Position numbers and translations under genes: made by a program | Notes under the pieces: model-generated | What the model saw: the letters and a program-made list of their open reading frames with translations, nothing else | Databases searched by the model: none | Told to the model about the DNA's origin: nothing | DNA from: Octopus vulgaris | Lineage: Eukaryota | Length of the DNA stretch: 64,000 nucleotides | Assembly: GCA_951406725.2 (NCBI GenBank) | Contig: OX597828.1 | Location: 49,290,001-49,354,000, forward strand | Direction of reading: 5' to 3' | In this document: piece by piece, positions 1 through 64,000 of the stretch | Layout: each line of letters opens with the position of its first letter | How positions within the stretch are numbered: position 1 is the stretch's first letter

Positions 1-46
1 TTTTCTTTTTGTGCCTTATAATTTAACACACTCACCGGTAAAATAG

Positions 47-148
47 CCACTTTTTCCTTATTTTTATTTTCCTAAAATAGTCTTGACTATTGAAAAGGTT
101 GCAAGACACAATGGAAATTTTAGGAAAATAAAAATAAGAAATAAGTGG
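47..148. repeat. Inverted repeat / remnant of a palindromic element
   Basis: Arms ccactttttccttatttttattttcctaaaat (47-78) and attttaggaaaataaaaataagaaataagtgg (117-148); inner palindrome aatagtc-tt-gactatt. Confidence 0.75.
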
Positions 149-599
149 AAAATGACTCTCCCCAGACACAACAGAATATGCTTCAACACACCAACTCATA
201 TAAAGAATCTTGCGAACCGAATTAAAAAATGAAACAAAATATTGTCATTTTTACTGCATTTCTTCTTTTTTAGTGAGTTGAAATCCTACCAAGGTCACCT
301 TTGCCTTTCAGGGTACCCTTCAAGTACTGGGGTGGGGGTGGAGGGTCAATGCTCCTTACTCCACTGCTAGAAACTGTTATTATTATTATCATTATTTTAT
401 TAGAACCATTACTTTTTCACAATATTCTATGAGTCTTCATTAATTACACTGTGTATTCACTGCATAACTGAGTAAACTTCCACAAACCTCACTCGAAATA
501 TAAACACGTTTAGTATTAACTGCTGGAAACAAGGTACTCAATATCGTGCTAAAGATTAAAGATATTCATTTTGGTCAAGTGAGCTTCTTTCTATAAAAC

Positions 600-700
600 T
601 AGTTTTTAAACATCCAATGGCTATGGGGGTTCACCAGAATAAACTAATGATCAAAAGGTTCCTTAGATAAAAAAAATTAAAAATTGGTTGAGGACCACTG
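600..700. mobile_element. Right end of a hAT-type MITE
   Basis: Ends ggttgaggaccactg; resembles 55910-55984 and complements the cagtggttctcaa left ends at 51412 and 55095. Confidence 0.5.
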
Positions 701-793
701 CCCTGGAATTTGTATGTCTGTGTGTCCTTTTATTTCACCCATTACACCTATACTAAATGACAAACTCCCTGAGTGTAGATTCTTGCAACCTGT

Positions 794-1019
794 ATACTCT
801 TTACTCCTTTACTGGTTTCAGTCATTTGACTGTGGCCGTGCTGGGGCACCACCCCCAGTCGAGCAAATCGACCCCGGGACTTATTCTTTGTAAGCCTAGT
901 ACTTATTCAATCAGTCTCTTTTGCCGAGCCGCTAAGTGATGGTGACGTAAACACACCAGCATCGGTTGTCAAGTGATGTTGGGGGGGACAAACACAGACA
1001 CACAAACATATACACACAC

Positions 1020-1078
<59 letters not shown>

Positions 1079-1238
1079 GACGGGCTTCTTTCAGTTTCCG
1101 TCTACCAAATCCACTCACAAGGCTTTGGTCGACCCGAGGCCATAGTAGAAGACACTTGCCCAAGGTGCCACGCAGTGGGACTGAACCCGGAACCATGTGG
1201 TTGGTAAGCAAGCTACTTACCACACAGCCACTCCTACG
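794..1238 (-). mobile_element. SINE family A, full length (tRNA-like head, internal (TA)n/(TG)n, (AAAGAGT)-like tail)
   Basis: Head with A box TGGCTGTGTGG and B box GGTTCAGTCCC; more than 20 related copies in the window. Confidence 0.9.
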
Positions 1239-1812
1239 TATATTTATTAAAAATTTTTTTTTTTTTTTTTTACATTTAGATAAATGATACTGCTGGTTCC
1301 TTCAGACATATAATTGTCATCTGTTTGCATTAATAAATCTATTTGTAGACATTTTATTGTTTGATGGACTATAATCGTTATCTGCTAATATAATTGGCAG
1401 CGTGTCTCTATCTCCAGCTCTCTCTGTTTACCAAATCCCATGACATCTATATCAAAGTCAATTAGTTGCTATGATATTTTCTCTCTACATTTTTCATCAA
1501 ACCAGTGACAACCAAATACTGAGTTAGAAGTCTACGTTGCAGCCTTAGCTATCTGTGCAGGGAGGCTGTAGAGGTACTCTTATACTTCAACATTACATAT
1601 GAATGTGTGCATGTGTGTGTGTGTATATACGTGCATGTGTGAGTGTACATATATAAATATACTGTGTGTGTACCTCAATATTTATTAAAGGTGAAACATA
1701 CATTTCATCTAATTGACTCGTTACAGTTTGCCACAAGCAATTAACTAAAGAAGTGAACATTTATCACCTGTGGAGTAGCGACAGGTATACTCTAGCAATA
1801 GTAGTAATAGTC

Positions 1813-2025
1813 CTTTCTATTATAGGTGCAAGGCCTAAATATTAGGGGAAGAGGTTAGTCAATCACATGGACCCCTCCCCCAGTATTTAACTGGTACTTA
1901 CTTTATCGGCCTCAAAAGAAAGAAAGGCAAAGTTGACCCTGGCAAATTTTGAATTCAGAACATGAGGACGGCCGAAATACTACCAAGCACTTTGTCTAGC
2001 ATTTTAACAATTCTACCAGCTTGTT
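1813..2025 (-). mobile_element. SINE family B, diverged copy
   Basis: Reverse complement of gagctggcagaa...gagttcaaattc...ctttgcctttcatcc...aagtaccag consensus. Confidence 0.75.
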
Positions 2026-2063
2026 GATTTAATAGTAGTAGTAATAATAATAATAATAATAAT

Positions 2064-2502
2064 TAATTCTTTTACTGGCCACAAGGGCTGACAAAAATCA
2101 ATTATTACATAAAGGGACAAAACAGGATGAAAGGTTACAAAGGGTTTTGTCCGTTTGTGAAAAAATTGAGTAAAAAGGCAGTTTAAAAACGAAAATATAA
2201 CAATGAAAAACTCCCAAAAGGGGGAGGCATTACGAAAGGTTCCTGATGGAAAAAAACCATAAAAGCCAACGGGAGCCTGGTCAAAGGGGGTAGAAAGCCC
2301 CTTTCTCCTTTTATATTACCTTTTTAAATCACAGGTGTAATCTCAGAATGGCTCCTTTCATACTGGCCATTCTTGCGACATTTATCCACCTTTCAGAAAA
2401 CTTACTATCAGACAGCACTTCCCTCTCTACTCTCATCCTCCTTTTCAAGTGAAACTTGAAAAAGTTGATGAGGCCTGAGCCAAAGAGGAAAGTGTCTGAC
2501 CT

Positions 2503-2503
<1 letters not shown>
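2064..2503 (-). mobile_element. 5'-truncated L1/Tx1-clade LINE (ORF2 C-terminus plus 3' UTR)
   Basis: 2502 to 2329 reads RSDTFLFGSGLINFFKFHLKRRMRVEREVLSDSKFSERWINVARMASMKGAILRLHL*, resembling Tx1-type ORF2 C-termini (recognition from memory); T-rich UTR and (ATT)n tail. Confidence 0.7.
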
Positions 2504-2541
<38 letters not shown>

Positions 2542-2547
2542 GCAATG

Positions 2548-2835
2548 ATGGACTATCCTCTCGAAGACGATGGATGAGCATTCAGCTTTTGCCGAAAAAT
2601 CTGCACAAATGATTTGTTTATAGTGATTGAATGTGCGTGCTGCATATTAGCTCGCTCTCTCCATCAAACCAAAATTGTCTGAAGAGGTGCACAAGTATGC
2701 CACGCATCAGGGATTGAAGTGATTACAGAGTAACATGAGACGAAGTGTTTTGCTCAAGAACATAATGCACCACTCACTCCAGGAATTGAAATCACAATCT
2801 AGCGATTGTGAGCACAAACACCCGAACCACTACGA
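2548..2835 (-). mobile_element. SINE family D variant
   Basis: Reverse complement of the tRNA-like head and ttcttgagcaa..cactt body; tail differs from other D copies. Confidence 0.6.
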
Positions 2836-2844
2836 TTAATAATA

Positions 2845-3058
2845 AATGGTTACAAATTTCGACACAAGGCCAGCAAGTTCAGGGGAGGTAAGTCATTTAC
2901 ATTGACCTCGGTACTCAACTGGTAGTTATTTTACTGACCCTGGAAGGACGAAAGGTGAAGTCAACCTCAGCGGGATTTGAACTCAGAATGTAAAGGTGGA
3001 TGAAATGTCACTAAGTGCACTGCTCAGCAATTAATAATAATAATTCTGCCAGCTCCCC
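2845..3058 (-). mobile_element. SINE family B
   Basis: Matches family B consensus with the older tail type. Confidence 0.75.
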
Positions 3059-3147
3059 AATTGAAATATAAACATTTAATGTGAAATATCTAAAAAAAAA
3101 TTTCTTCCTGACCATTTTCTTTATTTCTGAAAGTTTTGTATTTTTTC

Positions 3148-3365
3148 TTTTATTTTCTTTTACTTGTTTCAGTCATTTGACTGTGGCCATGCTAGAGCAC
3201 CACCCCCAGTCGAGCAAATCGACCCCAGGACTTATTCTTTGTAAGTCTAGCACTTATTCTAAATGATCTCCTTTTGCCAAACTGCTAAGTTATGGGGACG
3301 TAAAGATACCAACATCAGCTGTGAAGCGATGGTGAGCGGGGACAAACATAGACACACAAATATTT
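3148..3365 (-). mobile_element. SINE family A, 3' half
   Basis: tttacttgtttcagtcatttgactgtggccatgct... motif. Confidence 0.8.
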
Positions 3366-3369
3366 ATAA

Positions 3370-3865
3370 TCATCATCGGTTAATGTCCGCTTTCCATGCT
3401 GGCATAGGTTGGACAGTTTGGCTGAGGGCTGGTGAACCAGAAGGCTGCACCAGTCTCCAATTTGATCTGGCAAAGTTTCTACAGCTGGATGCTCTTCCTA
3501 ACGCCAACCACCCTGAGAGTCTAGTGGGTGCTTTTTATGTGCCACCTGCACAGGAGCCAGTCTGGCAGCACTGGCAATGATCAAGCTCAAACGGTGCTTT
3601 TAACGTTCCACTGGCACAGGTGCCGATCAGGCGGTACTGTCATCAGACACGACAGCGATTTCACTTGCTTCAACAGGTCTTCGCAAGCATAGTTTATTGT
3701 CCAACGATTGAAGGGTCTTAAATGGGCTGGTTATACAGCACTGGCATAGGCCACAGTTATGGTCTCACTTGGCTTGCTAGGTCTTCTCAAGCACAGCACA
3801 TCTCAAAGGTCTCAGTCACTTGTCATTGCCTCAGTGAGGCCCAATGTTCGAAGGTCATGCTTCAT
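3370..3865 (-). mobile_element. Family E retroposon (RTE-like tail ending (GAT)n), long copy
   Basis: catcatc..gtccgctttccatgctggcat...ctggatgc.cttcctaacgccaaccac; extended part also seen at 51722-52105. Confidence 0.8.
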
Positions 3866-5143
3866 AAGTATAACAACCCATCAGCTGGTCAGCTCCTGTC
3901 AAACCATCCAACCCATGTCAGCATAGAAAATAGACATTAAATGATGATGATGGCATACCCCCACCCACCCAAAAGAAGGAAAGACAAAGTTTATGTAAAG
4001 TAACAAGACCGATGGCTATGTTACACAGTTTACAGTGGCACAAAACCAGACGTGGCACGTGTAGTAATTATGTCAATGGTGTGTGTGTGTGTTACAAGTG
4101 AACGTTGTTAATTCATTCTTAACGACCCAAAACATCACCAGTGGACACAGTTCAAACTATTTGTGAAACATCACACATGATTCTCCCTGGTGTTTCCATG
4201 ACAACAGAAATGATGAGTGTTTGATAAATATTAAATTGTAAAGATGAAGAATTTCTTTCATTTCCAGAGATGTGATGGGAGAGCATTCTCCTCAATTATT
4301 CATGCAATGCTTGGAGAAGTTGAATTTGAAATGTCACTTTATACTTCGGTTATTCCACAGACATCTTGATATGGTAAATTGCAGAGGAATTCTACACTTG
4401 CTGTAATTCCATTTCACAGCAGCGGATATTGTTAAATATCATCGACAATTTTCAGTTCCTCAGAGAGTTCACATTAAGAATTACTATCCTATGTATTTCG
4501 TGTTTGTCTCTGCTTTGCCATAAAGTCAAAACTCATTCCCATCAACTCCAACCACCACCACCACCACCATCACCACTACTACTACTACAACTGCCGCCAC
4601 CGCCACTGATGGTCTGAATGTGACAACAAAAATAGATTGATTTATTGGTTTGTGCCATCTGGCAAAAGCTAAGCTTCTGATGAACAGAGACAGCTAAGTT
4701 GTTTGGTAACCTCTCCACTGCCACCATCACCAACAACACTGCCACCACCACCACCATACATGTTATGTTTGAATGCAATCTAACAAGGTGATACCCTGTT
4801 AAACCCCCACTACAATTTTTTTTTTTATATATCTCTGAATATTTTACAATGCCAGTTTTTAAGCAACAGTTTCATTCCGTGAACACATCTAAAATATTTA
4901 ACCACAAATACTTAACTAAACCTACCCAATTAAAGACATTTAACCAAAAATATGTAACTAAAACTAACCAAAAATGCTTAACTAAAAATGTTGAACTAGA
5001 AAAACTAAACTACCTCTAGTTAAGTATTTATTAACTATTTTAACTGGAAATACTTAACTAAAGCTACAGACTGACTTTTAACCCTGTTTAAGTGTTTTTC
5101 TGTGAGAAGCTAATAGTGAAATTAAAAATAAAACAGCAGTTAC

Positions 5144-5227
5144 CTGGGTGGGGCCCAATCATGTTTTGTAGCATCTAGTAGCGTTCCGACATACGTTTTC
5201 CCTCTCCATGTGACGTTGATAACAAGG
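5144..5227 (-). CDS. ZNF608: Next coding exon of the same gene; 5' edge and acceptor disrupted in this sequence
   Basis: 5226 to 5144 translates [28 protein letters not shown], the direct continuation of the family motif ([29 protein letters not shown]). Donor CAG|GTAACT, phase 2. No in-frame AG upstream; the bases completing Gly-Val are missing. Confidence 0.93.
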
Positions 5228-5955
5228 CTAAGCCATTAGCCAAGGGAGCTAACAATTCTGCCAGCTCACCATGTTGCTGATCTAGTAAATATAACATTAT
5301 TAGACTGTAATAACAACAACAAGAATTACTAGAAATAATGGTTTCAAATTTTGGCACAAGGCCAACAATTTTGGGGAAGGGGGGCAAGTTGATTACACCA
5401 ACCACCCCCTGCTCAACTGGTACTTATTTTATTGACCCCGAAAGGATGAAAGGCAAAATCAACTTCAGCGGAATTTGAACTCGGAACGTAAAGACTGATG
5501 AAATGCCACCAAGCATTTTGCCCAGTGTGCTAACGATTCTGCCAGCTCGTCACCTTTAATTGGTAGAAATAATGGTAAATGTTACAACATGCTGCTAAGC
5601 CATTAGCCAAGGGAGCTAACAATTCTGCCAGCTCACCATGTTGCTGATCTAGTAAATATAACATTATTAGACTGTAATAACAATTACAAGAATTACTAGA
5701 AATAATGGTTTCAAATTTTGGCACAAGGCCAACAATTTTGGGGAAGAGGGCAAGTTGATTACACCAACCACCCCCTGCTCAACTGGTACTTATTTTATTG
5801 ACCCTGAAAGGATGAAAGGCAAAATCAACTTCAGTGGAATTTGAACTCGGAACGTAAAGACTGATGAAATGCCACCAAGCATTTTGCCCAGTGTGCTAAC
5901 AATTCTGCCAGCTCGTCACCTTTAATTGGTAGAAATAATGGTAAATGTTACAACA
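5227..5955. repeat. Tandem duplication, two ~367-bp units, each carrying a minus-strand family B SINE
   Basis: Units start gctaagccattagccaaggg at 5227 and 5594; only a few differences. Confidence 0.95.
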
Positions 5956-6504
5956 GTTGGTAGAGATAAAGACAGAAGATTGTACTAATTGGCAGAAATA
6001 ACCCGAGCATTATAAATTGTCAGCAAAGATGTGTTGTAATGGAACTAGACTTCCAACCTGATAGATCTGATTAAAGATTGATGTTGTTGTTGTTGTTGTT
6101 GCTAAGCTTCAACTTCAGATCAGGTACATACACACACAATTAGCCTTCCAGCTTCTGGATTTAGTGCTTAATGCATCAAGTATTTAACTTACAAAAAAAT
6201 AAATAATCCTTAATGAAATTCAATTGTTACAGTTGATCTGTTTTTATCTTAAATTGTTTATAAATACATCTTAATTAGCTGAATAATTACTACACAATAA
6301 TTAATGACGAGGACAAATGGAGAGAATGTTGCTGATATTAGCAAGAATATTGGTTTCAAATTTTTGTACAAGGCCAGCAATTTTAAGGGAAGTGGGCTAG
6401 TTGGTTTATTTTATCAACCCCCAAAGGATGAAAAGCAGTTGACTTCAGTGAAATTTGATCTTGGAACCATAAAGACACATGAAATTCCACAAAGCAATTT
6501 TAAC

Positions 6505-6630
6505 CAGAAACACTGCCAGATCAGACTGGAGCCTGGTGCAGCCTTCTGGCTTCCCAGATCCCCAGTCGAACCGTCCAACCCATGCTAGCATGGAGAACGG
6601 ACGTTAAACGATGATGATGATGATGATGAT
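6505..6630 (+). mobile_element. Family E 3' end
   Basis: ccaacccatgctagcatggagaacggacgttaaacgatgatgat. Confidence 0.8.
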
Positions 6631-7580
6631 GTGTTAACTATTCTGCCAGCTCGCCACCTTAGCAAGAATTTTGATGATATAAGGTTGTTTATTGCAACAA
6701 CACACACAACAGGGATTAAAGAAGTCAGAATTCCACATTGGAATTGCAACGGAAGACCTGAATTTTCAATTATTATTTCTTATCCGCTGTCTATGCTTCA
6801 CTGCCATGCATCATCACACAAGCATCACATATAAATCTCCTACATTCACCATCTATTTTTCACTACCACATACCACTGTGCACACACACACACACACCTC
6901 CTACCTGCTGTCCCCTTACAATCACAGTCCCATATCAATTCCCTCTCATTCTAAAAGGACAGATTCTTTGTTGCTACTGAATCCTGTTCACTGCACAATG
7001 CCACTCTCTTCTAAATCCATCTGCCTCAGCCGTCTCCACCATCACGACCATCCATTAAAGCCATCCCCGTACTAATTATGTCACCTAGGTAACAAGACAT
7101 CTCATTAGTCCCCAGTGCGCATTTTACTCTGCCTCTACATTACTACACAGCTTAAGTAGGTACACACACACACAAACATGCAAACACACACATATTTGTG
7201 TGTGTGTGTGTGTGAGATAGATATATAAATAGAAAGGGAGGTGTGTACACACACACACAAATAAAATAACATATTATACACACAGACACACACACTCTCG
7301 CACAAATGTGCTTATGTAAGTAAATATTTTTGTTGAGCATGTATACACTCAACGTTAATATGTAAGATATTTATGCATGGGTCACAACATATGTATGTCC
7401 CCAGACACACAGACACACACACATGTATGTATAATCAATCATCCAATGACAGCTGTGATAGAATATTAAACACACCTCCAGATACTCTCAGACACAGTGT
7501 CTTGTTAGCATGAGAGAGCAGACTAGAAATCACCACATCTATTATAGATAACATATATGCATAAAACAAAAGGCTGAGTT

Positions 7581-7621
<41 letters not shown>

Positions 7622-7805
7622 CATACACACACAAACATACACACACACACATACACACACAAACACACACACAATGTGGTTTGCTAACATAATGAGAAAC
7701 TCTGTTTATGATTTCCTGATCAGTGATTTTAAACCCCTACTGCAGGGGTTTTTGTAGCTGTAAATGCCGGAAATATTCACCTCTACACAGGTACGCACAT
7801 GATGC

Positions 7806-7840
<35 letters not shown>

Positions 7841-8099
7841 CATGTATAAGAGAATATGGAAGCACATAAGCATGTGTAATTTATTTGTAGCCACAAGTTC
7901 TCATTCAGCAACTCTAATTATTTGCGAGACGAGGTATGAAGTGATGTGACTAACGATCAAGGAATAAATAGCACAACAGTAGTGTGTGTGTGTGTGTGTG
8001 TGTGTTAGAAGGATAGAAAGAGAGAGAGAGAAAGAGAGAGGCAGTAGTAATGAGAGCTCAAGGAAGCAGTAGATAATATTAAATGTCTGCTTTTGACAG

Positions 8100-8195
8100 T
8101 TAAGACTCCACCTAGCCCCTAATGTTATGTCACCACCACCGCCATCACCACGGGTTAAGGCTCCACCCAGCCCCTAATGTTACATCACCACCAAC
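8100..8195. repeat. Short direct duplication (~55-bp period)
   Basis: ttaag.ctccacc.agcccctaatgtta..tcaccacca twice. Confidence 0.8.
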
Positions 8196-8423
8196 ACCGA
8201 ATTACTGTACTATTTATCTGTGATAAAGTTGTTATTGTTGTTGTTGTTGTCGGTTAAGGACCAAGCTGCTGCCTGTTGTTACACTCTGGCATAATAACAG
8301 CATTACTTCAGCCTCCTGAAAGGGGAACTGGTAGCAGCAGTGGTGGTGGTGGTGGTGGTTGTGATGTAATGAAGAACTGGTAGCAGTTCTAAGTGGGGTT
8401 GTGGTTAAGATAATGGTCATTCT

Positions 8424-8584
8424 GGCAGGAGTGGCTGTGTGGTAAGTAGCTTGCTAACCAACCACATGGTTCCGGGTTCAGTCCCACTGCGTGGCATCTT
8501 GGGCAAGTGTCTTCTGCTATAGCCCCGGGCCGACCAATGCCTTGTGAGTGGATTTGGTAGACGGAAACTGAAAGAAGCCTGTCG

Positions 8585-8615
<31 letters not shown>

Positions 8616-8834
8616 TTGTATGTATGTGTTTGTCCCCCTAGCATTGCTTGACAACCGATGCTGGTGTGTTTACGTCCCCGTAACTTAGCGGTTCGGCAAA
8701 AGAGACCGATAGAATAAGTACTGGGCTTACAAAAGAATAAGTCCCGGGGTCGATTTGCTCGACTAAAAGGCGGTGCTCCAGCATGGCCGCAGTCAAATGA
8801 CTGAAACAAGTAAAAGAGTAAAAGAAAAGAGTAA
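8424..8834 (+). mobile_element. SINE family A, full length, young
   Basis: Near-identical to 27770-28180 and 63466-63886; CpGs retained. Confidence 0.92.
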
Positions 8835-8869
8835 TTACAACTTCAATCTATTTGTTACTTTCTAATCCA

Positions 8870-9545
8870 CTGCAGACAACCACCTTTCATCCTCCCAGGG
8901 TTGATAAAACTAAGTACCAGTTGAGTACTGGGGTCAATGCAATCGATTACTCCTTCCCTCCAAATTCCAGGCCTTGTGTCTACAGCAGAAAATATCATCA
9001 TCGTCGCTGCCGCCGCCACCATCAACATTATTATTATTATTAAAGAGGTGAGCTGGCAGAATCGTTACCGCACTGGGCAAAATGCTTAGCAGCATTTTGT
9101 TCGTCTCTACATTGTGAGTTCAAATTCCACCAAAGCCAACTTTAACTTTCATCCTTTTGAGGCCGACAAAATAAGTAAGTACCATTGAAACACTAGGGTC
9201 AACGAAACCAACTAGTCCCTTCCCTCAAAATTTCAGGCCTTTAGTCAAAAGGACTGTTATTACGTTTATATATTTGTTTTGCAAGAAGGCGGCGAGCTGG
9301 CAGAAACGTTAGCATGCCGGGCGAAATGCGTAGCCGTATTTCGTCTGCCGTTACGTTCTGAGTTCAAATTCTGCCGAGGAAGACTTTGCCTTTCATCCTT
9401 TCGGGGTCGATAAATTAAGTACCAGTTACGCACTGGATCCAATGTAATCGACTTAATCCATTTGTCTGTCTTTGTTTGTCCCCTGTGTTTAGCCCCTTGT
9501 GGGTAGTAAAGAAATATATATATGTTTGTTTTGCAAGATTTTTGA

Positions 9546-9581
<36 letters not shown>

Positions 9582-10305
9582 TGTTATTATTTAGACAGTG
9601 AGCTGGTAGAATTGTTAGAGCACCAGGTAAAGTGCTTAGCAACATTTCGTTCATCTCTACATTCCAAGTTCAAATGCTACCAAGGCTGACTTTGCCTTTC
9701 CTCCTTTCAGGGTCAATAATGTATAGTACCAGTTAACTACTGGGGTCAATGATGTCGATTATGCCTCTTCCATCAAAATCATTGGCCTTGGCTAAAAATT
9801 AGAAAGAATAATCATTGTTACTATTATTATTAAGGTGGCGAGCTGGCAGAATTGTTAACACGCTGGACAAAATGCTTAGCAGCATTTAGCCCATCGCTAA
9901 GTTTCTGAGTTCAAATTCCACAAAGGCTAACTTTGCCTTTCAACCTTTTGGGGTCGATAAACTAAGTACCAGTAAAACACTATGGTGGTGAAGGTGGTGG
10001 GGTCGATGTAATTGACAAGTCTCTTTCCCTAAAACATTTCAGGCCTTGTGTCTTTAGATGAAAAGATTATTATTATAATAATAATTATTATTAAGGCAGC
10101 AAGCTGGCAGAATCGTTAGCACACTGGGCTAAATGAGTAGCGGGATTTCGCCAGTTGCTACATTTCTGAGTTCAAATTCTGCTGAGGTCAACTTTGTCTT
10201 TCATCCTTTCAGAATTGATAAAAAAAGTACCAACTGAATATAATTGACTCGTCCCGTCTTCCAAAATTCCTGCCCTTGTGGAAAAATTTGAAACCATTAT
10301 TATTA
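8870..10305 (+). mobile_element. Head-to-tail cluster of about six family B SINEs
   Basis: agctggcagaa-type heads near 9050, 9293, 9600, 9840 and 10102 plus a headless copy near 8880; separated by (ATT)n. Confidence 0.88.
9287..9520 (+). mobile_element. SINE family B, young long-tail copy with TSD
   Basis: TSD tttgttttgcaaga at 9273-9286 and 9525-9538. Confidence 0.92.
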
Positions 10306-10590
10306 TTATTCTTGTTGTTATTGACAACTTATATTGATCAGTTATTTCATAGGAATTTAATGAGCTCTCTTTCAGAAGCATTTTCCCCTTTGCTATTTTT
10401 GCTGTTTTTAGGGTTTCCAAAACCATCAACACCATCATTGTCATTTAATATCTATTTTAATAAACGATGAACACAATTACTACTAACATCAAACAATATA
10501 TACAATCTACATACACGCACACATGTATATCATGTGTATGTAGTAGCATCTACAGCAATGATTTATACATTATGTGTGTGTGTGTGTGTA

Positions 10591-10864
10591 TGGAGGTGCA
10601 ATGGCCCAGTGGTTAGGTCAGCAGACTCGCGGTTTCGATTCCCAGACCGAGCGTTGCGAGTGTTTATTGAGCAAAAACACCTAAAGCTCCATGAGGCTCC
10701 GGCAGGGGGTGGCGATCCCTGCTGTACTCTTTCGCCATAACTTTCTCTCACTCTTTCTTCTGTTGGCCTGCTCGCTTAGCCAGCGAGGTGGCGTCATTTG
10801 AAGGCTAAAGCAATGCGAAGCGCATTGTGACCAGTGATGTGTAGCAACATCTGATAGCCTGCTC
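10591..10864 (+). mobile_element. SINE family C (tRNA-Arg-like head; possibly octopus OR-type)
   Basis: tggaggtgcaatggcccagtggttagg...gactcgcggtttcgattccc with A and B boxes; head shared with 21518-21900. Confidence 0.85.
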
Positions 10865-11485
10865 ATAAATAAATATATACATATATATATATATAAAAGG
10901 ATGTTGCAAGGTATTTATGAGATCATTTCAGCAGGCAGCTATAAATGGCTGATGATTTAACATAATGCTTTGTGGAATACAGCAAACTTAGAACTTTCTT
11001 GTTTCTCTTTCAGGTGTATTGACAGCATCCAGAAAGATTCCTACCTGAGACAAAGAAATGAAAAGGCATGCTGTGCTTGAGCCTCTAGCTAGCCACTAAC
11101 CACAGTTTCATGGCCAGTTCCTTGAAGGTGAAACAAGTCCTTCTCACATACAGGCTCAGGAGCACAAAGCAGAAAAAACAGAAAAAAAACTGGTGGTGAT
11201 GTCTCTGGTGAGGGATATATTATCATCTGCGGCAAAGGGACAAAAACACTTTCAGCGATCAGACATCATCAAGACAGCCGAGTTTGTCCAGCAGAAGCAA
11301 GAATGAACAACAACTCCTGGTTGCTCGATGGAGGTCATTGTTAAGCACTTAGAAGTGAGAGAATCCACTATCATAAATATATTGTACAAGGAAGTCAGGT
11401 ACAAATCCTAAGTAATGGCCTAGGGATAATTCATGCACAGAAAGGGCTAAGATAACCATATAAGAAATGGTCAAAGTGTATACTG

Positions 11486-11531
<46 letters not shown>

Positions 11532-11544
11532 CACATAAAAAGCA

Positions 11545-11967
11545 ACTGTGCTGGTCTTATGTAAAAAGCACCCAGTACACTGTAAAGTTGTTAGCACAAG
11601 GAGGAGCAACCAGCCATAGAAAGCATGCCAAAACAGGCAATGGAAGACTGTCGCAACTCTTTGGTTTGTTAGCTCCTGTGAAACCATCAAACCCATACCG
11701 ACAAAGAAAACAGACAGTAAATGGTTTATATCATCATCATCATCATCATAACACACCAGCATCAGTTGTCAAGCAATGTTGGGAGGACAAACACAGACAC
11801 ACAAACACACACATATATACAACAGGCTTCTTTCAGTTTCCGTCTACCAAATCCCCTCACAAGGCTTTGGTCAGCCTGAGGCTATAGTAGAAGACACTTG
11901 CCCAAGGTGCCCAAGGAACAATGTGGTTGGTAAGCAAGCTACTTACCACACAGCCACTCCTGTGCCT
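11545..11967. mobile_element. Family E (+) joined to family A 5' half (-)
   Basis: aaaagcacccagtacac...acccat; then acaccagcatcagttgtcaagc...cacagccactcctg. Confidence 0.75.
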
Positions 11968-13149
11968 ATATATATGTATAGATTGATATGTATTATATAT
12001 GTACACACATACAGCACTGTATGGTGCAGTATATTACAGATAATACAGACTTGTGTACTAGAAGTCATACAACTATAATACAGTAGTATTAGTAGTAGTA
12101 CCACAACCATACAGTGTAATGGAAGTAGTATAAGTGCAAGTAAAGTCCAGTGTAGTGGAAGGTGTACTACTACAGTACAGTTTTATCATGAGCTATTGAC
12201 TGTACTGACTGCTGAATTTGATTAGAGCAAAATTAAAAGCTGTCAGAAATGAAAATGTTTTTCCAATGGATTAAATAATCAATTTGTGGAAAACAGCGAC
12301 AGCTTCACTGTATCATAGCAACAAATAATAAGAATAACAACAACAATAAAGATGATGGTGATTTCTTAACATTAGCCAAGGGGGAGGGAGGAGAGACCTA
12401 CACTGCTCATCCTGTTTGTTTTATTGACCCAAGGAGGATGAAAATCAGAGCTGACCCCCAGCACTGGTTGGATTTGAGCTCAGGGTGTAATGAGCCGGAA
12501 CTAAATACCACAGCAGGGCATTTTTATACCTGGTGCTCTATCAATTCTGTCATCTCCACCTCCACCACCACCATCATCATCATCATCATAATCATCATCA
12601 TAATTAACCAATCGATCATCATCATTATCATCATAACCATCGTCTACATAATCTTCTCAGTACAGGTGTTATAGTTCCTACTGCTATGCTTATGTTCCAG
12701 TATCTAAGAGGGGGACACACAAACCATACTCGGCATCCACCCTTGCATTTTTCCAGCACCATCTACCCACAATGTATCTTACTCTATGCACACATCCTTC
12801 CCCACCTACCCCAAACTCCACCCCAACCTCCCACCTTAGACATGCCACCCAGACTGTGTGCCATCAATCACCCCCAACCCTTTATTCACATCCCTCCACC
12901 CCACATCATCCACTAAACATCATTCTAAGATGTGATATTGCAATTATTATCAAAAGAGGGAGAGGAGGGGGGACAGAATGGAGAGCAACCTAGGTATACT
13001 GCCACCCATCTCCCCAAGTAAATGACTGGTACTAAAAGGAGGATGGAAAGCAAAGTGGATCCTAACAGCAGAACTAAATGGAATATGACACTTTATCAAA
13101 CACGCCACAGCCTATACCCTGGTATACACACGTTATCAAACACTACACT

Positions 13150-13585
13150 GTGAACGTATGCATGTGTGTGACTGCATAAGTGTGTATATATGACTGTATG
13201 TATGAGAGACTGCATGAGTGTGTGTGTGTGAAGAGCTGCATAAGTGAGTGTGTGTGCATGGATGTGTGTATGTGTGCATGAGATAAAATGTGTGTGTAAG
13301 ACAGCATAAGTGTGTGTGTATGACTGCATGTGTGCGTGTGTATGACTGCATGTGTGTGTGACTATATGCATGTAAGACTGCATATGTGTGTGTGTGTTTG
13401 TGTCACTGTGTATACGTGAATCTATGATTGTGTGTGTGTGAGAGACTATATGCATGTAAGACTGCATATGTGTGTCTGTGTGTGTGACAGCATGTGTGAT
13501 TGTGTCACTGTGTGTACGTGAATCTATGATTGTGTGTGTGTGTGTGAGCGTGTACATGAATCTATGAGTGTGTGTGTGTGTGTGT
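13150..13585. repeat. Compound (TG)n-based minisatellite
   Basis: Recurrent tgactgcat, gactatatgcatgtaagactgcatat and tgaatctatga units between TG runs. Confidence 0.8.
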
Positions 13586-15244
13586 TTCCCTCCTTCCAAC
13601 TATAAAACCAAGGAGTTAACAGAAAACAGTTTTACACAACATTCACACAGAACAGATAAAATGGACATTTAACCCCCCACCACCACACACCTTCTTCCTC
13701 TCTTTCTTGCATGCATTCCATGTTGCTGTGCAGTTGCACTTCACTCTACCTCTGCGTGTGTGTGTGTGTGTCAGTGGGAGCTGACAGGAAATGCAACTCT
13801 GACAATACAATATTTGCTGTAGCAAGCAAAGGTGCAGCTTACTGCAGCTTTATTGTGCACTGTTATTTGATGGCGAATGGATGAACAGAAGATGAAGGAC
13901 AGAGAGGGAGACGGATGAATGAACATGTGTGTGTGCCTGCTTGTATGTATGCATGTGTGTATGTATGTGTGTGCGTGTGTGTATATATATATATATATGC
14001 ACACACACACACAAGTATGTGTGTGTGTGTGTGTGTGTGTGTACACAGCAATTATTTGTGTTTGGACATAACAGTAAAGTTATTGATCACAGCAAGTATT
14101 TCTGACAGAAGCTGGTTACATCACACACACACACACACACACATACACACACACACACACACACACAAGTACACACATACACACACACATTAGTGATGAC
14201 ATTGGGACTTGCAACAACAACAGCAGCAGCAGCAACACTGATGGATGAGAGATGAAGCAGTAATGATGGCGCTGATGATGAGAAGATGGAAGTGGTGGTT
14301 ACTGTGGTGGTAGTGGTTTGAGAGAGAGAGAGAGAGAGAGGGAGAGAAAGAGGGAGAAAGAGGGAGAGCAGTGTTCCAGTGGAAGCAGTTCAGAGACAAA
14401 TACTGTAAATCTGGAATGAAGTGTCAGGTTTTAAAGTGGATTTCTACCTCGCTGTCTCTCAACACATCAACACCACTACAACCACCACCACCACTACTAT
14501 TACCCTAACCACCATCACAACTACCGCCACCACCACCGCCACCACAACCGCCACCACTACTACTACTACCACCACCACCACCACCAACTATATTAATCTC
14601 AACACATTATTACTCTATGCAGCACAGGGGTCCTTGCTCTCGCTATCCTTGCCACCACCATGAGTCAACATAGGGACCTCTCTTTAGGGTGGCTCGCCCT
14701 GCTAGAAACAGCAGCTAAGATATCTCCCTCAAATCTACACCTTGTCATATTTGAACTGGGCACATTAGATATGCCCTAGGTTTCACTGTGGGCAAGAAAG
14801 AAGGAATCGATGGTCATGGGCGGAATGCCTATGATCACAAGCGTACTCAGTCAGGGGATGTGCTGGGGTTAAATGACAACCACCACCACCACCACTGTTG
14901 AAAAGAGCCATATTTCATTAATTGCTATGTTGTTAATATCAAAAGGAGTGAGGAGCAGATGAGAGGAAGGTGTGTGTATGGGAGAGAGAGAGAGAGAGAA
15001 AAGGAAGGAATAATGTATGTGCATACGTGTATGTAAGTGCATGAGTGTGTATGTAAGCATGTGACTACATATATATAAGTATATGCTTATGTATGTAAGC
15101 ATGTGTGTGTGTCTGTGTGTGCCTGTGTAGCTGTGTAAATCACAAGATAGAGTAGTGAGTATATATACAGCATTAATTAAAACACCTATGGTTAAAGACT
15201 CTCCCGGCTGTGACCATCACATCTTTTATTCAAAGCATATAGAG

Positions 15245-15572
15245 ATGCAGGCATGGCTGTTGTAGTTGAGATGCTCACTTTGCAACAACTGAGCTTGGGT
15301 TCAATCTCATCACACGGCACCTTCAGCAAGAATTTTTTTCGACAATAGCCTCGGGCCGATCAAAATCTTTCAAAGTGAGTTTTGTAGACAGAAATGACAT
15401 GGAAGTTTTTGACTTGCATGTATGTCTTTATATTTGTGTCCCCCACTGTCAGACAACCAGTGTTGGTTTGTTTACATCCCTGTAAATAAACAGTTTAGCA
15501 AAAGAGACCCATAGAATAAATATCAGACATAAAAGGGGTTGATTTGATCAACCAAACTCTTCAAGATGGTGC
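15245..15572 (+). mobile_element. SINE family A, old diverged copy
   Basis: atagcctcgggccga, gacaaccagtgttgg, gcaaaagagacc.atagaataa motifs. Confidence 0.65.
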
Positions 15573-16415
15573 ATCTAATGTGAAGTGGATTCCTTTAATT
15601 ATTTTTTTTTAAACAGAAAGAAGTGATATCAGAGACATTTAGCTGTTATTTCTGGCAAGTTCTACGATCGCATTCAGGCTTCTCATTCTTGACTGTGTCA
15701 TGTTGTTAGCAACTGCCACAAGATGTCAGGCGATGTTTTCAATTCCCAGCAGGAATTTTCTGTCTGTTAAGGTTTTGTAAAATTTTGTTAGTTTTTGCTA
15801 AATTTCTGAAATATATATATATATAGCTATAGCTATATATGGCTTTTTTAGTTTCCCTCTACCAAATCCACTCACAAGGCTTTGGAGCAGCTATAGTAGA
15901 AAAAATTGTCTAAGGTGCCACATAGTAGGACTGAACCCAAAAGCATGTGACTGGGAAGTGAACTTAACCACTTAGCCATGCCTATGGTTAAATAAAGTAA
16001 GCACAAAAACAGTTGTTTATTTTCACATCCATTGAGTTAAAACAACATGAGTCAGACAAATGCATGTAATTGAAGAATTATTTCATAGCAAGATGCCCAT
16101 CCTGTTGGCAACTCATGTCTCTCTTTCAAGCAAAGGATTTTCATTCCACTCATCTTGGAAAGCGCAAAGCTACAGGACAATTTCTTGACAAAGGAGAACA
16201 CCAACCAAAGATCATGCAATCACAGAATGCAAACATTATCAGACAAACAGACAAACACTCACACACACACACATTTTTTTCTCTCTCACTCTTTATTTTC
16301 TTTCATTCCTTTCTGTCAAAGAGCATAGGCTCGAAACATCAAAGACTTCCATATTTCCTGAGTGTCAAACTAATTCACGTCATACGTTGTTCCTTTACCT
16401 GTCTGTCTTTTATAC

Positions 16416-16446
<31 letters not shown>

Positions 16447-16447
16447 C

Positions 16448-16849
16448 GTGCAGGAGTGGCTGTGTGGTAGGTAGCTTGCTAACCAACCACATGGTTTTGG
16501 GTTCAGTTCCACTGCATGGCACCTTGGGCAGGTGTCTTCTACTATAGCCTCGGGCCAACCAAAGCCTTGTGAGTGGATTTGGTAGACGGAACTGAAAGAA
16601 GCCTGTCGTATATATGTATATATATATACATGTGTGTGTGTGTGTATGTTTGTGTGTCTGTGTTTGTCCCCCTAGCATTGATTGACAACCGATGCTGGTG
16701 TGTTTATGTGCCCACAACTTAGCAGTTCAGCAAAAGAGACCGATAGAATAAGTACTGGGCTTACAAAGAATAAGTCATGGAGTCGATTTGGTCAACTAAA
16801 AGCAGTGCTCCAGCATGGCCGCAGTCAAATGACTGAAACAAGTAAAAGA

Positions 16850-16851
<2 letters not shown>
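16448..16851 (+). mobile_element. SINE family A, full length
   Basis: Full consensus match, flanked by (TA)n. Confidence 0.9.
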
Positions 16852-16897
<46 letters not shown>

Positions 16898-16911
16898 CAC
16901 AGACATATTAG

Positions 16912-17120
16912 TGACAGTGGTAACCAGGCAGAATTGTTAGCAAGCTGGACAAAATGCTTGGCAGCATTCCATCTATCTTTACATTCTGAATTCAAATTCT
17001 GCCGAGGTTGATTTGCTCTATGGTATTTATTTTAAAATAAGTACCAGTAAAGCACTGGGTCAATGTAATCAACTTGTTCTAACTCCTTAAGTTGCTGGTC
17101 TTCTGCCAAAATTTGAAATA
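16912..17120 (+). mobile_element. SINE family B, older tail type
   Basis: ggcagaattgttagc...ttcaaattctgccgaggttga...aagtaccag...ccaaaatttgaaa. Confidence 0.75.
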
Positions 17121-17124
17121 TATA

Positions 17125-17169
<45 letters not shown>

Positions 17170-17545
17170 ATATATATATATATATAAATATATATTTGAT
17201 ATATATATATAAATATATATTTGATATATATATATATAAATATATATTTGATATATATATATATATAAATATATATTTATATATATATATATATAAATAT
17301 ATATTTGATATATATATATATAAATATATATTTGATATATATATATATATTTGATATATATATATATATAAATATATATTTGATATATATATATATATTT
17401 GATATATATATATATATATAAATATATATTTATATATATATATATAAATATATATTTGATATATATATATATAAATATATATTTGATATATATATATATA
17501 TAAATATATATTTGATATATATATATATATATAAATATATATTTG

Positions 17546-17566
<21 letters not shown>
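17119..17566. repeat. (AT)n-derived minisatellite with periodic TTTG and AAAT interruptions
   Basis: Unit approximately atatatttg(at)n-aa repeated over ~450 bp. Confidence 0.92.
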
Positions 17567-17578
<12 letters not shown>

Positions 17579-18156
17579 AACCTATTTTAGTCGCATATAT
17601 TGAAATGTGTGACAAGGTAAAGAGCCAAGAAGACCACTAAAGCAGAGAACCCCATTAATCATAAGAAATAAGAATTTAGATAGGCATGTCTTAAAATATG
17701 CAATCCTTCTCTTCTCTTCTCTCAGACTTGCATGGAATGGTGGAACAGATATAGGAATGGATAAAAATCTCTGTTGAAATATTTCCATAGATGTGAAACA
17801 GTGTGTAGTCAGCTGTAGCAGAGCAGTAACCTGGAACTGTTAGGGTCGGCATCTATTTACAGATGAAATATTAGTTCGAGTCAAAACACACTTTATAGAT
17901 TTCAGATTCAGTTGCCGTTGTGCCAGAATCAATCTCAGGTAGGTTTTTATTATCTACAACCTAATAGACCAGTTACCAGTTCCACAGCCATTTTGTAGTA
18001 GTTGTTGTTATTATTGAGATTACTATTATTATTATTATCATTATCATTATTAAGAAGTAAGCCTGAGGTTATTGAAATATCTCCACAATGGAGACGAAAC
18101 AACCTGATAAAGACAGCCAAGTTATGAAGGAAAATTTATAACACACGTGTGTGTGT

Positions 18157-18191
<35 letters not shown>

Positions 18192-18289
18192 TGTGTATGT
18201 GTGTATTGAAATAGAAGAAACCTACAAACAGCTAGTCTGGTCATGTCTCTCACACTGGAGTAGAGATGGGAAAGAGTATAATGGGTCTT

Positions 18290-18328
<39 letters not shown>

Positions 18329-18345
18329 GACAAATGTGTGTACGA

Positions 18346-18381
<36 letters not shown>

Positions 18382-18921
18382 TTGCACTTCTGCAAAAATG
18401 GTGAAATATCTTTATGACAATTGACAGCTCCAGACATGACTATTGAAGTAGATATTTACTGAGATAATATATACAGCAGATTATACATTCATGAGTGGTT
18501 GTGAGCATATGTGTACATACACACACACACACACACATACAAATGTATGCATTACACACACATATACTGGCAAACATACTAATGTATATATTACACACAC
18601 ATAGACACATATATATGGGGAACAGCTGTCCTTTTAAAACTTGTTATATTGAAAACAAGACTACTACAATTTATTCTTTCTTATTAGTATTTCATTGTAT
18701 TCACACATCAGACCCAGCATTTTGTTCGAAACAAAACGGTTACCAAGTTCATCTTTATCAGCCTTTCCAGATTAGCCCAACCCCCATGTTCAGTATGCTG
18801 ATTGGCTTTGGCTTCAGTGCGGTGGCCTCTCTGTAGAGGGATGTCTCGTAAGCCATACACCATAAAACAAAGTTAAACAGGAAAAACATCAGCAAAAAAT
18901 ACTTCTATACTTTATAGAATA

Positions 18922-19155
18922 TATTTCTTTACCTCCCTCAAGGGGCTAAACATAGAGGGGACAAACAAGGACAGACGAAGGGATTGAGTCGATTATATAC
19001 CCCCCCCCTCGTGCGAAACTGGTACTTTATTTATCGACCCCGAAAGGATGAAAGGCAAAGTTGACCTCAGCAGAATTCGAACTCAGAACGTAACGACAGA
19101 CGAAATACCGCTAAGCATTTCGCCCGGCGAGCTAACGTGTCTGCCAGCCCGCCTT
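18922..19155 (-). mobile_element. SINE family B, young long-tail copy with TSD
   Basis: TSD tatactttatagaata at 18906-18921 and 19156-19171. Confidence 0.92.
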
Positions 19156-19775
19156 TATACTTTATAGAATACCCCATAGAAATAGGCTGACTATTGAAGC
19201 ATTTCTGATATGGGTAACATAGGGCTACAATTACCAGGCAACATTCACTCAATGCAACTGGAAATCCAATGGCAAAGAACACTAACTGTTTCAATGGTCA
19301 AGTGCTGGTGGCAAAGTCTACATAAACATAAGCTGCTGACTATAAAAGTGCCTGAACAGAAGTCAAAACCACTTCTCATCCTGATAATGAGGCTGAGATG
19401 GCCTGAGAACATTGACAATGAATTTGGAAAATATACTGTTTTAAAAGAACTACAGGGGTCTGTACATAGATAAAGAGAAAATATTGATAAAAAATATTAA
19501 ATTAGAATAGTTATGCTTTCAATACAGCATTTTATACACACACACATTTATATATGTGTGTGTACACACACACACATATATTGATATGTGTACATACATA
19601 TATATTGATATACTGAGCTTGTGCTTGTTCATAGGAAACCCAATAAAGTATTTTGATACTTCAAACTGTAGAGTTAATTGTATTAATTTATTAATGCATA
19701 GATTTATGAATCTATAATGCATAAACATGCAATGTTACGTGTATGTATATGTGTATATGTATGTGTGTGTGTATG

Positions 19776-19815
<40 letters not shown>

Positions 19816-20063
19816 CATACATACACATACACACACACATTTTTTCCCTTCACATTACATACACACACACAGCTAACAGACTTGAATATTAGTAATTTTT
19901 AGTCTTTGAGGTATAAACAAAACTCTCTTAAGTAAAATTTCAAATGGTGAGTTACTAAGCCATGAAGTAATGAGTGGTGGGTGAAGAGCAAGGAACGAAG
20001 GGTAGTGAGTGAAGAGTTGCGAGTGAAGAACAATGATGAAGAATGTACAATGTTAGCGCTTAC

Positions 20064-20220
20064 CATTCTCTGTCTCATGCCAGACAATACCCTCTAATGT
20101 AACACTAGTTCCAGGTTCACATGGTCCAAGACACTCCGGTTCTGTGATAACCCCAACACTGCAAGTATCTGTCCCCATATCATGTAACTCTGGTTGCATT
20201 GGTGAACATGCTGCTTCAAC
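20064..20220 (-). CDS. ZNF608: Internal coding exon of a ZNF608/ZNF609 (brakeless/scribbler)-like gene, 157 nt, phase 0 to phase 1
   Basis: Manual translation [53 protein letters not shown] matches the conserved family motif ([28 protein letters not shown]). Acceptor aatttgttttaccattgcAG, donor G|GTAAGC. ZNF608 versus ZNF609 cannot be distinguished; probably a single co-orthologue. Confidence 0.95.
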
Positions 20221-21034
20221 CTGCAATGGTAAAACAAATTAAGGTGTGATCAGTTAATGGATCAAAGTATGAATGGCAGAATGGGAATAAACAGTTCAGC
20301 TACATGTTAAAACCAAATCATGTGGGCATTTGGGAGCAATGTAAGTCATAATATCATTATCAACATAGTTTTAATCTCCACTTTCCTGAGGTGGTCAGAC
20401 GAGATTCATTGCCTTTCTTGTCATCAACCATACATGTTTTCAAACAAGATAATATTTCTCGGAGTTTTTCAAATGCAAAAATAGCACAATGGCCAGGTTT
20501 GGTTTCACAGAAAATTGTAGACAATTGACACGTTTTTGTATGAAGGTTGACGTCTGTTTACATTCAACATGAACACACACACACATTGGCTTTTTTTTTT
20601 TTAGTTTTTTCCAGTTTCCATCTACCAAATCCACCAACAAGGCCTTGTCCAAGGTGCCATGCAGAGAAACTGAACTCAAAACCATATGGTTGTGAAGCAA
20701 CACCTGTTAGTGCTCAAGAGTAAATAATTAAATGAACTGTTAAGATGTGTGGCCAAGAGTTAATAGATGTGAATAGTTTGAAAAGTCTGTGCTTCTAAAG
20801 TCTGTGTTTTCTATTTTTAATCATTTGAGTTCTTCCTATACAGAAGGACCTGGGTTCTAACAAAGAAACAAAGCCCTGTCACTAGAATTTGGATAACAAT
20901 ACATGTGCTATGTTGAATTTTAGGAAAGTATTGCATATTTTTATTATTCTGCTTACAGACTGTTACTAAGTATTTTCACTAATGTAACTGAGTACACAAA
21001 TAATTATTGGCATGAATTTAAATTTATAATTATG

Positions 21035-21074
<40 letters not shown>

Positions 21075-21517
21075 ATATATGCAGTATTGTTGTACACACC
21101 AGACAGGTTTGTAAAGCACCTGACCTTTTATAGTAGACAGTAAAGAAAAAGTAAGGGAACACACAGACAGACACTGATAGACTTAATGAGATGTTAATTA
21201 TTATTGGTTATTGTTTAATTATGTCGGTTACCTTTAATTGAAAGTTTGCGTAGATCAAGTTACCACAGTTCACATATACATCCAGTGACTTAATCTGCAT
21301 TAAATTATCACAGCTCAAATATATACCTATAAACTGTACCAACCTCAACCACTGCCCAACCTTGGGTCATATTTACACCCAACCTTACCTCTCGTGTTCA
21401 AATGATATAGATTTGCCTACAGAAGAAAACAGTTTTCCATCAACAAACCTTAATATCACGACTGGCCCCTATAGCCTACTTACCCCCTTTTATCAAGATT
21501 GGAGTATAACAGTAACT

Positions 21518-21900
21518 GGGGAAGCACTCTGTCGGTTACGACGAGGGTTCCGGTTGATCCGATCAACGGAACAGCCTGCTCGTGAAATTAACGTGTAAGT
21601 GGCTGAGCACTCCACAGACACGTGTACCCTTAACGTAGTTCTTGGGGATATTCGGCGTGACACAGAGAGTGACAAGGCCAGCCCTTTGAAATACAGGTAC
21701 AGCAGAAACAGGAAGTAAGAGTGAGAGAAAGTTGTGGTGAAAGAGTACAGCAGGGATCACCACCATCCCCTGCCAGAGCCTTGTGGAGCTTTTAGGTGTT
21801 TTCGCTCAATAAACACTCACAACGCCCGGTCTGGGAATCGAAATCGTGATCCTATGACCGCAAGTCCGCTGCCCTAACCACTGGGCCATTGCGCCTCCAC
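21518..21900 (-). mobile_element. SINE family C, full length with TSD
   Basis: TSD ataacagtaact at 21506-21517 and 21901-21912; tRNA-like head with A and B boxes. Confidence 0.92.
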
Positions 21901-22510
21901 ATAACAGTAACTAAATTGTTAGGGTGTGACAAACATTTACTGCAAGCTGTTGCTGGTGTGTGTGTGTGTGCAGGCACCATTCTAAACGAGTGGGAACATT
22001 TATGGTGAGACAGCTTAAATCACCGAAAAATTCTCAATGTCACCCTTTTTAGCTCTTCTCTGTACTAGAAGAAACCATTCATGAGAATTTACAAACAGAC
22101 ACACACACACACACACACACATAAAGGAGGAGAGGAAAAAAAAAAGGAGGGAGGCACTGAGTTCACACAGTGTGTTACAGAGCATGGTGTGGCGGGGTGA
22201 AGACTGTGACATGACATATATATATATATGTGTGTCTATATATCACCAACTGGGAAAGGTCAGATACTGATTGGATGATGATGGCTAATGATGCTAGTGA
22301 TGATGATGATGACTTTATATTCTGCAAATGGATGTGTATTTGCTCACACACACACAATTAATCATTTTACATCTGCTTTCCATAATAACAGGAGTTGGGT
22401 GGCTTGACATGACACCATGGGCCTGGACGGAAGTCCATGTCTTCTTCTTCCATCCAGGGTTTCAGTTTGACACGATTTCTGCATATATGTGTATGTATAT
22501 ATATATATAT

Positions 22511-22748
22511 ATCATCATCGTTTAGCGTCCGTTTCCCATGCTAGCATGGGTTGGATGGTTCAACTGGGGTCTGGGAAGCCAGGAGGCTGCACCAGGCCCA
22601 GTCTGATCTGGCAATGTTTCTATGGCTGGATGCCCTTCCTAACGCCAACCACTCCGTGAGTGTAGTGGGTGCTTTTTACGTGCCACCCGCACAGGTGCCA
22701 GATGGAGCTGGCAAACGGCCACGGACGGATGGTGCTTTTTTATGTGCC
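22511..22748 (-). mobile_element. Family E copy
   Basis: catcatcgtttagcgtccgtttcccatgctagcatgggttgga...cttcctaacgccaaccactc. Confidence 0.85.
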
Positions 22749-22749
22749 G

Positions 22750-22796
<47 letters not shown>

Positions 22797-23367
22797 TACA
22801 AGTATGTGTGTGTGTGTGTGCACATACTCTATACGTAATGTTGAATTAATACTAATTGTCGTATTAAAAGAATGTTAAAGCAAAGCTTTGAGCAAAAGCT
22901 AAAAGCAGCCTCAAGTGTTACACACACACAACTTGTTTATAGATATCCAGCATAAAACAACTAGTTTACAACTGTAAAGGTTAATTTTTTAAGATAATTT
23001 TTTTTTTATTTTGATATAAAGATATTTTCTGTTATCAGTGAAATGTATTCCTACAGCAAGTCATTCAGAGAGAGAGAGGGGGGTGTGAAAAGAGAAAGAG
23101 AGATAGGAAGGGAGAAGAGAAGAGAGAGAGAGACGGACAGTGTTATCGTTGTAATATACACTTACAAACTGTGCATATATACATATGTATGACTGTTATC
23201 ATGGTAATATATTCCTTCTCCCCACCCTCTCACACACAGTCTCACATTTAATACAGGGAACTGAAAAACCCCAATCAGCAGATTATCCAAGCAACTAATA
23301 GACAAAATCTCGCTCTAGGGGAAGAAGCGTTCAAAATCTGGAATTTTACACAATATAGACAATGAAT

Positions 23368-23660
23368 GTGGTGGTTCATGGCTCAGCAGTTAGAGTACTG
23401 GGCTCACAATCATGAGGTAGTGAGTTCAATTCTCGAACTGGGCTGTGTGTTGTGTTCTTGAGCAAGACACTTTATTTCGCATTGCTCCAGTTCACTCAGG
23501 GCCAAGCTGTATTGGCCTTTGCCTTGGATGACATCGGTGGCATGGAGAAGGGAGGCTGGTATGCATTGATGACTGCTGGTCTTCCATTAACCACCTTGGG
23601 CAGACTTCTGCCTTGGAGGGGAACTTTCTAGGTGCAAAGCCATGGATATTCATAATGAAA
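23368..23660 (+). mobile_element. SINE family D (tRNA head plus CORE-like segment)
   Basis: catggctcag..gttagag...gagttcaattc...ttcttgagcaagacactttatttc...ccagttcactcag; CORE similarity is from memory. Confidence 0.8.
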
Positions 23661-23714
23661 GGCAGGCTTTTCTTACTTTACAGACAATGAAGATTTCAAT
23701 AGATAATCTGATCT

Positions 23715-23944
23715 TTAACCCTTTAGCATTTAAACCGGCCATATCTGGCCAAAGGTATTCTGCCTGTTTTATGTTCAAACTGGCCAGATCTGGTCTCTCA
23801 CACCAACCCTACAATATCGTTTTAAAAATTAACAGCTACCTCATCAAAATCTCATAGCACCAAGATTAATGCTTGATTAGTTCAAAGCAATGTGGATGAA
23901 AAAGCATTAATTTTGGTAGAATAATGTGAACACTAAAGGGTTAA
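23715..23944. mobile_element. piggyBac-type MITE with TTAA on both sides
   Basis: TTAA-ccctttag ... ctaaaggg-TTAA; ~220 bp; several related copies in the window. Confidence 0.85.
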
Positions 23945-24034
23945 AGCTGGCACTGAAAGGAGCAGACATTGTTCTAATCTTAGAATCCCTCAGCAAAACA
24001 TTCTACTCAGTTGGCAAAACTAAGAGTAACCTAA

Positions 24035-24362
24035 ATTCTTATATTTGTTTCAGCCATTTTACTGTGGCCATGCTGGAGCATTACCTTGAAGGATTTTAGT
24101 TGAATAAATCAACCTCAAGACTTGCTTTTTTTTTAAAAGCCTAGTATTTATTTTATCGGTCTCTTTTGCCAAACTGCTAAGTTATGGGAATGTACACACA
24201 CTAACATCAGTTGTCAAACAGTGATGGAGAGTGAGGACAAACACAAACACAGATATATATATATGATGGGCTTCTTTCAGTTTCCATCTACCAAATCCAC
24301 TCACAAGACACTTGTCACACAGTGCCACGCAGTGGGATGAACCCAAAACTATGTGGTTTGGA
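24035..24362 (-). mobile_element. SINE family A
   Basis: Consensus match with internal deletion. Confidence 0.8.
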
Positions 24363-25511
24363 CACACACAGAGCGAAGGAAAAATAAGGAGTGTTTTGTG
24401 AGGACCAGGGATAGTTCTGGAATATATTATTTGGAAGAAATGAAAGGGACATTCCAAGTAGCCATTGGCCAGCCTCGCTGGGTTGAAAGTAAGGTACTTT
24501 CACATATGTATGTGGTGGTGGTGAACCCGATTGGAAGGGATTGACCAAGTGTGTGGTGGGAAGTTATGATAAGGTAGGGGTTGCGAAACTCCCTAGTCAA
24601 AGGCTACAGGCTTTGGAGGGTGCATTTGTTGAAGAGAAAGAAATCAAGAATGAGATTCAAGGTGTGTGTGTTTGTGTGTGCATGCGTCTTCTTGAAATAG
24701 ATTCTCTCTTGAAATATTACATCAGTCTCCATTTATTTCACACATGCGCACACAGAGAGTGTGTACATCTGTGTGGAGAGGAAGAGAGAGGAATAGAGAG
24801 AGAGAAAATAACTACTAAAAGCGGAGAAACATTGAGATGATTGTCTAAACACAGCAACGGTGATGGCGGTGGAATGATGATGTTTAATTAAACATCATTA
24901 AGACATGAGACATAACATAAGATAAAGATTTTAATTAAAACAGCGAAAGGTCACACACAACACAACGACCCCCAGCACCACCCGCACCTACACCTGCAAC
25001 AACACCACACCCCAAGTGAGTCGAGAGTAGGGAAGGTATTGAAACTGTGACCACAGAGATTAGTGTACCCAACAGCAGCAATAGGCTTTGCTGTTAAGTT
25101 GATGGAAGAGAGGAGGGTGTGAAAAAGGGGAGAATTGAGGAGTTTAAGGAATAAGATGGAAGTAAGGTGAAGGTTTCATAACGAAACAGTAAAGAGTAAT
25201 GTGTAAATGTGTGTGTGTGTGCATATATAGTTCATGCGTGTGTATTCATACACATACAAACATATATATACACACACATAAATGTAGAGTATGGCATGTA
25301 TATATATATATATATGTGTGTGTGTGTATGTACATGTACATACACTTCTTATCACCAAATTTTATCAATTTGCTTCCACAAGTGAAAATTCCTTAAATAG
25401 CAAAAAAGTGTGAGTAGAAGGTGTTTGTTGTGTTAATGGATGGTGAGTAGAAATAGAGAATGGGTGTAAATGGAGGCTACATGTGAATGGAAGTTTGGTG
25501 TGTGCGTGTGT

Positions 25512-25950
25512 ATTCTTTTATTTGTTTCAGTCAGTTAACTGCAGCAATGCTGGAGCACCACCTTTAGTCAAGCAAAGTACTTAGCCTAGTACTATTCTAT
25601 CAGTCTTCTTTTGCCGAACCGCTAACTTACAGGGGCGTAAACACACCAACATTGGTTGTCAAGCAATGTTGGGAGGACCAAACACTGACATACACACATA
25701 TATAGATAAATACACACATATATAGATAAATATATATATATACGATGGGTTTCTTTCAGTTTCCAACTACTAAATCCACTCACAAGGCTTTGGTCAGCCC
25801 CAGGCTATAAAAGACACTTATATTTGTCAAGCCTGGTACATATTCTATTGCCCTCTTTTGCAGAATCACTAAGTTAAGGGGACATAAACACACCAACACT
25901 TGTTGTCAAGTGGTGGTCATAGTAGGGAACAAACACAGACATACACGCAG
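25512..25950 (-). mobile_element. SINE family A, two partial adjacent copies
   Basis: Repeated gcct.gtac.tattctat...acaccaaca..gttgtcaag; the second copy resumes at ~26281-26400. Confidence 0.75.
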
Positions 25951-26006
25951 ATAGTTCTATATTTAAGAGATGAATTATTTACATTATTTACATTTGACAG
26001 ATATTT

Positions 26007-26283
26007 GTCATATGGCATAGTGGTTAAGAGCACGGGCTACTAACCCCAAGATTCCGAGTTCGATTCCAGGCAGTGACCTGGTGGCACGTAAAAGCACCCA
26101 CTACACTCTCAGAGTGGTTGGCGTTAGGAAGGGCGTCTAGCTGTAGAAACACTGCCAGATCAAGATTGGAGCCTGGTGCAGCCATCTGGTTCGCCAACCC
26201 TCAATCAAATCGTCCAACCCATGCCAGCATGGAAAGCAGGCGTTAAACGACGATGATGATGACGGGCTTCTTTCAGTTTTTGT
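26007..26283 (+). mobile_element. tRNA-like head (26007-26080) abutting family E body and tail
   Basis: A box TGGCATAGTGG, B box GAGTTCGATTCC, loop ctactaa; then ggtggcacgtaaaagcaccc...cgttaaacgacgatgat. Confidence 0.8.
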
Positions 26284-26880
26284 ATGCAACGCTTTGGTTG
26301 GCTTGAGGCTATAGTAGAAGGCACTCGGCCAATGTGCCAAGCAGTGGGACTGAACCCAGAAGCATGTGGTTGGGAAGCAAACTTCTTTACCGCACAGTTC
26401 TGTCGGCATACCTTTCCCTGACATTAAAAGATTACTGAGAAGTAAAATGACTGACTTTTACAGTTGAGGTTAACAGTTGGTTTAAGGACACAAACAGCAG
26501 CAGTAGCACCATCACCACCACCCTCACCTTCAAAACACCCCCCTCCCCCACCACTACCACAAATATATGTAACACTTTCAACCCCACCCCCACCATCAGA
26601 ACCTTCTATAACAATGGTATGGAATTGTCTCAGGGTCTAAGACATGTGGGGGCGAGGCGGCAGGTAGATAGGAGGGTTGATGTGGTAGGAGCAAAGAAAG
26701 GAACTGGAGGATATGATGGTGGGGAGGGTGTGTAATGTGATGGGTGGGATGGGGAAAACATTGCCCCACCCCCACCCTGACTTCACTTGAGATTATTACT
26801 TACAGGAAATGTCTTTGAAAGCTAGGAAATATTTTCACATGCGTGTATGTGGGTGTGTATACACACCCACACAAATGTAT

Positions 26881-26925
<45 letters not shown>

Positions 26926-27191
26926 TACATATATAGAGAGAGATGTGCACACACAATCAGAAGTTCACATTGGTGTGGTGTGAAGTGAGCTGGAAAAAGT
27001 ACTCAACAGTATTAAGTACTCAGGTGAAGTGGGAGACCATACTCAAGAGTTTTGTCAGTCTTTCATCTACCCAAGGAATAGGGCCAAGAAACTCTGAGTA
27101 ACAACTTGCTCCAGGATGGGCACATTCCTGAGTCTCAAACACACACATTCTGACAACACTAAATAGGTATATATACATATATACACATATA

Positions 27192-27243
<52 letters not shown>

Positions 27244-27399
27244 TGTATATATATTTAAATGTATGTATATATATTTATTTATATAAAGCTCTTTATGGAT
27301 GTGAAAGCATTGATCACTCCATGACCACAGGACACATATTTAACTGTATATAAATACATTACTGCTTCTTAGAGTGTCTTCTTTTTCGGATATATGATA

Positions 27400-27718
27400 C
27401 ACTTCAGTCATGAACAATCATGGTATTGCACCTAGAAAGTTACCCTCCAGGGCAGGAGTCTGCACAAAGTTCTTTATAGAAGACCAGCAGTCGTCCATGT
27501 ATACCAGCCTCCCCCTCTCCACGCCACTGATGTTATCCAAGGGAAAGGCAAAGGGGCCGATACAGCTTGGCACCAGTCACATTGCAACTCAATTCTACAG
27601 CTGAATGAACTGGAGCAATGTGAAATAAAGTGTCCTGCACAAGAACACAACACGCAGCCCGGTCCAGGAATCAAACTCACAACATCACGATCGTAGGCTC
27701 AATGCTCTAACCACTTAG

Positions 27719-27720
<2 letters not shown>
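27400..27720 (-). mobile_element. SINE family D
   Basis: Reverse complement of 39292-39628. Confidence 0.85.
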
Positions 27721-27769
<49 letters not shown>

Positions 27770-27772
<3 letters not shown>

Positions 27773-28148
27773 CGCAGGAGTGGTTGTGTGGTAAGTAGCT
27801 TGCTAACCAACTACATGGTTCCGGGTTCAGTCCCACTGCGTGGCATCTTGGGCAAGTGTCTTCTGCTATAGCCCCGGGCCGACCAATGCCTTGTGAGTGG
27901 GTTTGGTAGACGGAAACTGAAAGAAGCCTGTCGTATATATGTATATATATATATATGTGTGTGTTTGTGTATGTCCCCCTAGCATTGCTTGACAACCGAT
28001 GTTGGTGTGTTTACGTCCCTGTCACTTAGCAGTTCGGCAAAAAGAGACCGATAGAATAAGTACTGGGCTTACAAAGAATAAGTCCCGGAGTCGATTTGCT
28101 CGACTAAAAGGCGGTGCTCCAGCATGGCCGCAGTCAAATGACTGAAAC

Positions 28149-28179
<31 letters not shown>

Positions 28180-28180
28180 G
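27770..28180 (+). mobile_element. SINE family A, full length, young, A-run tail
   Basis: ggcgcaggagtgg... to gaaacaagt(A)n. Confidence 0.92.
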
Positions 28181-28182
28181 AG

Positions 28183-28227
<45 letters not shown>

Positions 28228-28230
<3 letters not shown>

Positions 28231-28333
28231 TATTATTAAACAAGGATATTACTCACGTTGACTTTGAAGTTTGGGTCAGTTAAGCAGTTAACTTCGAAGT
28301 CACTGTCAACGATATTCTTGCTTAAGAATAATA
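28228..28333. other. Gap-free imperfect inverted repeat (44-nt arms, 18-nt loop)
   Basis: 28228-28271 pairs with 28290-28333; hand count gives 34 of 44 Watson-Crick pairs. Confidence 0.85.
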
Positions 28334-28432
28334 AATTTGTATTCAAGGAAAGTATGGAGTAACCCAGCAGATTAATGTAAAGCTGTTTTTATTATAACTG
28401 AACATAAAAACAAACATTAACACACACATACT

Positions 28433-28470
<38 letters not shown>

Positions 28471-28956
28471 ATTATGTCAGTGTGTGTGTATGCCACAGAT
28501 TTCCAGCAGCAAACTATTTGGAATAGTTTCTTGGGGGGGTCACAGAGTACAGAATGTGGTGGTGAGAATGGTACTAGCTAACTATGACGGGGGGGGGGGG
28601 GTGAAGGAGGTGTTAGTGGTGGTGATGGTAATAGTGCTTCTAGTAGTTCTGATTACATTAGTGGTGGGGGTAATAGTAGTAAATACAGAGTAGCAGTAGT
28701 AGTAGGAGGAGCAACAGCAGCAACTAGTAGTAATTGTTTAGCCCTTGGTCAGCCTTGATAAAGGCAGACATACAATCAAAAGTATTCCAAACAGGACCAT
28801 CCACCATTTTACATATGTTGGACTATATGATCCAGTGTAGTTCAACTGCCACCATCACCACCCCAACATTTGCAGCTTTATTCTGTGGTAAAAAAATAGT
28901 TGATACTAATTCAATTCTCATCCAGCTTCACTTATTAACAGGATTCATAATTAGTA

Positions 28957-29303
28957 GGCATAGGAGTGGCTGTGTGGTAAGTAGCATGCTTACAAACCAC
29001 ATGGTTCTGGGTTCAGTCCCACTGTGTGGCACATTGGACAAGCGTTTTCTACTACAGCCTGAGTGGATTTGGTAGACGGAAACTGAACGAAGCCCGTTGT
29101 ATATATGTATATATATATATGTGTGTGTGTGGTGTTTGTGTTTGTACCCCCAACATCGCCTGACAACCGATGCTGGTGTGTTTACTTAGCAGTTTGGCAA
29201 AAGAGACCAATAGAATAAGTCTTGGGGTCGATTTGCTCGACTAAAGGTGGTGCTCCAGAATGGCCACTGTCAAATGACTGAAACAAGTAAAAAAAGTAAA
29301 AGA
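28957..29303 (+). mobile_element. SINE family A
   Basis: Consensus match with small deletions. Confidence 0.85.
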
Positions 29304-29404
29304 GCCATTTAGCCCAAGGTTAACCCTGTAACATAGGAAGGACCAAAGACAATCCAGATGTGGCCCTCCTATTTTTCATAAGGCTATTATAACATCATAT
29401 CTAA

Positions 29405-29590
29405 GGGGGCAAGCTGGCAGAATTGTTAGCATGCTGTGTAAAATGCTTAGCAGTATTTCATTTGCCATTAAATTCCGACTTCAAACTCTGCAGGGGTCCA
29501 CTTTACCTTTCATTCTTTCGGGTCGATAAAATAAGTACCAGTTGAATACTGGGGTTGATATAATTGTGCCCAAAACTGAAACCATTATTA
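29405..29590 (+). mobile_element. SINE family B
   Basis: aagctggcagaattgttagc...gggtcgataaaataagtaccag. Confidence 0.75.
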
Positions 29591-30199
29591 CAGTATATCA
29601 AAGACTAGCATTATTCTATTTCTTCCAGGCGACGGGGTGTAATGTAAGGGAGATTTGGTTGCTATTTCTAGAATGTTGTTCCACCTTATAGCGGCTCTCT
29701 TGTTGGGGTTAAGTACATTTACTGTATTACATAGTGAAACAACAAAATAAATTAATACAGAATTATCAAACCTCGAAATAATTAGCCAACAAATCAAACA
29801 GACACATTAAAGCGATAACGAGATGAATAAATTATGAAGACAGACAGACAGACAGGCAGGCAGGTAGAGAACCTGGTAGCAACATATTTCATTAGAAGTG
29901 AGTGTATGTATATATATTAAGCCTATATATAAGACAGTACTTGTTGCTATGGGTGAGAGGGAGAGAAAGAGAAAAATATATGCACACACACAAAATTATA
30001 ACATTCTACCCCCACATAAACTGTCAATCCTCTCACCACCCCCACCAAACTTAGATATGTTTTATACATACATAGATATATGTATATAGATTACACATAT
30101 ATATTACAGCCTGTAATATATATATATATATATATGGAGATAGGGAGAGAGAGAGAGATATTATTTTTAAATATTCAGTGTGTGTGGGTGTGTGTGCAT

Positions 30200-31133
30200 A
30201 TTCTTTTGCTTGTTTCAGTCATTTGATTACAGCCATGCTGGAGCACTGCTTTTAGTTGACCACAGGACTTCTTTGTAAGTCAACAACTTATTCTATTTTG
30301 TCGGCCTCTTTTGCCGAACTCCTAAGTTACAGGGACGTAAACACACCAGCATCAGTTGTCAAGTGATGAAGTGGGTACAAACACAGACACACACAAATAT
30401 ATATATGTATAAACATACGACAGGCTTGTTTCAGTTTCCGTCTACCAAATCCACTCACAAGGCTTTGGTTGGCCCGAGGCTATAACAGAAGACACTTGCT
30501 CAAGGTGCCACACCATGGGACAGAACCCAGAATCATGTGGTTGGGAAGCAAGCTACTTACCACACAGCCACTCCTGTGCCTATCTATCTATCTATCATCA
30601 TCATCGTTTAGCGTCCGTTTTCCATGCTGGCATGGGTTGGACGGTGCAACTGGGGTCTGGGAAGCCAGAAGGCTGCACCAGGCCCAGTCTGATCTGGCAA
30701 TGTTTCTACAGCTGGATGCCCTTCCTAACGCCAATCACTCCATGAGTGTAGTGGGTGCTTTAAAACTATATATATATAACTGACCCTAGTATTTCTTTTT
30801 TAAAGCCTGGTACTTAATCTCTTTTGCTGAACCACTAAGTAACAGGGACATAGACACACCAGCACTGGTTGTCAAGGTGGTAGGAGGACACAAACAAACA
30901 CACACACACAACAGGCTTCTTTCAGGCACTATGTTAAAATCACCACCCATGTTGGTGTCACATAAAAAGCACCCATTACACTCTGTAGTGTGGTTGGTAG
31001 CAGGAAGGGCACCCAGTTGCAGAAACCATGCCAAAACAAACAATTGGAGCCTGGTGTAGCTCTCCAGTTTCTGTCAAACCGTCCAACCCATGTCACATGG
31101 CAAATGGATGTTACATGATGATGATCATCATCA
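30200..31133. mobile_element. Cluster: family A (-, 30200-30581), E (-, 30595-30761), A partial (-), E (+, 30950-31133)
   Basis: Consensus motifs of A and E. Confidence 0.8.
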
Positions 31134-31314
31134 TGTATTTAGGGTAGTGAGATGCAGTGTGTGTGTGTGTGAAGGTCGAAAGGAAAAGAGTTAAGCACAA
31201 TCTGCTGGATGTGCTTAACAATGAAGAATGAGGCACAGATGAGCTGAGAGAAAAACTGAGTATGAGAGGAATGTGCAGAAAGAAAATAAATGGCTTCCCT
31301 TGGTATGTAGATGT

Positions 31315-31790
31315 TGAGGAGGAAGAGGAGGAGGAGGAGGAAGAGGAGAAGGAGGAGGGTGATGAAGATGATGATGGGGGGGAGGAGGAGGAGTGGAAGA
31401 TGAAGAGGAGGAGGAAGTGGAAGATGAAGATGAGGAGGAGGAGGAAGTGGAAGATGGAGAGGAGGAGGAGGAAGAAGTGGAAGATGAAGAGGAGGAGGAA
31501 GTGGAAGATGAAGATGAGGAGGAGGAGGAAGTGGAAGATGGAGAGGAGGAGGAAGAAGTGGAAGATGGAGAGGAGGAGGAAGTGGAAGATGGAGAGGAGG
31601 AGGAGGAAGAAGTGGAAGATGGAGAGGAGGAGGAAGTGGAAGATGGAGAGGAGGAGGAGGAAGAAGTGGAAGATGGAGAGGAGGAGGAGGAAGAAGTGGA
31701 AGATGGAGAGGAGGAGGAGGAAGAGGAAGATGAAGAGGATGAGGAGGAGGAAGAAGGGGAAGATGAAGAGGAGGAAGAGGAAGAGGAGGT
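31315..31790. repeat. Purine-rich minisatellite, unit gaagtggaagatgga(gag)n
   Basis: About 13 units of 21-30 bp; gives low-complexity ORFs in several frames. Confidence 0.92.
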
Positions 31791-32544
31791 CATTGAAGTT
31801 CCAAGGTATTGATCTGGAAGAAATTAGTGGCAAAGGGAGACTGAAGAATCATCATCATTAACATCCATTGTCCATACATGGGTTGGACGGTTTGACCAGG
31901 GCTGGCAAAGAATTGGTAAGAGCTGAAAACTCAGGAAACTTAAACTTTATATAAAAGAGACGACAAAGGAACACAAGGAGTAGCGGAATTTCGTGCCGGA
32001 GAAGGCCAGACCAATCCATGCCAGCATGGAAAAACCACTGCCAAAATAATTATGACAATATGGATGTATAAATACACATAGACATGTTTTTATACATCAT
32101 TAGCATCATCATTTTAATGTCCACTTTTCCATGTTCAAATGGGGCAGACAGAATTTGTCGAGGCAGATTTTCTATGGCTGGAAGCCCTTCCTGTTACGGA
32201 CCCTCACTTGTTTCTGAGCAAGGTAATATTCTGCCATGGCCAGACATGTTTTCATGGAAGATTGGAAACACAGTACTGTGTGTGTGTACAAGATGGTAAC
32301 GCTCATTTACAACTACCACACAATATGAAGACAAAGAGACAGACAGACACACACACACACACACACACACACGTATATATGACAGTTTGCAAGTACCAAA
32401 TCCACTCACAAGATACTTGTTCAAAGTGTTACACAGTAGGACTGAACCTGAAACCATGCACTCATAGTTCTCAACCACACAGCCATGCTTGTGCATCTTA
32501 TAGATGGATGGATAGATGGATGGATCGATAGATGTGTGTGCATT

Positions 32545-32905
32545 CGCTTGTTTCAGTCATTAGCTTGTGGCCATGCTGGGGCACCACCCTGAAGAATATT
32601 AGTTGAAAGAATCAACCCCAGGTTTTTTTTAAACCTAGTACTTATTATATTGGTATTTTTTTGATGAACCACTAAGTTACAGGGACGTAAACACACCAAT
32701 ACTGGCTGTCAAGCAGCAGTCGGGGACAAACACAGATATATGAACATACATACTCACAACAGGCTTCTTTCAGTTTCTATCTCACTGAATCCAGCAACAA
32801 GGCTTTGGTCAACCCGAAACTGTAGTAGAAAGTACTCACCCAAAGTGCCATGCAGTGGGACTGAACCTGGAACCATGTGGTTGGGAAGCAAATTTCTTAC
32901 CACAC
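32545..32905 (-). mobile_element. SINE family A
   Basis: Diverged consensus match. Confidence 0.8.
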
Positions 32906-33639
32906 ACTCACGTGTGTGTGTGTAATAGTTACTATGCACAACAAACCATTATCTTGTGGTGTAGGTTTGATGCTTAGAGTAAGATGTGAGGGCTATAATT
33001 ACACAACCACATAACACACTATATAGTATAAAAGTGTGTTCTATGGTGAATTACAAAATCTTCCTTGACTAATTAAAGATGTGTAAATTTACGCAGTTAA
33101 TTTAGCCAGATCTAGCAGCTGCAGATGTTGGAATATCATTACCAGCATCTGTTTGGGGGTGTGATGAAATAAATATATCAAGTGATATCAAGGGAAAGGA
33201 GATAATTGCACACGACGGGTTATGTTGTTATGTTTAAGAGTTGTGAGTTTGTTAAAAAGAGGAGGACAGAAGAGGTGAGGCGGGAGGAGAAAGAGGAAGA
33301 GACAATAAATCGATAATATAATATATTGATGATTGTAAGTTACTGAAGTGAGATCAGAGGAAGAGATAAGGTGGTGGAGGGGAATGGAAAAAATAAAAGA
33401 AATTATTTATTTAATATCAACAGAGAATGTCTACTGGCTAGAGAAAGTAATAAATGGTTTATATAATCTATAATATATGGCTGTGGGGTTATGATGTTCG
33501 CTTCCCAACATCACGGTCTAAAGTTCAATCCTACTGCACAGCACCTAGGGGCAAATGCCTTCTGCTGTAGCCCCCAAGCTGACCAGAGCAGTGTAAATGA
33601 ATTCGGTAAAGAGAAAACAAGCCAGTCAGTTATAATAAT

Positions 33640-34375
33640 GATTACAAACTTCGACACAAAGCCAGCAATTTTGGGGGAGGGGGAGGAGGGTAAGTTGATT
33701 ACATTGATCACAATATTTAACAAGCACTTATTTTATTCATCCTGAAAGGATGAAAGACAAAAATGGCTGAAATGGAAGTTGAGCTCAGAGCATGAAGATG
33801 GATGAAATGCCGTCAAATAAAAAAAGAAGTGGAGGCTAAAATGTCAATGATGGTGAACTGATGTCTTTAAAGAAATGATTATTCATTAAATAGACTAATA
33901 ATCATAATAGCTATTTCCAACATAGGCACAAAGCCAAAAATTTGGTGGGGACACATTAGTCAATACCAATGACCTCAGTAGCTGACTGGTCCTTCGTTTT
34001 ATCAGCCCTAAAAGGACAAAAGGTAAAGATGCCCTCAATTGGATTTGAACACAGTACATAAACAAGCATAAGACATTTTACCCAAAGCTCAACCAGTTCT
34101 ACCTTTGATCAACTGATCTTTAATAATCGTTTCTAATGAGGCACAATGGAGGGGGTTAGACAATCTTATCAACTCCAGTATTTAACTAGTGCTTAATTTA
34201 TCAATCATCATTGTCATCATCACCATCACTTAACTGATACTAATTTTATCGACTCCAGAAAGGATGAAAGGCAAAGTCAACCATGGTGGAATTTGAACTC
34301 GGAACGTGAAGGCGGACAAAACGCCACTAAACATTTTGCCCAGCGTGCTAATGATTCTGACAGCTCATTACCTTG
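33640..34375 (-). mobile_element. Cluster of diverged family B SINEs
   Basis: Repeated aaaggatgaaag.caaa and atttgaac motifs. Confidence 0.65.
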
Positions 34376-34919
34376 CTAATAATAATTATGATGATGATGA
34401 GATATACATTTATACATTTTTATCTGATTATTCCCTCCACTAACCCTAACTTGTCTCTCTACATGTTACCCTCAAGGAAACTTGTCCCAACCCACCCTAA
34501 CACAAATAACATAACTCTAATAATACATCACACACACACACACGTATAAGCACACACACACATGCATACACTTGTCAGTTAATGAATGTATGTTATGTCA
34601 GCTGTGCAGATTGCAGTTTACTCTTCATTATGTTGCTTCACTAAACAACACACCCCCACCCGTCTTTCACTCCACCCACCCAGTGTTGTAAGAATGTGTG
34701 GAGGTTATTCAAATTTCTGTTTACTTCTTACAAATATTTGCCCCCACCACCAACATCACCCTCATCACACTTGCACACACACACACAAACTTATACCTGC
34801 TAAATGTCAATTAGTACCCCCTAACCTTTTCCCATTGCTTCCTTAATGAAGCAACTTTAAAGAAGAACTTTAGCATATCAGCGCATCACTCTTTTACAAG
34901 AATACAAACTGAACCAGCG

Positions 34920-35140
34920 TAAACCCTTTAGCAATATAAACCAGCCAAATTTGGCTCAAATACTCTGCATGTTTTACATCCAAGCTGATCATACATAGCC
35001 TCTCAAACCTAACCTACACTGACATTTAAAAAAAAAATTAACAATCCCCTCATCAAAACCTCAAAGCTTTTAAGATAATGCATGATTAATTCAAAACAAT
35101 TTTAATAAAAAAGCATAAGATTTGGCTGAGTAACCTGAAA
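34920..35140. mobile_element. piggyBac-type MITE, diverged
   Basis: aaccctttagca...gataatgcatgattaattcaaaacaat shared with the 23715 family. Confidence 0.7.
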
Positions 35141-35161
35141 GTTCGTTAAACTAGCTCTCTT

Positions 35162-35425
35162 TCATCATCATCATTGTTTAATGTCTGTTTTCCATGCTAG
35201 CATGACAATACCCCCAAGAGTTGGCCAGGCCGAAGCCTGCACCAGACTTGTGTGTCTGTTTTTGGTAGAATTTTTACAGCTAAATGCCCTTCTTAACACC
35301 AACCACTCAGCAGAGTGGACAGTGCTTTTTACATGGTACAGGCACAGGCGAGATGAGTGGTGCTTTTTACATGGCACAAGCACAGATGATGTAAGTAGAG
35401 CTTTTTACGTGGCACAAGCACAGGC
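35162..35425 (-). mobile_element. Family E copy
   Basis: gtttaatgtctgttttccatgctagcatg...tgcccttcttaacaccaaccactc. Confidence 0.75.
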
Positions 35426-35504
35426 GAAGATCATCATCATCATTTGACGCCCGTCTTCATCATTTAATACACATTAGATATACATACATACACTCCATAA
35501 TATA

Positions 35505-36061
35505 TTGGGTTGTCCGGAAAGTTCGTGCCGATTTATAGTAGCTTACCTTTCGACTTATTTTAGAACATGGTTGAGTCCATAAAATAGGATTTGACTACAC
35601 CTCCATTTAGAGCACAGTTTAAGCTATCTTTTCATGGAAGAAAGTTTATGTTCCTATAACCTGTGTAACCCTCTAAAATGGAAGATAAAAAAGTTCATTT
35701 TCGGCACTTGATGCTTTAGGAACCAGACAAAAATTGCTGCAGCTCGGCTAGGATGTGTTACCCCACCTTCCATATTCACCAGTTATTGCTCCTTTGGATT
35801 TCCACTTATTCAGGTCTCTGCAGAATAGTCTTAATGGTAAAAATTTCAATTCCTTGGATGACGTAAAAAGATACCATGATGAATTCTTTGCCATGAAACC
35901 ACCTCAATTCTGGGAAGAGGGTATTTTCAAGTTAAAGGAAAGATGGAGACACATTGTGCAACAAAATCGTTCATATTTGGTTGATTAAAAATGTAATGGC
36001 AAGTATTTATTGAACTTTTTCTTTCCTTTAAAAATCGGCACAGACTTTCCGGACAATCCAA
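35505..36061 (+). mobile_element. Internally deleted mariner transposon (mellifera-subfamily-like)
   Basis: ~30-bp TIRs ttgggttgtccggaaagttcgtgccgattt / aaatcggcacagactttccggacaatccaa, TA on both sides; N-terminal MEDKKVHFRHLML and C-terminal HLPYSPVIAPLDFHLFRSLQNSLNGKNF...ERW (degenerate YSPDLAPSD motif). Confidence 0.92.
35678..35988 (+). pseudogene. Mariner transposase remnant
   Basis: Start MEDKKVHFRHLML* fused to ORF 35755-35988; most of the DNA-binding and catalytic domains are missing. Confidence 0.88.
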
Positions 36062-36094
36062 TAGTTTTATTCATATTCAGAAGTCGAATTTTTT

Positions 36095-36390
36095 AAACCG
36101 GGTACTTATTCTATTGATCACTTTTGCTGAACCGCTAAGTAAAAAGGACATAAACACAGCAACATTGGTTGTCACGTAGTGGTGGGGGGGGGGGACAAAA
36201 ACAGACATACACACACATATATATATACGCAGGGTTTTTCTTTCAGTTTCTCTCCATCAAATCCACTCACAAGGCTTTGGTTGTACCAAAGCTACAATAG
36301 AAAACATTTGCTCAAAATGTCATGCAATGGGACTGAACCTTGAAGCATGTGGTTGGGAGACAAGCTTAATACCACACAGCCACACCTTAC
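36095..36390 (-). mobile_element. SINE family A
   Basis: Diverged consensus match. Confidence 0.75.
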
Positions 36391-37159
36391 AACATCTGGA
36401 ATGGTTAAATCAATCAATCCCTAAGTAGATTCCCCCACAGCCATACAACTATTACAATACTTGATACATAAAGGATATGTACAGACTAAAGAAATGTATA
36501 AATTTACAGCACCATCAAACCCATGCAACTTTAGTAGGAAATAATCTTCATAATCAAAATGGTGGTGGTGGCGGTGGTAGTGGAGGAACAGTAATAGCTG
36601 TAATGATAGAGGTGTTGATGGTAGCGGTTACGGCAATGAGAGGAGGTCGCAGCAGTGGTGGTAATAGGGGACATAGTGATAAAATTAGTGGTAGATAAAT
36701 GGTGGGGGGTAGAATTCCCGGGCACAGAAGACAACACTGAAGAATTTGTCAAGAAAAAGAAGAGGAAAAAGAAAAAAAAGGGCAAAAGAGAAACATACAA
36801 ACAAACAAAAGCATTCCTTGCAAGAAAGGGTTAAATGGTAAAACCCCGAAATTCCATTCAGTTTAGTTTTGAAATTTAAGGAATCAGTAAAGTAAAAATT
36901 ACTAGAAGAGCTAATAACATATTTTCTGATTGTAAGAACTCTTGAGATGCATGTAACCTTTGTAGGTCATTAGGAGGAGGAGGAGAAGCTGTGGGCATGT
37001 AATGTTTGAGACATCATACACACAGCATGTTAACACACACACACGCACCTATGTTCTTTGACATGTTCCAATAACTGACATATTTATATAGTCTGGGAAT
37101 GTTCTGATAAGCTAACACCATTTGTACTTCATACTTCATGAAATTATTATTATTATTCC

Positions 37160-37640
37160 AAAGGTGATAAAGTGGTAAGTTGGCAGAATCGTTAGCATGC
37201 CAGACAAGTTGCTTAACAACATTTTGCCTGTCTTTACGTTCTGGGTTCTTATTCTGCTAAGGTCAACTTTGATTTTCTCCTTTTCGGGGGTCGATAAAAT
37301 AAGTACCACTTGAGCACTGGGGTCGATGTAACTGACTCAGCCCCCACCTTCAAAATAGCTGGCTTTGCATCAAAACTTGAAGCCCTTATTACTGAAGATA
37401 GCAAACTGGCAGAATTGTTAGAATGTCAAGAAAAATGCTTCATGGCATTTTGCCTGTCTTTACAATCTGAGTTCAAATTCCGCCGAGGTCAACTCTGCCT
37501 TTTATCCTGTCAGGGTTGATAAAATAAATATCAGTTGAGCACTGTGGTCAATGTAATCGACTCAGCTGGCCTCATGTCAAAATTTTGAACCATTATTACT
37601 GAAGGTGGCAAACTGGCAGAATCATTAGCATACAGGCCAA
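37160..37640 (+). mobile_element. Head-to-tail family B SINEs (two plus a head)
   Basis: tggcagaat heads near 37181, 37407 and 37614. Confidence 0.8.
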
Positions 37641-37659
37641 AATTCTCGTGTCTGTAGTA

Positions 37660-38161
37660 TTCTTTTATCCTTAAATTTGTTTCAGTCATTTGACCGTGGC
37701 CATGCTGGAACACCACCTTTAGTCAAACAAAGTGACCTCAAGACTTATTCTTTGTGAGCCTAGTATTTATCCTATTGGTGTCTTTTGCTGAACTGCAAAG
37801 TTATGGGGATGTAAACACACCAACATCAGTTGTCAAGCGATGATGGGTGGACAAACAAAGACACACAAACATACACTCACACACACACACACATATATAT
37901 ATACGGCAGGCTTCTTCTAGTTTCTGTCTATCAAATCCACTCACAAGGTTTTCGTTGGCCTGAAACTATAGTAGTAAACACTGCCTTAAAGGGTTTGTTT
38001 TCTTTTTGGCTTTTTTTTAAGAAATTGCCCCCAAGACTCTTTTTTAGTTTAGTACTTATTCTATCGGTTTCTTTTGCCAAACCACTAAGCTATCTGGAGA
38101 TAAATACACCAACATTTGTTGTCAAGTGAGGGGGAGGGGGGGCAAATACACATTTTCAAAG

Positions 38162-38192
<31 letters not shown>

Positions 38193-38358
38193 CTCGGCAG
38201 GCTTCTTTCAGCTTCCATCTACCAAATCCACTCACAAGGCTTTGGTCGGCCCGGGGCTATAGCAGAAGACACTGCCCAAGGTGCCACGCAGTGGGACTGA
38301 ACCCGGAACCATGTGGTTGGTAAACAAGCTACTTACCACACAGCCACTCCTGCGCCTA
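37660..38358 (-). mobile_element. Two adjacent family A SINEs
   Basis: Body motifs twice; intact head ending cagccactcctgcgcc. Confidence 0.82.
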
Positions 38359-38369
38359 TATATATATAT

Positions 38370-38785
38370 ATAATGTTTAAACTTTTTGCATACAAATTAC
38401 TGTCAAACGTACTGTTTATTCAAATTGCTTTGAATTAAGCATACATTATCTTGTAGATATGAGATTTTGACATTATGATCATTTATTTTTTAGAATGACG
38501 TTCTAGGTTAGGTGTTAGTGACTGGGTCTGGCTGGTCTGAACATAAAACAGGTAGAATATTTTGGCACCATGTAAAAAGCACCCATGCTGGCACCATGTT
38601 CCTGTGCTGATGCCACATTAAAAGCACCCAGTGCACTCTGTAAAGTGGTTGGCATTAAGAAGGGCATCCAGCTATAGAAACCATACCAAAACAATTGGAG
38701 CCTGGTGCAGCTCTCCAACTTGCCAGCTCCTATCAAACTATCCAACCCACACCAGCATAGAAAACAGACGTATGATGACGATGGT
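38370..38785. mobile_element. piggyBac-type MITE fragment interrupted by family E (+, 38568-38785)
   Basis: tgaacataaaacaggtagaatatttt (reverse of the MITE); aaaagcaccc...aagggcatccagct. Confidence 0.7.
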
Positions 38786-39291
38786 GGTGGTGGTGGTGGT
38801 GATATGACCAGTTTAGAGTCTAAAGAAGTTTATGACTAATAAAATGGTTCTTTCACAAAGTAATTCTTCCAGTATCAACACAGCTATCTCAGAACAAGTC
38901 ATTTGCCAAATATTTACAACTCTGAAAATACGTTCCTTATGTCTTAGAAAAATGTAGGAATGTCACTCAAACTATCCAAATTTGAGTTTTCTGCAAAATA
39001 GCTAGAGCAGCAGTACCAAGAGAATATTCTTCAAGAAATCCCTTTATCTGTTCTTAAGTGAACCATGTTAAGGTAATTTTTGCCTTTCATCTTCTTTGAG
39101 TTGATAAATGGGCTGAAAGTATTAATAATATACTATGGTCAAGTACTAACTCTACTCTAGTTCTTACACTTAGAAAAAAATAGAGATCATTTGTGTGTTA
39201 ATGCAAGACTTTGAAGATAAGTTTGTTTCAGCGGAGGGTCAAGGGAATGAAGTATAATTTACACAGCAACAACAACATTATCAACAAGAAT

Positions 39292-39628
39292 GTGAAGGCA
39301 CATGGCTCAGTGGTTAGAGTGTCAGGCTCATAATCATAATGTAGTGAGTTCAATTCTTGGATCAGACTGTGTGTCGTGTTCTTGAGCAAGACACTTTATT
39401 TCATGTTGCTCCAGATCACTCAGCTGTAGAAATGAGTTGCAACATCACAGGTTTCAAGCTGTATTGGCCCCTTCCATTCCTTCGAATAACATTGGTGGCA
39501 TGGAGAAGGCAGGCTGGTATGCATGGGTGACTGCTGGTCTTCCATAAACAATCTTGCCCAGATCTGTGCCTCGGAGGGTAAATTTCTAGGTACAATCCCA
39601 TGGTCATTTATGACTGTATGGGGTCTTT
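39292..39628 (+). mobile_element. SINE family D, full length
   Basis: A box TGGCTCAGTGG, B box GAGTTCAATTC, body cttgagcaagacactttatttc...cactcagctgtagaaatg. Confidence 0.88.
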
Positions 39629-40052
39629 ACCTTATCAACAAGAAACAATACCAATAACCTAACAAGTAAATACTATACAACACCTACCACATAATAAACT
39701 ATCAGATACTATTAGACACCATGGTATACCTACTATATCATATAGTATGTACTGTAGTAGGCCTACTATAGCATTGCTTGATGTCATGCCAGACTGATTA
39801 TATCTTTCCCAGACACTATACTGTTTTGCAGCATCACTGTTAGATTATTCCTGTTGATTTTAATGCAATAACTTCATCACGTTTAACTGGAGACGCCATA
39901 TTTGTTGAGGAGATTATCACAGTCAAACAAAAACTGTAAACACTTAAAGCTGAAAGATTCACAAATCACAGTGCAGGATCGAAAATATAATTGCTTTATC
40001 TAATAATTTTCAAGAATCTTTTTTTAATCATAGGTAAATCTTTCTGGGACAC

Positions 40053-40121
<69 letters not shown>

Positions 40122-40313
40122 TAAACAAACAAACATTTGTTTTTTTACAAGCATCGAAATGTGTATTGTATGATACAAATAAAAAATATATTTTTCCAAC
40201 ACACTATTTAGTACATTTTGTAAAATATGTACTCGTTAGTACCTACTGTACTATACATGTACTAATTAATGCATACATCTTTAGCATCTAAATTTGAAAA
40301 TGAATTTGTCAGC

Positions 40314-40385
40314 GGGCAGTTTAGCTTAATGGTAAAGCACTTAGCCAGAGCCTTGGGGGATGTGGGTTTGAGTCCCATGGTTGGT
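40314..40385 (+). pseudogene. Degenerate tRNA-like sequence (pseudogene or head of a rare SINE)
   Basis: tagcttaatggtaaagc D-arm/A box and gtgggtttgagtcccat T-arm/B box; acceptor and anticodon arms do not pair well. Confidence 0.6.
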
Positions 40386-41544
40386 TGTTGACAAATTTTT
40401 CTGCTTTGTAAGGGTAATTTACCCAACATTTCTGCTGTTCTAACGGCAATTCTGCATTCAAAAAATATCTTATTTGTATTGTAAAGTGTGTGTGTGTGTG
40501 TGTGTGTTGTTACTCTTGCAAGGGATCTGGGTCTGCACCTTGAAATTCTTGCTTTGGTTTTGTTGGCAGAGCCATATTCACAGTACTTTAGAGACACTTA
40601 GTACAGTAATATGTTGTATGTGCTATCGAGTACCTGCTATGCTATATCTGCACTATTTAGTACATATTGTAACATGCATACTGTTTAGTACCTACTGTAC
40701 TATATAATATGTACTAATTAATACACACAGTTTAGTTTGTAGTATGTATTACTTAGTATCTACTATACGATATAGAATGTACAAAATAGCCCATGTTGTA
40801 TCACGTTACATGTACTATATGGTAGCTACTATTGAATATAGTCTGTTCCATTTAGTATGTCTTATGATATTTAGTATAAAATATTTAGTAACTATTGCAC
40901 TACATAGAATGTACTAAATAAGTACTATAAAATGTTGTATGTACTATATTTAGTACCTACTATAGTATGTAGGCTGTACAATTTAGCCTGATTTATGGTA
41001 TGTTACATTTAATATGTAATAAAAGAATATTTTCTCTTTTATAAATATCACAGCATATAAAATTTATTACATTATGATAATAAATACTGGAATAAGTGGA
41101 ATGGTCGGTATTGCCAGATTGCTTAAATGTCTTTTTCACATTCTTACATCATGAGACTCTGCACACAACAATAATTTATCATTTAATGGTGGAGAATTAA
41201 TATAACTGTTTTCCACAAAGAATAAAGGACTCCACCTATGTGTCTCCCTCGAAACTTTAAAGAATGCCATATTATTTTCCTTTTAGTGTTCCAGACCAAA
41301 CATTTGGGAGCTGTTATAACAAGGGTAGAACAGTGTCCCCTAATTAGATGAGTGAACAACTAGTGGTTTCAAACAGAAGAAACAACAACATCAATAGCAA
41401 CAACCAAACTGGATCACAGGATATACAGAAAACACACACAACGCCACTATACATGGAGTGCTCCAGCTTGCCCTTAATGGTAATGACTAAAACAAGCGCT
41501 ACTACATGTAACTACTGCAATGTACCCTAATCAATGCTTTTGTT

Positions 41545-41938
41545 TAACATGTTTCAGTCATTTGATTGCAGCCATGCTGAAGCATCATCTTGAAGGGTTT
41601 TAGTTGAACAAATCAACCCCAGTACTTATTTTTCTCTTAAGCCTAGTACTTATTCTATCAGTCTCTTCTGCTGAACCACTAAGTTACGGGGACATAAACA
41701 CACCAACACCGGTTGTCAAGCAGTGAAGTGGGGACAACACAGACACACACACATACATACATACATACATATATATGATGAGCTTCTTTCAGTTTCTGTC
41801 TACCAAATACATTCACATGGTTTTGTCGGCCCTAGGCTATAGTAAAAAGCACTTGCCCAAGGTGCACACAGTGGGACTGAACTTGGGACCATGGGGTTGG
41901 GAAGCAAGCTTCTTACCACACAGTCATGCCTGTGCCTA
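41545..41938 (-). mobile_element. SINE family A, full length, diverged
   Basis: Consensus match. Confidence 0.82.
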
Positions 41939-41978
41939 CTACATCTTGAAATTTTCTCCAGCCACTGAGCAAAAATAC

Positions 41979-42200
41979 TTAAATCCTTTGTTACCAGATT
42001 TTTGTTTAAACACTGGCTTTGTTTCCCAATTAACTTGGAGAATAAGGAAGAATTTAGTAAAATAACTTTATTATTATAGTGTAGGTGTTTAGAGCATAAA
42101 ATAGCATTTCGACAGCTTTCAATTTAGACCACTTTAAAACAGGAAGTTTACTGTCAGAGAAGTGGAGATAGGTCTCAGATGGGTTGGGATCAAAAATATT
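41979..42200. mobile_element. Probable second TTAA-type MITE, diverged
   Basis: Starts ttaaatcctttgttacc; internal gaagaatttagtaaaata recurs near 42302. Confidence 0.4.
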
Positions 42201-42375
42201 ACGACAAACACGATGGAAAGATCTGGAAGCTAAATGATATGTCTAGAACATTTTTGTTGAAATATACTGCTTTTTTTTTTTCAATTAAATTTGAAAACTA
42301 TGAAGAATTTAGTAAAATATTTTTGTTTGGAACATAAATTAATCTTGAAATTTTGATGGGTTTTATTTAATTCAC

Positions 42376-42570
42376 ATCATCATCACCATTTAATGTCAGT
42401 TTTCCATGCTGACATGGGTTTGATGGTTTGACAGGAGCTAGCAAAGTCAGGAGCTGCACCAGGTTCCGTTGTCTCTTTTGGTCTGGTTTCTACAGCTGGA
42501 TGTCCTTCCTAATGCCAACCACTTCACAGAGCATATTGGGCGTTTTTTATGTGGAACAAGCACCAGTACT
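42376..42570 (-). mobile_element. Family E copy
   Basis: ttttccatgctgacatgggtt...ttctacagctggatg.ccttcctaatgccaacc. Confidence 0.75.
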
Positions 42571-43092
42571 GACAGGGTCAAGTACCTTGCAAAACAAAAA
42601 CTCCTCAACTGGGACTAGAGTGGGGACAGTCTCAAGTAGGTTTGTATCAATAGGGTTAAAACAGGATGTCAGTTCCAAAGAACCAAAAGTGGTCTCAGGC
42701 AGGTGAGTACCAATCAAAAGGTGGTTAAACACTCAGAGCAAAGTGCATGACATCCACACCTTCCTGCAGCTTGTCAACGGCACCTTTGTGAATTTGTGAA
42801 TAAAAAATGAGCAACAACATTTAGATGTGTGCAGCACCAATACATTGACTGCACGGCAACATCCCACCAGCTGCGGCTTGGAGGGAATGTTGACTTCAGC
42901 ACATCAGTGAAATATATATGTTTGCAGAGAAGAAAACAAACTAGAAAAACATATAACGTTAGTTCCATGTTTTCTGTGGTAAGTGAGACTGGAGGAATAA
43001 GAGCTATTCTGTGGTCAATAAACAATATTTGGAATGCTAAACAGAAAACAACATAAATGTACACAGACAGACAGACATGATCACACACAGAC

Positions 43093-43123
<31 letters not shown>

Positions 43124-43429
43124 TTCACACACACGCACATATGCACACCAGAAATATGTAGAAAACCAGTGTCAATTTGGTTGAAAGGAAGTGGATTGCA
43201 ATTGTTAAATCAATAAAGAAAAAAAAAGTTAAAGAGATCAATACCTGACCAAACAGTGAGCTTTGATTAGTCTATGTTGTATTGGTTTCTTAGAAATGAA
43301 GATTCCTGCTTTAATTTCCTGTCAAAAGAACTGTCTTTGCTTGTGGCGCCAAAGTAACTGATTGATTGAACCAATTGGCTTCTATATTAGACCAATCATA
43401 TACAGAGTTTATTATTCTTTGATGTTTTC

Positions 43430-43595
43430 TAGCTTGGTGCTGAAGATAATGGTATCTTACCGTAGACACATGATCAGTCTTTGTGGCTTGGTGCTGAAGA
43501 TAACGGTGTATCATGCCAGCTACGGTCACATGATCAGCCCTGTAGCTTGGTGCTGAAGTTAATGGTATGTTATGCCAACTCTAGTCACATGATAG
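43430..43595. repeat. Three-copy ~58-bp tandem repeat
   Basis: gcttggtgctgaag.taa.ggt ... cacatgat three times. Confidence 0.88.
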
Positions 43596-44086
43596 TCTAA
43601 GCAAGACTGTGAAACTTAATCATTTCTTATGATGGTCATATCCAGCATGCAGTTACCTGGCCCCCATTCAGAGACAGTACAGTTCTGTTAATCCAACCCC
43701 TTTGGACCCAGGGTAGAGTCAGATTATCAAATATGTCAGTGTATTGACATTTATTCTTACAAAACCAACAAAATAATGGGTTTTTTTAACCAAGTCATCA
43801 AATATTCAGCTATAGGCACACTATGGCTGAATGGTTAAAATGTTTGATTCTCAATCACAAGATCCAGAGTTCAATCTGTGTGGCACCATGGGTAAGAGTC
43901 TTTTACTATAGCCTCAAATCAATCCTGCATTGTGAAACAGAGTAGATGGAAACTATAAGGAAACCCAATAATTCAAAAAGGTCTAGTCTTGTCATATTCA
44001 TTCCATCTAAGAATTACATTAATAGTAAAATACATGCTAATTCAGTGACTAAATGACTGAAAAACCCATTATCAGAAATTGTGAGT

Positions 44087-44257
44087 TATGCACTGGGGTC
44101 GATGTAATCAACTTAATCCGTTTGTCTGTCCTTGTTTGTCCCCTCTGTGTTTAGCCCCTTGTGGGTAGTAAACAAATAGGTATTTTGTCTGCCGTTATGT
44201 TCTGAGGTCAAATTCCACCAAGGTCGACTTCATCCTTTCGGGGTTGTTAAATTAAGT
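44087..44257 (+). mobile_element. Family B SINE, permuted (tail followed by body)
   Basis: ...ccccttgtgggtagtaaacaaata-ggtattttgtctgccgtt...gggttgttaaattaagt. Confidence 0.8.
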
Positions 44258-44424
44258 GAAATGGTGAAATGAAAAAGAAAGAGAGAAAAATGCCAGATAA
44301 TCAGGTCAACTGGTGTATTGGATAAGGGATAAAGGAATTTCACTGGATCTAGAGTAAAGGTAGATGACTTATGAAAATATGAACTACCTGGCTATTATCT
44401 CACATGTATATAAAACATGTATAG

Positions 44425-44694
44425 CAGTGATTCCCAAAGTGGGCGATAGAAAGATCTAGGGAAGCATTGAAGAAAAGTGGGGTAATAATGGGGTGGCCAA
44501 AAGATGGGGACGATGGATGTAAAAGAAAATCCAAAATAATGAAGTTAATTAGATTTATTTGTGAAATACAGTTGTTTTGAATTTGCTGCAGAAAAATGGT
44601 CTGTGTTTGTGGTGGGGAGTGGTTGGGAGGAAGGGCTAGGAATGTGGCCTGGGTGTCAAGGGGGCAACAGCCTGAAAAAGTTCAGGAGCCACTG
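44425..44694. mobile_element. hAT (Charlie-type) MITE with perfect 8-bp TSD
   Basis: Ends cagtgattcccaaa / ttcaggagccactg; TSD ATGTATAG at 44417-44424 and 44695-44702. Confidence 0.88.
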
Positions 44695-44886
44695 ATGTAT
44701 AGTTATCACACATATATAAAGGTATGATGGAAAGTCAGTTGATTCATAGCAACTCTACAGAATCACTGCTACATGTCTAAAACCATAGAAACGCCTGGTA
44801 TTGAAACTCCAGAAAATCACTAAGTAAAAGAGAAAAGAATGGTTTGGTGGTAAGTTACAGAAGAATTTATTGGAAAACTATAGAAA

Positions 44887-45220
44887 TGGCACCTGTGCCA
44901 GTGACACATAAAAAGTACCCATTACACTCTTGGAGTGGTAGGCATTTGGAAGGGCATCAAGCCATAGAAATCATGCCAAATCAGACTGGAAACCAGTGCA
45001 GCTCCCCAGATTACCAGTTCCAGTAAAACTGTCTACTCCATGCCGGCATGGAAAGTGGTTGTTAAATGATGATGATGATGGGAAGGGCATCCAACTGTAG
45101 AAGCCATGCTAAATCAGACTGGAACTTGGGGCAGCTCTCTGGCTTACCAGTTCCAGTGAAACTGTCTGACCCATGCCAGCATAGAAAGCAGACGCTAAAT
45201 GATGATAATGATAATGATGT
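44887..45220 (+). mobile_element. Two tandem family E 3' ends
   Basis: ggaagggcatc...aaatcagactggaa...ccatgcc.gcat..aaag..(gat)n twice. Confidence 0.8.
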
Positions 45221-45760
45221 TTATTGGTAACTTACAGAACGGTTAGGTAGAAGCTTACAGAACAGTTTGGCAGAAAATTTCAGCAGAGTTTTGCAGTAAA
45301 TTACAAAATTATTTGGCGGTGTCTTTATGGAATAGTTTAACAGTAGTTTACAAAAAGGTTCAGCGGTAACGAAATGGCAAGGAAAGGATACTCCTCCAAA
45401 TTGAAAGAAGGCAGAGTGAATGAGTGGAATGAATTGTTGAAATAACTTGCTGGAGGAAGACAAAGGAAGAACATAAGAGACTAACAAATAGCGGTGAAGA
45501 TTATAGTAATTAACAGCACTAATTGTGACAAACTGTTGCTGTAATTTTCTTGTCACCTCACAAAAGGTAGGTAATGGGTCAGGTATACTGGGGGGGGGGG
45601 GGCTATTAGAGATTGTTAGGTTAACATAGGAAATAACAAAAAACAATAATAATCAGTAACATTCTTTCTAATAGCATTTAATTTTGTTAACGTCTACGTT
45701 AGCACAAGGAAGACCAGCTTTAATCCAGGAGGAGGAGGAGGAGTGAGTGTGTGTGTGTGT

Positions 45761-45856
45761 GTTAGCACGCCGGGCGAAATGCGTAGCTGTATTTCGTCTG
45801 CCGTTACGTTCTGAGTTCAAATTCCGCCGAGGTCGACTTTGCCTTTCATCCTTTCG
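45761..45856 (+). mobile_element. Family B internal fragment, young
   Basis: gttagcacgccgggcgaaatg...gtcgactttgcctttcatcctttcg. Confidence 0.85.
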
Positions 45857-46024
45857 AGTGTGTTTTTGTGTGATGTAGTGTGCGTAGTGTATGGACATAT
45901 TCACACAATATATGTGCGCATGTTTTGTATGTAGAACAGTGTACATGTGTGTATGGTATTTGCATGTATGGTGTGTATATAAACAAGTGTGTCTATGGCA
46001 GAGGTGTAGATTATCACCATATGT

Positions 46025-46173
46025 GTCTGTGTGGTAAGTAGCTTGCATACAAACCACATGGTTCCAGGTTCATTCCCACAGCGTGGCAACTTGGGCAAGT
46101 TTCTTCTACTATAGCATCGGGCCAACCAAAGCCTTGTGAGTTGATTTGGTAGACGGAAACTGTAAGAAGCCCG

Positions 46174-46213
<40 letters not shown>

Positions 46214-46423
46214 TTGTGTGTCTGTTTGTCCCCCAACTTCACTTGACAACCGATGCTGGTGTGTTTACGTCCCTGTAACTTAGCAGTTCAGCAAAAGAGA
46301 CCAATAGAATAAGTACTAGGTTTACAAAGAATAAGTCCTGGGGTCGATTTGCTCGACTAAAAGGCGGTGCTCCAGCATGGCCGCAGTCAAATGACTGAAA
46401 CAAGTAAAAGAGAGAAAGAGAGT
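46025..46423 (+). mobile_element. SINE family A
   Basis: Consensus match. Confidence 0.9.
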
Positions 46424-47695
46424 ATATGTGTATGTATATGGTATTTGCATATATATCAATGTGTGTGTATGTATGTGTGTGTGTGTGCATAGTGTAGATT
46501 TTCACTTTGTGTACATATGCATGCACTGTGTATGTATGCATATGTTGTGTGCATGTGTATATAGCGTGAGTGTGTGTGGTGCATGTACATGTGTGTTGTA
46601 TGTGTGCGCATGTGGTGTAGATTTCTCCCCTGTATGCAAATGACATATGTCACTCAGTGTATAAATATAAGTCAACCAGGAAAAAAGATCTCCTATAAAT
46701 AGCCATGTTGATATCCATTTCCTCTCCATCAAGACGACTGGCTGCTCAACGGTATTTTAAGGTTTCTTCAATAATCAAATGGTAAAAATAGTCAACGAAC
46801 AAATCTGAATCAAATTTAAACATCCCCCCCTCCCTCACTGCCCCATCCCAACCTTTCTTTTAAATGTTTCAGTTTCCCTTCAGAAAGTTTTTTTTTTTAA
46901 TTAATTAATTTACTTTCTACTACCACAAGCACTTACTGACCTTTCTTGACCTTTTCAACTCAGAACACCCACCCAGATTATTATTTGTCTTTATGTTTCC
47001 TTCCCCCCACTTCCATCTGTTGTTTCATAGCAACAAAGAGGTTTGTGAGTGTGTGTGTAGTAGAGGTTGTTTAAAAACCTCCACCACCGTCAAACAGAAA
47101 CCGTCCAATGTCCTCAGGATACGATATCAACTAACCAAGTTCCTCACATGCAATTCACAATTCTAATTCTTCAAGTGGCATATGGTAAGTCTGAAACACT
47201 CAACAGAATGATGGTCACCAGTACCTTCCTGTCTCAACTACCCCACGTCATTCCCATCCTACCCCTGCCTTCCTATAGTTTTTGTTTTCCGTGTAAAATA
47301 CTAAGATGTTAACCTGCAAGAAATAGCACACCGCCACAGATGCACCATGGCTAGGACTGCTTTGATTATAAATCTGCTGGATTAGGATTGACCTATGGTT
47401 AAGCAATAACTGCAAATAATGAAAGAGACTCGACATAATTGTTTGACCAGCTGGAAAAAAGAGACCAAATTTCTCTCAAACCAGATACAATTTGGATAAT
47501 AATCCTAGATACATCACCTGAAAATGAAGTGGTGATAGTCAAAGCTGGAATGCTTTGATTCAAAGGTTTCTAAGATCAGTGCTAACGAGGGCCTAAACAA
47601 CATCTTTAGGTTAGCTAAATATAGTCACTCACCAACAATGAGAAGAATATTTCAATAGGTTTCACAAGCCATATTAACCAATAAGGCCACAAAGA

Positions 47696-47905
47696 GACAG
47701 ATTCTACCTCCTCCTGGCCCCAGATAAATAAACTACTTCACTAAAATTCATCTTATATAATACAAGGGGACAGACTGCCTCCTCGTGACCCCAGATAAAC
47801 AAGCTACTTCACTAAAATTTGTCTTATATAATGCCACAAGGTGATAGACTGCCTCCTCCTGGCCCCAGATAAACAAGCTACCTCACTGAAATTCGTTTAT
47901 ATAAA
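47696..47905. repeat. Three-copy ~73-bp tandem repeat
   Basis: cctcctc.tg.ccccagataaa.aa.ctac.tcact.aaatt...ttatataa three times. Confidence 0.9.
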
Positions 47906-47931
47906 ACATGTCAATATTTAAATTAAAAGTA

Positions 47932-48135
47932 AGGCAACAAGCTGGCAGATCTTTAACACACCAGACAAAATGCATCATGTCAATTCCTCTGCTTTTATGT
48001 TCTCAGTTCAAATTCTGCTGAGGTTGACTTTGCCTTTCATCCTGCTGAGGTCAGTTAAGTACAGGAGTTGATGTAATAAACTTACTCTGTCCTCCTTGAA
48101 ATTGCTGGACTAGTACCAAAATTTGAAATCAGTAT
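47932..48135 (+). mobile_element. SINE family B, diverged
   Basis: gctggcaga...ttcaaattctgctgaggttgactttgcctttcatcc. Confidence 0.72.
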
Positions 48136-48251
48136 TTGAATTAAAAACTCAAAACCAGTCAGCCTCTACCTACTACTATTACACTCTTGGCCCCCATCTA
48201 TCCATGTCCTCACTTCTTTAGTCATCAATCTCTACTATTCATCTTCACCTG

Positions 48252-48366
48252 GATCATCACCTTTCAAAGATCACTCTGTATGGTGAACTCTCCTCTGGTC
48301 ACCTTGATAGAAGAGCACCAAAGAAGACATACAAGGACTCCCTAAAGAAATCCCCTTGTACCTGCC
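48252..48366 (+). mobile_element. RTE-clade LINE ORF fragment (region after the RT domain)
   Basis: Translates DHHLSKITLYGELSSGHLDRRAPKKTYKDSLKKS, matching the RTE motif RLPKxxLYGELxxGxRxxGxPKKRYKDxLK. Confidence 0.78.
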
Positions 48367-49003
48367 TGATGAGCCTATCTTCCCATGCAGCCTCTGTGCT
48401 CATGTCTTTTTGTTCCAAATCAGATTCGTTAGGTATCGGCAGGCTTGCAACAGATTTGGACATTCCCATTTGTAAATCTGGGCTCACAAACCCAAGTCAA
48501 GAAGATGGAACAATGCATTTAGAAGTGGTAGTAACAAAAATATTTTATTTGGTTAAGTAATGTGTAATTGGGCATGAATTAATAGCTTATTTCAATTGGT
48601 AATTAATTAATCAATGAGAGGGACAAAGAAGTAAGTCAGATATTTTGTCACCATAATGGCACTATCTCCAAATATGCAAAAACGGTTTCCAAACATTACC
48701 ATTCCAGTGATCTGCTACTAAACTTCTACAGTAACAACTCAACAGCCAAATCATATAGAAACAAGACAGGACATTCTTTATGCACTGAGCATGAGAAATT
48801 GTCCCTAAAACCATTTTATCAGCTGGATATTGAAGTGATTCCAGCTGCTGAAAACTGGACCAAAATTGCAATAATGAAGAACCAATATTCAAAACTTTTA
48901 ACAAGTAATGCCCAAGTTATACAACTTTTTAAAGGCACTGTGTGTTCCATTTTATTTTTTATTTTATACTCTCCTCCCCCTCCTGTTTAACATACTTTCT
49001 CTT

Positions 49004-49035
<32 letters not shown>

Positions 49036-49299
49036 TGATTCACCCATCCATTCCTCCCATACCCTGCACTAATAACTATATCGAGTTCTTCCTCTTCAGA
49101 ACACTGGCCCTCTGAAATTCCCTCCCTGCTCATATCTTTCCTGCAAGGGTCAACTTTCAGCAGTGTAAACAGCATTCTCACCAGTCTTGGAGGCTCTGCA
49201 AAAGCCATTGCCACTGGTCTTTCTTATAAACACAGCAAGTTATAAATAAAATAAAATCCACTACTATTCCTTGTTTACCAGCCAGCTGACTAACACATC

Positions 49300-49680
49300 T
49301 TATCTTTCACTTGTTTCAGCCATTGGACGGCAGCTGTGCTGGGATAGCCCTCGCTAACAGGTTTTTAGTCATACAAATCAACTCCAATATTTATATTTTA
49401 AAGCCTCATACTTATGCTATTGGTCTCTTTTGGCACAGGGATGTTACAAGGATATAAACAAACCAACACCAGTTGTCAAGTAATGGTGAGAGACAAATAC
49501 ATAAAAACACACACACACACACATCTATATATAACAGGTCTTTTTCCAGTTTCTACAAAATCTACTCACAAGGCTTTAGTGAGCAAGACACTTGCCCAAG
49601 GTGGCAGACAAATGGGACTAAACCTGGAACCATGCAGTTGGGAAGCAAGCTACTCACCACACATCCAAGCCTATACCTAT
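49300..49680 (-). mobile_element. SINE family A, old
   Basis: Degenerate consensus motifs. Confidence 0.7.
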
Positions 49681-50094
49681 GATGACAAAGCTGAGTAGAG
49701 TTATCTGTCTTCTTAGACTATCATATAACAAGAATAAGACAACAACCACATAAAGCAGCAAATATACTTTCCAGCCAAGCTGGTATTTAAAGAGTTAATC
49801 ATTAATAATTAGCGTTAATTATTAATAATGAGAAATATTAAAATACTTCAATGAAAAGAAAACGTGACTTTTCTAAGATATTTGGGAATGTAAACCAGCA
49901 GATTCTAGCCTTGTCTCTCGTTCTTGACATTTGAATTTCATCCCTAATTTTTCATAAGAAACTAGAATAAGCAATTTGTCCGAAAATTCTTTCCTTGCAT
50001 TGTGGGAGCCATTTTACAGCCAAGTTGACTGAGATAAATAGAACAATGCTTTAAGTTGGATTCACTGTACGAGTTACATACAAATATATCCAAG

Positions 50095-50411
50095 CTCTGA
50101 CACTAATGTGTCAGAGCTATGCCGTCGGGAACTTCGGTTCCTGGTAGGGCCACCCAAGGCAGATTGGTCTGACACCAAGTGGTATTAGGGCCACAACCCG
50201 GCAGAAAATCCTCGGAGTGTCTGCTTCAACAACCGACGGCTCCTCGGTTGTTCTGTCCCTGCGTCTGCAAACAATCTGCGGCAAACAGGATGTCTCCACA
50301 TGCGGGATTGTTGGGGACCGCTTGTGAAATCCACATATTCCCACGAAAATTCTTCCATGAGTAGAAGAAGCCGACTCAACCCGCCCAGGGTGAGTGTCGC
50401 CACAAGTAAGT
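50095..50411 (+). mobile_element. Short non-autonomous RTE-derived retroelement with 13-bp TSD
   Basis: TSD aaatatatccaag at 50082-50094 and 50412-50424; 5' motif gagctatgccgtc...cctggtagggccacccaaggca..ggtc resembles BovB/Rex3 5' UTRs (from memory); tail aagtaagt. Confidence 0.8.
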
Positions 50412-50495
50412 AAATATATCCAAGACTACAGCCAGTTAGCCAAAGCCAGAGTCAAGCCAGCTATTTAGCCAAAGGCTTAAATATTTAGCCAATGT

Positions 50496-50953
50496 CTAAC
50501 CTTTCAGCATTCAGATTACTCTGGCAAATGTGATACTTGTTTATTCACAAAGTTTTTAATTAATAATGCATCATCTCATAGCTTTCAGAGTTCAATGATG
50601 TGATTAATTTTAGTGTGACATTGTAGGGTAGGTATAAGAGGCCAAATCTGGCTGATCTGATCATAAAATAGTCAGGATATTTGGACCAGGCATGGCCAGT
50701 TTAAATGTTCAAAGGTTAACAGAACTGTCATTTAAAGACAATTAAACCCTTTAGCGTTTAAACTGGTCACATCCAGCCCAGATATTCCACTTGTTTGACA
50801 TTCAAATCAGCCACATCCTGTCACTCGCACCTACTCTACATTCTAAAAATATGCAATCGTAATCTTGAAGCTACAAGATAATACATGATTATCCGAAACA
50901 AGGAGAATAAATAAGCATTACATTTGACAAAATAATCTGAATGCTAAAGAGTT
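50496..50953. mobile_element. Two piggyBac-type MITEs in inverted orientation
   Basis: 50496-50719 is the reverse complement and 50742-50953 the forward form of the 23715 family. Confidence 0.78.
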
Positions 50954-51411
50954 GGACATTAAAAGAAAGGAAAAAGAAAAGAAATAGAGGGAGAAAGAGA
51001 GGTAGAGGGGGAGAGAGAGAGAGAGAGAGAGAAAGAGCATAATAGTCAGAGAAACAGACAGGAAGGTCATGTGTGTTACACATCGCACCTCATGTTTTCT
51101 ATTATATATTATTGCAGCTTTAATCAAATTTCATGAGAATTTATCAAGTTATTTCTATCTTCTCCTCCTCTCTAATAACACCTCTCTCTCATTTACCATA
51201 TTAATACTACTAGCACCACTCTTGGTGGTTCTCCAGTTCATTCTCATATATTCCTGTTTGAATGCTAGTTTGAATGTCTTTCACATCATTATGTACATCA
51301 TAGCCACTTGGCTTCTTAAGTCTTTAGATGTCCAAGAGTTATGCTGCTCTGTTGCAGAGGTTAGCATAGCTAAACAATTTACAGCACAAGTGGTTTTTGA
51401 TGCTGCCAAGT

Positions 51412-51560
51412 CAGTGGTTCTCAAACAGGGTTCATATGACTTTTAGGGGTCCCTATAAGATTTTGTTGTAAAAATTTATATGCAATAAACTGGTTGTATT
51501 TCTACAAGGCACCAAATATTTCAACAATTGTTTTTAATACAAACTCCTAATAATGTTTAA
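51412..51560. mobile_element. Left part of a hAT-type MITE
   Basis: cagtggttctcaaac...aagattttgttgt.aaaa shared with 55095. Confidence 0.6.
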
Positions 51561-51593
51561 CTGGAGCAACTTATTCTCTGTGTGGGGGGTGGG

Positions 51594-51731
51594 TTTTTTT
51601 TAATAAATGAAGAAAGAGAGGGTGAGATGTCCTGGTGAAAACAGGCAGCACATTATCATCATTTTTTTAATAAATGAAGAAGAAAGAGAGGGTGAGATGT
51701 CCTGGTGAAAACAGGTACACATTATCATCAT
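51594..51731. repeat. Tandem duplication (~68 bp x2)
   Basis: taataaatgaagaa..gagagggtgagatgtcctggtgaaaacagg..cacattatcatca twice. Confidence 0.9.
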
Positions 51732-52105
51732 TTAACATCTGTTGTCCAGGCTGGCATGGGTTGGACAGTTTGACCAGGCTGGCACACTGGAAGGCTTACA
51801 TCAGACTCCAGTCATGGTTTTCTATGAGTGGATGCTCTTCCTAACACCAACCACTCTGAGAGAGTAATGGGTGCGTTTACATACCACCAGCACGGGTGCC
51901 ATTTGCATGACACCTGAATGCTTTTACATGCCACCAGCATGGGTGCCAATTTGTGTGACACTGGTATGTGCCACATCTGCAATTTTGCTCGGCTTCATGG
52001 ATCTTCTCCTCAAGCACAACATAATGCTAAAAGTCTTGGTCATTGTCTCCGTGAGGCCCAACACTCAAAATGAACTCGGCTACTTTACCTCCATGAGGCC
52101 CAATG
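51722..52105 (-). mobile_element. Family E, long diverged copy
   Basis: gctggcatgggttggacagttt...ttcctaacaccaaccactctgagag...gtgaggcccaa. Confidence 0.7.
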
Positions 52106-52589
52106 CGATATATATATATATCTACAGAAGTTCCTAATATGATAATCCAGGCTTACTTGGAAGAAACACAGTAACCAATGGCTTACAGTCAGAAAACACA
52201 ACAGACAATTCAAACACCCAGTTGCCTGACTACTACTGCTGCTGTTTAGCTTTCAATGAAAGCTGAATCAATAATATTAAGTAGCTGGAAGATTAAAGGA
52301 CTTAGGAATTATCAATCCAGAGAATGTAAATCCATAATTCCTTGCAGTGGCATTATTCCTACCCCACCCTACCCTCAACATCATCTCTCTTTCTCTTTCT
52401 CTGTAGGCAATATAGTTCTACCTGCCTCAGTTCAACACAGGAAATTCTCCACTGATAGACCAAATCTTATCCAGTAGGAACTGTGTCTCACATCTGTTTG
52501 ATATTGTGAGTGAGGAAACAAAAAAATTTCAGATAATGTCCTCTTGTACTCTTTAGCAACGCTCCTTTGTATTAGTTAACAATGTCTCT

Positions 52590-52855
52590 TCCTCATATTT
52601 TGAGTTCAAATCCTGCTGGAGCCATTGTTTAAGAGCTGATGAAATCAAACTGTCAAGGTATCGGTCACTCCCCAACAGGTTTATGGTCGAGCCTATGGTA
52701 GTTGAGACCTTTGGACCAGAACTTTGCTCACTGCTATTGGGGTGGAGATTGCTGTCCGCAAATGCGAGGCCCTGCGAGTCAGAGTGGCTGTTCCAGTGCA
52801 TCTCCCTCGCCATCCTCCAGGACAGCGTCTTTTCCATTTTGTCTGCTGGTGTCGT
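52590..52855 (+). mobile_element. Degenerate 3' end of a CRE-like (restriction-like endonuclease) non-LTR retrotransposon
   Basis: Frameshifted translation RADEIKLSRYRSLPNRFMVEPMVVETFG / LLTAIGVEIAVRKCE / ESEWLFQCISLAILQDSVFSIL resembles E..K..KY..L..F.P.AVET.G...FQRISLAI.RGNA.SI (from memory). Confidence 0.65.
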
Positions 52856-53854
52856 GAGGTATGTTTCTATATTGTGAGAGGCATTTATAGGCAGAAAAGT
52901 TGGTGAACAAGAGAATGGTAAATGAATTGTCAGACAAGAATAGTTACACACACAAAATCAATAATAACAATAATATACTAAGGATGATATAAGTAACACT
53001 ACTTCCACCCTTCCTCCTTCCCTCCTCCTCCTACATGTGTGTGGGTAGCATGGTGGAGGCAGTGGAGGTGATGGAGTGACAGAGATGGTGGCGCAGCAGA
53101 ATATAATTAATAACTTGCAGTATTTCATTACATCTTGTTATGTTCGGAGTTCAAATCCTGATGACCCCATATGCTTCTGGCTCAACTAGTAGCACTTGCA
53201 TGTGCAAGCTGTTTGCAAAACATCATGGTCAACTTTACCTCTTTTTGTTCAGGGGTTAGTAGCAGTTATGTACTGGGGTCAATATATATTTACAATAGTT
53301 AACTGCACCATCTGTACCCCCACTCCACTGTCAACCATTTGCTAATCTCACTACCTGAGCAGATCTCACTACCAAGTGAAAGAAAGCAACTACCACATCA
53401 TCGTAATCATCAGGGTCCATTTATTTATGTTAAGCTTGGACCCTAAAGGGACCCCAATAACAAGTGAAAGCAATGACAACTCCATCTTCTGAGTTCTCTC
53501 CTCTGACACCAAAAGTGGGGATAACTGAGATGACACAGCAACAGAGAGGTGAAAAACACAAAATGAGAAAGAATTTAATTAAATATTCAATGATGATAAA
53601 AACTAATCAATTTTCTGGCTGACTTTGTTTCATTGGAATATCTTAGCGAACATTGAGACAGACTTAATTGGACACTTCACTGAATCTAAGAGAGAAACGA
53701 GGATTTAGTGATAAATCTAGAAAGTTTTTTTATTAAAAAGAACATAAAAAAAAACAGTTAGAGAGGGAAAAGGTGAAGAAGAGAATGAAAGTGAAAGAAA
53801 CAGATAAATAAGAAAAGAATAACGGAAAAAGACAAGTATGTATACTAATATATA

Positions 53855-53940
<86 letters not shown>

Positions 53941-54574
53941 TGCATGTATATGTGTATGTATACACTATGTGAGAGCGCGTGTGGGTGTGTGTATAATTAT
54001 ATATATGAAATAATCTTTGTCTAAGTAGTAAGTAGAAATGGTAAATGAGAATTCTGGCAGTTTTAAAGATAACCAATAATATAATCAAAATGCCTCCAAC
54101 ATTTTATATTGCAAAATATAAATATAAATTTTAAAAAAATAAAAGTTGCTTTTTTTTTTCTTTTGTTTCTAATTAATGTTTCGTCATCATAAACTTAATT
54201 AAATCGGCCAGGACAATTCCCTTCATTTGCTTTTATTTCTTTTTTTTTTTTTCAAATTAAAAAAAAAAAAAAAGTATGAGAGGAGGGAAGGGGTGGGGGT
54301 CAATCTTCCCTCTCATCCCTACCCCCAGCTGCTTGTTTGTTGTTTTTTTTTTTAATAGTTTTGGGGTTTTTTTGTTGCTGGTTTTCCTTTTCTTTTTTTT
54401 ATTAATTAAGTGTTAAGTTTCTTTGGAGACAAATTCAATTTGGACACAAGATATGATAAAGATATTTATTCCATTATGGCAAACACCATTTAGAAATTAT
54501 CAGCATTTCTCTCCCACCTCTCTCCCCTCCCGATTACCACCATCACCAGTTTAATTACTAACAGTGTAAAAGGG

Positions 54575-55083
54575 ACAACATGGTTTAAATAGGTGGGGGG
54601 TGATGAAGGGGACAGTTTAAGTTGTGAGGGGAGAGTTTAAATTGAGAGTGCAGGCAGTATAAATAGATGAAAGAGGCAGGGGGAGCAATTTAAATAGATG
54701 AGAGAAGGGAACAGTTTATACAGATGCAAGAAGGGGACAGTTTAGATAAGGAAATAGTTTAAATAGATGTGAGAAGGAGACAGTTTATACAGATGTGAGA
54801 AGGGGACAGTTTAGATAAGGAAATAGTTTAAATAGATGTGAGAAGGAGACAGTTTATACAGATGCAAGAAGGGGACAGTTTAGATAAGGAAATAGTTTAA
54901 ATAGATGTGAGAAGGGGACAGTTTATACAGATGCAAGAAGGGGACAGTTTAGATAAGGAAATAGTTTAAATAGATGTGAGAAGGGGACAGTTTATACAGA
55001 TGCAAGAAGGGCACAGCTTAAATAAGGAAATAGTTTAAATAGATGTGAGAAGGGGACAGTTTATACAGATGCGAGAAGGGGAC
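54575..55083. repeat. Minisatellite with ~69-bp higher-order unit built from ~27-bp monomers
   Basis: gaaatagtttaaatagatg recurs at 54751, 54820, 54889, 54958 and ~55028. Confidence 0.92.
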
Positions 55084-55094
55084 TGGTTTTAAAT

Positions 55095-55984
55095 CAGTGG
55101 TTTCCAACCAAGGTCCATGCAAGATTTTGTTGTTAAAAATCACGAGAAACATATTGGTTATACTTAATACACAAAATATTTTAACAACAAATACACATAT
55201 TTGATCTTCACTTCAGCATTATTATTATTATTATTATTATTTGTTTATTTGTCATCACACATTCTGTGACCTCCTCAATATCTATCTGTTCTTCTCTGTG
55301 TCTCTTCTTCTCTCTCGTCTTGTCCTGTCTCCTGAGACGAGAGAACTCTGACAAATAAACTAATAATAAAGCTAAAATGAAGATCAAATAAACAGTGCAC
55401 GTGTCTTTATTGGCAAAATGACCGTCCCCAAATATAACAATATTTCACTTCAAGAATCTGGCAACACAAATACATAAAATGCAATTTTAACAATTTTTCT
55501 TAACACAATTCTTTTATTCTTTTACTTGTTTCAGTTATTTGACTGCAGCCATGCTGGAGCACTGCCTTCAAGGGTTTTTTAGTGGAAGAAACTGACTAGT
55601 ACTTATTTCATCAGTCACTTTTACAGGGACGTAAACACATCAACGTTGGTTGTCAAGTGATGGAGAGTGGGCAAACAGACACACAGACCTAAACACACAA
55701 ACACATATATATATGTATAAACACACACACACTCACACAACAGGCTTCTTTCAGTTTCCGTCTGCCAAATCCAGTCATGAAGCTTTGGTCGGCCTGAGAC
55801 TATAAAAGAAGACACATGCCCAAGGTGTCATGCAGTGGGACTGAACCCGGGACCATGTGGTTGGGAAGCAAACTTCTTTACTACACAGCCACACCAATAG
55901 GATTTTTTTAAAACATCAAATGCCTGTGTGGGTCCAGCAGAGTAGAATAGGAATCAATGGTTAAAAAAATAGTTGGGAACCACT
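55095..55984. mobile_element. hAT-type MITE with nested insertions including family A (-, 55513-55895)
   Basis: Ends cagtggtttccaac / gttgggaaccact; right TSD not visible. Confidence 0.6.
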
Positions 55985-56207
55985 CCTTTAGTATTTAAAC
56001 TGGCCATATCCAGCCAAAACATTCTGCTTGCTCTATGTTCAGGCTGGCCACAACTGGCCTTTCACACCTACCCTACAACGTGATGCTAAAAATAAAGAAT
56101 TACACCAACAAAATCTCAAAGCTACAAAGTAATGCATGATTAATTCAGAACAACATGAACAGACAAGCATTATATTTGAGAGAATTATGTGAATGCTAAA
56201 GGGTTAA
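55985..56207. mobile_element. piggyBac-type MITE
   Basis: cctttagtatttaaactggccatatcc ... aatgctaaaggg-TTAA. Confidence 0.8.
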
Positions 56208-56261
56208 AAAGATGAGTAAATGCATCAGTTTAAATTCATGTGAAGGGGAGGACTGTTTAAA

Positions 56262-56506
56262 TAGGGCTGTGGAGTCGGAGTTGTGGAGTCATCAGAAACA
56301 ATACCAACTCCGACTCGTAATGTCTTTATTCTTTGATATAATGAACCAGTTATAACATAGAGGCTTATCCAAAGTACAAGTGCATGCATATGCTTTATGA
56401 GATATGTAGACCACAATCAGTTATTACATAAAGAAGAGTCGGAGTCAGAGGTGCCAATAGTAGAGGAGTTGGAGTCAAAGTTTTCTGTTTTGACTCCAGA
56501 GTCCTG
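56262..56506. mobile_element. MITE with GGAGTC subterminal repeats
   Basis: Ends tagggctgtggagtc / gactccagagtcctg; several ggagtc and gactcc motifs; no clear TSD. Confidence 0.55.
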
Positions 56507-57072
56507 GCAAAGAGGAGAATAATGTCAACAATAATCTGATGATGGCAACAATAGTCATGGACATTGCTTAATGGGAGGTGAACCATGGAACAACAACAGT
56601 TCTAAGAGGAAGTTGTTACACTTCTTAGAACAATTGTTAAAGGCTAATTGATTAGCCTTTAAACTGGCCATACCCGGCCCAAATATTCTTCTTGCTTCAT
56701 GTCCAAATCAGCCACCCAACAATGTCATTCCTGAAGTAAAGAGTCACATCACTGAAATGATAAAGCTTACAAGACCATGCAGGGGTAATTGAAAATAATG
56801 TAAATATATATATAGGTGCAGGAGTGGCTGTGTGGTAAGTAACAATGGCTAATTAGAAAAGTGTAGAAGTAAGAATTATCAAGGTATGGAAGGTTGTTGA
56901 CAGGAAGAGCATCCAGCCACAGAAACCAGGCTAAGTGACATGTATGAACATCAGTCTTAAGGAACAGCAGCTCCCTATAAGAAAAGGGATTGTGATGAGC
57001 AGTCCAACTCATTCCAGCATGGAACGCACACAAAATAACAATGATGATGACAATGATGATGATGCATAAATA

Positions 57073-57283
57073 CAAGGGGCTGTTGAAAAGTCCCTGGATT
57101 TGGGTGAAAGAAAGTACAGGAGGATCAGTTAATTATGATTTTATTCAACATATTCCTCTTTCAGGTTCAGACAATTCAGTGGTCCACGGCCTTTCTAAGT
57201 CCTGTAAAAGAACTCGGAAGGCTGGACCCCATCTAGGTCTTTCGTGATACCCTTAGAGCCAGGAACTTTACAGCATCCCATTG
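57073..57283. mobile_element. Tc1/mariner-type MITE
   Basis: TA-caaggggctgttgaaaagtccctgg and ccaggaactttacagcatcccattg are complementary at 20 of 25 positions. Confidence 0.65.
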
Positions 57284-57447
57284 TGTGTGTGCATGTGCAT
57301 GCATATGCAACTCATGCCTGCATAGAAAAGCAGATCATGAAGATGGTGATGATGATGTAAAGGAGGGGCCGTCACAGTCTTTAACGGTGTCCATAAAGTG
57401 TGCAGTTTAACATGAATGTGACATTATTGTTAATTTAATTAACTAAA

Positions 57448-57540
57448 GAGGAGGGAGGGCTGGAGGTGGAGAGGAGGGAGCTGGAGGTGGAGAGGAGGGA
57501 GAGCTGGAGGTGGAGAGGAGGGAGGGCTGGAGGTGGAGAG
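57448..57540. repeat. G-rich ~24-bp tandem repeat (4 units)
   Basis: gaggagggag(a/g)gctggaggtgga repeated. Confidence 0.88.
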
Positions 57541-58003
57541 CAAGCAGGTGAGGGAACGGCAATGATATGAATGAAAAACCAAGTGTGTCCTTGACGTTCT
57601 AGACAGTTCGGTAGAGTCAACGCCCACCTCCCCTTCGCACCGAAACTACATTCAGGTCATTGACATACGAAGGAGGAGGCAGAGGTGTGGGGGAGTGGGG
57701 CAGATACTCCCCCCCACCAAACTTTGGGTGCACACCAGAGCAAATGTGCAACAAAGAGAGAGAGAGAGAGAGAGAGATAGCTGCATCAGCACACAGCCTG
57801 AAAATGCAGTTTGGCAGGAAGCCAACGACTGATGCAAGTGTGCAGCTATATACACACACGTGTGTGTATATTTAGGCACAAAAACAACAGCAGCAGTAGC
57901 AGCGGCAGCAGCAAAAGTGTCAGCATTACCTGTAGAGAAGTACAAGTTGCATGACAGTTTTATTTTCCAACTAAATAATAAAATACAAGTTCAATACATA
58001 ACC

Positions 58004-58057
<54 letters not shown>

Positions 58058-58398
58058 GTTCACTTATTCAAGCCACCACATGCACATTACACACACATTT
58101 AATTATCAAAAAGGAGAAAAAGGAACACATGTTAAATAATATATGCTTAGATACGCTGTCTGAATAAAAGAAGGGATGGTTATGGCTGGAATGGTTGGAC
58201 CATCATGGACCAGCACTGACCAGAGGTTAAATAAAACCTAAATTTTATACAAGATATATACACATGTATATATTGTGGCTAACATAATATACTAATATAT
58301 ATTCTGTAATATATAATCAAAATATCACTATATAATCTGAAGTGTATACCCTAAGAGCTATGGTATATAGCTCTATCATATGTGTATGTGGGGAGGCG

Positions 58399-58586
58399 CA
58401 ACCGATGCTGGTGTGTTTACATCCCTGTAACTTAGCAGTTCGGCAAAAGAGACCAACAGAATAAGTACTAGGCTTACAAAGAATAAGTCCTGGGGTCGAT
58501 TTGCTTGGCTAAAGGTGGTGCTCCAGAATGGCCACAGTTAAATGGCTGAATACAAGTAAAAGAGTAAAGAGAGTAAAAAGAGAGAG
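58399..58586 (+). mobile_element. SINE family A, 3' half
   Basis: caaccgatgctggtgtgtttac...caagtaaaagagtaaagag. Confidence 0.85.
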
Positions 58587-59091
58587 TAGTTGAATATACT
58601 ATTAATCTAAGACTGGAATAGCATCGGAAAATGGCGATATACACACACACGCATGTGTGTGTGTGTGTCATCGTCATCATTTAATGCTTATTTTCAATGA
58701 TGCCATTGATGAAATAAAGTGTCTTGCTCAAGAATACAACACACAATCCAGTCTGGGAATCGAAATCACTACCTCATGTTTGTGACCCCCAACGCTCTAA
58801 GCACTGAGCCATGCACCTTCACCACTAACACCCAGATTACACTAATATACTACTACAACAGTAAGATGTGATGTGGAAGATAAAGTTTTACTGGAAAATA
58901 TTTCAACTTTTCACCTGTTTCATAACAGAATATCCTTAATGAAAACTAATTAATATGTATTAGTGCAGCTTAATTAGAAAGTATTGAACTTTAGCCCTGC
59001 CTCTCCATAGATAGTCTATCCAGAGTACACTGAACCTAAAAGTCACCATCATCATCATTTGTCTGTCTTCCATGCTGTTATGGTTTGAACA

Positions 59092-59400
59092 TGAAGGTGT
59101 GTGGCTTGGTGGTTAGGGTATTCGGCTCACGATCATAAGGTCAGGAGTTCAATTCCTGGCGACACATTTTGCGCTCTTGATAAAAACACTTTATTTGTTG
59201 TTGCTCCACTCCACTCAGCTGACAAAAATGAGTAGTACCTGTATTTCAAAGGGCCAGCCTTGTCACACTTTGTGTCATGCTGAATCTCACTGAGTTTGAA
59301 CATTGTGGAGTGCTCGGCCACTTGCATACTAATTTCACAAGCAGGCTGTTTTGTAGTCTGGATCGACTGGATCCCTTGTCATCATGACCAACAGACTGCC
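59092..59400 (+). mobile_element. Hybrid SINE: family D head and body with family C tail
   Basis: gtggcttggtggttaggg...cactttattt...cactcagct then gtacctgtatttcaaagggccagccttgtcac...gtggagtgctcggccactt, as in the 21518 tail. Confidence 0.78.
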
Positions 59401-59439
59401 AGCATTTAGGGCTATTCAACGTTATACATATTAATTATA

Positions 59440-59673
59440 AAGGCGGCGAGCTGGCAGAAACGTTAGCATGCCGGGCGAAATGCTTAGCGGTATTTCGTCT
59501 GCGTTACGTTGTGAGTTCAAATTCCGCCGAGGTCGACTTTGCCTTTCATCCTTTCAGGGTCGATAAATTAAGTACCAGTTACGAACTGGGGTCGATGTAA
59601 TCGACTTAACACCTATGTCTGTCCTTGTTTGTTCCCTCTGTGTTTAGCCCCTTGTGGGTAATAAAGAAATAGG
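59440..59673 (+). mobile_element. SINE family B, young long-tail copy
   Basis: aggcggcgagctggcagaaacg...ccccttgtgggtaataaagaaatagg; CpGs intact. Confidence 0.92.
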
Positions 59674-60129
59674 TTTGACAGGATTTGATGAGTCAGAGGA
59701 CTGTACAATGTTCCAATGTCTACTTTGGAATGGTTTCTACAGCCAGGTGCCCTTCCCTTCCTAATGCCAACCACTACACACAATGGACTGGATTTCCATT
59801 TGTGACACTAGCATGAGTGATGATTGCCTTGTAACAGCTAAGGCCTTGAAGTGGCTCCTATAATAAGGAGGAGAACAGAAGAGAGAGCGACTGCTGATCC
59901 TAGGTTGGGAAGGAACAAGGGTATGATAAGGGGAAACTGGGGGAGTATGGCAGGGAACAGAGAAAAGTGACAGAGTTGAGAAAAAGGGAGAGATAGATTT
60001 AGAAAGGTGATAGGATGGGTTACATAAGAGTGGGGCAAAGATTTAGGGCTATTCAACGTTATAAGGAGCAAATTTGGAGGTGTGAGGGGAAGGGGGAAAG
60101 AAGGGAATGCAGCAGACTAGGGTGTAGAG

Positions 60130-60377
60130 CAGCGTTTCTCAACAGGGGTTCCCCTGAAACTCTAGGGTTCTGCAAAAGGTTCCTAGGGGTTCCGCAAGAA
60201 AGAATGAGATAAGCTAATGCTAATTTCATGATTGTAATATATATATATTTACCACATGAACTATGATGAAAAAATATGAGAAAGATATGGTATATAATTT
60301 TTTTTTGCGCAGGGGTTTCTTGAGATATGTAATTTATTTTAAGGGTTACACAAGAGTAAAACGGTTGAGAAATACTG
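60130..60377. mobile_element. hAT (Charlie-type) MITE
   Basis: TIRs cagcgtttctcaac / gttgagaaatactg; TSD gtgtagag / atgtagag (7 of 8). Confidence 0.85.
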
Positions 60378-60993
60378 ATGTAGAGGAATCCTAAGGGAGT
60401 TACTGAGAGTATCTCACCATAGCTAATGGCAACACAGAAGTATTTAATATAGCAGTATTAAGTACCATTACCCCAAGCTCTACATGAGGGCCCTGAATAT
60501 CTCACAGCATAAGTACAAGACCAAAGAAAAGATTTATGGACACATTCTACTCACCTTTACCATTATTGCTCAATGCCAAGAAGTAGGAGGCTTTGTTAGC
60601 CGTTGCTATTGTGCTTAGACACCAAGTCATGTCAGATGTTATATTTCCAGAGACTTTTGCATCCTAAAACAGGACAAAGACCACCTGACTCCTCAATTTT
60701 TTAACAGAGACAGAGAATATGATGCTGAGGATCTACCAAAGCTAACGGCTGGGATTCCTGGAGTCACATTGTGAGGTGCATCTCAGTAGGCTGCAGTAGG
60801 CTGCAATCTAGAGACCTTGACGAAGCTGTTTTGATAACATTACCCGTCAAGTGCTATTATCACTACAACAGTCGGATTTCATAAAGTACTTTTAACTGTG
60901 AAGTACTACTAAAGTACTTTACAGTAAATTTTAGTTATATACTAGTAGTTAAGCACCTACTACAGTCAGTCTTTATACAATATTACTAGTTAT

Positions 60994-61050
60994 CTACTAC
61001 TACCACCACCACCACTACCACTACTACTACCACTACTACTACCACTACTA

Positions 61051-61096
<46 letters not shown>
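60994..61096. repeat. (CTA)n/(CCA)n trinucleotide microsatellite
   Basis: Direct reading. Confidence 0.95.
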
Positions 61097-61212
61097 AGCT
61101 AGTACTTTTTTATGGAGAAGAATATATATTTAGCTGTTGCCTCTGTATACTGAAACTATTTCATATTATTCTCAGAAAGACAGGCAGGCATACAGACAGA
61201 CAGTCATGCAAA

Positions 61213-61249
<37 letters not shown>

Positions 61250-61466
61250 CAGGCAGATGTGCATGCATATGGACACTTTCAGACAGACAACTACCATATA
61301 ACATGTTGATCAGTTTATCCAACAGCATGAATTAGCCATTAACACCACCACCACAAACTACTGCTAGTGTCATCACTACCATTGCGACAACTAGTACCGC
61401 CACCGTCATCATCACTAATATCACCGTAACTGCTACTATAATTATTATCACCACCGCCACCATTCT

Positions 61467-61504
<38 letters not shown>

Positions 61505-61644
61505 GCACCCCTGCTATGATTAGCCTGTAAACAATATCTATGAGAAAAGAGGAGGGTGTGGTTGGTTCTAACATCTATTCCATTAAAGATTTAAAGTGAA
61601 AGCTAGTGTGTGTGAGAAAGAGAGAGAGTGAGTGAGTGAGTGTC

Positions 61645-61935
61645 TGTGTGTGTGTATATATATATATACACACACACATATAAACACACACACACACACA
61701 CACATATATACACACACACACACATAAACACACACACACACACACATATAAACACACACACACACACATATAAACACACACACACACACATAAACACACA
61801 CACACATATAAACACACACACACACACACACACACATATAAACACATGCACACACACATAAACACACACACATAAACACACACACACACACACACACATA
61901 TATACACACATATATATATACATACACACATATAG
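61645..61935. repeat. Compound (CA)n-TATAAA microsatellite array
   Basis: (ca)n runs punctuated by tataaa or taaa. Confidence 0.92.
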
Positions 61936-62212
61936 AGTGTGGGGAGTGTATGTGTGTGTAAATAAGTGAAGACTAGCGTGTAGATATATGTTGTTATGTG
62001 CTGGTATATGTAAATGAATGTATGCAGGTGTGTGTGTGTGTGTGTGTGTACAGGTTACATGTGTGCGTCTTTAATATAAAAACAACAACAACAAAAAAAG
62101 CGAAACAGTATATCATAGCTATGTTTGGATAGCTGTTAATTAACTGGTTGTTTGTTATGTTACTAATGATGGTGCGGGGTGGAAGGAGAGTGGGGTGTAG
62201 GAACTCCTGCCT

Positions 62213-62243
<31 letters not shown>

Positions 62244-62764
62244 TCCCCTCCAGACAAACTTTAAAAGCTTTTTCCTTTCTTCAACAGAATTTTCTTTGAT
62301 TGAACATCTAATATGAAGTCCATTGGTAATTATATATAGATTCTTAATTAGGTCTTTGTTTTAACGAGATATATTTGAAAATATCTCTTTCTTATGAAAA
62401 TACTGCGTATTTTATTTCATTTACCAAACAGATAGACACACGCTTACGAGAACACACACACGTGCGCACACACGCAAGAATACACACATCTGTCTCATCT
62501 CATAAATACACTATATTTAATTAAGACATTTGGATTAAGATAACAACGAATGAAGAAAACAATGAGAACTTAACGAGCCTTCCCCATTAGTGTATTACTG
62601 CTATCTGGTTTATTGAAAAAAATAACAAAATCAATTGTAATACTATATAAGATTTAAATGGGCCAATGAAGCAACTTCTATTCTAGGGGTTTGGTGCCAA
62701 CAAGGGGTTCTCTGCAAGTAAGGGACATTTTCTAAAAAATTTTCGAATTTAACTCTTTTTACAG

Positions 62765-63170
62765 TTAATCTTTTAGCATTTAAACCGGTCATATCCGGTC
62801 CAAATATTCTACTTCAAACTGACCAAACCCAGCATCTCACACCTCTCACACCTATCCTACAATGTCGTTTTAAAAATAAACAATCACATCTTTGAAATCT
62901 CTAAGTTACAAAATAATTAATTTTTAAAAACATGGATAAACAAGTCACACGCATTTGACAGAGTAATTTGAATACTAAAGGGTTAAACCACCCATATCTG
63001 GCCCAAATACATTCTACTTGTTCTATGTTCAAAGTAGCCAGATCTGGTCTCTCACACCTACCCTACAATGTTATTCTAAAAATATACAATCACATCATCA
63101 AAATCTTGAAGCTATGAGAAAACGCTGTGTTAATTCAAAACAATGTGAATAAATAGGGATTACATTTGAC
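62765..63170. mobile_element. Two tandem piggyBac-type MITEs joined at TTAA (62983-62986)
   Basis: TTAA-tcttttagcatttaaaccgg...ctaaaggg-TTAA, then a second copy lacking both ends. Confidence 0.8.
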
Positions 63171-63465
63171 AATGCCAATCACTCCGAGAGTGCAGTGGGT
63201 GCTTTTTATGTGCCACAGGCACAGGAGCCAGTCAGAGGGCAATGGCACCAACCACATTCGGATGGTGGCACGTAAAAAGTACCAGCCAAACACAGTCGAT
63301 GCCAGTGCCACATAAATGGCACCCACTACACTCTCAGAATGGTTGGTGTTAGGAAAGGCATCCAGCTGTAGAAACCTTGCCAGATCAGACTGGAGCCTGG
63401 TGCAGCCCACTGGCATTGCCAGTCCTCAGTCATAACATCCAACCCATGCCAGCATGGAAAGCAGA
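63171..63465. mobile_element. Head-to-head family E fragments
   Basis: ccaatcactccgagagtgcagtgggtgc (63175-63202) inverted against gcacccactacactctcagaatggttgg (63319-63346). Confidence 0.78.
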
Positions 63466-63886
63466 TACTCTTTTTACTCTTTTACTTGTTTCAGTCATTT
63501 GACTGCGGCCATGCTGGAGCACCGCCTTTAATCGAGCAACTCGACCCCGGGACTTGTTCTTTTGTAAGCCCAGTACTTATTCTATCGGTCTCTTTTGCCG
63601 AACCGCTAAGTAACGGGGACATAAACACACCAACATCGGTTGTCAAGCGATGCTAGGGGGACAAACACAGACACTCAAACATATACACACACATACACAT
63701 ATATATATATATATATACATATATACGACGGGCTTCTTTCAGTTTCCGTCTACCAAATCCACTCACAAGGCTATGGTCGGCCCGAGGCTATAGTAGAAGA
63801 CACTTGCCCAAGGTACCACGCAGTGGGACTGAACCCGGAACCATGTGGTTGGTAAACAAGCTACTTACCACACAGCCACTCCTGTG
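63466..63886 (-). mobile_element. SINE family A, full length, young
   Basis: Near-perfect reverse complement of 8424-8834. Confidence 0.92.
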
Positions 63887-64000
63887 TCTATGTTAAACAA
63901 TGATGATGATGGTAAAGGAAATCGATGGCACAAGGCCAACAATTACGGGGGTGGTGAGGAGGAAGCTCATTACAATGGCCTCAGTACTTGACTGGTACTT

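Follow-up and report, generated by a model that had tools for sequence, protein, structure and literature searches.

The orthologue of ZNF608/609 and brakeless in Octopus vulgaris contains a conserved coding exon that lacks its splice acceptor in the assembled sequence. This break is probably a local assembly error, in which the segment holding the acceptor was lost and a copy of the adjoining 363 bp, likely from the other haplotype, was placed instead. The window, to which all positions refer, is a stretch of 64,000 nucleotides.

The gene and its broken exon

The upstream coding exon (20064..20220, minus strand, 157 nt) was located by homologue search, and its acceptor and GT donor are intact. 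As the first-pass annotation had stated, it ends in phase 1, with 20220-20064 reading AAT G/GTAAGC at the 3' end (in nucleotide motifs, the slash marks the splice site). The following exon (5144..5227, minus strand) retains its donor and comprises the third base of a valine codon, 27 further residues, and the phase-2 start of an arginine codon. Missing from its start are the acceptor and 4 nt, or 7 nt if a tandem acceptor is used, so that the earlier description of a conserved exon without an acceptor is confirmed for the assembled sequence. The same annotation had called the gene conserved, and identity to molluscs and other relatives is indeed 74-94% in the upstream exon and 96-100% in the broken exon. 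The conserved block, which opens with GPCEPG and includes a stretch of 26 further residues, is present. Alignments across the junction give HETEN/E-G-V-L-V-[IV]-N, in agreement with the G-V-L-V-I-N previously attributed to homologues. In all five animal loci that have both halves and the intron, the sequence at the exon start is AG/G[TA]GTN, which places the splice site 5 nt ahead of Leu, and the intron measures 60-79 nt.

Nearly all named homologue matches are labelled ZNF608. The next exon is an open frame of 1,427 codons, in whose translation a single C2H2 finger (C-x4-C-x12-H-x4-H) was spotted by eye. This finger and the conserved block over both exons are features shared with ZNF608/ZNF609 and Drosophila Brakeless (Scribbler), as described in PMC1868043, and the block probably corresponds to the D2 domain named there. 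According to the same paper, the fly and human proteins bind Atrophin and have co-repressor activity. Unlike vertebrates, which possess the two genes ZNF608 and ZNF609, the octopus has a single gene of this kind. Apart from the break nothing about it is unusual, the upstream exons being present and the remainder of the gene intact. A Pfam scan returned no family for any of four proteins, the homologue P0122 among them.

The broken exon has a single match in the assembly, and neither a second intact copy nor an intact acceptor-exon junction was found elsewhere in it. No same-species protein spanning the junction was found, the closest matches reaching 94% over the upstream exon and 57% over the 1,427-codon exon. 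The exact exon motif had no match in metagenome contigs, and no paper treating ZNF608 in an Octopus genome assembly was found in the literature searched.

Splice options in the assembled sequence

The SINE-derived sequence adjoining the exon (5228..5238, minus strand) offers no usable start. Use of its TAG/C at 5230-5227 would put the exon out of frame, and a TAA occurs in frame at 5238-5236, both as described at first pass. Other nearby AGs upstream of 5227 on the minus strand likewise shift the frame or run into a stop. Among nine AGs with exon starts from 5150 to 5299, seven lead to an early stop and two cryptic sites inside the exon (5174..5203, minus strand; exon starts 5201 and 5174) keep the frame, each with a loss of conserved residues. 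If the exon is skipped altogether, translation counted from the upstream exon runs into a stop after 59 codons.

The tandem pair at the break

At junction 1, the break point (5227..5228), the exon meets the tail of a SINE, which is 80-82% identical to copies at 9047-9090 and 9836-9880; the first-pass reading of an abutting SINE was therefore correct. The base G5227 belongs both to the exon and to tandem copy 1 (5227..5589, plus strand), of which it is the first base, and thus forms a microhomology of 1 nt; copy 1 consists of SINE tail, spacer, and SINE. Junction 2 is a 4-nt spacer (5590..5593) that extends the SINE of copy 2 leftward, with SINE alignments reaching 5584-5589, and a microhomology of up to 6 nt is possible there. 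Copy 2 occupies 5594..5955 on the plus strand. The pair has a unit of 363 bp, is 98% identical, and is the only two-copy tandem of such size at 95% identity or above in the 364 kb examined. In the first-pass annotation this pair had gone unmentioned, as had the two in-frame AGs inside the exon and the dispersed repeat around the acceptor look-alike at 10995-11018. Seven columns differ between the copies, three of them CpG-type transitions, which indicates that both are real biological variants. All CpG decay lies in copy 2. The last difference is at 5535/5901 and is followed by a suffix of 54 nt common to both. Copy 1 probably represents copy 2 as carried by the other haplotype.

Under an assembly error, the assembly would lack a segment that holds the acceptor, the first 4 nt of the exon, and nearby intron. 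This segment would measure at least several tens of bases and would end in a SINE whose tail opens the tandem unit, the nucleotides 5590-5593 being likely the remnant of its end. The two tandem copies would be alleles, and the error may have arisen in the joining or polishing of heterozygous, SINE-rich reads. The living gene would then splice normally and yield G-V-L-V-I-N. An error is favoured because a tandem unique in its size and identity begins precisely on the break base, because the gene is otherwise intact, and because a knockout allele is unlikely to last long enough for a drift of 2%. Against it, the microhomology at junction 1 and the possible one at junction 2 also fit real replication slippage, and the site has no N gap, as is true of the entire 364 kb.

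The arrangement resembles a false heterotype duplication as characterised in PMC9516828, in that a haploid assembly contains adjacent allele-like copies which falsify the apparent gene structure, and one sample is apparently heterozygous for a copy-separating letter. It differs in its small size of 363 bp, in the loss of adjoining unique sequence, and in its outcome, an exon that is spuriously broken instead of a gene or exon that is spuriously gained. Flanking gaps, described in that paper as frequent for false duplications, are a typical sign and not a required one.

Contigs from other samples

Four of 24 listed sequencing runs (X1, X2, X4, and X8) were compared, all as contigs. Contigs of this kind lose rare variants and attest what is present rather than what is missing; X1 and X2 may each come from the assembled animal. 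Record 1 of X1 (730 nt) and record 9 of X2 (577 nt) match 4900-5227 without differences and then continue, without interruption at 5227, with 67 and 94 letters, respectively, that do not fit the assembly from 5228 onward. In the DNA of these two samples, the exon part up to 5227 is therefore followed by something different. This departure is not a masking cut, since the skipped zones are simple repeats, none of which reaches 12 nt before position 6082.

X1 carries the copy-1-specific stretch 5353-5437 exactly, yet without junction 1. The end of copy 2 at 5955/5956 is crossed unbroken by record 10 of X2 (5902-6375) and by record 25 of X8 (5897-6375), the latter from organism C, a related organism. 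The first base of the X2 record coincides with the start of the 54-nt shared suffix; given words of 31 letters, such a start would fit 5535/5901 as a pair of alleles without any tandem junction. Thus, junction 1 is absent from the contigs of X1 and X2, and junction 2 from those of X2 and X8, a comparison that holds for contigs, with X1 and X2 as possible source animals. Record 17 of X4, which is probably RNA, although no listed run is recorded as such, matches exactly 5144-5227, beginning at the donor, and carries 87 further letters upstream and 149 downstream. The end of this match at 5227 argues against direct use of the TAG/C, since the final G of the upstream exon would extend the match to 5228. 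Depth over 5338-5994 derives mostly from SINE contigs, and, as regards a strand-switch joint from 5227 to 11017, the 15 joints listed of 3,746 all lie in SINEs.

Alternative explanations

The strongest competitor, though an unlikely one, is a recent private loss-of-function allele, heterozygous or somatic, that was captured by the assembly. A template switch between the haplotypes would have removed the segment with the acceptor and doubled the adjoining 363 bp. Loss of one stretch together with duplication of its neighbour, with microhomology at the joints, is a known footprint of replication-based rearrangement, and the site is similar to FoSTeS/MMBIR events in its combination of a deletion with a tandem duplication and short junction microhomology. 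A fresh event of this kind normally yields identical copies. The copies here differ by 2%, which demands a switch between homologues, and neither junction was found in the contigs compared. The gapless site agrees with a real allele, as does the fact that contigs drop variants and that X1 and X2 are only possible source animals. However, X2 seems to have both letters at 5535/5901 but neither junction. In addition, brakeless alleles are lethal in flies (PMC1868043), so that knockout alleles should be rare.

Considerably less probable is an older, genuine duplication as the origin of the tandem pair, with an error or a new allele accounting for nothing more than the loss of the acceptor segment. 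The divergence of 2%, close to the 1.8-3.1% by which organism C departs from the window, and the restriction of CpG decay to copy 2 would suit such an age. Nevertheless, the contigs of X2 and X8 run unbroken over 5955/5956, and if the deletion were independent, its end would need to fall no more than 4-5 nt from where the duplicated unit begins. A small deletion had also been listed at first pass and comes closer to the preferred reading, an assembly error, except that here a tandem duplication accompanies the loss.

A correct assembly with rescued splicing, whether through a micro-exon of length 3n+1 combined with the TAG or through one of the cryptic in-frame AGs within the exon, is highly improbable. 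The in-frame AGs at 5201 and 5174 are available, and a 4-nt micro-exon would also end the RNA match at 5227. However, the X4 contig, probably RNA, includes 5202-5227 and was thus not spliced at either internal AG, and all five relatives have their short intron and its AG directly 5 nt before Leu. The micro-exon proposed earlier fails in X1 and X2, whose DNA departs from the assembly immediately past 5227 and has no such TAG beside the exon.

Equally small is the probability of an inversion of 5228-11017 (about 5.8 kb), the model of the first-pass annotation, which would have carried the acceptor and GTGT to 10995-11017 on the plus strand. The look-alike itself is real: 10995-11018 on the plus strand reads as a pyrimidine tract followed by CAG/GTGT. 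With 14 of 15 pyrimidines it is the strongest of 107 YAG/GTGT sites in 364 kb, and it would restore GGT GTC CTT. Four sites, considered as possible positions of a displaced acceptor segment, reach at least 12 pyrimidines; one is that at 11011, and the others are found 34-46 kb ahead of the window, within or past the next exon. At the left breakpoint, the X1 and X2 records leave the assembly at 5227/5228 as an inversion would require, and by direct reading their letters past 5227 could still be the predicted sequence.

The right breakpoint refutes the inversion, since the sequence is continuous at 11017/11018. The look-alike belongs to an old dispersed repeat (approximately 10905..11400, plus strand) that is 71-78% identical to five copies on other contigs and is not part of the gene. 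All five copies align continuously through 11017/11018. In the 40 nt to the left of this point they match the window in 20-29 columns, versus 4-9 for the flank predicted by the inversion, and to the right four match 25-31 of 40 and one 14 of 40. One copy (L003) has an identical CAGGTGT and the identical next 8 bases. A contig of organism C (X8) at single-copy depth is collinear over 10904-11450, so that the comparison suggested at first pass, namely whether 5228-11017 is collinear elsewhere, speaks against the inversion. An inversion would need the old repeat to have been reassembled to the base. The first-pass annotation was right to offer misassembly as a leading option, but its inversion is discarded. 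The repeat may bear a mariner-like helix-turn-helix resemblance, and a Pfam search (E up to 1) found no family in any of four open stretches at 10.9-11.4 kb.

Significance

The locus provides a case in which a convincing 'displaced splice site' proves to be repeat sequence. If the break were a real allele, a rare inter-haplotype rearrangement that knocks out the sole ZNF608/brakeless gene would have been captured in the reference animal. The exon break is, however, likely not a real feature of the gene. Annotation of this assembly will yield gene models in which a single-copy neural co-repressor gene is truncated, frameshifted, or split within its most conserved block, and the break could be mistaken for gene loss in the octopus. 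The evidence points to a gene that is intact in the species, and the biological weight of the break is accordingly very little.

The broken exon

The upstream exon of the ZNF608/609-brakeless orthologue (20220-20064, minus strand) ends in AAT G|GTAAGC, after which homologues read on G-V-L-V. The next exon (5144-5227, minus strand) starts at C5227 with a SINE tail immediately upstream, and the claim of the first-pass annotation that it lacks a usable acceptor is borne out. Nine AGs give exon starts within 5150-5299; from seven a stop follows within 87 codons, while two, internal to the exon, preserve the frame but delete conserved residues. Skipping the exon also leads to an early stop. In the assembly, then, this exon is broken.

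Among 18 metagenome loci, the exon start reads AG|G[TA]GTN in all five that hold both halves with the intron between; three have no intron at this junction and ten contain the first half only. The intron-lacking loci (L043, L045 and L060, the last on a 120-kb contig) are either mRNA-derived or cases of intron loss. In full-length proteins of relatives, the 20064/5227 junction reads HETEN-A-G-V in seven of eight (P0001, P0002, P0121, P0123-P0125, P0127) and HETEN-G-V in P0122, a sequence pattern that points to a tandem (NAGNAG-type) acceptor in a relative. If this were shared by the gene in the window, the missing exon bases would number 4 or 7.

Left junction and tandem pair

Four of 24 sequencing runs were compared with 4900-11450, as contigs, which attest to the presence but not the absence of sequence, and not as raw reads. 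The method cuts pieces at simple repeats; the first zones it named were reproducible, none lying before 6082, and the listings of joints and loose ends were dominated by SINE noise (15 of 3,746 joints). Runs X1 and X2, both from organism A, each contain all sampled words and are each flagged as a possible source of the assembly. Their contigs are identical to 4900-5227 and then continue with 67 and 94 letters, respectively, unlike 5228 onward. The left breakpoint, 5227/5228, is a real discrepancy between assembly and samples.

The sequence replacing the acceptor is a tandem pair, 5227-5589 and 5594-5955. The copies differ at seven columns, of which three are CpG-type transitions, and G5227, where the exon ends, is also the first base of copy 1. 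Within 364 kb, no other two-copy tandem of such size has an identity of at least 95%; the remaining tandems are minisatellites and one 148-bp pair. The latter, a direct pair (96%, 82 bp apart), lies in the downstream intron at C15:49279785-49280162 on the window's contig (L008/L009 border). The 4-nt spacer between the copies extends the SINE of copy 2 leftward and is therefore likely the end of a lost segment. The final 54 nt, from 5536 in copy 1 and from 5902 in copy 2, are the same in both.

With 31-letter words, a true tandem pair would be expected to produce a contig break at 5955, and two alleles at 5901 a contig start at 5902 without a break. The X2 contig begins exactly at 5902 and runs unbroken to 6375, and an X8 contig, beginning at 5897, likewise crosses 5955. 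The copy-1 variant at 5353-5437 is present in X1, and the exon-copy-1 junction is absent from the X1 contigs, which document presence rather than absence. Together, these observations suggest that a single segment is represented here twice, once for each haplotype.

Most probably, heterozygous, SINE-rich sequence was mishandled in assembly or polishing, so that the acceptor-bearing segment was lost and the other allele of the next 363 bp was inserted. The proposed error resembles the false heterotype duplications described in PMC9516828, but there is no gap at this site. A real private allele arising by template switch would yield the same two junctions but requires the homologue as template, and is rather unlikely. 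A real older tandem combined with a separate deletion is very improbable.

The proposed right breakpoint and splicing

The inversion of 5228-11017 originally proposed does not hold and is highly improbable. Searched against the assembly, 10900-11200 has six matches: its own locus and, at 71-78% identity, one copy each on C1, C4, C5, C6 and C14. Each of the five copies extends across query position 118/119, i.e., 11017/11018. Realigned, the copies are continuous on both sides. In the multiple alignment they equal the window at 20-29 of the left 40 columns, and four equal it at 25-31 of the right 40 (L007 at 14, its match ending at 11024); the flank expected from an inversion is equalled at only 4-9 of 40. 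The C5 copy retains CAGGTGT and the next eight bases. A 657-nt X8 contig from organism C (1.8-3.1% diverged) is collinear over 10904-11450 at a depth of 43.9, the level of the other unique X8 contigs. The position 11017/11018 is not a breakpoint. YAG|GTGT occurs 107 times in 364 kb, the acceptor look-alike at 10995-11018 (plus strand) being the strongest; in four sites at least 12 of 15 positions are pyrimidines, a frequency of roughly one every 90 kb.

The look-alike belongs to an old dispersed repeat, 10905-11400, with the acceptor-like tract built in. Its short open stretches resemble a decayed DNA transposon, but a Pfam scan of them found no family. Elsewhere, the purine-rich degenerate repeat of about 600 bp at 31232-31858 is likely a simple repeat; both of its strands carry long open frames, that on plus being poly-Glu/Asp-like. 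A 78-codon stretch at 35752-35985 resembles a mariner transposase in its C-terminal portion.

Rescue by splicing has hardly any probability. Direct use of TAG|C is excluded by a 320-nt contig of X4, a run guessed to be RNA, whose match is exactly 5144-5227. Beginning at the donor, the contig looks spliced; since the match ends at 5227 rather than 5228, the base preceding C5227 is not G, which fits the Val codon GTC.

Gene context

The 52-codon frame 20220-20065 (minus strand) matched 896 proteins (E <= 0.001), and the named ones among the matches listed (120 of 896) are nearly all ZNF608. In tblastn, three homologues align to the window at two exons (20220-20064 and 5227-5144), the latter having one match in the genome. 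Neighbouring stretches of the assembly (G000) contain upstream ZNF608 matches (C15:49405969-49405853 and 49405015-49404884) and a downstream exon with a single open frame of 1,427 codons and a C2H2 finger. At L024, the N-terminus of mollusc ZNF608 is matched in two places separated by about 800 bp (C15:49405853-49405969 and 49404884-49405051), where a 392-codon open frame was reported, and the first coding exon is therefore likely much longer than its gastropod or bivalve counterparts. A literature search turned up no paper that mentions Octopus, genome assembly and ZNF608 together. According to PMC1868043, Brakeless, ZNF608 and ZNF609 are co-repressor homologues that each have a single highly conserved domain and a single C2H2 finger, and alleles of brakeless are lethal. 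The gene itself is an ordinary conserved one, and the break in its exon is most likely an artefact of assembly.
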